A DNA stretch of 61,157 nt, the filler included, from Basidiobolus meristosporus CBS 931.73 (taxonomy: Eukaryota; Fungi; Basidiobolomycota), in NCBI GenBank assembly GCA_002104905.1. It is 3 parts of 3 records of this genome, joined end to end, with 100 filler letters (N's around TTAATTAATTAA, not from the genome) between each part and the next. Parts side by side here need not be neighbours in the genome. Positions count along the whole stretch, not along the records: positions 30,098 to 44,451 come from MCFE01001179.1; 2 more parts are not named here. One strand, written 5' to 3'. A program made the translations under genes and the position numbers. Each line of letters begins with the position of its first letter. The stretch's first letter is position 1. Below are positions 1-61,157 of this stretch, piece after piece. The notes beneath the pieces are model-generated. The model saw only the letters and a program-made list of their open reading frames with translations. It was not told the DNA's origin and did no database searches.

Positions 1-1049
1 AAGCAAGCTGTTGTCCAACTGTTCTTCCGTTGCTGTCAGCAATGGGGTTTGGCTGAGAGCTAGACAACTTTGCTTTATTTTTTGGTGGTGTATATATGGA
101 AGTGAGACAAACCAAAGGGGAAATAGTGTGACATATACATTTGTATGTGGTGCTACAACTTTATTTATAATGTTTACTATGGCAGGTCCGCATTGAATCT
201 TACATTTATGTAGGTGCAATGTCCCAAAACAAGACTGTCTTAAGTTCACATGAGTACTGACCAAAAGGTGATATAATAGCATTACATTGTTGAGGGTCAA
301 ACTGTTTGCCTTATGGACAAGACTACTTTGACTCATTGCTGTAAGCAAAGAGAAAAAGACCATGTGGCTATTGTGGCAAGCCTCTCAGCCATGAAGCACT
401 CAGACAGCATAGGAAGTACTAAAAGGATCATGGCCAGTGTTTTACCACCCAAGTTACATTTGACCATTCATTGGTCACTATTGTACCAACATTATCTTGC
501 CAGTCAGTTGATACTTCTATATTGGTACCTGTCTGTCTTTGTCACCTTGGGCAAACTGAGTTGGGTGAGTTTGTGACACCTTTAGGCCCACCTCAGCCTT
601 CTAAATATGGCACGCAGAGTGATAGCTCTGACAAAGAAGGTTCACTGCTGGATTTTGAGCCTATCTCCCCTAACAACAGTACCATTTATGAGCCTGGTCA
701 AGTTGCTATATGCAATGAGACAACACCTGTTGAAACAAGTGCCAAGGATACTTTATGGAGCCAAGTGAGCCCAGTAATCCAGTTACTGGTATATGATGTA
801 ATGATGTGGCTAGAGATGTGGCTCATTTTAACTACTATCAGTAACAGGGGCTTTGAGGATTTATTACTACTTCTTGCCAAAATCATACCAGGATGCAACT
901 TACCATGTACATGGTGCAAGTGGACAACCCTTGTGCAGCTGGTAACATATGATCCAGAGACTGTCCTGATTCCAGCATATGTTAACAGTTGCATGGCATT
1001 CACATCCAAAAATGCTACTATTGCAACATGTCCAAATTGTCAGGACTTC

Positions 1050-2291
1050 TGTGGTAATGGAAAGTATTCCATTACTACAATATCTCTAAACCAATATTGC
1101 ACTCATTTCTTTATTTTGCTTTTTGCTATCATAACACACAAGAGAAAGATCAAGAATTTCCAACTTTGAAGAGCAAATGCTCCAGACCCTGACAAGTTAT
1201 CCACCCAGGAATATTATGTCATACAGAACACGTAGTAGCCAACACATGTTTCAAATTACAGCTCATTTGAAGCAGTACCTAAGGAGTTATGACCAAAAGA
1301 GTCCAACTATTATATATACTATGCCTTATTGCTAGGATTACTATGGTGACTTTGATCGCGTGTAACTTTCGAACCAGCCAATCAAATCACGTAAAATTTT
1401 CACAGATGCTGCGCCTATGTCCGATCTGCGCCACTGCAAAATTTTAGCTTTGTATCACGTGTATTGCTTGCGCAATCGCCCAAAAACTTTGATCCTTCAA
1501 AATTTTCATATATATGACTTCCCCAGCTGAAAAATAAAGGGAGAGCCTCTCTTTCCAGAATCTCCACACTACAATTACAAGTTTAAAGGTTATAAGACTT
1601 CCCCTGCATCACTTGCACTGTTGAGTATTCTGACTTTGATTGGTACTACATCAGTAAAGAGACTGCAAAGCTCACAAGAATCCAATCTAAGTACTACAAG
1701 AAACTACCACTTTTCTGTCAGAAAAGTCCCCTCTAAGAAACCCCTTTACTCTAAAGACACCCCTTTAGACACCCCTTTAGTCTAAAGACCCCTTTAGAGA
1801 CCCCTTTAAGAAACCCCTTTACTCTAAAGAAGCCCCTTTAGGCACCCCTTTAGTGTAAAGTCCACTTTAGAGACCACTACAAGAAGCCCCTTTACTCTAA
1901 AGACACCCCTTTAGACACCCCTTTAGTCTAAAGACCTCTTTAGAGACTTCTACAACACACCCCTTTAGGTTAAAGGGGAGTTCAGAATTTCCATATTGGG
2001 AAATATTTTCTCAGAAAGGAAAGTGACTTCCAAATAAGGAAAAGTTACTATAAAAGTAAATAAGCCCATTAGTTGACAGAAGGTCAGAACACTGCTGTAG
2101 AAGTGATAAACACTGCCTACAGTATATTTTGAGCCTAAGATTGAGGAAATTAGTGAAAGTTATATCTTGTATCGGTATATCAAACTCCCAATAAACTATT
2201 TCAGTATTAGCATACTGGAAGTTGTTGTATATTGTTGATTAGCCTCTACATTGTAGAACAAGCCCCAAACTAATCATAATACAACACAACA
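1050..2291. mobile_element. Probable solo LTR (1242 bp, TG...CA) inserted in CACTA copy 1
   Basis: Absent from the paralogous copy at ~8699. Starts TGTGGT and ends ACAACA. Flanked by a 4-bp duplication CTTC (1046-1049 and 2292-2295); removing it restores collinearity exactly. Confidence 0.7.
1735..1953. repeat. Three tandem 73-bp units built from CCCCTTTA sub-repeats
   Basis: Units start at 1735, 1808 and 1881 with AAGAA(A/G)CCCCTTTACTCTAAAGA. Confidence 0.9.
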
Positions 2292-3413
2292 CTTCACCAC
2301 CATTGAGGGAAAACATTGTTCACTCTCTGGATATATTCTGGTCATACCCTGTCTGAGGAAGCTGATGCAGTCCAACAAATATTGCAAAGCTATACAGTAC
2401 CACACACAGCATCAATCAAGAGCAAACCTATCTAATATATTTGATGGCAAACATTACAAACAGCTAATAAGCAAGGGCTACTTTGAAGGTACGTATGGCC
2501 ATGCCTTTCCTTTAGCACTTGATGGATTCTCATGAAACAAGTACTCTACCAGCAAATCCTGCTGGCTACTGATTCCCATCAACTTCAATCTGCTGCCCAT
2601 CTAATGGTATCAGATCAATAATCTGATGGTAGTATCACTGGTATCTGGGCCTTAATCACCATCCAACCTGGATAGCAACCTGTATCCATTGCTAGATGAA
2701 ATTCATATGCTTTCCAGCAGGATAACAGTCAATGGCCATCATGTAAAAGCGCATATTATTATCTGCATTAGAGATACCCAAGCTATCAGCACAATAGCAG
2801 GCTTTTCCCAGCACAATGGATGGTATTGCTCTCAAATGTGTGAGATCCAGGGGATTTACTCCATAACTCACACACATTATTATTACCCAAATACCAGCAC
2901 TAAGAACACCATCTCTCCACAGAGAGAATGTACAAAAGTCAGCATGCAATTGCAGCAAAGTTGGCAGGCTATATGCATTGGCCAGAATATGGAATCAATC
3001 AGAGACTGGAGATACTTAAGATAGAGGGTATCTGTTGGAGCAAAAGCTTTCCACTAGGAGCAATGCATTTGCTTTTCAACAATATCCCTACACTGATACC
3101 AAGTTCTATATGGGGCATTTCAAGCTATATAAGCCCTTTGAGGTACTGGAGAAATTTGCAAGAGTTGGCAAGATATTATAGAGTATCTGCTACCCTATGT
3201 ACTTCTCACAGGCTCCAATCAATATTCATATGCATATGCAACAATACAAATGCAATGACTGGATGTGCTGGGTATGTATTTATTCAAGTGATGTTCTGAA
3301 GCCATTCCTACCAAGAGTGCATTGGGAGCATTAGGAGTCATATGTGGACATTGTAGGAATATTTATCCAGAAGAGGATTACCAATGCCAACTTGATGCAT
3401 CTACAACTGTTGT

Positions 3414-3731
3414 CCCTACGAAAAATTCCAAACTTGGAATTCATCTGATTTTTAGCTGGTATTCTGCTGGTATTCTGAGGGTATTTTGCCAGAATTCAGC
3501 TGGTGTTTTGGGCTCAAAATTTCAAGTGCAATTTTTAGTGAAAGTAATAGGCAGCTAATTACCAAATTTGGTATGGATGCTAGCTTGCCTAGTTTCCTGG
3601 AGAACTTGTTTGCTTGCCTTCCCATCAGCTCAGAACAGGGATATTGAGAATTGTCAATTTTGAGGAACTTGGAATTCAGCTGATACTATGATGGTATTTT
3701 GCGGGCCTTTTCTCAATTTTTTTTCTTAGGG
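3414..3731. mobile_element. 318-bp MITE with CCCTA(C/A)GAAAAA terminal inverted repeats and a 4-bp TSD
   Basis: Left end CCCTACGAAAAA, right end TTTTTCTTAGGG. TTGT is duplicated at 3410-3413 and 3732-3735. The empty site is visible in the paralogue at ~9825. Confidence 0.8.
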
Positions 3732-4422
3732 TTGTGCAAGGAGTTTATGACAGGATTTGAGTGGCTATACTACATACATAAAGCTGAACACATAGATCTT
3801 TGCCACTACTGTATCCATTTTCTACTTCATCTTACATGGTGTGTGGAGAATATTGGGCCTTTCTTGAACTTTTGGGAGTTTTCTATGGAGCAGATGTGTG
3901 GGGAGATAGGAAGACAAGTCAAGTTGCAGGTACTACCATATCCCAATCTCATCAAGAATATTACCTTCAAGTCCATCATGGATATGATGAGTTGGCACAT
4001 GGAGGACAGCCAGGAAGAGTTTGAAAATACTGAAGACAAATGTGTTGCAAAAATCTGTAATTCCACCTATATATTTACCTAACTTAGTCACTCAGATCAT
4101 TATCCTCAAATCCTAGAGAATACTGACCAAATTCCTTGTTGGGATTTACTTACAAAATTTTTGCCAAAGTACTAGGTGCCCAGCAAATGAAAATTCTCAA
4201 AATTGTCCAAACAGCCCCAAACTTTGCACACATGTTCTGGGGACCTCTCCTAACCTATTCTAAGTGCTTGTAATGCCAAGATCATGTAAAAGTATAAACA
4301 CTACTTTACATTCAGTAAATCATCAAGTGAAAAACAACATATTCTACTTGTCCTTCCAATCACTTCCAATATCTCCAAGACTATTACAACAGGCTACATG
4401 CCTCAAGCTGTCACTATCTGCA

Positions 4423-5344
4423 ATGTCTACCACTGCTATTACTGGAATTTTTCTCTCTGCTGAAAAGTTGGATGGTTCTAACTACCAAATGTGGAAGGTG
4501 AAGATGAAGATGCTGCTATAAGAAAGAGGCCTTTGGGATACTGTCATGGGAGAAGAATGCTCTCCTAAAAACATTGGAGAGGAAACCTTAAAGTACCAGA
4601 AGAAAGAACAAAGTGCCTTTAACTGCAGTTGCCATAATGTTAAGGACAAATTGCAAATTCAATGCTTAAGAGCAAAAATGGCAAAGAATACCTGGAAGGC
4701 ATTAGAAGACACCTACCAGTCATATTCATCTGCTAAGAAAATGTATCTGAGACAAAAATTCTTTACTACAAAGATGCTGCCAGGAGAACAAATGAAAAAT
4801 CTAAATAACAAAATTACCCTGCTGGTAGATGAAATGGAATATGTGGGCACAGCAACTACTGATGAGGATGTGATAGTTACCATCCTGAATAGCCTGACAG
4901 ACAAGTTTTGGGACCCTGTATCAGCACTAGTGCAGAACTGAAGATTTGACCTTAAATTACATATATGGTATGCTCCTGGATGAAGAATTAAGAAAATCAA
5001 GTACCAACAAGAAGGAAGAGGAAAGTGCTGTAATGAGCAATGATAGCCAGCAAAGGAGGTACCCAAGACCCTACAAAGACAACAGCAACCTGTTGTGTAA
5101 CTATTGCAAAAGGAAAGGACCTACATCAGACCGGCATCTCAAAAAGAAAGATAATCAGCAAAAGAAGCTGAATATGGAAATGGTTTAACAACTGAAGACA
5201 GGCTATACATATCTGCACTAAGTATGACTACAATTAAGGAATCTCAGATGTGGTGTATTGACTGTGGAGCATCTCAGCACTTTATACACCAAAAGAACTT
5301 TTTACCCAATAACATGAAATTCCAATTAAGAAGGTTTTCATGGG
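4423..5344 (+). pseudogene. copia A gag/protease remnant
   Basis: Homologous to the gag of copies C and D (KLDGSNYQMWKVKMK, CNYCKRKG knuckle, WCIDCGAS), with stops and frameshifts. Confidence 0.85.
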
Positions 5345-5712
5345 CGCCCTATGAAAGATCATTGAGGTGATCCCATCAAAAGGCTGTCACAAAGTTAAAG
5401 TCCTGTGGCTATGAGATACTGATCCCATTGAGACACCATCCAGAGATCACTGAAAAACAATTGCACACCACATTTCACAAAAAACTTAGTCAAAATTTTT
5501 CATCACAACAATGTATAAGTGGCTTTTGATTAGTTCCCTGCCAATTACTCACATCCTGATCTCAGACACTCTATCACCTCCTACGTTTGTGTGAATTGGT
5601 TGGCTATTGCCTCTTTTACACACTCCATACTTCCTGACTCAACCATTTCTCTTACTTTTCATGCGTACAAACTGATTTATTTCTGTTGAAACTTCAGTTT
5701 TACCTCAATTGC

Positions 5713-7768
5713 CTATTGTATTGACCTATGCAAGTCTCTATACCCTACACTCACATTAAGTCCAACCCCACACTCAACAAGTAACTCCATTAAAATGTAC
5801 CACTCAGTGAGTATTTCTGCTGTAATGCTCTGGTTCCACAACTTTGGTAGGAACCCAATGTCTTTGTGCCTCTGTTCATTCACTGGTTCCCACACATCCT
5901 GGTCTTCAGCCAGCACTGCAAGGTCTAGCACCTCATCTGCCAGTCTTTGCAATAAATCCTTGCAATATTCCAGTGCATTTTCTTGAGCACCGCTCTTGAA
6001 GAAGTGCTGCAACCTCTTGGTGTGCCTGTTAATGTTCCAAAATTCCACTGAAGGCATTGTGATAGTCTTTTGAGCTCTTGACATTGTAGCCTTGTCTGCC
6101 AGTGGGATCTCCACTCTGACAACAATGGAGGATGTGGAGGCTGTGGCAGACAAATTGCCTTTCTCAGTAAAATCAACTACCTTGCTGGAGTGTAGCTCAA
6201 CTGACTGCACTTCCAACTCATGTGAAAGCAGCTGGTTTCTTGTTGGTAACTCTGGTTAGCTATGATGGGATTCAGTCTGTTCTGGACTTACAGTGCTAAT
6301 TGGAAAGAACTGCAGCTTTTCTAGCATGCCTCCCTGTCTCAGGCCTGGGTAGACATTCTTCCCTTTACCTTTTCCTTTATCACTACCAGATCTTTCACTG
6401 CTACTTTGTCTGAGTGCTTCTTGTAAAGAACTCCGTTTTCTCCCAGATAAATTCTGCTCTGTGCATCTCTTTTGGCCTGACTATCCCTTGCTGGCACTCT
6501 TCTGGCAACCTGATGTTTCTTTGCCACTTGTTTTGAGCTCTCAACTGTAGTTGTGATGGGCTCCTGTAAAAGTAGCTGGTTTTTATCACTGCCAGGTCCT
6601 TCACTGCTACTTAGTCTGGGTGCTTCTTGAGTGGTACAGCACTTTTTCCTCAATGAAGGTTGTGCTGGTGCATCCATGTCTGTCTGCTAGTCCCTAATTG
6701 GCACTCTTCCAGCAACCTGATGTATCTTTGAAGCTTGTCTGGAGCTTTTGGCCCTGCTTGTAATAGGCTTCTGAGGAAGCCACTGGTTCTTAGCCATGGC
6801 ACCCTTGTTCATCTGCCTTTCATAGTTTCTTCTATTCTTAAGACACTTTATTAGCCTACCAATGCTGGCCCAAAATCTGTTTGCCCATTTGAGTCCAGGA
6901 TAATGCTCATGGAACAAGTCAAGTGCATCTTGCTTGGCCTTGAGTTCCTGATGGTCCCATGGTATGCCAGCCATGAGGTGATGGCATGCTAGACTTCTGA
7001 TGGCCTCCTGTATATTAGCCCACTCTTCATTATTACACTCCACAGCTTCACAGATCTTCAATGACTTTTGATTTTAGGCTCTGGTATAAACACCATATTG
7101 TCTCCCTCCCACACTGTGATAGGTTTTTCTATGAGCTTTATCTTTGGGCACTGTTGTTGTGCTTCAAAGACTGTGTGGTGTTCCGCTGCTGTTACATTGG
7201 GAAATGGCTCAATTCTTGGCTGTGGCATTGAGCTACTTGAGTTTCTTTGTTACAGCAAAGATGCTGCTTTCTCTACCTGGGATATTGATTGCTCTGCAAG
7301 TATTATCTGCTCTTCCTGTTTCTGGACTATTTCCTGACTTCTCTAGGCCATTACATCTATCCTGTCAGCCACTGCACCTAATTGCTTCATTAATACTTTG
7401 AAATGAGCTGACAACATACTTGCTAATATGGGTGGTGGTGATGATATCATGGCCACATTCTGATCTTGAGCTGAGGGCACTGTGCTTGCTACATTCTCAT
7501 CTGCCTGAGCATAATGGTCAGCCTGTGGCTGTGCAGAGGTTCTCAATTGCCTACTTGACTGAGAGCCTGAGGAGCCCGCATTATCACCTTCAATGGGCAC
7601 ACTGTCCAGAGGGCCATTTTTGGATGTAGCCCTGTTTGTTGCACTGAGTGTCAAAGCAAGCTGTTGTCCAACTGTTCTTCCATTGCTGTCAGCAATGGGG
7701 TTTGGCTGAGAGCTAGACAACTTTGCTTTATTTTTTGGTGGTGTATATATGGAAGTGAGACAAACCAA
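5713..7768 (-). pseudogene. Fragmented accessory ORF of the CACTA-like element, function unknown
   Basis: A series of minus-strand ORF pieces (5713, 6339, 6687, 7343) with homologues at 18753-20368 and 39761-40805. Confidence 0.55.
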
Positions 7769-8123
7769 AGGGGAAATAGTGTGACATATACATTTGTATG
7801 TGGTGCTACAACTTTATTTATAATGTTTACTATGGCAGGTCCGCATTGAATCTTACATTTATGTAGGTGCAATGTCCCAAAACAAGACTGTCTTAAGTTC
7901 ACATGAGTATTGATCAAAAGGTGATATAATAGCATTACATTGTTGAAGGTCAAGCTGTTTGCCTTATGGACAAGACTACTTTGACTCATTGCTGTAAGCA
8001 AAGAGAAAAAGACCATGTGGCTATTGTGGCAAGCCTCTCAGCCATGAAGCACTGAGACAGCATAGGAAGTACCAAAAGGATCATGGCCAGTGTTTTGCCA
8101 CCCAGGTCATATTTGACCATTCA

Positions 8124-11100
8124 TTGGTCACTATTATACCAACATTATCTTGCCGGTCAGTTGATACTTCTATATTGGCACCTGTCCATCTTTGTCACCT
8201 TGCACAAACTGAGTCAGGTGAGTTTGTGACACCTTTAAGCCCACCTCAGCCTTCCAAATATGGCATGCCAAGTGATAGCTCTCGCAAAGAAGGTTCACTG
8301 ATGGATTTTGAGCCTATCTCCCCTAACAACAGTACCACATATGAGCCCAGTCAAGTCCCTATATGCAATGAAATAGCACCCATTGAAACAAATGCCAAGG
8401 ATACTTTATGGAGCCAGGTGAGCTCAGTAATCCAGTTACTGGTGAATGATGTAATGTTGTGGCTAGAGAAGTGGCTCATTTCCACTAATATCTGTAATGG
8501 GGTCTTTGAGGAGTTAATACTACTTCTTGCCAAAATCATACCAGGATGCAACTTACCATGTACATGGTACAAGTGGACAAATGTCATGCAGCTGGCAACA
8601 TATGATCCAGAGACTGTCCTGATTCCAGCATGTGTTAACAGCTGCATGGCATTCACATCCAAAAATGCTACTATTGCAACATGTCCAGGTTGTCAGGAAT
8701 CAACCACCATTGAGGAAAAACATTGTTCACACTCAGGGTATATTCCAGTCATACCCCATCTGAGGAAGCTGATGCAGTCCAACAAATATTGCAAAGCTAC
8801 ACAGTACCACACTCAGTATCAATCAAGAGCAAATCAATCCAATAGATTTGATGGTAAACATTACACACAGCTAATAAGCAAGGGCTACTTTGAAGGTATG
8901 TATAACCATGCCTTGGCTTCAGCACTTAATGGATTTGTATTAAAAAAGTACTGTACCAGCATATCCTGCAGGCCACTGAATCTCATCAAGCTGAAGCTCC
9001 CACCCATCCTACAGTATTAGAGCAATAATCTGATGGTAATCTTACTGGTATCTGGGCCTTAGTCACCGTCCAACCTGAATAGATACCTGTACTCATTGCT
9101 GGATGATTTTATATGCTTTCCAGTGGGATAACAATAAATGGCCATCATGTAGAAGCTCATATTATTGTCTGTATTGGAGATACCCCAGCCATCAGCAAGA
9201 TAGCAGGTTTTTCTGGGCACAATGGACGGTATTGCTGTCAAATGTGTGAGATCCAGGGTATTTACTCCATAACTCACACACATTATTATTACCCAGACAC
9301 CAGCACTTTGAACATCATCTTTCTATAGAGAGAACATACAGAAGTGAGCTTGCAATTGCCGCAAAGCTGGCAAGCTATAAGCCATTGGCTGGAATATGGA
9401 ATCAATTGGAAACCAGAAATACTTGAGATAGAGGGCATCTGTTGAAGCAAAAGCTTTCCACTGGGAGCAATGCATTTGCTTTTCAACAATATCCCTGAAC
9501 TGATGACTAAGTTCTGTATGGGGCATTTCAAGCTAAATGAGCCATTTGAGATACTGAAGAAATTTGAAAGAATTGGCTAGATATTACAGAGTATCCTCTA
9601 CCCTTAGTACTTCTCACAGGTGCCAATTAATATTCATATGCTTATGCAACAATACAAATGCACAAATGCAAAGATTGGATGAACTGGATATGTATTTATT
9701 CAAGTGGTGTTCTGAAGTCATTACTACCAAGAGTACATTGGAAGCATTGGGAGTCATATGTGGATATTGTAGGAATATTTATCCAGAAGTGGATCACCAG
9801 TGCCAACTTGATGAATCTACAGCTGTTGTGTTAGGAGTTTGTGACAAAATTTGAGCTGCTATACTACGTGCATAAAGCTGAATGCATATATCTCTGCTGC
9901 TACAATATCCATTAGACTTGTTCTATTCGATAGTGCCACATTGAGCCATGAGTGCCAAATGATGCCATAGTGTGCCAGAGAGGCCAAGTGAGCCTCTACC
10001 TGGCCACAGAGTGTGAAACATAGCTCTGCAACTTCATGCAAAGCAGCCCCTGTGTTTCACCTATTGTGTTGGAGAAAATCCATTTTTTGACCTTTTTTTT
10101 GGATCACTGTTGTGCAGGATGTGTTAGAGCACAAGCAGATTGGAGATTTGCATCTGGTACTCAATACCCATGGCACTCTGAATCTAGCTCCTGTAGCTTG
10201 TATCATGTCACAAAAATGAATGGCACTATCTTGGTCCACTGGTACTATCTGGCACTATAAGTGCTTTGTATAGCTCTTACTTTAGGTCTAATATTTAAAT
10301 ATAGTGCCAGATAGTACCAGTGGACCAAGATAGTGCCATTCATTTTTGTGACATGATACAAGCTACAGGAGCTAGATTCAGAGTGCCATGGGTATTGAGT
10401 ACCAGACGCATACCTTCAGTTCTCCTGTGCTCTTACACATCCTGAGCTACATTGATCCACAAAAAAAGGTCAAAAAATGGATTTTCTCCTGCGTAATGGG
10501 CGAAACACAGGGGCTGCTTTACATGAAGATGCAGAGCTATGTTTCACACTCTGTGGCCAAGTATAGGCTCACTTTACCTCTCTGGCACACTATGGCATCA
10601 TTTGGCACTCATGGCTCAATGTGGCACTATCCAACGGAACAAGTCTATTATCTACACCATCTTGCACAGCAGGTGGAGAATATTGAGCCTTGCTTCACCT
10701 TTTGGGAATTTCCTATGGAGCAGATGTGTGGGGAGATAGGAAGACAAGTCAAGTTGCAGGTACTACCATATCCCAATCTCATCAAGAATATTACCTTCAA
10801 GTCTGTCATGGATGTGATGAGTTGGCACATGAAGGAGAGCTAGAAAGGGCTGGAAAATACTGAGGACAAATGTGCACATGGAGACACCTACGCCTATGGC
10901 ATTAAGAAGCTAAGCAGCCCCAATGTGTGGGTAATCAGTTAAGTAATCCAAAGTTGGGTTGGCTGCAACAAGCAACTAATTTCTATCAGGAAAACTTTAG
11001 CAAGGTATGCCAGATTTCTCATGGTCACAAGCCAACTTCTACACCATTCAATATGTAATTCACACAAACAAGAGCCAGAGTGCACCTATATGGGGAACCA

Positions 11101-11275
11101 GAATTCAGCAGGGAGAAGGAATATATTGGCTCAATACCAAGAAGTTCTTTGTGCATATTCAGGAGGTATTCATGGCAGTAGTGGCAACAACCAAGCATAT
11201 GTTTGCAAGATGTATATGCTACCAGCAGTAAAAGGTATATGGCAACTTTGCAAGTATCACACTAAAAAGCTGTAA
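8124..11275 (+). pseudogene. Tnp2-family (CACTA) transposase pseudogene
   Basis: Motifs IPACVNSCMAF..CPGC, GYIPVIPHLRKL, FDGKHY, ALNGF, HIIVCIGDTPAISKIAGFSGHNGRYCCQMC and FWEFPMEQMCG. Broken by stops and by the foldback insertion. Confidence 0.8.
9914..10646. mobile_element. 733-bp foldback element (~346-bp inverted arms, ~40-bp spacer) with a 3-bp TSD
   Basis: Ends AGACTTG...CAAGTCT. The arms 9914-10259 and 10300-10646 are reverse complements. ATT is duplicated at 9911-9913 and 10647-10649. The empty site is visible in copy 1 at ~3815. Confidence 0.9.
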
Positions 11276-11361
11276 AGTTGAGGTGATAGAAGTATGTCAA
11301 TTGTGGTAGGTGTGCGTGCTTGTAGAGGTTGGTAAGCAGGAGGCCATAGTTTTTTTGACTT

Positions 11362-14125
11362 GTTGACTTATATTCCATCATATTTGGAAGCCTTTATAGG
11401 TAACTTAAATAAAGAAACACCAATGCTTTGGCACAGGAGATTTGGACACACCAATTTTGATTATTTGTGCAAAATGATCAAAGATCAGGTAATTTCTGGA
11501 GTAAAAATTGATCCCCCAGCTAATTTGGAGCACTTTGAAGCCTACATATATGGGAAACAAGCCAGATAACTGTTCAAGAGCCCCAGGTTAATCAAAACTG
11601 AGAAAAAATTAGATTTAATTCCCCCAGATCTGTGTGGACCTATGCAATATTTATCCTTAGGTGGGATGAAGTATTTAATCAACTTTATTGATGATTATAC
11701 AGCATGCACATGGGTCTACTTCATGGAGAGAAAGGGAGAAGCTCTGTCTAAGTCCAGGGAGTTTAATGCCATGGTGGAAAGAGAAACTGGTCAAAAAATC
11801 AAGAAAATACGCTTTGACAATAATGGAGAATATACCTCAAAACTCTTGATCCACTTCTGCAAGATTCATGGGATAAAGCAAAATACTACTGTACTATACT
11901 CTCCACAGCAAAATGGAGTAGCAGAATATGCTAACAGATCAATAAATGATATGGCAAGATCTATGATCCTTGATCAAAAATTATCCTATTATTTTTGGGT
12001 GGAATCAGTTGCCACTGCTGTATACCTTGAAAATAGGAGTTATAACAGAATACTTTGTAATTCTACTCCATTTGAAGCATGGTATAGGTATAGACCAAGG
12101 GCAAAACATCTAAGAATATTTTGGTATACAGCATATGCCAAGAAACTGCCTGGAAATCAGTCAAAATTTGTGCCAAAAAGTGTAAAATGCATATTTTTGG
12201 GCTACCGCAATGAGAGTAAAGCATACAGACTTGTCAATACCAAAGCAAAGTAGCTAATCAATTCAGGGATGTGTTGGATAAAAATTCAAAATTTTCACAA
12301 AAATGACATTAGATGATGACAAAAATCTGCTCTAAAGTCCACTAATTGTCAGGACTGAATCAGAGCAAAATAATGTAAATTTTTTTACTCCAGAGGACTC
12401 TATAGCTGTGGTTCAGCCTGAATCAGTCCCCAGAAATATCCCAGAAGTGATCATTCCACTATCAAATGCCTGGAGATCCAATGGGACAAGAAATAGTCCA
12501 AATTACTACATCAATGAGGGTACAAACTTAGCCTATCCCTATTCAGTCCATATTGATGAACCCAGACTGTCAAAGAGGCCCTAAATAGCCCTCAGACAAA
12601 GTTCTGGAGATCTGCAATGACTGAGTAATATCAGGCCCTGGTGGAAAATCAAACTTGGGACTAAGTCAAGTTACAAATCAACCAAAATCAATTGGATGCA
12701 GATGGGCCTTGAAGACAAAATACAAGGCTGATAGTACAATTGAAAGATGCAAAGCAAGACTTGTGCCCAAAGGATACTCTCAAACAAAAGGACTTAACTA
12801 TATGCAGACCTTTGCACTGGTAGCTAAGTCTAATTCCATCAGATTAACATTGCTATTGCAGCTAAATATAAGTTTTTTATTCATCAAATGGATGTAAAAG
12901 CTGCATTTTTGGATGGAGAACTTGATAAGGACATGTGTATGGACCAGCCTGATGAATTCGTTGACCAAGATAACTTCTATTTGATCTGCAAGCTTACAAG
13001 GTCTCTATATGGTCTTAAACAATCACCAAGAGCCTGGAATTGCAAGATAGATTCTTATTGGGAATCTATGAGCTTTGAAAGGAGTATTGCTGACCATAGT
13101 ATATATTATAAGCCAAATAGAGCAGGTCAAGTTCTATTAGCTCTATATGTGGATGAACTTCTTATAGCCACCAATCACCAAGAAACATTGGAAGAGACTA
13201 AATCCAGCCAATCTTAGGAGTTCAAGATGTCTGATCTACAAGAACTCAGTTACTACTTAGGAATTAAGTTCTCCATAGACAGAAGTGCCCTGACTATTAC
13301 CCTAAGCCAATCCAAGTATATTCAAGATATACTAAAGAAGTACAAAATGGAAGACTGTAAACCGGCAGCTACCCCAATGGAGACAAACCTTAACTTAGTC
13401 AAAACTCAACCAAATCAGGAGAGCCTGGTGCCATCTGAAAGCCCTGACTTTCCTTATCAATCTATGTTTGGCAGTTTGATGTACATCAGGCTTGGTACAT
13501 CTCCAGATATCTTGTATTTGGTGGGAGTTGTCAGCCAACATAATCAGAACTATGGATCTGATCAGATTGCAGTAGTCAAGTGGATTTTAAGATACCTGAT
13601 AGGAAATGCTGCTATCTGCCTAAGATACACTTATGTGGGTTCAGAACAGGATCTTGTGGGATACTCTGATGCTGATTGGGGACAAAATTTGAAATACAGA
13701 TGATCCTCCACAGGAATCTCCTTTCTATACTGTCAAGGAGCAATTTCATGGAATTCAAGAAAGCAACCAGCCATAGCACTGTCTGCCTCAGAGGCAGAGC
13801 ATATGGCAGCCTGTGAAGCTACAAAAGAAACAATGTGGTTAAGAAAGCTTTTTACAGATTTAGGCCTATGTAAAAAGATGCCTATTACTTTATTTCAAGA
13901 TAATCAAGGATATACACAATTAGGTAAATATCCAACTTTCATGCTAGAACTAAGCACATAGATATTAGACATCATTTCATATGTGAAGCTATAGAGAATA
14001 ACTTAGTTAGTTTAGTTTACTGACCTTCTGATGAAATGATTGCAGAGATACTTACCAAACCATTTGCTAGAAACAAGTTTGAATATCTTAGGTTAAAATT
14101 AGGACTAGTCAGTATGAACATTTAG
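11362..14125 (+). pseudogene. copia A integrase/RT/RNase H remnant
   Basis: Motifs LWHRRFGH, DNNGEY, MDVKAAFLDG, LYVDE and YSDADW, with many stops. PPT-like GAGTGGGAG lies just before the 3' LTR. Confidence 0.9.
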
Positions 14126-14485
14126 CTGAGTGGGAGCATTGTAAAATTTGCAGTTCCACCTAAATACTCACCTAACCTAGTCACTTAGATCATTACCCTC
14201 AAATCCTAGAGAATACTGACCAAATTCTTGGTTGGGATTTACTTTGAATATTTTCGCCAAAATACCAGGTACCCAGAACAGGTAAATTCTCAAAATTGTC
14301 CTAGCAGCCCCAAACTTTGCACATATGTTATTGGGACCTTCCTTAACCTATTCTACATGCTTGTAATGCCAAGATCATGTAAAAGTATAAATACTACTTT
14401 TTCATTCAATAAATCATCAAGTGAAAAGCCACATAATATACTTGTCCTCCCATTCACTTCTAATATCTCCAAGACTCTTACAAAA

Positions 14486-14978
14486 AAATGTGCTCATGGA
14501 GACACCTACTCCTATGGCATTAAGAAGCTAAGCAACCCTAATGCATGGGTAATCAGTTTAGTAATGCAAAGTTGGGTTGGGTGCAACAAGCAACTAATGT
14601 TTATTAGGAAAACTCTTCCAAGGTATGCCAGATATCTCATGGTCACAAGCCAACTTCTACACCATTCAATACTGAATTCACACAAACAAAAGCCAGAGTG
14701 CACCTATAAGGGGAATAGAATCCAGCAGGCAGAAGGAATATATTGGCTAAATACTAAGAAGTTCTTTGCAGATATTCAGAAGGTATTCATGGCAGAAGTG
14801 GTGACAACCAAACATATGATTGCAAGAAGTATATGTTACCTGCAGTACAAGGTATATGGCAACTTTGCAAGTATCACACTAAAAAGCTATAAAATGAGGT
14901 GATAAAAGTATGTCAATTGTGGCAGGCATGTGCATTTGTAGAGGTTGGTAAGCAGGAGGCCATAGTTTTTTTGACTTG
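14486..14978 (+). mobile_element. CACTA copy 1, right part (continuation after copia A)
   Basis: Matches 10878-11362 (AAATGTGC.CATGGAGACACC through CATAGTTTTTTTGACTTG). Confidence 0.85.
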
Positions 14979-15255
14979 AACTATATGTGGAATACCCAAG
15001 GTAGTAGTGGGTAAGCAAATAAAGAGGGGTGATTCTATAGTGGAATATATGAATTGCACAAGGGGAGGTAGAAGAAGGAAATACCACTTGGTAAATTGGT
15101 ATGGTAGCATTATACATAACCAGCTGTAGGCTGGCATACTGCTGATATAATGCCCTTAGAGTCTTGTGGTGAGGCAATCAAAATACCGTCAAGTTTCTTG
15201 CCATATAAGGCAACTGGATGTCCTGGCTGGTTGGATCCACTTAAAATAGCTGCAG

Positions 15256-16646
15256 AGCGCTAAAAGACTACAACAATCCCAGGCAATTATTATCACAGCA
15301 CCAATTAAATCTTGTCAAGTTTTAGCCCTTTATTTGGTTGTAAAATTAGCAAAACACTGTTATGATCCTGTCATAAGATTGTTAGGAGGGTCACTAACTC
15401 CAAGCTGCTGGTTTTATGATGGTCTCTGAATGGGATCCTGATGGCTGATCTGGATTGGATCCACCTGCGGGACCAAATTATTCTTCATATGGCTTATACA
15501 GTAGTGCATTGGCATCAACCTGGTCTTATATTAAATATATATGAAAACTACTATGATTGTTGAGTGTTTCATATATTATTCATTATGCATCTTGGATTGC
15601 ATTGACACAGATTGGATCCCAGCAATTGCAGATTTCCTATTTGATTATAAACTTGTGAGTAAAGCATCAATAAAAATGCCTAGTCATTTTTTGAAGATGA
15701 TTTTTGCAACATAATGATGGGGTAAATGGCAACTCATGAAGATTAAATCATAATGCATGGAAGACCAGATAAATAAAGCTGATTGTGCCAAATCAATTCA
15801 AATCACTTTGGCCCAAGCACCTACCAATTTCAACATGACTTACTCATCTGAATGATCTTTTCTCATCAATCCCATCAACACTACTGGATTTCCTTTTGAC
15901 ACACTAGAGGAGAAGTATACCAAGTACTGTGGACCATCTAACCCAATCTACTCAAGGAGATCCCTTGTTAAGCTTCTCTGCTATTACAAGAACTATTGCC
16001 CCACAAAGTTTCATCCCACCATCCATGGCAACAAAAGTCCTAGAAACTTTCATTCCCAGCTGACAGCAATGGAGAACCCCATTGCAGAGGGCATAAATGT
16101 CTCACAGTAAGCTTGGAATACTAGGTTCAGAAGCTTCAATAGACTTCCCATATCCCAGAGTGTTCAGTAACATGTTCCATATCAGGAGTATTTTGGATAC
16201 CTTCCCAGTCAGGAGTAACAGACCTTCTAGAGGGCAGAGGCATTTTTCTTCTGGCATGTTCAAGGCACACTGTGTGAAGTTTCAAGCACTGTCTGATATT
16301 GAGGGTAACATCATCTGGTTTAGTGGGCCATTTGCTGGAAGTAGGCATGACAAAGCACTCTGGGTAGAGAATCATCCAGAATTCAGTAGAGGGGAGAAAT
16401 GTATGCAGACTTAGCGCTAAAAGACCACAACAATACCATGCAATCATTGTCACAGCACTAATGAAATCTTATCAAGTTTTATCCCTTTAGTTGGTTGTAA
16501 AATTAGCAAAACACTGTTGTGATCCCATCATAAGATTGTTAAGAGGGTCACTAATTCCAAGCTGCTGGTATTTTGATGGTCTTCAAATGGGATCCTGACA
16601 GCTGATCCAGATTGGATCCACCCACAGGACAAAATTATTTTTCATA
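15256..16646 (+). repeat. Two ~234-bp direct repeats (15256-15489 and 16413-16646)
   Basis: Both begin AGCGCTAAAAGAC and end TTCATA; offset 1157; moderately diverged. Confidence 0.85.
15950..16412 (+). pseudogene. DDE_Tnp_4 (PIF/Harbinger/ISL2EU-type) transposase remnant
   Basis: Reads ILDTFPVRSNRP..QRHFSSGMFKAHCVKFQALSDIEGNIIWFSGPFAGSRHD, followed by a frameshifted YADLA. Confidence 0.7.
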
Positions 16647-16959
16647 GGGGGCTGATTGGGTATTGACTATTGGGAAATAATCTCAGCTTTATACTATTGA
16701 GAAAAGTTGCAAAGCTAGGGCTGTAGCAAGTCCAACAGAAGCTATGACTAGTCTAGAGTTGTTGTGTAAGCTTTTAGCTGCCAAATAGTACTAAATAGTC
16801 CAATATTTCAACAGTCTTAGACACTGCCATTTAGGTTATTGATCAGTAAGCACATTTTGAGACAGGATTGTATTCAAGGTAGTGTAACCAAGCATTGGCT
16901 TGCTTCAATGGCATTAATTTGGTGGCAGTGCATGAACAGCTTTGAAGTATATATGGCAT

Positions 16960-17275
16960 CAAATGTCTGTAATTCTATCTCAATATTCACCCAACTTAGT
17001 CACTTATATCAGTAACTACAAATCTAACTGAACTCTGACCAAATTCCCTATGGGGTGTTGTATCAAGCATTTTAACTCAAATATCTGGTGCCAAGAAAAG
17101 TCTCAATCTTTGCACACATATGCTGTGAGTCTTTGTAAATATATGTTAAGTATTTGGTATATTTAGACCACTTCAATGTATAAATACCATCTCAATATTT
17201 GGTAGCTCACCAACTAAGACTGCACAATCAGCTGGCTCTCCCATTCACCTCCAATTTCTGCCATTATTACCCCAG
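16960..17275 (+). repeat. Highly degenerate LTR related to the copia family
   Basis: Contains ATATTCACCCAACTTAGTCACTT..GACCAAATTCC, matching the family LTR. Confidence 0.55.
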
Positions 17276-17499
17276 TAGTAAGCCTTAAGCTAGGACTCTC
17301 CCAGCATAGATGTTACCAAGTATCAAGATATTATTGTTATGATCTGATGCTTGGATGTTTAAGTTAGATCAGTTTATGGTGAAATTAGTTAGCTTTATGC
17401 TTAGCATAGCAGTATATTAGCATTGTCTACTAAGTCAGCGGTATTAGTCAGCAGTTGAGTCAGCTGATCCTTATTGGACAGAAATAGATATATTAGGTC

Positions 17500-20470
17500 C
17501 ATCCAGGAATACTTTAGGCAAGAAGTAGTAGTAAATCCTCATAGCCCCCATTACTGATATTAGTGGAAGCATGGCACTTCCCTAGCCACAACATTACATC
17601 ACTCACCAGTAGATGGATTACAGGGCTGACTTGGCTACATAAAGCATCCTTGGCATTTGTTTTAATGGGTGCTGTGTCATTGCATATTGGGATTTGACCA
17701 GGCTCATGCATGGTACTGCTGTTAGAGGAGATAGGCTCACAATCCATCAGTGAGCCTTATTTGTCAGAGCTATCACTCTGCATGCCATATTCAGAAGGCT
17801 GAGGTGAGCCTGAAGGTGTCACAAACTCATCTGACTCAGATTGAGCAAGGTTACAAAGACAGCCAGGTGCCTATATAGAAGTATCAGCTTGCTGGCAAGA
17901 TAATGTTGGTACAATTGTGACTGATGAATGGTCAAATATGACTTGTGTGGCAAAACACTGGCCATGATCCTTGTAATACTTCCACTGCTGTCTGCATGCT
18001 TCATGGCTGAAAAGCTTGCTACAATAGCCACATGGTCTTTTCTCTCTTCTCTCACAGTGTTGAACCAAAGTTGTCTTGTCCATGGGGCAAACAGTTTGAC
18101 CTTCAGTAATATAAGGCTATTGTATCACTTTTTGGTCAAGGCTCATGTTAACTTAAGACAGTCTTGTATTTGAGATATTGCACCTACATAAATATAAGAT
18201 CCAATGATGACCCACCATAGTAAGCAGTATAAATAAAGTTGTGGCACCACATACATGCACATATGTAACACAATTTCCCCTTTGGTATGATTCACTTCCA
18301 TATATTTGCTGCCAAAAAATAAAGCAAAGTTGTCTGGTTCTCAACTAAGCCCCACTGCTAATGGCAACAGAAGTATGCTTTGACAACAGCTTGCTTTGAC
18401 ATTCAGTGCAACAAGCGGGTCTACATTCAAAAAAGGCCATGTTGACAGTGTGCCCACTGAAGGTAGTAATGCAGACTTCTCAGGCTCTTAGTCAAGTAGG
18501 CAATTGAGAACCTCTGTGCAGCTGCAAGCTGACTGTTATGCTCAGGCCTATGAGAGTGTAGCAAGCACAGTACCTTCAGTTGAAGACCAGCAAGTGGCTG
18601 TCATAACATCACCACCACCCAAAATAGCAAGTATGTTGTCAGCTCATACCAAAGCATAAATAAAGCAATTAGGTGCAGTGGCTGATAGGATAGATGCAAT
18701 GGCCCAGAGAAATCAGGAAATAGTCTAGAAATAGGATGAGTAGATAATATGTGTGGAGCAATCAATATCCCAGGTAGAGAAATCAGTATCTTTGCTGCAA
18801 AGAAGGAACTCAAGTAGCTCAATGTTGCAGCCAAGAATTGAGCCATTTCCTGATGCCACAGCAGAGGAACACTGTACAGTCTTTGAAGCACAACAACAGT
18901 GCCCAAAGATAAAGCCCACAGAAAAACCTATCACAGTGTGGGAGGGAGACAATGTGGTGTTTATACCAAAGCCTAAAAATCAAAAGCCACTGAGTGCAAT
19001 AATGAAGAGTGGGCTAATATCCAAGAGGCTGTCAGAAGTCTAGCATGCCATCACCTCATGGCTGGCATACTATGGGACCATCAGGAACTCAAGGCCAAGC
19101 AGCAGACACATGACTTGTTCCATGAGCATTTTCCTGCATTCAAACAGGCAAAGAGATTTTGGGCCAGCATGGGTGTGCTAAGAAAGTATTTCAAGAATAG
19201 CAGAAACTATCAAAGGCAGAAGAATAAGGGTACCATGGCTAAAAGTCAGCGGCTTCCTCAAGAGCCCATTAAAAGCAGGGCCAAAAGCTCCAAGCAAGTG
19301 TCAAAGAGATGTCAGGTAGCTGGAAGAGTACCAATAAGGGACAAGCAGGCAGACACAGATGCACCAGCACAACATTTATCAAGGAAAAAGGGTAGTACTA
19401 CTCAAGAAGCACTCAGTCAAAGTAGCAGTGAAGAACCTGGCAGTGATAAAAGCCAGCGGCTTTCTTAGGTGCCCAACACAACTATGGCTGAGAGCTCAAA
19501 ACAAGCGGTAAAGAATTGTCAAGCTGCCAGGCAAGTACCAGCAAGGGACAAGCAGGCCAAAATAGATGCATCAGAGCAGCATTTATCAAGGAGAAACATA
19601 GTTCAATATAAGAGGCACTCAGACAAAGTAGCAGTGAAAGACCTGGCTGTGATAAAGGAAAAGGTTAAGGGAAAATGTCTACCCAAGCCTGAGACAGGGA
19701 AGCATACAAAAAAAACTGCAGTTTTTGTTGTAAGAGTCTTGGAGATATTGGAAGTGATTGGGAGGACAAGTAGATTATGTGGTTTTCACTTAATGATTTA
19801 TTGAATGTAAAAGTAGTATTTATACTTTTACCTGATCTTGGCACTACAAACATGTAGAATAGGTTAAGGAAGGTCCCAAGAGCATGTGTGCAAAGTGTGG
19901 GGCTGTTTGGACAACTTTGAGAATTTTCATGTTCTGGGTACCTGGTATTTTGGTGAAGATATTCTAAGTAAATCCCAACAAGGAATTTGGTCAATATTCT
20001 CTAGGATTTGAAGGTAATGATCTAAGTGACTAAGTTAGGTGAATATTTAGGTGGAAATACAAATTTTTACAACAGTTTTTGCCAATTAATGCCATTTGCC
20101 CAAAATAGACTTAATCCTATTATAGCCAAGAAAAATTACCAACAAGAAAACAGCTGTTCTCACAAGAGTTGGAAGCGCAGGCAGTTGAGCTACACTCCAA
20201 CAAGGTAGATGAGTTTGCAGAGAAAGACAATTTATCTATCACAGGCTCCATATCCTCCATTGTTGACAGAGTGAAGATCCCACTGACAGACAAGGCTACA
20301 ACATCAAGAACTTGAAAGACTATCACAATGCATTCAGTGGAATTTTGGAGCATTAATAGGCACACCAAGAGGTTGCAGCACTTCTTTAAGAGCAGTGCTC
20401 AAGAAAATGCACTTGAATATTGCAAGGATTTATTGCAAAAACTGGTGATGCGGTGCAAGACCTTGTAGTG
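17500..20470 (-). mobile_element. CACTA-like element copy 3 (internal fragment, inverted)
   Basis: Reverse-complement homology to ~5925-8550. Confidence 0.8.
19726..20074 (-). mobile_element. copia solo LTR (349 bp) in CACTA copy 3
   Basis: TGTTGTAAG...TTTACAACA, with TSD GTTTT at 19721-19725 and 20075-20079. Confidence 0.9.
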
Positions 20471-20475
20471 GTTAT

Positions 20476-22233
20476 AATTTATAAGTCACCTAGTACATGC
20501 CACATAATCTACATGCCCTACCAATTATTGTTGTAAAAGTTTGAAATTCCACCTAGATATTCACCCAACTTAGTCACTGAGATCATTGCCTTCAAATCCT
20601 AGAGAATACTAGCCAGATTCCTTGTTGGGATATACTTGGAATATTTTCACCAAAATACTAGGCACCCACAACATGAAAATTCTCAAAAGTTGTCCAAACA
20701 GCCCCAAACTTTGCTCACATGCTCTCGGGACCTTCCTTAACCTATTCTACATGCTTGTTATGCCAAGACCATGTAAAAGTAGTATTTATACTATTACATG
20801 GTCTTGGCATTACAGACACATAGAATAGTATTCTCTAGGATCTGAAGGTAATGATCTAAGTGACTAAGTTGGGTGAGTATTTAGGTGGAATTACAAATTT
20901 TTACAACAGTAATTGGTAAGGCAAGTAGATTATGTGGCATGCACTTGGTGACTTATAAAGTGCACAAGTGGCATTTATATTTTTACTTGGTCTTGCAAAA
21001 TAAGCACATATATTACATTTGGATAGGGCCCAAGAGCATGTGTGCAAGGTTTGGGGCTGTTTGGACAGCTTAGAATATTTCCACCTAAACATCAGGTACC
21101 CACAACATATGTATTGACAGATTAAATCCAAACAAGGAATATGGTTGGTATTCTCTAAAATCTGTAGGTAACAATATGTTGTAAAAATTTGCAATTCCAT
21201 CAAAGTATTCACCTAACTTAGTCACTTAAATCATTACCTTCAAATCCTAGATAATACTGACCAAATTCCTTGTTGGGATTCACTTGAAATATTTTCACCA
21301 AAATACCAGGTACCCAGAACATGAAAATTGTCAAAGTTGCCCAAACAGCCCCAAACATTGCACACATGTTCTTGGGACCTTTCTTAACCTATTATACGTG
21401 CTTGTAATTCCAAGATCATGTAAAAGTATAGATACTGCTTTTGCATTCAGTAAATCATTAAGCAAAAACCACATAATCTACCTGTCCTCCCAATCACTTC
21501 CAATATCTCCAAGACTTTTACAACATGATCTAGGTCAATAAGTTAGGTGAGTAACTAGGTGGAAATAAGAGCTTCTAAAACAGGGAAAGCTGATTTAGGG
21601 TTATGACCTATCAAAGAGTAAGCAATAATTTTTTAAAATCTACTTGTCTTAAAGTAGCTAATGAGGAATAAACTATTGATATTACACTTATTGAATATAC
21701 TAAAGGAGTAAATAACTGAGAAGCATCTGGAAATATTTCTATTGAATATCTTAAAAACCCATAACCTGCTAATTTTAGTAAAATCCCTGCTAATATTACT
21801 GAACCTGATACATTTGCTTCAGCATGAGCTTCAGGTAACCAAATATGAACAGGAATCATTGGAGTTTTAACTGCAAATGATAGGAATAACCCTAACCATA
21901 AGAAATTTTGTCTTGATGAACTAAATTCCGTTAATGCTAGTAATTGATAATCTAATTTTCATGTTCTAGGTAAATATTCTAAGTAAATCCCGACAAGGAA
22001 TTTGGTCAGTATTCTCCAAGATTTGTAGGTAATGATCCAAGTGACTAAGTTAGGTGAATATTTAGATGGAATTACTCAGAATATTTTCCTCAAAGCATCA
22101 GGTACCAAGAACATGAAAAGTTGATAGGTACATCCCAACAATGAACTCGAACAAAATTCTTGAAGGTTTGTAGACCATTATCTAAGTGACTAAGTTAGGT
22201 GGATATTTAGGTGTAATCACGGAATTTACAACA
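20476..22233. repeat. Pile of copia LTRs and LTR fragments in both orientations, including a complete + strand LTR at 21177-21525
   Basis: Repeated family LTR motifs (CACCTAACTTAGTCACTTAGATC, GACCAAATTCCTTGTTGGG, CCAAACAGCCCCAAAC) on both strands. Confidence 0.85.
21601..21952 (-). pseudogene. nad4: Nuclear mitochondrial insertion (NUMT) of NADH dehydrogenase subunit 4
   Basis: Reads DYQLLALTEFSSSRQNFLWLGLFLSFAVKTPMIPVHIWLPEAHAEANVSGSVILAGILLKLAGYGFLRYS...LRQVDFKK, then a 1-nt homopolymer loss before IIAYS-IGH. AT-rich mitochondrial codon usage; flanked by nuclear LTR pieces. Confidence 0.92.
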
Positions 22234-24744
22234 TTATGTTCCTACCCTATACTCGGTGGGATATTCCCCAACAACCAGAAGTCATGGAATTACTGATGGT
22301 TGCAATAGCCAGTCACCAAATCTTGGGCTTGGCAGATATCCCCGAAGTAGTTGGGATTTTTGACTAGGAAAGATATATATTGCGATGGAAGAGATCAAGT
22401 TGGTAAACCAGCGGATTGCCACGATCCCGAGGTCCATTCAAGTGGTTCCAACGCCTCCTGCATTCGCCCACATTTTCAACGCTCTTCCGCGGCATCTTCA
22501 CGGATCATACAATCCAAGGTTCGACAAATATAAGGGGTGCTGTATCTGAGCTCCGCCGACTCCCAGACATTTGATTTGGAGGAGGAGGAGGATGAAGCCC
22601 TTAACTGCGGCTGAAAACCAGAACCTACACGCGCCACTTCTTTCATGGTTACCCAGACTGGCACCCATGCTTGCCGAAAATAAGCGCTTCGAAACAAGGC
22701 GTAACATTGGCGTGGTCTTTAACTTAAGCTTAACTCTACAACCGGATGAATGGCATGGGCGGAAATTGGATGGATCAGACCACATTCTGAGCGCAGATCT
22801 CAGGGATTCCTCACCAGCTCCCGACTGGGCTGACAACCCCCCCCTCAACCCTAACCCTAGCCCTAACCCCTAGACCTGACGGCACAAAATGGGCATATAT
22901 TTAGTCCCTAGTTGGAGATCGGCGTGACTGTGGATACAACCCTTTCCCCCATTTCCGCCGGCCTTACCAAGATCCTCCATAATGCTACACCGCCGCACCG
23001 TGGGTTTTTCCGCCACATCATCACCACACGCGCGCACACTTGGGTCTTGATTGACCCATCAACAAGTGGATACGCATATCTCTACCTCTTCCGACAGTCC
23101 CTAAGCCCCTAAACTCGGCTTGCTAAGCCTACCCAAGAGACAGGCTTCTCAGAGGCACCGATGAATTAGATCCGTCGATATCACGGGCCCCGAGGATATG
23201 CCTCTTATGTTGGGGGCAAGGTGGTGGTGATGGTGATGGTGATGGTGAGGTCGGCTGTGTGGTGCGGTAGAAAAGGCCAAAAGCAAATCCCCCCTACATT
23301 CATTCCCGACCTTTCCCGCGACATGACGTCAACATTTCCTTGGAGAATTCAATCCAATCCAATCCAATCTAAACCACTGATCTGGAAGTGATAAGTTTGG
23401 CTCCAACATAATGGATGGCGTTCGCACATCCCGCGCAACCTTCGGGGGATACAAGACAAGGGAGCGTGGCTATCATCAGGGCTCATTACATACGGGGAGT
23501 GTTGCCGCATCTCAGGGAGATTTGAATCGCTTCTATCTCTCTCTCTCTCTCTCGCTCCCCCCCCCTGTAGATGATATCTGGCAAAGAAAGGATTAACGCA
23601 GGCCTAGACAGGCTTCCACAGTTGAGGGGTGGTTACTCCAAGATCAAGAAACATCACCTCGTCTTGAATGGGTCCATTTAAGCAAGTACATCTGTAGGTG
23701 GATATGTGTACCACCTCGTGAACACCCATGACTGGCGGACAATTTGACATTTCCTTACCGGAGTCCGACCAACTGCTCCGGAATGACCGACTAGAGATCG
23801 GGATGACCTCATTCGAGGGGGAGGGGGATTTCATTCCATCCTACTCCGCCCTACACCACGCGGGTATTCCGAGTCAGGCATCTATGAAATCATCCATATA
23901 TGCTTAATTTGATGGATGATCATCTACGTTATCGAGCCCACGGGATCCGCAACCGACCACTCACCCGATTCTGAACATCCCCCGGCCCCATACGGCAACC
24001 CAACCGCTTAGGCGAGGAAGATATGGGTTGGAGTCGATGGGAGCGGCCCGATTCGGTCCATATGGTAATCCTAGCCCCATCTCTATCTCTAGGGGGGATC
24101 CATTCGGCCGGGATCCACCTCGGAACATTCGAAATCAAGGATCCAGAAGGACCATCCAGATATGGTTAGGAGGTCACTGATGTTTGTGTTGGCCTCGATC
24201 ACCCGTGTGCGCCGGTCCTCTGGCGCCCACCCACCGCCTTTCAGCCCACCAACCGCTGATCTGCGGAGGGTTCTGGCGCTGCGCTGTCCACAGGTCGGTA
24301 TGACTCGGTAAATCCAGAGCAAACCCAGTGATTCGCACCACCGTCGACCCCAATCATGTCCGCATGCGTTCGTTTCGACTTCCATAAAAGTCCTCAGGGT
24401 AAGCAAACCAAGGTATCTGATGCTGACGAGCCTGATGCGCGGTCCCAAATCCGTGCTAGGCCGATAGCCAGATATATGTTGGCCACTGGTTCCATGGAAC
24501 ATTCCGCGCCTCTTCGAAAAGGGGGGGGTTATCGTTACCATGGGCATTCTTTGGAAAGCCATTGATAGGATACGCGTTGGCGTGAGTGTGAGTGTAAGTG
24601 CGAGAGTTGGGGTTGGGGGAGGGTGAATTTATTCTAACAACATTGATTTTCGAGAACATGTTACACGTGGGTCTAGTATGAGTTGGTTATGTACAGTAAG
24701 GTTTGGCGTGGATAGAACAATCTTTGCCACACGGAATTGGGGGT

Positions 24745-26070
24745 TCATTGGCGTTTGCGCTCGTTTCCCGGTGCTTCACTGGAATCAGAGCCAAGGGCTA
24801 GGGTTAGCGACATGTTCACTTGGCTGGACGCATATGCGCTGGACCTGCTTACCTCTCGGATTCACTTCTACAATCGGCCGCCTCGGATCCACGAATCACT
24901 TGGGTGATCACCCGGATGATTTGCGCGAACCAGTAGAGCATCAGCACCTGAAGGATGGCAAAGAGGGCGATGAAGAAGTACTGCAACTCGTGGCAGATGA
25001 ACTTCCCTTGCATGGGTCTGCAGTCGATGGTCAGGTAGACCTCCGCCTCCTGCCAGATACTCCACATGATCATGAAGAACAGGTAGTGGCGGGTGTAAGC
25101 CCACACCAAGACAAAACACCCGAATACGTGATCGCATAATTTCTGGAACTTGAGGTAGCGAAGACTTTTGGCCAGCTGGAATGACGTAAGGGTGAGCTGG
25201 TCGTGTCACACGGGAAGCCCTTAGATGAAGCATGAACTTACTGCTAGAACGACGTCCGCGGAATCCATGATGCAAAGAACGGCAGTCCCAATGCGGGTGA
25301 AGTATGTGACGTACGAACAAGTGACCATAAGACTGGTGACAACGTGGTGAACGATCATCTGGGGATAATCTTTACGTCTGTTTTCCGCGTGTAATACGAA
25401 GAACTGCTGCAACCAGAATCCGGTTTGAACAAGGTAGTACCACTTTGAAAGGTGAGGGATCGCCTTGTGGGGATAGTCGATCCAGAAGTGCGAGGTGTTT
25501 CTCCAGAAAGGACTGTTGTATATGATGTACTATCGCAAGGTCGACGGTTAGTAGGCGAGCGAGAGGGAGGGGGATGGTATGGGTGAGCTACATACAAATC
25601 CAATCGACCACGAAACGGCGTAGTAAACGAACAGCCAGCTCTGCTCCAAAAACTTGTGCAGTGTGCGATAGCTACGGATCCCCCCGTGCTTAGCAATGGG
25701 CTTCAGCACGTATTCCATGACTGCCGCACGAATGAACGTGAAAGCGACCACCCAAAAGGAAATAAAGTACAGATCATCCGTGCCGTTCAAGTAAAGGTTT
25801 TCCTCGCCGGGGACACGGTATTGAATTCTCAGGAATTTGGCAGCCAGGGGGATACGTAGGATATCTCCGGTGATGATGGCCAGGATAATGATAAGGGGAA
25901 TTTCTGAAGGGCCAGGTTAGCGTTCGGCAGAACGAGAGGAAGCGAAGTCTAGACGTGGGCTTACCTATTTGATGCTCGACCAGCATGTTCCAAGCTAACC
26001 TCAGGGACCCTTGGTAGCTGAACTTTTTGCTGTTGAATAGGAGGTGGCTGGCATGGGTTTTTGCATCCAT
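24745..26070 (-). CDS. LAG1: Ceramide synthase (LAG1/LAC1, TLC domain), 352 aa, 5 exons: 26070-25965, 25903-25596, 25529-25242, 25175-24853, 24778-24745
   Basis: Lag1 motif RKDYPQMIVHHVVTSLM..SY...FTRIG.AVLCIMDSADVVLALAK.LRY. Four GT-AG introns with CTAAC-like branch sites; the spliced length of 1059 nt is in frame. Confidence 0.9.
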
Positions 26071-26944
26071 TGTATGTGAGTAGGAGCGGTCTCTAGGCCA
26101 GGGGAAGGATTAGGTGAAGCGAATTAAAGGCAGAATGGTAACGTTTGTTTTGAAGGTTAACGACTCAGGAGGTGGGCAACACATATATATATAGAATTTT
26201 CTGGGTTCCGTGGATATCAAGATGGGGTTAGAAAATCCCGACACCACGAGCATTGTCCTTTTTCATTTGAATACAATCTTCGATTTGATGATGTAACCGG
26301 TGGGATATAATCAGTACTGCGGATAAACCAGTGCCGTTATGGTTGATGGGTAATCATTATTAATCTACGCTCGAATCCAAGTTCGAATCCATGCTCGAAT
26401 CCTAAATACTCCACATCGGTAAGGGGAATCAAGGTGAATCAAGGGGAATCAAGGGGAATCAATATACAGTGGATCTACCAATTAGTCAGCCCAAACCCTA
26501 AGAATACAACATGTAATACAATAAGAGTAATACATAGATAAATAAGTCCCAGTTTGTCCAGGAAAAGATCCATGGGAAATCAAAGTGCCCCAAATCCTAT
26601 TCAGGGTCCAATTTTTTGCCATATCACCGCCACTTTGGATGTCTCATTGGTTGGCCTGGACCTTCAAGAAAATACCTGACACAACCTGCAGAGCCAGCCA
26701 GTCGGCACAACCCATAGAACCATCCACCAGACTCTCTAATCCTACACCTACTACATCAATCCCCCGTTCGCGCTTCCCTCACATGTATTCAGGATAAACC
26801 GCGGGCTATTTACCCATTGTGTACTGGAATAGGCAAGAAGCTGATGGACTTTATTGGTACTGATTACCGTATTGGGTTGTCTCGATAAATCAGGTTAGCG
26901 AAGATTTCTGGTTGATTGGATTGGGCTAGGTTCCGGTGAGGTAC

Positions 26945-28166
26945 TTATGCGACCGAGTTGTAGGCTAGAAGGTTGGGAGTATCAGCGGCGATCCCGACTA
27001 CGGCATTTTGGGTTGCGTGAGAACTCAAGGCCTGGTACAGGTCGTCTGGAGTCTGGAAAGTCTTCTGCGACAGATACAATGCAGCAATCCCTGCAACATG
27101 AGGACTAGCCATACTTGTCCCCGAGATCTGGTTGGTAGCGCCGTTGCCTCCGATCCAGGCCGAGGTGATGTCCACTCCCGGCGCGAAGATCTTCACGCAT
27201 TTCCCGAAGTTGCTAAAATCAGCTTGGGCATCGGTGATGGCCGTGGCACCGACTGCCAAAACTGAACGGCCATTAGCGGGTGAAACATTGCATGCATCCT
27301 GACTTTCATTACCCGCGGCCACGATGAAGCTAACCCCCGCTTTGACGGCTGCGGTGATGGCGTCATTGAGCGCATCGCTATTACCGCCTCCCAGGGACAT
27401 ATTTGCAACACTCTTACGCCCGGTGGTTTTGGCCTGATTAGCTACCCAGTCTATTCCTGATAAGACGCCCGTCGTGGTCCCACTACCATCTCCTCCCAGA
27501 ACCTTGACGCCGATGAGTCTAACCTTCTTGGCCACCCCGTAGGTTGCTCCTCCCACCGTAGCCGCGACGTGGGTTCCATGGCCATTGAGGTCGTCCGTAG
27601 CCTCTCCATCAATAAAGCTGATTGGGAGAGTGGCTCTGCCCTGGAAGTCGGAGTGCTTGACGTTGATGCCGGTGTCGATGATGTACACATCAACCCCATC
27701 TCCAGCCTGGTCAGGGTAGTTGTAGACGAGCGTTTTATTGAGGGCTGGATGCTGCGATACCCTTGCAAGACCCCAACTCGGCGGGTTGTTCTGGGTGGCG
27801 GAGATCTTGAAGATCTGTTCGGCTTCGATGTACTCGATGTTATCGTTGCTTCTTAAATCCGACACAAGGGATTCGGTCAAGACACCAGCGTATGCAAAGT
27901 AGTCGTCCATGGAGATTTTGACTTTCAGCTCCGCGTGGTTTCCGTCTCGAGCGCGGTTGTGCAGGTCCAGCTTACTCTTCAGATAGCGATCAACTAGGAA
28001 GTGGGGTTAGAAACAGACCGGCCCATTGGGTCAAACATGACTAACCTTCTTGCGGGTCGGCGGTGTTCTTGATCTTGACCACGTAGCGGTTGGTGAGACT
28101 GCTTTGAGCACCTACGGCTGAGCTGATGACCAAAACCACCAGGGCGAAGAGAGTGGAGCCTTTCAT
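26945..28166 (-). CDS. Secreted subtilisin-like serine protease (S8A, proteinase K type) with I9-type prodomain, 389 aa, 2 exons (intron 27994-28045)
   Basis: Signal peptide MKGSTLFALVVLVISSAVGA. Catalytic motifs YIIDTG, HGTHVA and GTSMASPHVAG. Spliced length 1170 nt. Confidence 0.93.
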
Positions 28167-29121
28167 GTTGCTGCTATTGTTGTTTCCAAATTCGTCTCGA
28201 CTCCACTGACTTTATACTTGCGGCCTGGTGGTGGGAAGACCCAATACTTTGAATACCCACTCCGACGAAGAAATGATGAAGATTGCCGGGTGCACCACAC
28301 TATGCTATTGGAAAGATTGGTCGATATGTACATCTATGGCCACCCCCTGAGCTCAAGATCCACCTTCATTTCCCCAAAATAGGTATGGAAATGGGCCTCT
28401 TGAGCTATGATGGGTATCGATCAACAAGCTGATTAGATTGCGTGATTTATTTCTTCTGGAGTAGGAGTGAAGAACTACTGCTACACGGCTGTGCCTCCCT
28501 CCTTTTTGGACCCGATCGTTGGGATGAAGTTGGGTGACTAATAATGATATCCCATCTCCAGTTCTGGCATTGCTCACAGTCTGTTATGCAGAAATGGCTT
28601 ACTTTAAACCAATATTGTGGATTGTGCTTTGCAGAAATGGCTTACTCTAAACCAACATTGTGGATTGCTGCATCAAACCAGATAAGAAGCACATCTGACC
28701 TATGAAACACACTGATCTAGACAGCCTCACCCACAGCCCTCAGCCATTGATAGTTCAACATTTTCAACATGTATAGCCAGTTAGTTCCACTACCTTGAGC
28801 TCTTTTGGAAGCATCAACTATGTTGAAAGATTGGCTGAAAACCCAGCAAGTGGATTATGTACTTGGAGATTATTCTGTATTTTGGTACCAGCAAGGACTG
28901 GATTTACCTTACACCATGTTTACTTCACATACCGTGAGCACCACTCAATCATCCCTTCAGATTGCCATGGCGAGAATACTGTATTCAGATCTCGGTTTCT
29001 TTGAAAATCCTCATTCCAGGATGACATCATATTTCACCAGTCCCAAACCCCATGGGGATATCAGTAAAGGGGAATCCCATCACTCACCCTCACTTGGTTA
29101 TCCCATCATAGCTACCAGAAG

Positions 29122-29502
29122 ATGGCCCCGGTAAGCCCGTCCGCGTATTTGCCTTACCCGCTCCCTCATTGACCCCAACTGGGTTTCCGCTAGTTCACCC
29201 CAGTCAACCCACGTCCTTTCCTGCAAGAGCTCACCGGAAAACCGGTGCTCGTCCACTTGAAGTGGGGCACTGAGTACAAGGGAGTATTGGTTTCGGTCGA
29301 CTCGTACATGAACATTCAGCTAGCTAACACTGAGGAATTCACCGACGGTACTTCCACCGGGGCCCTCGGCGAGGTGCTCATCAGGTGACCAACGCTTAAC
29401 CTCCCACTTGACTGGCGGGTAGTGCCGACTAACCAGACTCTTTCTACGCTTAGGTGCAACAACATACTGTACATCAGGGGTGCGGAAGACGAACAGCCGT
29501 AG
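29122..29502 (+). CDS. SMX3: Small nuclear ribonucleoprotein SmF, 82 aa, 3 exons: 29122-29130, 29194-29384, 29454-29502
   Basis: [54 protein letters not shown]...[17 protein letters not shown] matches SmF. Two GT-AG introns. Absent from the supplied ORF track. Confidence 0.92.
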
Positions 29503-29997
29503 TAGCTGGCGACCGCCAGGGAACAGCCCAAGAACCACACGCTATTTCATGATATAAGTTTGACCCTCTTCTGCCGCGAAAAGCTACAACGAGGGGAGGT
29601 GCGCCTGCTGGTGCACTTACCCTCAAACCCAATAAAAAAAGGACGGGCAGTCCTTTAGTTTCCACATAGTGCAGGGTGGAGAAAAATCGAGGTTTATTCG
29701 AGGATTGTTCGGGGAAGGGGTTAATTATCTTGGTTGGCTTCTTGATTCTCGGATTCCTCCGAGTATTTGTGGATCAGATCGGCTGCTTTCTGGCTCCAAG
29801 GAGCCAATGCATCCTGGTCTTTGGGTGTTTGTAGGGAGAGAAGATGGATCAAGGTGGTGCGAAGCTAGATGAGAGTCGGATCAGCATCCGTGATACGGGC
29901 ATAAAGCGCAGACAACGTGGTCGAAACAATACCTGGCTCGCCAATTGGCGTTGGTACTTGAATTCAGAGAAGTCCGTGTTGTTCATGTCGTGTACGT

Positions 29998-30097
29998 NNN
30001 NNNNNNNNNNNNNNNNNNNNNNNNNNNNNNNNNNNNNNNNNTTAATTAATTAANNNNNNNNNNNNNNNNNNNNNNNNNNNNNNNNNNNNNNNNNNNN
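29998..30097. other. Assembly gap (N run with an artificial TTAATTAATTAA stuffer at 30042-30053)
   Basis: 100-nt N block; the same stuffer occurs in the second gap. Confidence 0.97.
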
Positions 30098-32556
30098 CCG
30101 CCGTTTCCGGTGTCGTAAGCTCCAGCGCCACCATTGCCACCTCCATTACCGCCGTTGTCGCCGCCATTTCCTCCACCGTTACCAGGGCCATAGCCGCCTG
30201 CACTGCCGTTACCACCGCCATTGTCACCACCGTTACCGCCATTGCCACCTCCATTACCGCCGTTGTCGCCGCCATTTCCTCCACCGTTACCAGGGCCGTA
30301 GCCACCTGCACCGCCGTTGCCACCGCCATTTCCACCATTGTCACCACCGTTACCGCCGCCGTTTCCAGTGTCGTAAGCGCCGGCTCCGCCATTACCACCT
30401 CCATTGCCGCCGTTGCCTCCGTTATCACCACCGTTTCCTCCACCATTACCAGGACCATAGCCACCAGCACCACCGCTGCCTCCTCCATTACCACCGCTGC
30501 CTCCTCCATTACCACCGTTGTCTCCGCCATTGCCACCGTTACCACCGCCGTTTCCAGTGTCGTAGGCTCCAGCTCCACCATTGCCGGCACCGCCGTTACC
30601 ACCATTATCGCCACCATTTCCTCCACCGTTACCAGGGCCATAGCCGCCTGCGCCACCGTTACCACCACCATTTCCTCCATTGTCACCACCGTTGCCGCCA
30701 TTGCCACCGCCGTTTCCAGTGTCGTAAGCTCCAGCACCACCATTGCCAGCCCCGCCGTTACCTCCGCCGTTGCCACCATTATCGCCACCATTTCCTCCAC
30801 CGTTACCAGGGCCATAGCCGCCTGCACCGCCGTTGCCACCGCCATTTCCACCATTGTCACCACCGTTACCGCCATTGCCGCCGCCGTTTCCGGTGTCATA
30901 AGCTCCAGCGCCACCATTGCCACCTCCATTACCGCCGTTGTCGCCGCCATTTCCTCCACCGTTACCAGGGCCGTAGCCGCCTGCACCGCCGTTGCCACCG
31001 CCATTTCCACCATTGTCACCACCGTTACCGCCGCCGTTTCCAGTGTCGTAAGCGCCGGCTCCGCCATTACCACCTCCATTGCCGCCGTTGCCTCCGTTAT
31101 CACCACCGTTTCCTCCACCATTACCAGGACCATAGCCGCCAGCTCCACCATTGTCTCCACCATTACCGCCTCCGTTACCACCGTTTCCAGTGTCGTAAGC
31201 TCCAGCACCACCATTACCTCCGCCGTTGCCGCTGTTATCGCCGCCATTTCCTCCACCATTACCAGGACCATAGCCGCCAGCGCCGCCGTTGCTACCACCA
31301 TTTCCACCGTTGTCACCGCCATTGCCGCCGTTACCTCCGCCGTTTCCAGTGTCGTATGCTCCGGCACCGCCGTTACCACCACCATTGCCGCCGTTACCAC
31401 CGTTGTCTCCTCCATTTCCTCCACCGTTGCCAGGGCCATAGCCGCCGGCACCACCATTGCCACCGCCATTTCCACCATTGTCACCACCGTTGCCACCGCC
31501 GTTTCCAGTGTCGTAACCACCAGCACCGCCATTACCACCTCCATTGCCGCCGTTACCTCCGTTATCACCACCGTTTGCACCGCCATTACCAGGGCCGTAA
31601 CCACCAGCACCGCCATTACCACCACCATTTCCTCCGTTGTCACCACCGTTACCGCCATTTCCACCACCGTTTCCAGTATCGTAAGCTCCAGCACCACCAT
31701 TTCCTCCGTTATTGCCGCCATTTCCTCCACCGTTACCACCGTTGTCGCCACCATTACCGCCGTTGCCACCGCCGTTTCCAGTGTCGTAAGATCCAGCGCC
31801 ACCATTGCCGCCTCCGTTTCCACCGTTGTCACCACCGTTTCCACCACCATTACCAGGACCGTAACCACCAGCACCGCCATTTCCACCGCTGCCACCGCCA
31901 TTTCCACCGTTGCCACCGCCATTTCCGGTGTCGTAGGCACCAACGCCGCCATTGCCACCTCCGTTTCCTCCGTTGTCACCGCCATTACCTCCTCCGTTAC
32001 CGCCACCATTTCCTCCGCCGTTACCAGGACCATAACCGCCGCTACCTCCATTGCCGCTTCCACCGTTGTCACCACCATTACCACCGCCGTTGCCAGAGTC
32101 GTAAGCGCCAGCACCACCATTGCCTCCTCCATTGCCGCCGTTGTCACCACCGTTACCTCCTCCGTTGCTAGGACCATAGCCGCCGCTTCCTCCATTTCCT
32201 CCACCGTTTCCACCATTGTCGCCACCATTGCCACCATTTCCGGTGTCATAGCCTCCGGCACCACCATTGCCTCCTCCGTTACCACCGCTCCCTCCGTTGT
32301 CACCACCATTACCTCCGCCATTGCCTGGGCCATAGCCGCCGTTTCCACCGTTTCCACCACCGCCATTACCGGCTCCATTTCCTGCATAATCGGGCGCACC
32401 ACCGTTTCCTGCACCACCGGAGTCACCACCGTTGAACACATCGGTCACATCGTAAGCGCCATTGCTTCGTGCCCAAAAGCGACGATCGATGGTGGCGGAG
32501 TTGATGGCAGCAACGCCGGACAGGATGCAGAGGAGTTTTGGTGCGGAGAATTTCAT
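30098..32556 (-). CDS. Secreted Gly/Asn-rich tandem-repeat protein with Tyr-anchored modules (>819 aa; C-terminus lost in the gap)
   Basis: ATG at 32556, signal-like N-terminus MKFSAPKLLCILSGVAAINSA and a dibasic RR at residues 25-26. The open frame runs 2.46 kb, with varied synonymous Gly/Asn codons. Confidence 0.88.
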
Positions 32557-33447
32557 AGTGGATTAAAGTAGCGTAAATTAAAGTAAAGAGAAGAGATTGT
32601 TCGGGTATCTAGATAAAGAATATTATGCAGATAATAAGTCGGTGCGGTCACTCCAACGAAAATCTCTCCCTTTTATAGTGACCGAGGGTAAATCGGTGCT
32701 TTTCGCTTCCCCCTTAGTCTCCTGATTCCTATTCCCCTAAGACGCATTCTTCCCCTGATAACGTATGCCACGGGTTTTAGTTCCGTAAGCTCGATGCCAG
32801 ATTCCCCCACAACCGACATTGTGGACATTCTTCCTGATGGCCGATTTTTTCCCTTCCATCGGTGCAAGTTCACAATGGAAGCAATGTGTGCATCCAGGCC
32901 ATTATCTGACCATTCTTACTACGCGAGGCAGTAAGCATGCAATCGAGGTCGTAGGAAAAGGGGGGAAATATCCCGGAAAATCTCATTTAGTTTGAAATGA
33001 TGAAAAGGAGATTCATTTAAACAATCAGCCATAAGTCTTACACCTGCTCATTGATCTGTCGTACAGATCCTTAGCTTTATACAATGACTGTCCCTGTTGT
33101 TGCTCCAAATATACAACTGTCCCTGTTGGGGCTTCAAATTTCCTAATTTTTATTTTCGTTCATGGTTTCATGATCGAACGAACATACGCCATCAGAAGTG
33201 GATTGCTTTACCATGATTCCATCACCTGGGTTTTATGCTCTATTGGTATACTTTTGCATACCAAGACAAAAACTGATTATCGTCATTTGAACAGAGATGT
33301 GGGACTCCTAACAGTAAATGCTTCAATGTTGACAGCTGTTAAGTTTAAGTTTATTGAATTCAATCCACCCACATGAACAATTAAATTGTTCTAGCTTGGT
33401 GTTCTGCCTACTAATCTGGTAAATTTTGCAGAACTCTTGGTTAATCC

Positions 33448-35726
33448 TATTGTAAAAAAATTCGTAATTACACTTGAATATTCTCCTAACTTGGTTACCT
33501 AGATCATTACCCACAAATCTTAGAGAATTCGGACTAAATTCCCTGTTGGGATTTACTTGAATAATATCACCAAAACATCAGATACCCCACACATAAGGTT
33601 TTGATCAGTTGTCCAAACAGCCCCACACTCTGCAACATTTTCTGTTGTAAGAGTCTTGGATATACCGGAAGTAATTGGGAGAACAAGTAGATTATGTGGT
33701 TTTCACTTGATGACTTATTGAATGTCAAAGTAGTATTTGTACCTTTACATGGTCTTGGCATAATAAACATGTAGAATATGTTTAGAAAGGTCCCAAGAAC
33801 ATGTGGGCAAAGCTTGGGGCTGTTTGGGCAACTTATCTAATTTTCATGCTTGGAGTACCTGATGTTTTAGGTGAAAGTTGTCTGAGTTAATCCCAACAAG
33901 GAATTTGGTCAGTATCCACTAAGATCTGTAGGTAATGATCTAAGTGACTAAGTTTGGTGAATATTTAGGTGAAATTACAAATTTCTTACAACACTCCCAC
34001 TCAGCTAAATGTTTGCACTGACTAGTCCAAATTTTGACCTATGATATTCAAATTTTTCTCTAGCTAATGGTTTGGTAAATATGTCTGCAATTGTTTCATA
34101 TGTAAGACAGTCAGCTAAGTTAGCCAGGCTATTCTCTATACTTTCATGTGTGAGATGATGTCTACTATCTATATACTCAGTTCTAACATGAAAAGTTGGA
34201 TTTTTACCTAATTATTCTCATCATTGATCATCTTGAAATCAAGTAACAGGTGTGATTTGACATAAGCCAAAGTCTTTAAAAAGCTTTCTTAACCACATTG
34301 CATTCTTTGTAGGCTTACAGGCTGTCACTTACTCTGCCTCTGTGGTGGAAAGTGCTAGTGTTGACTGCTTTCATGAGTTCCATGAAATTGCTCCTTTGCA
34401 GTAAAGAAAGGTACATCCTGTGGTGGATCATCTGTCTTTTAAATTTGGTCCCCAATCAGCATCAGAGTATCCCACAAGATCCTGTTCTGACTCCTTATAG
34501 GTGTACCTTATATTGCAAGAGTCTTGGAGATATTGGAAGTGATTGAGAGAACATGTAGATTATGTGCTTTTTGTTGTAAGAGTCTTGGAGATATTGGAAG
34601 TGATTGGGAGAACAAGTAGATTATGTGGTTTTCACTTAATGATTTATTGAATGTAAAAGTAGTATTTATACTTTTACCTGGTCTTGGCATTACAAACATG
34701 TAGAATAGGTTAAGAAAGGTCCCAAGAGCATGTGTGCAAAGTTTGGGGCTGTTTGGACAACTTTGAGAATTTTCATGTTCTGGGTACCTGGTATTTTAAT
34801 GAAAATATTCTAAGTAAATCCCAACAAGGAATTTGGTCAGTATCCTCTAGGATCTGAAGGTAATGATCCAAGTGACTAAGTTAGGTGAATATTTAGGTGG
34901 AAATACAAATTTTTACAACACTCCCACTCAGCTAAATGTTCATACTGACTAGTCCTAATTTTGGCCTAAGATATTCAAACTTGTCTCTAGCTAATGGTTT
35001 GGTAAATATGTCTGCAATCATTTCATCTGTAGGACAGTAAACTAAGCTAACTAAGTTATTGTCTGTAGCTTCATGTATGAAATGATGTCTAATATCTATG
35101 TGCTTGGTTCTAGCATGAAAAGTTGGATTTCTACCTAATTGTATACATCCTTGATTATCTTGAAATAAAGTAGTAGGCATTTTTTGACATAGGCCTAAAT
35201 CTGTAAGAAGTTTTCTTAACCACATTGCTTCTTTTGTAGCTTCACAGGCTGTTGTATACTCTGCCTCTGTGGTAGAAAGTGCTACAGTTGGTTGCTTTGT
35301 TGAATTCCATAAAATTGCTCCTTTACAGTAATGAAAGGTATATCCTGTGATGGATCATCTGTCTTTTAAATTTGGTCCTCAATCAGCATCAGAGTATCCC
35401 ACAAGATCCTGTTCTGAATCCTTATAAGAGTATCTTAATCAGATATCAGCAGTTCCTTTTAGGTATCTAAAAATCCGCTTAACTGCTGCAATATGATCAG
35501 ACCCATGGTTCTGATTATGTTGGCTGACAGCTCCCACTGAATATGAGATATCTGAACATGTTCCAAGCATGATATAAATCAGACAGCCAACCATAGATTG
35601 ATAGGGAAAGTCAGGACTTTCAGATGGCACCAAGCTCTCTTGATTTGGTTGAGTTTTGACCAAGTTAAGGTTTGTCTCCATTGGGGTAGCTCCTGGTTTA
35701 CAATCTTCCATTTTGTACCTCTTTAG
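33448..35726 (-). mobile_element. Nested copia 3' ends: LTRs 33643-33993 and 34572-34920, each followed by PPT and RNase H/RT remnants; degenerate + strand LTR from ~33448
   Basis: LTR termini TGTTGTAAG/TTACAACA, adjacent CTCCCACTC (PPT, minus strand), and ORF fragments MWLRKLLTDLGL and MEDCKPGATPM. Confidence 0.85.
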
Positions 35727-38700
35727 TGTTGTAAAAAATTTGTAATTCCACCTAAATATCCACCCAACTTAGTTGCTTAGATTGTTACCCTCAAATCCTA
35801 CAGAATACTGACCAAATTCCTTGTTGGGATTTACTTAGAATATTTTCACCAAAATACCAGGTACCCAGAACATGAAAATTCTCAAAGTTGTCCAAACAGC
35901 CCCACACTTTGCACACATGTTCTTGGAGCCTTCCTTAACCTATTCTACATGTTTTTAATGCCAAGACCAGGTAAAAGTATCAATACTACTTTTACATTTA
36001 TTAAATCCTTAAGTGAAAACTGCAGAATCTATTTGTCCTCCCAATCACTTCCAATATCTCCAAGACTCTTACAGCAGGCTATGAGCCCCAAGCTGTCACT
36101 CTCTGCAATGTCTACTACTGCTATTACTGGAACTTTTCCCTCTGCTGAAAAGTTGGATGGATCTAAGTACCAAGTGTGGAAGGTGAAGATGAAGATGCTG
36201 CTACAAGAAAGGGGCCTTTGGGATATTGTCATGGCAGAAGAATGCCCTCCTAAAAACATGGGAGAGGAAGCCTTAAAGTACCAGAAGAAAGAACAAAGTG
36301 CCTTTAACTGCATTTGCCTTAATGTTAAAGACAAATTGCTAATTCAATGATCAAGAGCAAAAACAGCAAAGAATGCCTGGAAGTCATTATAAGACACCTA
36401 CCAGTCATGTTCAGCTGCTAAGAAAATGTATCTGAGTCAAAAATTCTTTACTACAAAGATGTGCCAGGAGAAGAAATGAAAAATCTAATTAACAGAACTA
36501 CCCTGCTGGTAGATGAGATGGAATCTGTGGGTGTACCAACTACTGATGAGGATGTGATAGTTACCATCCTGAATAGCCTGACAGACAAGCTTCAGGGCCT
36601 TGTATCAGCCCCAGAGTCCAGAACTGAAGATTTGACCTTAAATTATGTATATGGAAGGCTCCTGGATGAAGAATTAAGAAAATCAAGCGCCAATAAGAAG
36701 GAAGAAGAAAATGCTTTAATAAGCAATGATAACCAACAAAGGAGGTACCCAAAACCCTACAAAGGCAACAGCAACCTGTTTTGTAACTACTGCAAAAGGA
36801 AAGGACACACATCAGACCAGTGTCTCAAAAGGAAAGATAATCAGCAAAAGAAGCCTGAATATGGAAATGCTACAGCAACTAAAGATAGACTATTCATATC
36901 TGCACTAAATATGACCACAAACAAGGATTCTCAGACATGATGTATTGACTCTGGAGCATCTCAACACTTTACACACCAAAAAGAACTTTTTACCCAATAG
37001 ACTTGTACCATGGTGCCATTGATCATAGTGCCAGAAAGTGCTGTATATTTTGTTATTGATTTGCTATTTTAGGGTCATATGCATGTCAATTTTGATCCAA
37101 AATTGGCACTATATGGCACCATCTGGCACTCTGTGGCATGATCAGGCACCATCTGGCATGCTATGGCACCATTGGGCACTATGATCAGCTGGAATGATGG
37201 AACAAGTCTAATATCAAGAAATTCTAATTAAGAAGGTTTTCATGGGTGACAATAGAACACTTGATGCAGTGGGAGAAGGAACTATCCAAGTTAACCTAAG
37301 AAGCAGTGAAGGAAGCCATACACTGACCTTTAAAGAAGTACTCTATGTACCAGAAATAGCCAAGAACCTACTATCTGTAAGCTAGGCCACAGCAGAAGGA
37401 CTCAGTTTCAGCTTTGACAATTCTGGATGCAAGATCACTGATCAAAATGGTGCCCATATTGCTTTGGGTATCAGAGATCAGAACCTATACAAGTCAACTT
37501 ATATTCCATCCTATTTTGAAGCCATTTTAAGTAACTTAAATGAAGAAACACCAATGCTTTGGCACAGGAGATTTGGGCACATCAATTTTGATTATTTGCG
37601 CAAAATGATCAAAGATCAGCTAATTTCTGGAGTAAAAATGGATCCCCCAGCTAATTTGGAGCACTGTGAAGCCTGTATATATGGGAAACAAGCCAGACAA
37701 CCGTTCAAGAGCTCTGGGTTAATCAAAACTAAGAAAAAATTAGATCTAATTCACTCAAATCTGTGTGAACCTATGCAAAATTTATCCTTAGGTGGGATGA
37801 AGTATTTAATCACTTTTATTGATAATTATACAAGATACACATAGGTCTGCTTCATGGAGAGAAAGGAAGAAGCTCTGTCTAAGTTCAGGGAGTTTAAACC
37901 CATGGTGGAGAGAGAAACTGGTGAAAAAATCAAGAAAATACGCTCTGACAATGGTGGAGAATATACCTCAAAACTCTTCATCCACTTCTGCAAAATTCAT
38001 GGGATAAAGCAAGAGACTACTGTACCTTACTCCCCACAGCAAAATGGAGTAGCAGAACATGCTAACAGACCAATAATTGATATGGCAAGATCTATGATCC
38101 ATGTTCAAGAATTATCCTATGATTTTTGGGCAGAATCAGGTGCCACTGTTGCATATCTTAAAAATAGGAGTTATAACAAAATACTTAGTGATTCTACTCC
38201 ATTTGAAGTATGGTATGGATACAGACCAAATGCAGAACATCCAAGAATATTTGGGTGTACAGCATATGCCAAGAAACTGCCCAGAAATCAGTCAAAAATT
38301 GGCCAAAAAGTGTGAAATGCATATTTTTGGGCTACTGCAATGAGAGTAAAGCATACAGACTCTACAATACCAAAGCAAAGAAACTAATCAAGTCTAGGGA
38401 TGTGTTGTTTGATGAAGATTCAGAATTTTCACTAAAAATCACATCAGATGATGACAAAAATCTGATCTCAAATCAACCAATTGTCAGGATTGAATCAGGG
38501 CAAAATAATAAAAATCTTTTCACTCCAGAGGACTCTACAACCATGGTTCAGCCAGAATCAGTGCCCAGGAATATCCCAGAAGTGATCATTCCAGTATCAA
38601 ATGCCCAGAGATCCAATTGGACAAGAAATAGCCCAAATTACTATATCAATGAGGGTAAAAACTTAGCCTATGCCTATGCAGTCCATATTGATGAGCCCCA

Positions 38701-39545
38701 GACTGTAAAAGAGGCCCTAAATAGCCCTCAGACAAAGTTTTGGAGATCTGCAATGACTGAGGAATATCAGGCCCTGATGGAAAATCAAACTTGGGACTAA
38801 GTCAAATTACCAATCAACCAAAAATCAATTGGATGCAGATGGGTCTTCAAGACAAAATAAAAGGCTGATGGTAAAATTGAAAGATACAAAGCAAGACTTG
38901 TGGCCAAAGGGCACTCTTAAACAAAAGGACTTGACTATACTGAGACCTTTGCACCGGTAGCCAAGTTTAATTCCATCAGATTAATATTGGCTATTGCAGC
39001 CAAATATAAGTTTTTTATTCATTAAATGGATGTAAAAACTGCATTTTTGAATGGAGAATTTGATGATGATGTGTATATGGACCAGCCTGATGGGTTTGTT
39101 GACCAGGATAACCCCCATTTGGTCTGCAAGCTTAAAAAGTCACTATATGGTCTCAAACAATCACCAAGAGCCTGGAATTGCCAGATAGATTCTTATTTGG
39201 AATCCTTGAGTTTCAAAAGGAGTAATGCTGACTATAGTATATACTATAAGCCAGATAGAGCAAATCCAGTTCTATTAGCTCTATATGTGGATGATCTTAT
39301 TATAGCTGCCAATAACCTAGAAATATTGGAAGAGACTAAATCCAGCCTATCTAAGGAGTTCAAGATGTCTGATCTAGGAGAACTCAGTTACTACTTAGTG
39401 ATTAAGTTCTCCATAGACAGAAGTACCCAGACTATCACCCTAAGCCAATCCAAGTATATTTAAGATACACTAAAGCAGTACCAAGTGGAAGACAGTAAAC
39501 CAGCAGCTACCCTAATGGAGACAAACCTTAACTTGGTCAAAACTC
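35727..39545 (+). mobile_element. copia copy B (5' LTR 35727-36076, degraded gag-pol, 3' truncated)
   Basis: LTR followed by PBS GGCTATGAGCCCC and by gag, PR, IN and RT fragments with stops. Inserted after TTTAG inside an older RT remnant. Confidence 0.9.
36999..37209. mobile_element. 211-bp MITE of the same family as the 9914 foldback
   Basis: Ends AGACTTG...CAAGTCT, with TSD AAT at 36996-36998 and 37210-37212. The empty site TACCCAATATCAAG is visible in copy C at 42021. Confidence 0.9.
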
Positions 39546-40720
39546 TAAAAACAAATTTCACAAAAAACTTAGTCAATATTTTTCATCACAACAATGTATA
39601 AGTGGCTATTGATTGGTTCCCTGCCAATTTGCTCACTTTCTGATCCTGGACACTCTATCACCTCCTATATTTGTGTGAATTGATTGGCTTTTGCCTCTTT
39701 TTCACACTCCTTACTTCCTGACTCAACTGTTTCTCTTACTTTTCATGCATACAAATGGATTTATTTCCATTGAAACTTCAGTTGTACCTCAATTGCCAAT
39801 TGTATTGACCTATACAAGTCTCTATACCCTACACTAACATTAAGCCCAACCCCACACTCAACAGGTAACTCCATCAAAATCCACCACTCAATAAGCATTT
39901 CTGCTGTAACACTCTGGTTTGACAACTTTGGTGGGGACCCTACAGCTTTATGCCACTGTTCATTCACTGGTTCCCACATATCCCAGTTTTCAGCCAGCAC
40001 TGCAAGGTCTAGTACCTCATCTGCCAGTCTTTGCAATAAATACTTGCAATATTCCAGTGTGTTTTCTTGAGCACTGCTCTTGAAGAAGTGCTGCAACCTC
40101 TTGGTGTGCCTATTGATGTTCCAAAACTCCACTGAAGGCATTGTGATAGTCTTTTGAGCTCTTGATGTGGTAGCCTTGTCTGTCAGTGGGATCTCCACTC
40201 TGTCAACAATGGAGGCTGTGGAGGCTGTGGTAGACAAATTGCCTTTTTCAGCAAATTCATCTACCTTGCTTGCATGTAGTCCAACTGGCTGTGCTTCCAT
40301 CTCTTGTGAGAACAGCTGTTTTCTTGATGGTAATTCTTCTTGGCTATGATGGGATTCAGTCTGTTCCTGGCTTGCAGTGTTAATTAGCAAGAACTGCAGT
40401 TTTTTTGCATGCCTCCCTGTCTCAGGCTTGGGTAGACATTTTTCCCTTTACCTTTTCCTTTATCACTGCCAGGTCTTTCACTGCTACTTTGTCTGAGTGC
40501 TTCTTGTAAAGAACTATGTTTTCTCCTGGATAGATTCTGCTCTGATGCATCTGTTTTTGCCTGCTTGTCCCTTACTGGCACTCTTCTGGCAACCTGATGC
40601 TTCTTTTCTGCTTGTTTTGAGCTCTCAGCCATAGTGATGATGGGCTCCTGTAAAAGTGGTTGGTTTTTATCACTGCCAATTCCTTCACTGCTACTTTGAC
40701 TGGGTGCTTCTTGAGTGGTA
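39543..40720 (+). mobile_element. CACTA-like element copy 4 (left-terminal fragment)
   Basis: Collinear with 5448-6650. Confidence 0.8.
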
Positions 40721-40998
40721 CTACACTTTTTAAGCTGCTTAACACAGCTCCATTGTGTTGTAAAAAATCGTATTTTCCACCTAAATATTCACCTAACTTA
40801 GTCACTTAGATCATCACCTTCAAATCCTAGAGAATACTGACCAAATTCCTTGTCGGGATTTACTTAGAATATTTTCACCAAAATACCAGGTACCCAGAAC
40901 ATGAAAATTCTCAAAGTTGTCCAAACAGCCCCAAACTTTGCACACATGTTCTTGGGACCTTCCTTAACCTATTCTACGTGTTTGTAATGCCAAGACCA

Positions 40999-41034
40999 TG
41001 TAAAAGTATAAATACTACTTTTACATTCAATAAA
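40999..41034 (+). promoter_or_regulatory. LTR promoter/termination signals: TATAAA (41007) inside a 10-bp inverted repeat, and AATAAA (41029)
   Basis: The sequence TGTAAAAGTA-TAAATAC-TACTTTTACA..AATAAA is conserved across the LTR copies; the functional assignment is inferred from position. Confidence 0.5.
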
Positions 41035-41105
41035 TCATTAAGTGAAAACCACATAATCTACTTGTTCTCCCAATCACTTCCAATATCTCCAAGACTCTTA
41101 CAACA

Positions 41106-41117
41106 GGTTATGAGCCC
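41106..41117 (+). other. Primer-binding site complementary to the anticodon stem-loop of initiator tRNA-Met (half-tRNA priming)
   Basis: GGTTATGAGCCC abuts the LTR end with no spacer; it is the reverse complement of GGGCUCAUAACC. The same site is at 48817-48828 (minus strand). Confidence 0.88.
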
Positions 41118-44100
41118 CGAGCTGTCACTCTCTGCAATGTCTACTACTGCTATTACTGGAATTTTTCCCTCTGCTGAAAAGTTGGATGGATCTAACTACC
41201 AAGTGTGGAAGGTGAAGATGAAGATGCTGCTACAAGAAAGAGGCCTTTGGGATATTGTCATGGGAGAAGAATGCCCTCCTAAAAACGTGGGAGAGGAAGC
41301 CTTAAAGTACCAAAGAAAGAACAAAGTGCCTTTAACTGCATTTGCCTTAATGTCAAGGACAAATTGCTAATTCAATGCTCAAGAGCAAAAACGGCAAAGA
41401 ATGCCTGGAAGGCATTAGAAGACACCTACCAGTCATGTTCAGCTGCCAAGAAAATGTATCTGAGAAGAAAATTCTTTACTACAAAGATGCTGCCAGGAGA
41501 AGAAATGAAAAATCTAATTAACAGAATTACCCTGCTGGTAGATGAGATGGAATCAGTGGGCGTACCAACTACTGATGAGGATGTGATAGTTACCATCCTG
41601 AATAGCCTGACAGACAAGTTTCAGGGCCTTGTATCAGCCCTAGAGTCCAGAACTGAAGATTTGACCTTAAATTATGTATATGGAAGGCTCCTGGATGAAG
41701 AATTAAGAAAATCAAGCGCTAATAAGAAGGAAGAAGAAAATGCTTTAATAAGCAATGATAGCCAACAAAGGAGATACCCAAGACCCTACAAAGGCAACAG
41801 CAACCTGTTTTGTAGCTACTGCAAAAGGAAAGGACACACATCAGACCGGTGTCTCAAAAAGAAAGATAATCAGCAAAAGAAGCCTGAATATGGAAATGCT
41901 GCAACAACTGAAGATAGACTATTCATATCTGCACTAAATATGACCACAAACAAGGATTCTCAGATGTGGTATATTGACTCTGGAGCTTCTCAACACTTTA
42001 CACACCAAAAAGAACTTTTTACCCAATATCAAGAAATTCCAATTAAGAAGGTTTTCATGGGTGATGATAGAACACTTGATGCAGTGGGAGAAGGAACTAT
42101 CCAAGTAAACCTTAGAAGCAGTGAAGGAAGCCATACACTGACCTTTAAAGAAGTACTCTATGTACCAGAAATAGCCAAGAACCTACTCTCTGTAAGCAAG
42201 GCCACAGCAGAAGGACTCAGTTTCAGTTTTGACAATTCTGGATGCAGGATCACTGATCAAAATGGTGCCCATATTGCTTTGGGCATCAGAGATCAGAATC
42301 TATACAAGTTGACTTATATTCCATCATATTTGGAAGCCAATATAAGTAACTTAAATGAAGAAACACCAATGCTTTGGCACAGGAGATTTGGACACATCAA
42401 TTTTGATTATTTGCGTAAAATGATCAAAGATCAGCTAATTTCTGGAGTGAAAATTGATCCCCCAGCTAATTTGGAGCACTGTGAAGCCTGCATATATGGG
42501 AAACAAGCCAGACAACCGTTCAAGAGCTCTGGGTTAATCAAAACTAAGAAAAAATTAGATCTAATTCACTCAGATCTGTGTGGACCTATGCAAAATTTAT
42601 CCTTAGGCGGGATGAAGTATTTAATCACTTTTATTGATGATTATACAAGATACACATGGGTCTACTTCATGGAGAGAAAGGAAGAAGCTCTGTCTAAGCT
42701 CAGGGAGTTTAAAGCCATGGTGGAGAGAGAAACTGGTGAAAAAATCAAGAAAATACGCTCTGACAATGGTGGAGAATATACCTCAAAACTCTTCATCCAC
42801 TTCTGCAAAATTCATGGGATAAAGCAAGAGACTACTGTACCATACTCCCCACAGCAAAATGGAGTAGCAGAACGAGCTAACAGATCAATAATTGATATGG
42901 CAAGATCTATGATCCATGATCAAAAATTATCCTATGATTTTTGGGCGTAATCAGTTGCCACTGCTGTATACCTTAAAAATAGGAGTTATAACAGAATACT
43001 TTCGTGATTCTACTCCATTTGAAGCATGGTATGGATACAGACCAAGTGCAGAACATCTAAGAATATTTGGGTGCACAGCATATGCCAAAAAACTGGCCGG
43101 AAATCAGTCAAAATTTGAGCCAAAAAGTGTAAAATGCATATTTTTGGGCTACTGCAATGAGAGTAAGGCATACAGACTCTACAATACCAAAGCAAAGAAG
43201 CTTATCAAGTCCAGGGATGTGTTGTTTGATGAAAATTCAAAATTTTCACAAAAAATGACATCAGATGATGACGAAAATTTGATCTCAAGTCCACCAATTG
43301 TCAGGATTGAATCAGAGCAAAACAATGAAAATTTTTTCACTCCAGAGGACTCTACAACCGTGGTTCAGCCAGAATCAGTGCCCAGGAATATCCCAGAAGT
43401 GATCATTCCAGTATCAAATGCCCGGAGATCCAATCGGACAAGAAATAGCCCAAATTACTATATCAATGAGGGTACAAACTTAGCCTATGCCTATTCAGTC
43501 CATATTGATGAACCCCAGACTGTAAAAGAGGCCCTAAATAGCCCTCAGACAAAGTTTTGGAGATCTGCAATGACTGAGGAATATCAGGCACTGATGGAAA
43601 ATCAAACTTGGGACTTAGTCAAATTACCAATCAACCAAAAATCAATTGGATGCAGATGGGTCTTCAAGACAAAATACAAGGCTGATGGTACAATTGAAAG
43701 ATACAAAGCAAGACTTGTAGCCAAAGGATACTCTCAAACAAAAGGACTTGACTATACTGAGACCTTTGCACCGGTAGCCAAGTTTAATTCCATCAGATTA
43801 ATATTGGCTATTGCAGCCAAATATAAGTTTTTTATTCATCAAATGGATGTAAAAACTGCATTTTTGAATGGAGAACTTGATGAGGACGTGTATATGGACC
43901 AGCCTGATGGGTTTGTTGACCAAGATAACCCCCATTTGGTCTGCAAGCTTAAAAAGTCACTATATGGTCTCAAACAATCACCAAGAGCCTGGAATTGCAA
44001 GATAGATTCTTATTTGGAATCTTTGAGTTTCAAAAGGAGTAATGCTGACTATAGTATATACTATAAGCCAGATAGAGCAAATCCAGTTCTATTAGCTCTA

Positions 44101-44451
44101 TATGTGGATGATCTTATTATAGCCGCCAATAACCTAGAAACATTGGAAGAGACTAAATCCAGCCTATCTAAGGAGTTCAAGATGTCCGATCTAGGAGAAC
44201 TTAGTTACTACTTAGGGATTAAGTTCTCCATAGACAGAAGTACCCAGACTATTACCCTAAGTCAATCCAAGTATATTCAAGATATACTAAAGAAGTACAA
44301 AATGGAAGACTGTAAACCGGCAGCTACCCCAATGGAGACAAACCTTAACTTGGTCAAAACTCAACCAAATCAAGAGAGCTTGGTGCCATCTGAAAGCCCT
44401 GACTTTCCTTATCAATCTATGGTCAGCAGTCTGATGTATATCATGCTTGGA

Positions 44452-44551
44452 NNNNNNNNNNNNNNNNNNNNNNNNNNNNNNNNNNNNNNNNNNNNTTAAT
44501 TAATTAANNNNNNNNNNNNNNNNNNNNNNNNNNNNNNNNNNNNNNNNNNNN
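44452..44551. other. Assembly gap (N run with TTAATTAATTAA stuffer)
   Basis: 100-nt N block. Confidence 0.97.
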
Positions 44552-47500
44552 TCACTTAATGATTTATTGAATGTAAAAGTAGTATTTATACTTTTACCTG
44601 GTCTTGGCATTACAAACACGTAGAATAGGTTAAGGAAGGTCCCAAGAACATGTGTGCAAAGTTTGGGGCTGTTTGGACAACTTTGAGAATTTTCATGTTC
44701 TGGGTACCTGGTATTTTGGTGAAAATATTCTAAGTAAATCCCGACAAGGAATTTGGTCAGTATTCTCTAGGATTTGAAGGTAATGATCTAAGTGACTAAG
44801 TTAGGTGAATATTTAGGTGGAAATACAAATTTTTTACAACACTCCCACTCAGCTAAATGTTCATACTGACTAGTCCTAATTTTGACCTAAGATATTCAAA
44901 CTTGTCTCTAGCTAATGGTTTGGTAAATATGTCTGCAATCATTTCATCTGTAGGACAGTAAACTAATCTAACTAAGTTACTCTCTATAGCTTCACATATG
45001 AAATGATGTCTCATATCTATGTGCTTGGTTCTAGCATGAAAAGTTGGATTTCTACCTAATTGTATACATCCTTGATTATCTTGAAGTAAAGTAATAGGCA
45101 TTTTTTGACATAGGCCTAAATCTGTAAAGAGCTTTCCTAACCACATTGCTTCTTTTGTAGCTTCACAGGCTGCCATATATTCTGCCTCTGTAGTAGAAAG
45201 TGCTACGGTTGGTTGCTTTCTTGAATTCCATGAAATTGCTCCTTTACAGTAAAGAAAGGTGTATCCTGTGGTGGATCTTCTGTCTTCTAAGTTTTGTCCC
45301 CAATCAGCATCAGAGTATCCCACAAGATCCTGTTCTGAATCCTTATAAGTGTATCTTAAGCAGATATCAGCAGTTCCTTTTAGGTATCTAAAAATCCGCT
45401 TAACTGCTGCAATATGATCAGATCCATAATTCTGATTATGTTGGCTGACAACTCCCACTGAATATGAGATATCTGGACGTGTTCCAAGCATGATATACAT
45501 CAGACTGCCGGCCATAGATTGATAAGGAAAGTCAGGGCTTTCAGATGGCACCAAGCTCTCTTGATTTGGTTGAGTTTTGCCCAAGTTAAGGTTTGTCTCC
45601 ATTGGGGTAGCTGCCGGTTTACAGTCTTCCATTTTGTACTTCTTTAGTATATCTTGAATATACTTGGATTGGCTTAGGGTAATAGTCTGGGTACTTCTGT
45701 CTATGGAGAACTTAATCCCTAAGTAGTAACTAAGTTCTCCTAGATTGGACATCTTGAACTCCTTAGATAGGCTGGATTTAGTCTCTTCCAATGTTTCTAG
45801 GTTATTGGTGGCTATAATAAGATCATCCACATATAGAGCTAATAGAACTGGATTTGCTCTATCTGGCTTATAGTATATACTATAGTCAGCATTACTCCTT
45901 TTGAAACTCAAAGATTCCAAAAAAGAATCTATCTTGCAATTCCAGGCTCTCGGTGATTGTTTGAGACCATATAGTGACTTTTTAAGCTTGCAGACCAAAT
46001 GGGGGTTATCTTGGTCAACAAACCCATCAGGCTGGTCCATATACACGTCCTCATCAAGTTCTCCATTCAAAAATGCAGTTTTTACATCCATTTGATGAAT
46101 AAAAAACTTATATTTGGCTGCAATAGCCAATATTAATCTGATGGAATTAAACTTGGCTACCGGTGCAAAGGTCTCAGTATAGTCAAGTCCTTTTGTTTGA
46201 GAGTATCCTTTGGCTACAAGTCTTGCTTTGTATCTTTCAATTGTACCATCAGCCTTGTATTTTGTCTTGAAGACCCATCTGCATCCAATTGATTTTCGGT
46301 TGATTGGTAATTTGACTAAGTCCCAAGTTTGATTTTCCATTAGGGCCTGATATTCCTCAGTCATTGCAGATCTCCAAAACTTTGTCTGAGGGCTATTTAG
46401 GGCCTCTTTTACAGTCTGGGGTTCATCAATATGGACTGAATAGGCATAGGCTAAGTTTGTACCCTCATTAATATAGTAATTTGGGCTATTTCTTGTCCGA
46501 TTTGATCTCCGGGCATTTGATACTGGAATGATCACTTCTGGGATATTCCTGGGCACTGATTCTGGCTGAACCACGGTTGTAGAGTCCTCTGGAGTGAAAA
46601 AATTTTCATTGTTTTGCTTTGATTCAATCCTGACAATTGGTGGACTTGAGATCAAATTTTCGTCATCATCTGATGTCATTTTTTGTGAAAATTTTGAATT
46701 TTCATCAAACAGCACATCCCTGGACTTGATAAGCTTCTTTGCTTTGGTATTGTAGAGTCTGTATGCCTTACTCTCATTGCAGTAGCCCAAAAATATGCAT
46801 TTTACACTTTTTGGCTCAAATTTTGACTGATTTCCGGCCAGTTTTTTGGCATATGCTGTACACCCAAATATTCTTAGATGTTCTGCACTTGGTCTGTATC
46901 CATACCATGCTTCAAATGGAGTAGAATCACGAAGTATTCTGTTATAACTCCTATTTTTAAGATATACAGCAGTGGCAACTGATTCCGCCCAAAAATCATA
47001 GGATAATTTTTGATCATGGATCATAGATCTTGCCATATCAATTATTGATCTGTTAGCTTGTTCTGCTACTCCATTTTGCTGTGGGGAGTATGGTACAATT
47101 GTCTCTTGCTTTATCCCATGAATTTTGCAGAAGTGGATGAAGAGTTTTGAGGTATATTCTCCACCATTGTCAGAGCGTATTTTCTTGATTTTTTCACCAG
47201 TTTCTCTCTCCACCATGGCTTTAAACTCCCTGAGCTTAGACAGAGCTTCTTCCTTTCTCTCCATGAAGTAAACCCATGTGTATCTTGTATAATCATCAAT
47301 AAAAGTGATTAAATACTTCATCCCGCCTAAGGATAAATTTTGCATAGGTCCACACAGATCTGAGTGAATTAGATCTAATTTTTTCTTAGTTTTGATTAAC
47401 CCAGAGCTCTTGAACGGTTGTCTGGCTTGTTTCCCATATATGCAGGCTTCACAGTGCTCCAAATTAGCTGGGGGATCAATTTTCACTTCAGAAATTAGCT

Positions 47501-49176
47501 GATCTTTGATCATTTTACGCAAATAATCAAAATTGATGTGTCCAAATCTCCTGTACCAAAGCATTGGTGTTTCTTCATTTAAGTTACTTATATTGGCTTC
47601 CAGATATGATGGAATATAAGTTAACTTGTATAGATTCTGATCTCTGATGCCCAAAGCAATATGGGCACCATTTTGATCAGTGATCCTGCATCCAGAATTG
47701 TCAAAACTGAAACTGAGTCCTTCTGCTGTGGCCTTGCTTACAGAGAGTAGGTTCTTGGCTATTTCTGGTACATAGAGTACTTCTTTAAAGGTCAGTGTAT
47801 GGCTTCATTCACTGCTTCTAAGGTTTACTTGGATAGTTCCTTCTCCCACTGCATCAAGTGTTCTATTGTCACCCATGAAAACCTTCTTAATTGGAATTTC
47901 TTGATATTGGGTAAAAAGTTCTTTTTGGTGTGTAAAGTGTTGAGAAGCCCCAGAGTCAATATACCACGTCTGAGAATCCTTGTTTGTGGTCATATTTAGT
48001 GCAGATATGAATAGTCTATCTTCATTTGTTGCAGCATTTCTATATTCAGGCTTCTTTTGCTGATAATCTCTCTTTTTGAAACACCGGTCTGATGTGTGTC
48101 CTTTCCTTTTGCAGTAGTTGCAAAATAGGTTGCTGTTGCCTTTGTAGGGTCTTGGGTACCTCCTTTGTTGGTTATCATTGCTTATTAAAGCATTTTCTTC
48201 TTCCTTCTTATTAGCGCTTGATTTTCTTAATTCTTCATCCAGGAGCCTTCCATATACGTAATTTAAGGTCAAATCTTCAGTTCTGGACTCTAGGGCTGAT
48301 ACAAGGCCCTGAAACTCGTCTGTCAGGCTATTCAGGATGGTAACTATCACATCCTCATCAGTAGTTGGTACGCCCACAGATTCCATCTCATCTACCAGCA
48401 GGGTAATTCTGTTAATTAGATTTTTCATTTCTTCTCCTGGCAGCATCTTTGTAGTAAAGACTTTTCTTCTCAGATACATTTTCTTGGCAGCTGAACATGA
48501 CTGGTAGGTGTCTTCTAATGCTTTCCAGGCATTCTTTGCCGTTTTTGCTCTTGAGCATTGAATTAGCAATTTGTCCTTGACGTTAAGGCAAATGCAGTTA
48601 AAGGCACTTTGTTCTTTCTTCTGGTACTTTAAGGCTTCCTCTCCCACGTTTTTAGGAGGGCATTCTTCTCCCATGACAATATCCCAAAGGCCTCTTTCTT
48701 GCAGTAGCATCTTCATCTTCACCTTCCACACTTGGTAGTTAGATCCATCCAACTTTTCAGCAGAGGGAAAAATTCCAGTAATAGCAGTAGTAGACATTGC
48801 AGAGAGTGACAGCTCGGGGCTCATAACCTGTTGTAAGAGTCTCGGAGATATTGGAAGTGATTTGGAGAACAAGTAGATTATGTGGTTTTCACTTAATGAT
48901 TTATTGAATGTAAAAGTAGTATTTATACTTTTACCTGGTCTTGGCACTGCAAACACGTAGAATAGGTTAAGGAAGGTCCCAAGAACATGTGTGCAAAGTT
49001 TGGGGCTGTTTGGACAACTTTGAGAATTTTCATGTTCTGGGTACCTGACATTTTGTGAAAATATTCTAAGTAAATCCCAACAAGGAATTTGGTCAGCATT
49101 TTCTAGGATTTGAAGGTAATGATCTAAGTGACTAAGTTAGGTGAATATTTAGGTGGAAATACAAATTTTTACAACA
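44552..49176 (-). mobile_element. copia copy D, essentially full length (5' LTR 48829-49176; 3' LTR partial 44552-44841; PPT 44842-44850)
   Basis: Complete order LTR-PBS-gag-PR-IN-RT-RH-PPT-LTR. Inserted into the gag of copy E at TTCCA. Confidence 0.95.
44853..48797 (-). pseudogene. copia D single gag-pol frame (1315 codons) with one in-frame stop (GGA>TGA at 47805-47807)
   Basis: ORFs 47805..48956 and 44853..47654 are in the same frame; copy C has GGA at the stop position. Confidence 0.9.
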
Positions 49177-49813
49177 TTCCAGACATTCTTTGCCATGTTT
49201 GCTCTTGAGCATTGAATTAGCAATTTGTCCTTAACATTAAGGCAATTGCAGTTAAAGGCACTTTGTTCCTTCTTCTGGTACTTTAAGGCTTCCTCTACCA
49301 CATTTTTAGAAGGGTATTCCTCTCCCATGACAATATCCCAAAGGCCTCTTTCTGGTAGCAGCATCTTTTTTCACCTTCCACACTTGGTAGTTAGATCCAT
49401 CCAACTTTTCAGCAGAGGGAAAATTCCAGTAATAGCAGTAGTAGACATTGCAGAGAGTGACAGCTTGGGGCTCGTAACCTGTTGTAAGAGTCTTGGAGAT
49501 ATTGGAAGTGATTTGGGAGGACAAGTAGATTTTGTGGTTTTCACTTAATGATTTATTGAATGTAAAAGTAGTATTTATACTTTTACATGGCCTTGGCATA
49601 ACAAACACGTAGAATAGGTTAAGGAGGGTCCCAAGAACATGTGTGCAAAGTTTGGGGCTGTTTGGACAACTTATATAATTTTCATGTTCTGGGTAAATAC
49701 TCTAAGTAAATCCCAACAAGGAATTTGGTCAGTATTCTGTAGGATATGAAAGGTAATGATCTAGGTGAATTAGTTAGGTGAATATTTAGGTGGAATTACG
49801 AATTTTTACAACA
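49177..49813 (-). mobile_element. copia copy E: 5' LTR 49480-49813, PBS and gag start
   Basis: The LTR carries a ~15-nt deletion also seen at ~21970. PBS variant GGTTACGAGCCCC, followed by a gag fragment. Confidence 0.88.
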
Positions 49814-51005
49814 TTATAGACTCGCACTTTTCCAGATATCTGTTAGGTTCTCATTTGTCTTCTTTATTCACGATTTTAAAGAAAGATTTCACCACCTGGT
49901 GATTATCATTCCCCTCATATATTCAGCATCAAGCTAGAGAATAGAATTAAATGACATGTGAAGGCGGCATATGTAACTCATTATTACTTTAGCTAAATAG
50001 CCACTTTCAAACATAGAACCATGATGGAAAGCTTCATACTTGTCTGTATTAATAAGTGCAGTCATAATGCTAGTATACTGAGATATAAGGCAGTCCGGTT
50101 GTTGCCCAGCACTCTGTCATATATATTTAACGCTATCCACCCAAGCTAAAGGATACCGATTGCTGAGTTTTACGCATGCTACTGAATTTGGAACAACAGT
50201 TGATGCTATATGCAATATTGGTTGGTAGGACATGATATATCCGAGGAGAGTCAACTATTCTTGGATATTGATTTTGCCAGGATTAGGCTAAACAAACTGA
50301 CTAGTAGCCTTTTCCACGGTCTCGCACCCTAACCGTTATTCACTACTTTTCTTGCCGTGGAGCAGGGATAAATAGCGGGAGAATACAAGTGTTTCATCCC
50401 AGATTGGACCGGCAGCCCCTTGGTATAGCAGCATGAGAGAAGGACCCAGTTGTATGATTGGAGCAAGGTGTGTGGTACAGAATCCACTTGGTTAGATCCT
50501 CTCCACACAACACCACATGTCTGAGTGGCGGTATATACCCTCCCGGCAAGTATCTTCCTCGTGTTCAGTAGTGCTTTCGGCGCCCCAAGCGATGGCTATG
50601 GAGACCATTGATTTAGCTATATTTATCATAGTCACGCAACCACTGAAACATAATGTATCGATCCATATAGGTTATATAAGGCAAATAAATCCATATATGG
50701 CTATGTACCGCAACAATGAGAAAATGCCCAGATTGGAAGTTGAGTCCGAATTGTAGATCAGGAATAGCAAGATCTAGTAGCCGATATTCCCTGCTCTGTG
50801 GAAGTTATGATTACTTAAAACGGTTCCGCCAATAAAGTCGCAATTCGTTTCAAAACTGGAGGGGGTTCGGGTAAACAATGACACTGAGAGTGATTACCGA
50901 TAACGATCAAGGCAATTTATAAGTACTGGTGCATGCTAGGGATCTTCTCTAGTAAAATCGTCAACCCGATTTTTGGCCAATTTTTTCCCGCACTTACTGC
51001 AAGTT

Positions 51006-52163
51006 ATGCCCACTGCCAAATATGCTGCTTCCCCGTACATAACAAGTCAAAAAGACCTAGCGAACAAAGGCATTAACATCCCTTACCATTCATGCGAGTG
51101 CGATACTACCAGCTCCGCCACATCCTCCACTTCTTCCCTCGACTCTAATAGTGGCACCTTGTACAGCATTCCCAGTAGATTTATAGTGCCCACATGTAAG
51201 TCGAAGAAGCCCCACCATGAGCACAAACACCACTTTGGTTTGTTCAGAAAGAGTAAGAGTGAGAAGAAACATAAGGATTCCTATCTCCCCTTGTTGGAGG
51301 CATTAAAAAAGCGCAATGCCCCCTCCATCCACAAGCTCTATGGTGATTCCTCCCACCATGTATCAAGTGGGGCTGGCGGTAGCGTTCATGTCACCCGGTG
51401 TCCATGTAGTGGTAAAAGGTACGCCATCAAGAGTTTCCGCAAAAAAGCCGCCGGAGAGAATGCGGAGAGCTACTACCAATGGATTTCCAACGAAATTTAT
51501 ATCGCGATATCCCTCTCGCATCCGAACATTGTCCAAACAGTAGATGTGGTCCTAGAGGACAAGCAGGTACACCAAGTGATGGAGTACTGTCCGAGAGATC
51601 TGTTCACGCTTGCTCGTGAAGACTCATTGACCCAGCAACAGATAGATCGCTACTTCATGCAGCTGATGAATGGACTCTCATACCTACATCAACGTGGAGT
51701 AGCACACCGAGACCTGAAGTTGGAGAACCTGTGTATCGATGAGAAAGACGACTTGAAAATCATCGATTTCGGGTGTGCGTTCATTCTTCTCGATCCGTTC
51801 GCGGTGAACAGTAAAGCGTACGCCTCCTCCATCGTCGGATCTGACCCCTACATTGCGCCCGAGATCTTCTGCGGTGGTGTCTATGACGCTGCCAAAGCAG
51901 ACGTCTGGTCCGCCGCGATCATATACCTTTGTATGATTCTTCGCAAATTCCCGTGGGACATCGCGCGCACCAGCGATAAAAGCTATGGGAAGTTTTTGAA
52001 GCACCGCCACTCTGACAAATATTTCCGGAAAATCCCCACCGACGCGCTCAGCATTCTTAGAAGAATGCTGGATCCCAACCCTGACACAAGGGCCACTGTG
52101 GAAGATGTGCTTTACGACCCGTGGTTCCAAAGCCTGACCTCATCCTACGCCGCTTGTGAATAA
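51006..52163 (+). CDS. Ser/Thr protein kinase of the fungal HAL4/SAT4/HRK1/NPR1 group, intronless, 385 aa from the first ATG
   Basis: Motifs GAGGSV, YAIKSF, MEYC, HRDLKLENL, DFG, GSDPYIAPE and DVWS..I.YLCM..RKFPW; Ser/His/Lys-rich N-terminal extension. Confidence 0.9.
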   Translation: MPTAKYAASPYITSQKDLANKGINIPYHSCECDTTSSATSSTSSLDSNSGTLYSIPSRFIVPTCKSKKPHHEHKHHFGLFRKSKSEKKHKDSYLPLLEALKKRNAPSIHKLYGDSSHHVSSGAGGSVHVTRCPCSGKRYAIKSFRKKAAGENAESYYQWISNEIYIAISLSHPNIVQTVDVVLEDKQVHQVMEYCPRDLFTLAREDSLTQQQIDRYFMQLMNGLSYLHQRGVAHRDLKLENLCIDEKDDLKIIDFGCAFILLDPFAVNSKAYASSIVGSDPYIAPEIFCGGVYDAAKADVWSAAIIYLCMILRKFPWDIARTSDKSYGKFLKHRHSDKYFRKIPTDALSILRRMLDPNPDTRATVEDVLYDPWFQSLTSSYAACE

Positions 52164-52944
52164 TATTGCCCGCCTCTCTGTACCAAACATTTGTTGATTA
52201 ATCTTGTAAAATACCGCAACTATCACAAATAAACAACTGGAACTTGGATTCACCCGTCATTCTTCTCGATTCAATCCAAAACCCCATTGTTTGGCTGACC
52301 AATCCTTCCAAATCAGGTGTTACGATCGCTCCGAGCTTGTGGATGGGCCTGCCGTGCCGATACCTAGTGTAAAGTCCCGGGCACGTGTGTTGCTTGTAGC
52401 TATCATCGGGATCAGGGAGTCCTTGAAATCATTGGATATCGTGGATCAGTAACAAAGATGATCATCCTTTAATAGTGGGGCATTGGATCGACCCGGTCGC
52501 ACCGCAAGTAACCTGAATGAACCTGATGGGGGACAACCGGTTGGGGTTCAAAAATTCTAGATCCTATAGAATGACGTACGGCATCCGTGCATGAATCAGC
52601 CGGTTAGCATCCATGCATGGATGAGACCTTTTACTCGATTGAAGCGACAAAAAGTATGGTCCATTGCATCCATGATGGCGTTGGTGTTGGTGCTGGTCCA
52701 TATCCATACCTGTGTGTCCTAATCAAGGCCCGTGTGAACGAACATCATGAAAAAAATTAAACTCGAATGACGAATACTCGATTAAACCACAGATGATAAT
52801 GATTACGAGGATGATTCATCCAGCCCAATGATTGGCATGAAGAACAAGATAGAAATGCTGACAAATAACATGCCCGTTGGCGCGTATATAAAATCCGCCC
52901 GTCCACACCTTAATCTCCAATATTGAATTATTGAAGAAATCAAC

Positions 52945-53991
52945 ATGGCTTCCAAGAACACCCAAATCATCTTCAAGAAAGTCCCTGAGGGCATGCCAGT
53001 CATTGGGGAGCACATGGAGACAGTCACAAAGGACTTCGACCCGAGCTCTGTTACCCTCAACGATAACGATGTGCTTCTCCGTAACCTCTATATCTCTGTT
53101 GATCCTTACATGCGCGGTAGAATGCGCGCTGCCAACACGAAGTCCTATTCTCCGGCTTTCACCTTGGGCGAGGTGATGGCGGCTGGAGGAGTTAGTGAGG
53201 TGATCAAGTCCAAGAACCCCGAATACAAAGAGGGTGACATTGTCACTGGTATGGTCGGATGGGAGAACTACAGTGTCGTCCCTGAAGGCAAGGATCTCCG
53301 CAAGATCGATAATGCTCGCGAGTCTTCCATCCCACTGTCATATTACCTCGGCGTCTTGGGAATGCCAGGCATGACTGCATACTCTGGCTTGTTCAAGATC
53401 GGTGAACCCAAGAAAGGAGAGACCATCTTCATTTCTGCTGCATCTGGTGCTGTGGGCCAGGTTGTTGGCCAGATCGCCAAGGTGAAGGGACTCAGAGTGG
53501 TGGGCACTGCTGGCGATGACTCGAAGGTGGAGTACCTGCTCAAGGAGCTGAAGTTCGATGCGGCATTCAACTACAAGAAGGTTGATCTGGATCAGGCGCT
53601 GTCAGAGGCATGTCCCAACGGGATCGACGTGTACTTTGAGAATGTTGGTGGGAAGATGCTGGATGTGGTGCTGAAGCATTGCAACGATTTCGCCCGCATT
53701 CCAGTGTGCGGAATGATTTCTCAATATAACCGCACCCACGACCCCGAGCCTATCTACAATAGTTTCATGGTTTTGACCAAGAGAATCCGGTTCCAAGGAT
53801 TCATTGTCAGTGATATTGCAGGGGAGTTCGCGGCCCAATTCTCCAAGGATATGCCTACATGGATCAAAGAAGGGAAGCTGATCTACAAGGAGGACAAAAT
53901 GGATGGGATCGAGAATGCCCCCGAGGCCTTCCTCCGTATCCTACGTGGAGAGAATTTCGGTAAACAGGTGGTCAAACTTGCCGACCTATGA
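52945..53991 (+). CDS. NADP-dependent MDR oxidoreductase (alkenal/prostaglandin reductase, PTGR1/LTB4DH-like), copy 1, 348 aa
   Basis: Motifs LYISVDPYMRGRM, LGVLGMPGMTAY, SAASGAVGQ, GIDVYFENVGG, RIPVCGMISQYN and GENFGKQVV; intronless. Confidence 0.93.
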   Translation: MASKNTQIIFKKVPEGMPVIGEHMETVTKDFDPSSVTLNDNDVLLRNLYISVDPYMRGRMRAANTKSYSPAFTLGEVMAAGGVSEVIKSKNPEYKEGDIVTGMVGWENYSVVPEGKDLRKIDNARESSIPLSYYLGVLGMPGMTAYSGLFKIGEPKKGETIFISAASGAVGQVVGQIAKVKGLRVVGTAGDDSKVEYLLKELKFDAAFNYKKVDLDQALSEACPNGIDVYFENVGGKMLDVVLKHCNDFARIPVCGMISQYNRTHDPEPIYNSFMVLTKRIRFQGFIVSDIAGEFAAQFSKDMPTWIKEGKLIYKEDKMDGIENAPEAFLRILRGENFGKQVVKLADL

Positions 53992-54560
53992 TTGGGTCAG
54001 CCTAGATGTTTAGGTTGAATGTAAAATTCTTGGAAGTAAATACAACTTGTAATAAAGTCACGGAAAAATTCCTTCAAATTCTGAAATCCATTACATACTC
54101 CTCTCATAAATATGATAATGAATAAATGCTCCGTCCAGGCGCCTTTAAATATGAATCCATGTCCACCAGTCAAAAATATATCTCAGCCAGCAAAATGCAC
54201 AATAATCATGCCAACATGAAGGGCGGTATTGTAGACTGCGAATTTTCAAGCTTGAACGGGAATCGGGTTAAAATTTGTTGGGTTATGATTGGAACTCGAT
54301 GACACAATTAACGGGATTGTCTGCCGAGAATCCGAATTCCCGATTTTCACCGGGCCAATGGTAATATTTGGGCCAAACAATCGTCGTAATTCGTGCCACC
54401 ACCAAATATACCAAGAAGTGGAGTGAGCTTTGGCTACAATGTGAATGCCTAGCAAGTGCTCGAAAGTCCAGAAGCTGGTTGCTGACAAATGGATCCTTCA
54501 AGTGGATGGTATAAAGCATGCAGCGATGAAGCGGTCCACACAAAATCATTCAATATCAAC

Positions 54561-55607
54561 ATGTCCACCAAGAACACCCAAATCATCTTCAACAAAGTCC
54601 CCGAGGGTATGCCTGTCGCCGGGGAGCACATGAAGACAATCACAAAGGACTTCGACCCGAGCTCTGTTACCCTCAACGACAACGATGTGCTTCTCCGCAA
54701 CCTGTACATCTCAGTTGACCCTTATATGCGCGGCAGAATGCGCCCTGCCAATGTCAAATCCTATGCCCCAGCCTTCGCACTAGGAGAGGTGATGACGGCT
54801 GGAGGAGTCAGTGAGGTGATCAAGTCCAAGAACCCCGAATACAAAGAGGGTGACATTGTCACCGGTATGGTCGGATGGGAGAACTACAGTGTCGTCCCTG
54901 AAGGCAAGGATCTCCGCAAGATCGACAATGCTCGTCAGTCTCCCATCCCACTATCATACCATCTTGGCGTCTTAGGCATGCCGGGCATGACCGCTTACGC
55001 TGGCTTGTTCAAGATCGGTGAACCCAAGAAAGGAGAGACCATCTTCATTTCTGCTGCATCTGGTGCTGTGGGCCAGGTTGTTGGCCAGATCGCCAAGGTG
55101 AAGGGACTCAGAGTGGTGGGCACTGCTGGCGATGACTCGAAGGTGGAGTACCTGCTGAAGGAGCTGAAGTTCGATGCGGCATTCAACTACAAGAAGGTTG
55201 ATCTGGATCAGGCACTGTCAGAGGCATGTCCCAACGGGATCGACGTGTACTTTGAGAATGTTGGTGGGAAGATGCTGGATGTGGTGCTGAAGCACTGCAA
55301 CGATTTCGCCCGCATTCCGGTATGTGGGATGATCTCCCAGTACAACCGATTCCTAAACCCCGAGCCCATCTACAACATTGCCATGATCCTGACCAAGAGA
55401 ATCCGGTTCCAAGGATTCATTGTCCGCGAGATCGCCGCGGACTATGCGGCCCAGTTCGCCCAGGACGTCCCAGCATGGATCAAAGAAGGGAAGCTGATCT
55501 ACAAAGACGACCAAATGGATGGGATCGAGAATGCCCCCGAGGCCTTCCTCCGGATCCTTCGTGGAGAGAACTTTGGTAAGCAGGTTGTCAAGCTAGCGGA
55601 TTTGTAA
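54561..55607 (+). CDS. NADP-dependent MDR oxidoreductase, copy 2, 348 aa
   Basis: Same motifs. The start is placed at MSTKN (AATATCAACATG context) by homology to copy 1. Confidence 0.93.
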   Translation: MSTKNTQIIFNKVPEGMPVAGEHMKTITKDFDPSSVTLNDNDVLLRNLYISVDPYMRGRMRPANVKSYAPAFALGEVMTAGGVSEVIKSKNPEYKEGDIVTGMVGWENYSVVPEGKDLRKIDNARQSPIPLSYHLGVLGMPGMTAYAGLFKIGEPKKGETIFISAASGAVGQVVGQIAKVKGLRVVGTAGDDSKVEYLLKELKFDAAFNYKKVDLDQALSEACPNGIDVYFENVGGKMLDVVLKHCNDFARIPVCGMISQYNRFLNPEPIYNIAMILTKRIRFQGFIVREIAADYAAQFAQDVPAWIKEGKLIYKDDQMDGIENAPEAFLRILRGENFGKQVVKLADL

Positions 55608-56643
55608 TTCGATCAGCCTCGTGGGGGGGGGAGGGTCCACTAGTTCAGATAGAACACAATAAAGTCAGCATGTGGAGGTTTCACCACCCAAAATTAAGGT
55701 TTGCATCGGTGCGACATCCACGCCCAAATTAGTAAGTTTCCAAGGAACCTCTGACAGAGATAGAAAGCAGGGTCATGAATCGGCATCGGCCATCGTGAAT
55801 CGTAAAATTGACGAATGTGCCTAATGTGAGCAGGCCGTCGGTGAAACTACTGGTTATTGGTAAATCATCTCTTCAAAACAGAAGCCAATCGTATTAGGTG
55901 GTTGATACCAGAACATGACTATACTCTGGCTAGTTCAAGATCTAAGACCCATCTTTATTTACCACTGATGCTGTAGATCAGGTAGTTGGACTCCGAGAGA
56001 CTTAGGGTAATGATAACTGCAAGTTAGGATGTCTATTCTAAGCGCTCGACCTCGCCAAGGTTTACTTTACTCAAGCACTTTCGTGCAACTTGAGAATTAT
56101 CATGGAAGAACGGCGGGTAGATTGCCCGGGTTCCATATGCGAATGATCACCCAATACAGCTGCTCGCATGGTCCAACTTACCGGAAACGCACTAGATTCT
56201 AAAATTCGTGACAAGCCTATCTATCGAAAATAGCATCATGTATGGTGTTGACTAACGATACACCCAAGCACCCTTGATTTAGATCTCAATACTAAAAACC
56301 ATATGTACATCCCACCGTAATATATGCAAGAATCAGGTCAACATTAAACTTCACCTGAGTAAGAATTGGGTAGTTGTTATCAAGACAACATTAGCGGGGC
56401 TGTCTGCCGAGTATCCGAATTCCCGATTTTCACCGGGCCAATGATAATCTCTGGGCCAAACAATCGTCGTAATTCGTTCCACCACCAAATATACCAAGAA
56501 GTGGAGTGACCTACGACAACAATATGAGCGTCTACCAGATGCTCGAAGATTCTAATGCTGGTTGCTGACAAATGGATCCTTCAAATGGATGGTATAAAGC
56601 ATGCAGCAATGAAGCGGTCCACACAAAATCATTCAATATCAAC

Positions 56644-57690
56644 ATGTCCACCAAGAACACCCAAATCATCTTCAACAAAGTCCCCGAGGGTATGCCTGTC
56701 GCTGGGGAGCACATGAAGACAATCACAAAGGACTTCGACCCGAGCTCTGTTACCCTCAACGACAACGATGTGCTTCTCCGTAACCTGTACATCTCAGTTG
56801 ACCCTTATATGCGCGGCAGAATGCGCCCTGCCAATGTCAAATCCTATGCCCCAGCCTTCGCACTAGGAGAGGTGATGACGGCTGGAGGAGTCAGTGAGGT
56901 GATCAAGTCCAAGAACCCCGAATACAAAGAGGGTGACATTGTCACCGGTATGGTCGGATGGGAGAACTACAGTGTCGTCCCTGAAGGCAAGGATCTCCGC
57001 AAGATCGACAATGCTCGTCAGTCTCCCATCCCACTATCATACCATCTTGGCGTCTTAGGCATGCCGGGCATGACCGCTTACGCTGGCTTGTTCAAGATCG
57101 GTGAACCCAAGAAAGGAGAGACCATCTTCATTTCTGCTGCATCTGGTGCTGTGGGCCAGGTTGTTGGCCAGATCGCCAAGGTGAAGGGACTCAGAGTGGT
57201 GGGCACTGCTGGCGATGACTCGAAGGTGGAGTACCTGCTGAAGGAGCTGAAGTTCGATGCGGCATTCAACTACAAGAAGGTTGATCTGGATCAGGCGCTG
57301 TCAGAGGCATGTCCCAACGGGATCGACGTGTACTTTGAGAATGTTGGTGGGAAGATGCTGGATGTGGTGCTGAAGCACTGCAACGATTTCGCCCGCATTC
57401 CGGTGTGTGGGATGATCTCCCAGTACAACCGATTCCTAAACCCCGAGCCCATCTACAACATTGCCATGATCCTGACCAAGAGAATCCGGTTCCAAGGATT
57501 CATTGTCCGCGAGATCGCCGCGGACTATGCGGCCCAGTTCGCTCAGGACGTCCCAGCATGGATCAAAGAAGGGAAGCTGATCTACAAAGACGACCAAATG
57601 GATGGGATCGAGAATGCCCCCGAGGCCTTCCTCCGGATCCTTCGTGGAGAGAACTTTGGCAAGCAGGTTGTCAAGCTAGCGGATTTGTAA
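56644..57690 (+). CDS. NADP-dependent MDR oxidoreductase, copy 3, 348 aa (protein identical to copy 2)
   Basis: Offset 2083 from copy 2; only about six synonymous differences seen. Confidence 0.93.
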   Translation: MSTKNTQIIFNKVPEGMPVAGEHMKTITKDFDPSSVTLNDNDVLLRNLYISVDPYMRGRMRPANVKSYAPAFALGEVMTAGGVSEVIKSKNPEYKEGDIVTGMVGWENYSVVPEGKDLRKIDNARQSPIPLSYHLGVLGMPGMTAYAGLFKIGEPKKGETIFISAASGAVGQVVGQIAKVKGLRVVGTAGDDSKVEYLLKELKFDAAFNYKKVDLDQALSEACPNGIDVYFENVGGKMLDVVLKHCNDFARIPVCGMISQYNRFLNPEPIYNIAMILTKRIRFQGFIVREIAADYAAQFAQDVPAWIKEGKLIYKDDQMDGIENAPEAFLRILRGENFGKQVVKLADL

Positions 57691-57999
57691 TTCGATCAGC
57701 CTCGTGGGGGGGAGGGTTCACTAGTTCAGATAGAACACAATAAAGTTAGCATGTGGAGGTTTCACCACCCAAAATTAAGGTTTGCATCGGTGTGACATCC
57801 ACGCCCAAATTAGTAAGTTTCCAAGGAACCTCTGACAGAGACAGAAAACAGGATTGCAGTCTGGCTTCATCTATCTTAATTCATGATGTGAGCGAGCGAC
57901 TAGTGAAAATCCAGGTTGCTGACAGATTGTGTATAGGAATTAGAGGTTAACCGAATGAATTAAAGGAGGCAGCAACGAAGTGTTACATGCTAAAGCGCT

Positions 58000-58490
58000 A
58001 TGCCCACAAATAATATCCAAATCGTCTTTAAGAAGGTCCCCCAAGGTACACCGGCCATTGGAGAGCACATGGAGACCGTCGCAAAGGACTCTAATGCCGA
58101 CTCCGTTTTCCTTAGTGACAACGATGTGAAGAGCAACCCCGTTCCTGATCCAGAAAAACGATCCATCGGATGCGTTCATTATATGGTACACGCGCGAGCC
58201 CGCTCCCAAATCATAGGTGACATCCAAACTTAGCTTGATGTGACCTCATGTTGGACGATAAATACTGACACCCAACATTCCGATTTCCAATCTTAGGCAC
58301 ACTTGATAACCATGGAATCCAACACCGACCTTTGCACCACCAACATCCTTGGGTGATTGGAATGGGAATTGACGACAACGAAGTTCCAGCCTGGATTACG
58401 GAGGGGAATCGATGTCAACTCCGTTCCCCTCCACAACAATGATGTCCTGCTTCGTAATTTGTATCTGTCGTTTGACCCTTACATGCGCGA
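58000..58490 (+). pseudogene. Two truncated 5' fragments of the same oxidoreductase family (~58000-58130 and ~58405-58490)
   Basis: MPTNNIQIVFKKVPQGTPAIGEHMETVAKD..SVFLSDNDV and DVNSVPLHNNDVLLRNLYLSFDPYMR, each followed by unrelated sequence. Confidence 0.8.
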
Positions 58491-59099
58491 TCTCAGCATC
58501 AAATGTACCACCCGGGGTCTACTCTGGGAAAGATGATGACAGCCGGAGGAGTTCGGGCACCGCTTTGGTAAACAGATTGTGTCCAAGTGCCAACCCACAC
58601 AATAAAAATGTACTCCTGGAGACCCGCTCCGGCGGAAATATTCCCACCAATGGAAGGGGGTTGAAAATTGATTACCCATAGACAAATTCGCCCTCATGAC
58701 TGCCAAATCTATCACTGTGAGCCAATCAGCGAGATGGTCTGTGTCCCCAGAATTGGGCAGGTTGATGTGCTAACCCGCTATACTCGACGAGGAAGATTCA
58801 AGTTACCAATAGCGTCAATCTTCAAATAAACGCAATGTCGCGCGATTTCCCTTGAATGAACTTTAAATTATATGGACTTCATTTAATTACAACTACAACT
58901 TCGTGGAGATCTGAATACACACGGGTAGTAACAGGTGTTGAGATATATTACAGATTGGGTGTTGACCAAGAAAATGTTGAAAGTGAGTCTGGAATCCCCG
59001 AATCATGGTCGAGCGTAGGCGTTGGCTGAGGTTTGGAATGAATTAAACAAGTAATTTACAACGGAGAGATCCTGGACTCGACCCAGGGCCACTGGCATC

Positions 59100-60557
59100 T
59101 TACTGCTCCCGGAACAAAGCTTTGCCTACTTCGTAGCTTGATATCATGATCGCGCAAGAGGGCGCAACTTTGGCCACACGGGGCACCAACCCGGTAAATA
59201 GGCCCCTGCACCCATCTTTCTTGAATATGTTCCTCATGACTTCGTATACCTTGGGCTTTGCTTTGGAGGTTACATCGTTGGATGTGTCCACTTGGATATG
59301 GGTCTTGGCAACGTCGAATGGAGTGGTTAATGTGGCGGCGATCGAGCCAGAAACCGCACCTGCTATGAATGCGAATTGGAACTCATCCGAAGGGGTTAAG
59401 CGGTCCCCGGTATGGTTTAGTTTGAGTTGATGCTTGATGGTTTCGTAGCCCATCCAATATAATCCTAACCAGAAATGTCAGGAATGTGCTTCTCGTCAAG
59501 AATCACCTAGCGTAAGGCCTACCTGAGAATGGAACATCTCTCCATAAAGTTGGACTAAGGCCCTTCCACAACGATAATACGCCTGCTCGCTTCACCATAT
59601 TTGAGACGCCACTCATTACCTCTGCAAGGAAAACGTCACATCAGCGATGGAACAAATCAGAGTAGTATCCAGGATTACGTACCGGTAAGGCTAGTTCCTG
59701 ACGCCGCTGACTGAACTCTAGTTCTGATCAATTCGATGGGAGATATACAAGTGACGGCGCATGCTAAAATTAAGGTCAGTAAGTGCTTGTTAAACAGTAT
59801 AGAGCTTGGCCTCGAGACATACTTCTTGCGATGGATCCCACGATGAACGGGCTATATTTTTCAACCACTGGATCACGGATATTTAGCTTGATAAAATCTC
59901 TCATGTAATCGTAACCAACGTAATATATAGCGGTGGCGGGGAGCTGCATAAGTCTAGGCCACTTGGTTAAGGTCTATGGTAGGAATGAGATTTCATGGGT
60001 GAAGCTTACAATGTGGGTGACAGTCCTTTCCATAATTTGGTGACACCTTCGTGGCGAGCAATCTTTACGACTCCATCCTAGACAACGGGGGATGTGTTAA
60101 ATCATGGTGATAGGTCAATTCAAGGCAATCTCACTTACCCAAGTCCCCTTGAGCTGTCGACTATGATCTTCAATGGCAAAGTCACTTGCGCATATGCGTA
60201 GCACAGGTGCGCTACCAAGAGAATGCCCTGACCAACGGCTAGCGGCAATTCCTCGGTGTGGTACTAAAGGGTATGTGTCTATACAAGCAACAGATAAAGG
60301 CGAGCCATAGCAGTAAACACTTTGGGTGGGGCCTTGTTGAACGTCTGTGACTGAAGACGGGTTTTAACTACATCAAGAGGCGTGACTGTGATACGTAAAC
60401 AAGTAAGTAAGTTGTTTTGCACAGGTCAAGGAAGGGAGTGGTGTGTCATACCAAGTATGGAGGTGAGTAAAGCTCCACCACAAGCAGAGGCCATTTTGTA
60501 AACGGGATCGATGGCAGCGGTGCTCTCAATAGAAGTGGAATTCACCTGAGAAGCCAT
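59100..60557 (-). CDS. Mitochondrial carrier, SLC25A39/40 (MTM1-like), multi-exon
   Basis: Motifs TPLDVVKTRLQ, LWKGLSPTL, SPIELIRTRVQ, RDVPFS and TPFDVAKTHIQ; several short GT-AG introns. Exon structure between ~60340 and 60140 is uncertain. Confidence 0.85.
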
Positions 60558-61157
60558 TCTATCCAAACGTACGAGCTATGTGGAGAAAAAAAGAGCGATA
60601 CGAAAAGATAAGGGGTAACCGAAGCGCTGTATACCAAGCGACTGAACAGACTGCTTGAACGTCGAAATCGATATCCAGGCCGCATGTCGAGAACCAATAT
60701 TAAATAGGGAAGTGGAAAAAATTTTATACAGAATAAGATGGGTTGAGGTCTAAATGGATCGATGGATCAAGGGTGATGAAATTCTGGGCATTCTGACTAG
60801 TGGGTAGCTTTCTAATTATCTATAATGATTCACGATCGCTGTTTGTTACCATTGTTACTCTATGTGTTTAGTCAGACAGAATGAGCTGGCTTGGTTACTT
60901 CGAAGGTGTATATAGTGGTCAAATTCAACACCTGAGTCACCAATCGAATTGGCCAATGTTTTAGGTTGTGGTCTCTTGGGCATGTGCCATGTGGTGGTAG
61001 TAAGTTGGCCACCTCTGGTCTACCGGTAATTCAGCTAAGGCTAAGGTAAGGTTTCTAAATCGAGAGGCCCTGGAGATCGAATGACACCCTGGAGATTTAC
61101 CAAATCAAGCCACCAACCTGCCCAGAACCTAATTACGCCGACCAATGTGTTAAATTT

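Follow-up and report, generated by a model that had tools for sequence, protein, structure and literature searches.

A secreted-type Gly/Asn repeat protein held by protein-level constraint in a Basidiobolus-type fungus

Described Gly-rich secreted proteins and the present gene

Protein elastomers and glues are known in animals (resilin, abductin, silk, tick cement) and structural wall GRPs in plants, and we know of no comparable fungal material protein that has been characterised. Gly-rich, low-Pro random-coil elastomers exist (abductin), as do Tyr-cross-linked ones (resilin), the function of pro-resilin depending on its Tyr cross-links (PMC13052691), and a tick adhesive is produced from a disordered Gly-rich protein via phase separation and ageing (PMC11794139). 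In the early-diverging Glomeromycotina and Geosiphon, GN-rich secreted disordered proteins have been described (Pabra_AGL1/2/4, Amlep_AGLs, GpRIC1-3; PMC8786786), of which some have dibasic Kex2-type sites and which are hard to assemble and annotate. Finally, silk-like structural proteins form a class defined on metazoans (PMC4944945); this class and the plant GRPs are descriptive groupings, not homologous families.

The window (i.e., the whole stretch of DNA that was analysed, 61,157 nucleotides, filler included) holds on its minus strand a partial gene for a Gly/Asn repeat protein, with these features:

30098..32556, minus strand: partial CDS of the secreted Gly/Asn repeat protein (819 stop-free codons, 3' end cut at the piece edge; frame-specific synonymous test)
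32494..32556, minus strand: signal-peptide-like N-terminus MKFSAPKLLCILSGVAAINSA, aa 1-21 (Kyte-Doolittle hydrophobicity profile; INSAT motif also in the B. ranarum homologue)
32422..32493, minus strand: unique N-terminal segment of the mature protein TIDRRFWARSNGAYDVTDVFNGGD, aa 22-45 (WAR.NGAYDV.DVF also in B. ranarum, RR not)
30098..32421, minus strand: Gly/Asn repeat array (three-level hierarchy of heptad, Tyr-initiated module and double module)
32671..32677, minus strand: TATAAAA box (121 nt upstream of the ATG; unchanged in run X4; TATAAA at the equivalent place in B. ranarum)
32754..32769, minus strand: upstream 16-mer GGCATACGTTATCAGG (~200 nt before the ATG; identical in B. ranarum; none of the listed X4 differences inside)

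By description only, the protein fits the Glomeromycotina GN-rich/GpRIC class (Gly 60%, Asn 20%, Pro 1.8%), with which it shares a fungal origin, an ER signal peptide, a Gly/Asn-rich and low-Pro composition, predicted disorder and a lineage-restricted distribution. Unlike it, however, the members of that class are 87-470 aa long, have more Asn (33-39%) than Gly and motifs of the GNGNGN type (PMC8786786), and show no regular alternating Tyr-initiated modules. As to a sequence relation with these proteins, no matches beyond B. ranarum were found, in a setting where low-complexity scoring is weak.

The sequence-only reading had stressed a likeness to resilin and silk, which stands at the level of composition and motifs but not as homology, given the lack of a Pfam match and the absence of the N-terminal domains of those families. 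Like insect pro-resilin (PMC13052691), the protein appears secreted, Gly-rich and disordered, and its Tyr recur regularly as Y-G-x-P/G ahead of GGGN, but the 15-mer GGRPSDSYGAPGGGN and 13-mer GYSGGRPGGQDLG repeats that define pro-resilin (PMC13052691) are absent, its own repeats have neither Arg nor Gln and almost no Ser, its modules measure 21-36 aa, it is not Ser/Pro-rich, its Tyr are spaced by 27 residues (vs. 13-15 in resilin), and it is fungal. In the 819 aa available, we found no Rebers & Riddiford chitin-binding domain (PF00379), as present in pro-resilin, and no Pfam match to the N- and C-terminal domains of spidroins (flagelliform/MaSp2), the N-terminus consisting of a signal peptide and ~25 aa. 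Scallop abductin (PMC13052691) is likewise ~60% Gly and very low in Pro, is regarded as an entropic elastomer of the random-coil kind and has few, supposedly cross-linking Tyr; in contrast to the present protein, it is small, Met/Phe-rich (GGFGGMGGGX) and has an Ala-rich, Cys-containing N-terminal domain, whereas the repeats studied here lack Met and Phe, contain 20% Asn and are strongly acidic. Plant class I cell-wall GRPs (e.g., bean GRP1.8; PMC5298957) are also extracellular structural proteins with a signal peptide, very Gly-rich repeats and interspersed Tyr, but these repeats are (GGX)n with a period of 3, not heptads. A Phytophthora ‘loricrin-like protein’ was rejected as an analogue, since it has 12.7% Gly and no signal peptide (PMC5298957).

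With its signal-peptide-like N-terminus and at least 25% Gly per 80 residues, the protein falls within the definition of silk-like structural proteins (PMC4944945). Secreted (NGGG)n proteins of Rhizobium (L020:4351-5268(-) and L002:1929-2759(+)) also carry NGGG/NGGD repeats, over ~200 aa behind a signal peptide, and have the 12-aa motif GNGGGNGGDNGG in common with the present protein, but they are bacterial, ~300 aa long, devoid of Tyr modules and match no family; the likeness is almost certainly convergent low complexity. Our best reading is that the protein would be a lineage-restricted variant of secreted Gly-rich structural proteins.

Gene model, repeat array and selection on the coding frame

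The coding sequence starts at an ATG (32556-32554) preceded, 9 nt upstream, by an in-frame TAA (32565-32563), and its product reaches 819 aa or more, with a mass of 64 kDa or more once the signal peptide is removed. The signal-peptide-like stretch has Lys at positions 2 and 7, a hydrophobic core at 8-18 (Kyte-Doolittle peak 2.7) and small residues at 20-21, the cut lying probably around S20/A21; in run X4, every one of its amino acids is kept (100%) and all nucleotide changes are synonymous. The unique segment that follows holds the sole W, F and R of the mature chain, in which Lys is absent and no Arg occurs beyond R30. The Kex2-type site claimed earlier corresponds to an RR at 25-26, which is indeed present and unchanged in run X4, but it is not conserved, B. 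ranarum having INRQ where the present protein has IDRR and thus no dibasic site. The 819 aa available match no family in Pfam (E <= 0.01) or NCBIfam.

The array is built on three levels. The lowest is the heptad NGGGNGG (21 nt); above it come modules of 21-36 aa that begin with Tyr and belong to two types, GG-YGPG and GA-YDTG, both with GGDNGG at their centre; the highest is a double module of ~53 aa (159 nt). Translation of 30098-32556 (-) recovers the 14 GYGP[G/S] modules (13 YGPG and one YGPS) and 14 YD[T/S]G modules (13 YDTG and one YDSG, the final one cut by the piece edge) announced by the sequence-only reading, as well as their alternation with two exceptions, from Y257 to Y292 (YDTG twice running) and from Y753 to Y789 (YGPG twice running). 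The gene sits at an assembly break within the array, and its total length, its C-terminus and possibly these two exceptions hinge on the assembly. At the DNA level, 78% of the 31-mers of the array occur only once, and its exact internal repeats reach 158 nt at most.

From residue 46 onward, the composition is G 461, N 157, A 42, D 42, Y 29, P 15, S 14, T 13 and V 1, i.e., ~60% Gly, 20% Asn, 5% Asp, ~4% (3.7%) Tyr and 1.8% Pro, for an array of ~770 aa in which the 60% Gly was measured across 759 residues; C, K, R, W, H, M, F, L, I, Q and E are absent, in agreement with the earlier claim of repeats devoid of Cys, Lys, Arg and Trp. The protein is strongly acidic (net charge of ~43 negative), with ~42 uncompensated and evenly distributed Asp (roughly one per 13 residues), while Tyr recurs about once per 27 residues in two alternating contexts (with the two exceptions above), and Asn-Gly dipeptides number 153. 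Among non-Gly positions the dominant period is 3.5 (3.51, the heptad), with a power 54 times the mean, whereas periods of 3.0 and 9 give no peak. AlphaFold2, run on residues 27-320 without an alignment, gave a mean pLDDT of 35 and no secondary structure, which is weak evidence for disorder.

Modules of the same length are 85% identical in DNA, and 341 of their 385 differences fall at codon position 3. In the Gly/Asn frame, 89% of the inter-module codon differences are synonymous, against only 1-4% in the two other same-strand frames and in two reverse frames; the remaining reverse frame shares the wobble position of the Gly/Asn frame and is not open. This bears out the earlier proposal that varied synonymous codons reflect selection on the protein. 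Moreover, modules of the same type are 95% identical in protein, yet 46% of the residues that they have in common are encoded by different codons (57% expected at random), and codon divergence between modules does not decay with distance. Since codons at identical residues are nearly random and divergence shows no such decay, the array appears to be old and held by selection on its exact sequence. On the contig of a diverged relative (run X4), all 12 of the 12 coding differences listed are third-position and synonymous, and the listed differences upstream of the gene include at least 22 substitutions and four indels. This is a real, selectively maintained gene, with its coding frame under purifying selection, and its product is a secreted-type Gly/Asn repeat protein held by protein-level constraint.

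The Basidiobolus ranarum homologue, upstream region and flanks

An exhaustive search yielded a B. ranarum homologue with the same N-terminus, KAK9709718.1 (P0121; ‘hypothetical protein K7432_008854, partial’, contig JASJQH010007390.1, GCA_040143965.1), which is the sole homologue among 1.84 billion representative proteins (phmmer E = 4.9e-15). Because this sole homologue is a B. ranarum protein, the earlier guess of a Basidiobolus-like fungal host holds; a mollusc or other animal origin (nacrein/shematrin-like GN repeats) was dropped once it had been found. The match aligns residues 1-48 of both proteins with 75% ungapped amino-acid identity, and over these first 48 codons pN is 0.15 and pS 0.80; synonymous sites being saturated, KAK9709718.1 is either a paralogue or the protein of another species. 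In both proteins, the signal peptide follows MKFS...ILSGV..INSAT, the WAR.NGAYDV.DVF stretch is present, and the body is GN-rich with modules of the GGY-G.G and GAYDTG types, KAK9709718.1 containing GGYGAGNGGGDNGG and GAYDTGNGGNGGGNG where the modules here have GYGPGNGGG and AYDTGNGGG. Like the present gene, it terminates at a contig edge within the repeat, but its known part is only 96 aa and uncharacterised, and its first Tyr module is YGAG (vs. YGPG here).

Other searches added nothing to this picture: the ESM Atlas gave no usable match to the whole protein or to residues 1-130; homologue searches starting from the whole protein or from its region 1-75 gave none, the 96-aa B. ranarum fragment lying outside their length window; an exact look-up of the 819-aa product returned no record; a degenerate DNA scan for GYGPGNGGGNGG across 241 million metagenome records had 0 matches; back-translated N-terminus patterns matched 449 stretches, of which 0 were confirmed; the PDB sequence search gave just one chance match (E = 5); and a literature search by motif returned nothing beyond papers on spider-silk GYGPG and on G-quadruplexes.

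Upstream, the TATA box and the 16-mer block are conserved in B. ranarum, the latter being identical between the genes of the two species despite saturated synonymous sites; we regard it as a candidate cis-regulatory element. The flanks of the gene are retrotransposons, with adjoining nested copia elements. The best named matches of the flanking copia Pol are plant and oomycete elements (40-48% identical), with one 77% match on an ENA contig, and an exact look-up of a flanking copia ORF returned no record.

Possible functions and significance

With about even confidence, we read the protein as an extracellular, disordered, polyanionic matrix, wall-surface or adhesive polymer of a Basidiobolus-type fungus, in which Tyr would act as stickers or cross-link sites. 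The motifs NG, GPG, DTG and DNGG are turn formers, and the chain would be intrinsically disordered and turn-rich. Outside the cell, it would form a hydrated polyanionic matrix, wall-surface or adhesive polymer, whose flexible Gly/Asn loops would confer entropic extensibility and whose evenly spaced Tyr would serve as non-covalent stickers or oxidative (di-tyrosine-type) cross-link points, making it a possible functional analogue of resilin, abductin, plant wall GRPs or tick cement GRP, homologous to none of them. The 153 Asn-Gly dipeptides would render it unusually prone to spontaneous deamidation, which could age or cure the material, or limit the protein to short-lived structures. Candidate structures include the conidiophore or conidial wall, the capilliconidial glue, the zygospore wall and the hyphal surface; in Basidiobolus, conidia are forcibly discharged and capilliconidia bear adhesive material at their tip (PMC13370150, PMC2528943). 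Elastomer, adhesive and wall functions, as well as dityrosine cross-linking, are compatible with the composition. Several observations count against such a material: Pro (1.8%) and Tyr (3.7%) are low by comparison with resilin and silk, none of the RNA runs searched for the gene holds it, its neighbourhood contains no peroxidase, laccase or other partner gene, GN-rich, Pro-poor sequences are linked with amyloid rather than elastic behaviour in the Glomeromycotina paper (PMC8786786, citing Rauscher 2006), and, according to Yafetto et al., specialised wall structures are unnecessary for fungal squirt-gun discharge (PMC2528943).

That Gly/Asn/Tyr-rich, Pro-poor repeats might instead stack as cross-beta fibrils on the cell or spore surface, in a functional amyloid or prion-like assembly, is suggested by the association of GN- and GQ-rich low-complexity proteins with amyloid, by the Pro-free GN-rich secreted Paraglomus proteins classed as ‘amyloid’ by the P/G criterion (PMC8786786), and by the 20% Asn and regularly spaced Tyr of the present protein; we nevertheless find it quite improbable, as stable beta-stacking at neutral pH is opposed both by the 60% Gly of the repeats, without aliphatic or other aromatic residues, and by the Asp recurring without compensation throughout them, and as AlphaFold2 predicts no strands. 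A surface or host-interaction role that is not mechanical seems unlikely, be it, for instance, that of a humectant or hydrophilic coat, of a layer that is antigenically variable or masks the fungus from immunity, or of a secreted repeat protein resembling effectors. Secreted Gly-rich repeat-containing protein tribes do rank as candidate effectors in the rust Melampsora (PMC3253089), recognition and water retention have been proposed for small GN-rich secreted or GPI-anchored disordered proteins of Glomeromycotina and Geosiphon (PMC8786786), and animal guts are a Basidiobolus habitat, with human infection possible (PMC13370150). However, at least 819 aa is far above typical effector size, and the amino-acid identity among modules is 95% despite near-saturated synonymous sites, such strong conservation of the exact repeat pointing to a precise physico-chemical requirement rather than to a role in diversification or as a variable antigen.

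More ordered structures, namely a polyproline-II/polyglycine-II (PPII) helix bundle of the springtail antifreeze type or a related Ca2+-binding RTX-like beta-roll, appear very improbable. The GGN/GNGG-rich sequence superficially resembles Gly-rich PPII bundles and GGNGGD coincides with positions 1-6 of the RTX nonapeptide GGxGxDxUx, but the ice-binding type of polyproline-II helix offered by the sequence-only reading is disfavoured by the periodicity of the non-Gly residues, which is 3.5/7 and not 3: the strict Gly-X-X periodicity of springtail antifreezes is absent (period 3.51, no peak at 3.0), there is no peak at 9 either, and tandem GGxGxDxUx with a hydrophobic U is not found, GGNGGD occurring just once per module. 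Moreover, this ‘U’ residue and Cys are both missing, Pfam gives no match (RTX repeat family included), the AlphaFold2 pLDDT is 35 and no PDB chain does better than E = 5. We give hardly any credence to a non-functional GC-rich minisatellite lying by a transposon nest and open in several frames by chance. Two long minus-strand ORFs and one plus-strand ORF do overlap the array, which stands at a contig end beside nested copia elements in a gene found in no RNA run, yet synonymous-dominated divergence is confined to the Gly/Asn frame, the conserved signal peptide begins directly after an in-frame stop, the TATA box and upstream block are conserved, pN is far below pS with the B. ranarum homologue, and the listed X4 coding differences are synonymous in 12 of 12 cases.

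Returning to the extracellular disordered polymer, a bolder version of it, which we consider a long shot, would make the protein the first elastomer or glue of protein nature in fungi. It would be a Gly/Asn polymer specific to Basidiobolus that phase-separates or is cross-linked through Tyr, acting in the elastic recoil of the ‘rocket’ conidiophore or conidial wall or in the capilliconidial adhesive cap, convergent with resilin, abductin and tick cement, and with its 153 Asn-Gly sites as a possible deamidation clock for curing or ageing.

The gene also illustrates a blind spot of current pipelines: it breaks assemblies, both known copies stopping at contig edges, it is left unannotated or as a ‘partial hypothetical’, and composition-corrected searches suppress the repeat protein, which, with neither Lys nor any Arg beyond R30 in its mature chain, would also escape tryptic proteomics. 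What stands out is the combination of an extreme composition, an unusually exact hierarchical repeat and strong purifying selection on apparent ‘low complexity’, in a fungus with ballistic spores and sticky secondary spores. The gene is a concrete candidate for the materials of spore discharge or sticky spores, and its short repeat unit would be designable for biomaterials.

The repeat protein and its reading frame

The piece at 30098-44451 has a GC content of about 38% overall, with the exception of 30098-32600 (56–62% GC), which is a single minus-strand ORF running stop-free from an ATG at 32556, with an in-frame TAA 9 nt upstream, to the piece edge at 30098. Its 819 codons are a lower bound, the ORF being open at that edge and its C-terminal end lying outside the piece. 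The product begins with MKFSAPKLLCILSGVAAINSA, in which Lys at positions 2 and 7, a hydrophobic core (8–18) and small residues at 20–21, together with conservation in Basidiobolus ranarum, point to a signal-peptide-like, secretion-type N-terminus, in agreement with the sequence-only reading. A unique segment of 24 aa (TIDRRFWARSNGAYDVTDVFNGGD) directly follows, after which the residues are solely G, N, A, D, Y, P, S and T, plus a single V.

The 14 GYGP[G/S] and 14 YD[T/S]G modules reported earlier, with two exceptions to their alternation, proved to be exact counts, the exceptions being Y257/Y292 and Y753/Y789; module length is 21–36 aa. The basic repeat unit is the heptad NGGGNGG: non-Gly residues recur with a period of 3.51, whose power is 54-fold the mean, autocorrelation has maxima at 7, 14, 21 and 28, and TRF reports 21-nt periods in the array DNA. 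GGDNGG lies at the centre of every module, the residues preceding YGPG are nearly always AGG and those preceding YDTG, AGA; a double module spans about 53 aa (159 nt), and Tyr lie 27 residues apart on average. The product contains 153 Asn-Gly dipeptides and only one N-X-S/T sequon; its calculated pI is about 4 and its net charge about 43 negative. The suggested polyproline-II (ice-binding) fold needs period-3 GXX repeats and thus does not fit the observed period of 3.5/7. RTX-like Ca2+ binding does not fit either: each module has a single GGNGGD, and neither a hydrophobic position, a period of 9 nor a Pfam match was seen. Among the Gly codons of the array (30098-32421, minus strand), GGG is used 2 times out of 461 (GGT 197, GGC 151, GGA 111). 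This scarcity could come from codon bias tied to expression, or the repeat may avoid G-runs and slippage.

Three frames of the array are open, so ORF length is no proof of coding, and a satellite with accidental ORFs had to be weighed against a Gly/Asn gene. When same-length modules are compared, 341 of 385 nucleotide differences fall at codon position 3, and the synonymous share of differing codons is 89% in the Gly/Asn frame versus 1–4% in the other frames, except for one reverse frame that shares its wobble position with the Gly/Asn frame and is not open. The gene's 5′ end is carried almost identically by contigs of two runs from one sample (X1 and X2). A contig of a diverged relative (X4, a run that belongs to a separate study and is labelled as the same species) spans 32384-32786 and shows 35 substitutions relative to the window, 34 of them listed. 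All 12 listed coding substitutions are synonymous and at third positions (chance of 12/12 at position 3, ~2e-6), and the 230 nt upstream hold 22 listed substitutions and 4 indels. Finally, the first 48 codons give pN = 0.15 and pS = 0.80 against the B. ranarum homologue. Because these three independent tests (modules, sequencing run and homologue) all favour the Gly/Asn frame, the satellite reading is very unlikely, and the protein-level selection proposed from the sequence alone is borne out.

Same-type modules share 95% protein identity, codons at identical residues differ in 46% of cases (versus 57% expected under random synonymous choice), and this difference does not decay with distance along the array; for these reasons, the array is old and held by selection on its exact sequence, not on composition alone. 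The blocks at 30236 and 30911, which share 91% identity over 300 nt, represent a more recent internal duplication.

Some differences from the window were also seen. X1/X2 contigs change the Gly50 codon from GGA to AGA (Arg) at 32409, and some lack 3 nt at 32354; alleles or haplotypes, paralogous copies of the repeat or assembly polishing could account for this. In X4, three long contigs (3.9, 12.9 and 39.7 kb) match 32302-32366 over a 40–60 nt Gly/Asn-coding stretch and then diverge; that genome probably has further Gly-rich genes, possibly paralogues.

The B. ranarum homologue and the genomic surroundings

The N-terminal homologue search raised by the sequence-only reading returned one match only: exhaustive phmmer against 1.84 billion representative proteins found P0121 (E = 4.9e-15), i.e., NCBI KAK9709718.1, [quoted passage not shown], located at the end of its contig (L024). 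This uncharacterised partial protein is the only true relative among them. It shares the signal peptide, the WAR.NGAYDV.DVF segment, the GN matrix and GGY-G.G and GAYDTG modules, but has INRQ where the window protein has RR (residues 25–26), hence processing at the proposed Kex2-type site is not a conserved family feature. Synonymous sites between the two genes are saturated, given the pS value, and two upstream elements are conserved in B. ranarum despite this saturation:

32677-32671, minus strand: TATA box
32769-32754, minus strand: 16-mer GGCATACGTTATCAGG, identical in B. ranarum (L024, about 9780-9796)

Within the 16-mer, a candidate regulatory element of the gene family, lie an ACGT core and, as TTATCA, a GATA-type site in reverse. 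The sole homologue, the matching GC contents (38.1% vs. 38.6%) and the common promoter block uphold the earlier idea of a fungal, Basidiobolus-like host, and indicate a Basidiobolus species or close relative distinct from the B. ranarum assembly. Contig sets of the runs that contain the gene amount to 27–113 Mb, in keeping with a genome of fungal size. Neighbours of the homologue (L024 1-9100) are a PLD-like gene (7238-9079, minus strand) and an arrestin-domain gene (276-1345). The window has nothing like them, the gene there being flanked by transposons; with such differing neighbourhoods, the two genes may be either orthologues or paralogues.

From about 33455 to its end, the piece is occupied by nested Ty1/copia retrotransposon sequence:

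33455-35727, minus strand: 5′-truncated copia fragments with LTR-like repeats
35719-39545, plus strand: degenerate copia copy, split into several ORFs
39761-40632, minus strand: two adjoining ORFs (82 aa, 209 aa) between the two copia copies
40748-44451, plus strand: more intact copia copy, exiting the piece, 90–97% identical to the copy at 35719-39545

In the more intact copy, gag-PR-IN (41364-42950) and RT (42916 onward) are in different frames. The copia Pol shares only 40–48% identity with the named elements of plants and oomycetes, and 77% with one anonymous ENA contig. An LTR-end segment of ~100–180 nt (33455-33600, 35733-35913, 40762-40942) reaches a summed contig depth of ~60,000–95,000 in X1 and X2, compared to ~230 for the gene's contig, so the element family is present in very high copy in this genome. 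The two minus-strand ORFs match neither Pfam nor the Atlas and may represent either a fragmentary host gene or an element of unknown type. No peroxidase, laccase or anchor-enzyme partner gene was found in the piece (30098-44451).

Analogues and possible function

The product would be a secreted Gly-rich structural or disordered protein so far restricted to Basidiobolus. Among described fungal proteins, it comes closest to a set from Paraglomus, Ambispora and Geosiphon (PMC8786786) that are disordered, GN-rich and either secreted or GPI-anchored. These differ in being smaller, in having more Asn than Gly and in lacking Tyr modules; homologue searches, including exhaustive phmmer, gave no sequence link to them. 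In Melampsora, tribes of secreted proteins with Gly-rich repeats count among the effector candidates (PMC3253089). The resilin/silk likeness put forward earlier stands for composition and fails for homology, since, over the 819 aa available, Pfam detects neither the R&R domain of pro-resilin (PMC13052691) nor spidroin terminal domains, and repeats in common with resilin or silk are absent.

The motif GYGPGNGGGNGG has no match in 241 million metagenome records. A shorter one, GNGGGNGGDNGG, was found in 20 bacterial genomes, and in two translated Rhizobium loci it lies inside secreted (NGGG)n proteins of ~300 aa, without Tyr, with occasional D or H, and without NCBIfam family match:

L020:4351-5268, minus strand: Rhizobium ruizarguesonis
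L002:1929-2759, plus strand: R. laguerreae

We regard this occurrence as a convergent oddity, in which the GN-rich secreted type has an uncharacterised counterpart in bacteria.

That the gene encodes a real secreted disordered repeat protein is highly probable. A single-sequence AlphaFold2 model (residues 27–320; mean pLDDT 35, without secondary structure) is weakly suggestive of disorder. From its composition and N-terminus, the product would be an extracellular, disordered, turn-rich polyanionic polymer, in which Gly/Asn loops would provide entropic flexibility and periodic Tyr would serve as stickers or oxidative cross-link points. Asn-Gly is the dipeptide sequence most prone to deamidation. 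Outside the cell, the 153 sites should lead to progressive acidification and isoAsp enrichment, a possible curing or ageing feature.

Whether this polymer is structural, matrix or adhesive material, as the sequence-only reading proposed, is an evenly balanced question. Silk-like structural proteins, which have many independent origins, are defined in the literature by a signal peptide with a Gly-rich domain (PMC4944945); abductin is a 60%-Gly, Pro-poor random coil acting as an elastomer, resilin exemplifies the Tyr cross-link principle (PMC13052691), and a tick Gly-rich disordered protein becomes adhesive via phase separation and ageing (PMC11794139). In Basidiobolus, such a polymer could matter in the circumscissile “rocket” conidiophore or in the capilliconidia, whose tips are adhesive (PMC13370150, PMC2528943). 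Against the proposal speak the low Pro (1.8%) and Tyr (3.7%) contents, the C-terminus beyond the piece edge and the lack of any run with the gene among the RNA sequencing runs searched. Moreover, GN-rich, Pro-poor proteins are classed as amyloid-prone (PMC8786786), and squirt-gun discharge does not need special wall structures according to Yafetto et al. (PMC2528943). The striking, well-conserved sequence offers a materials hypothesis open to testing.
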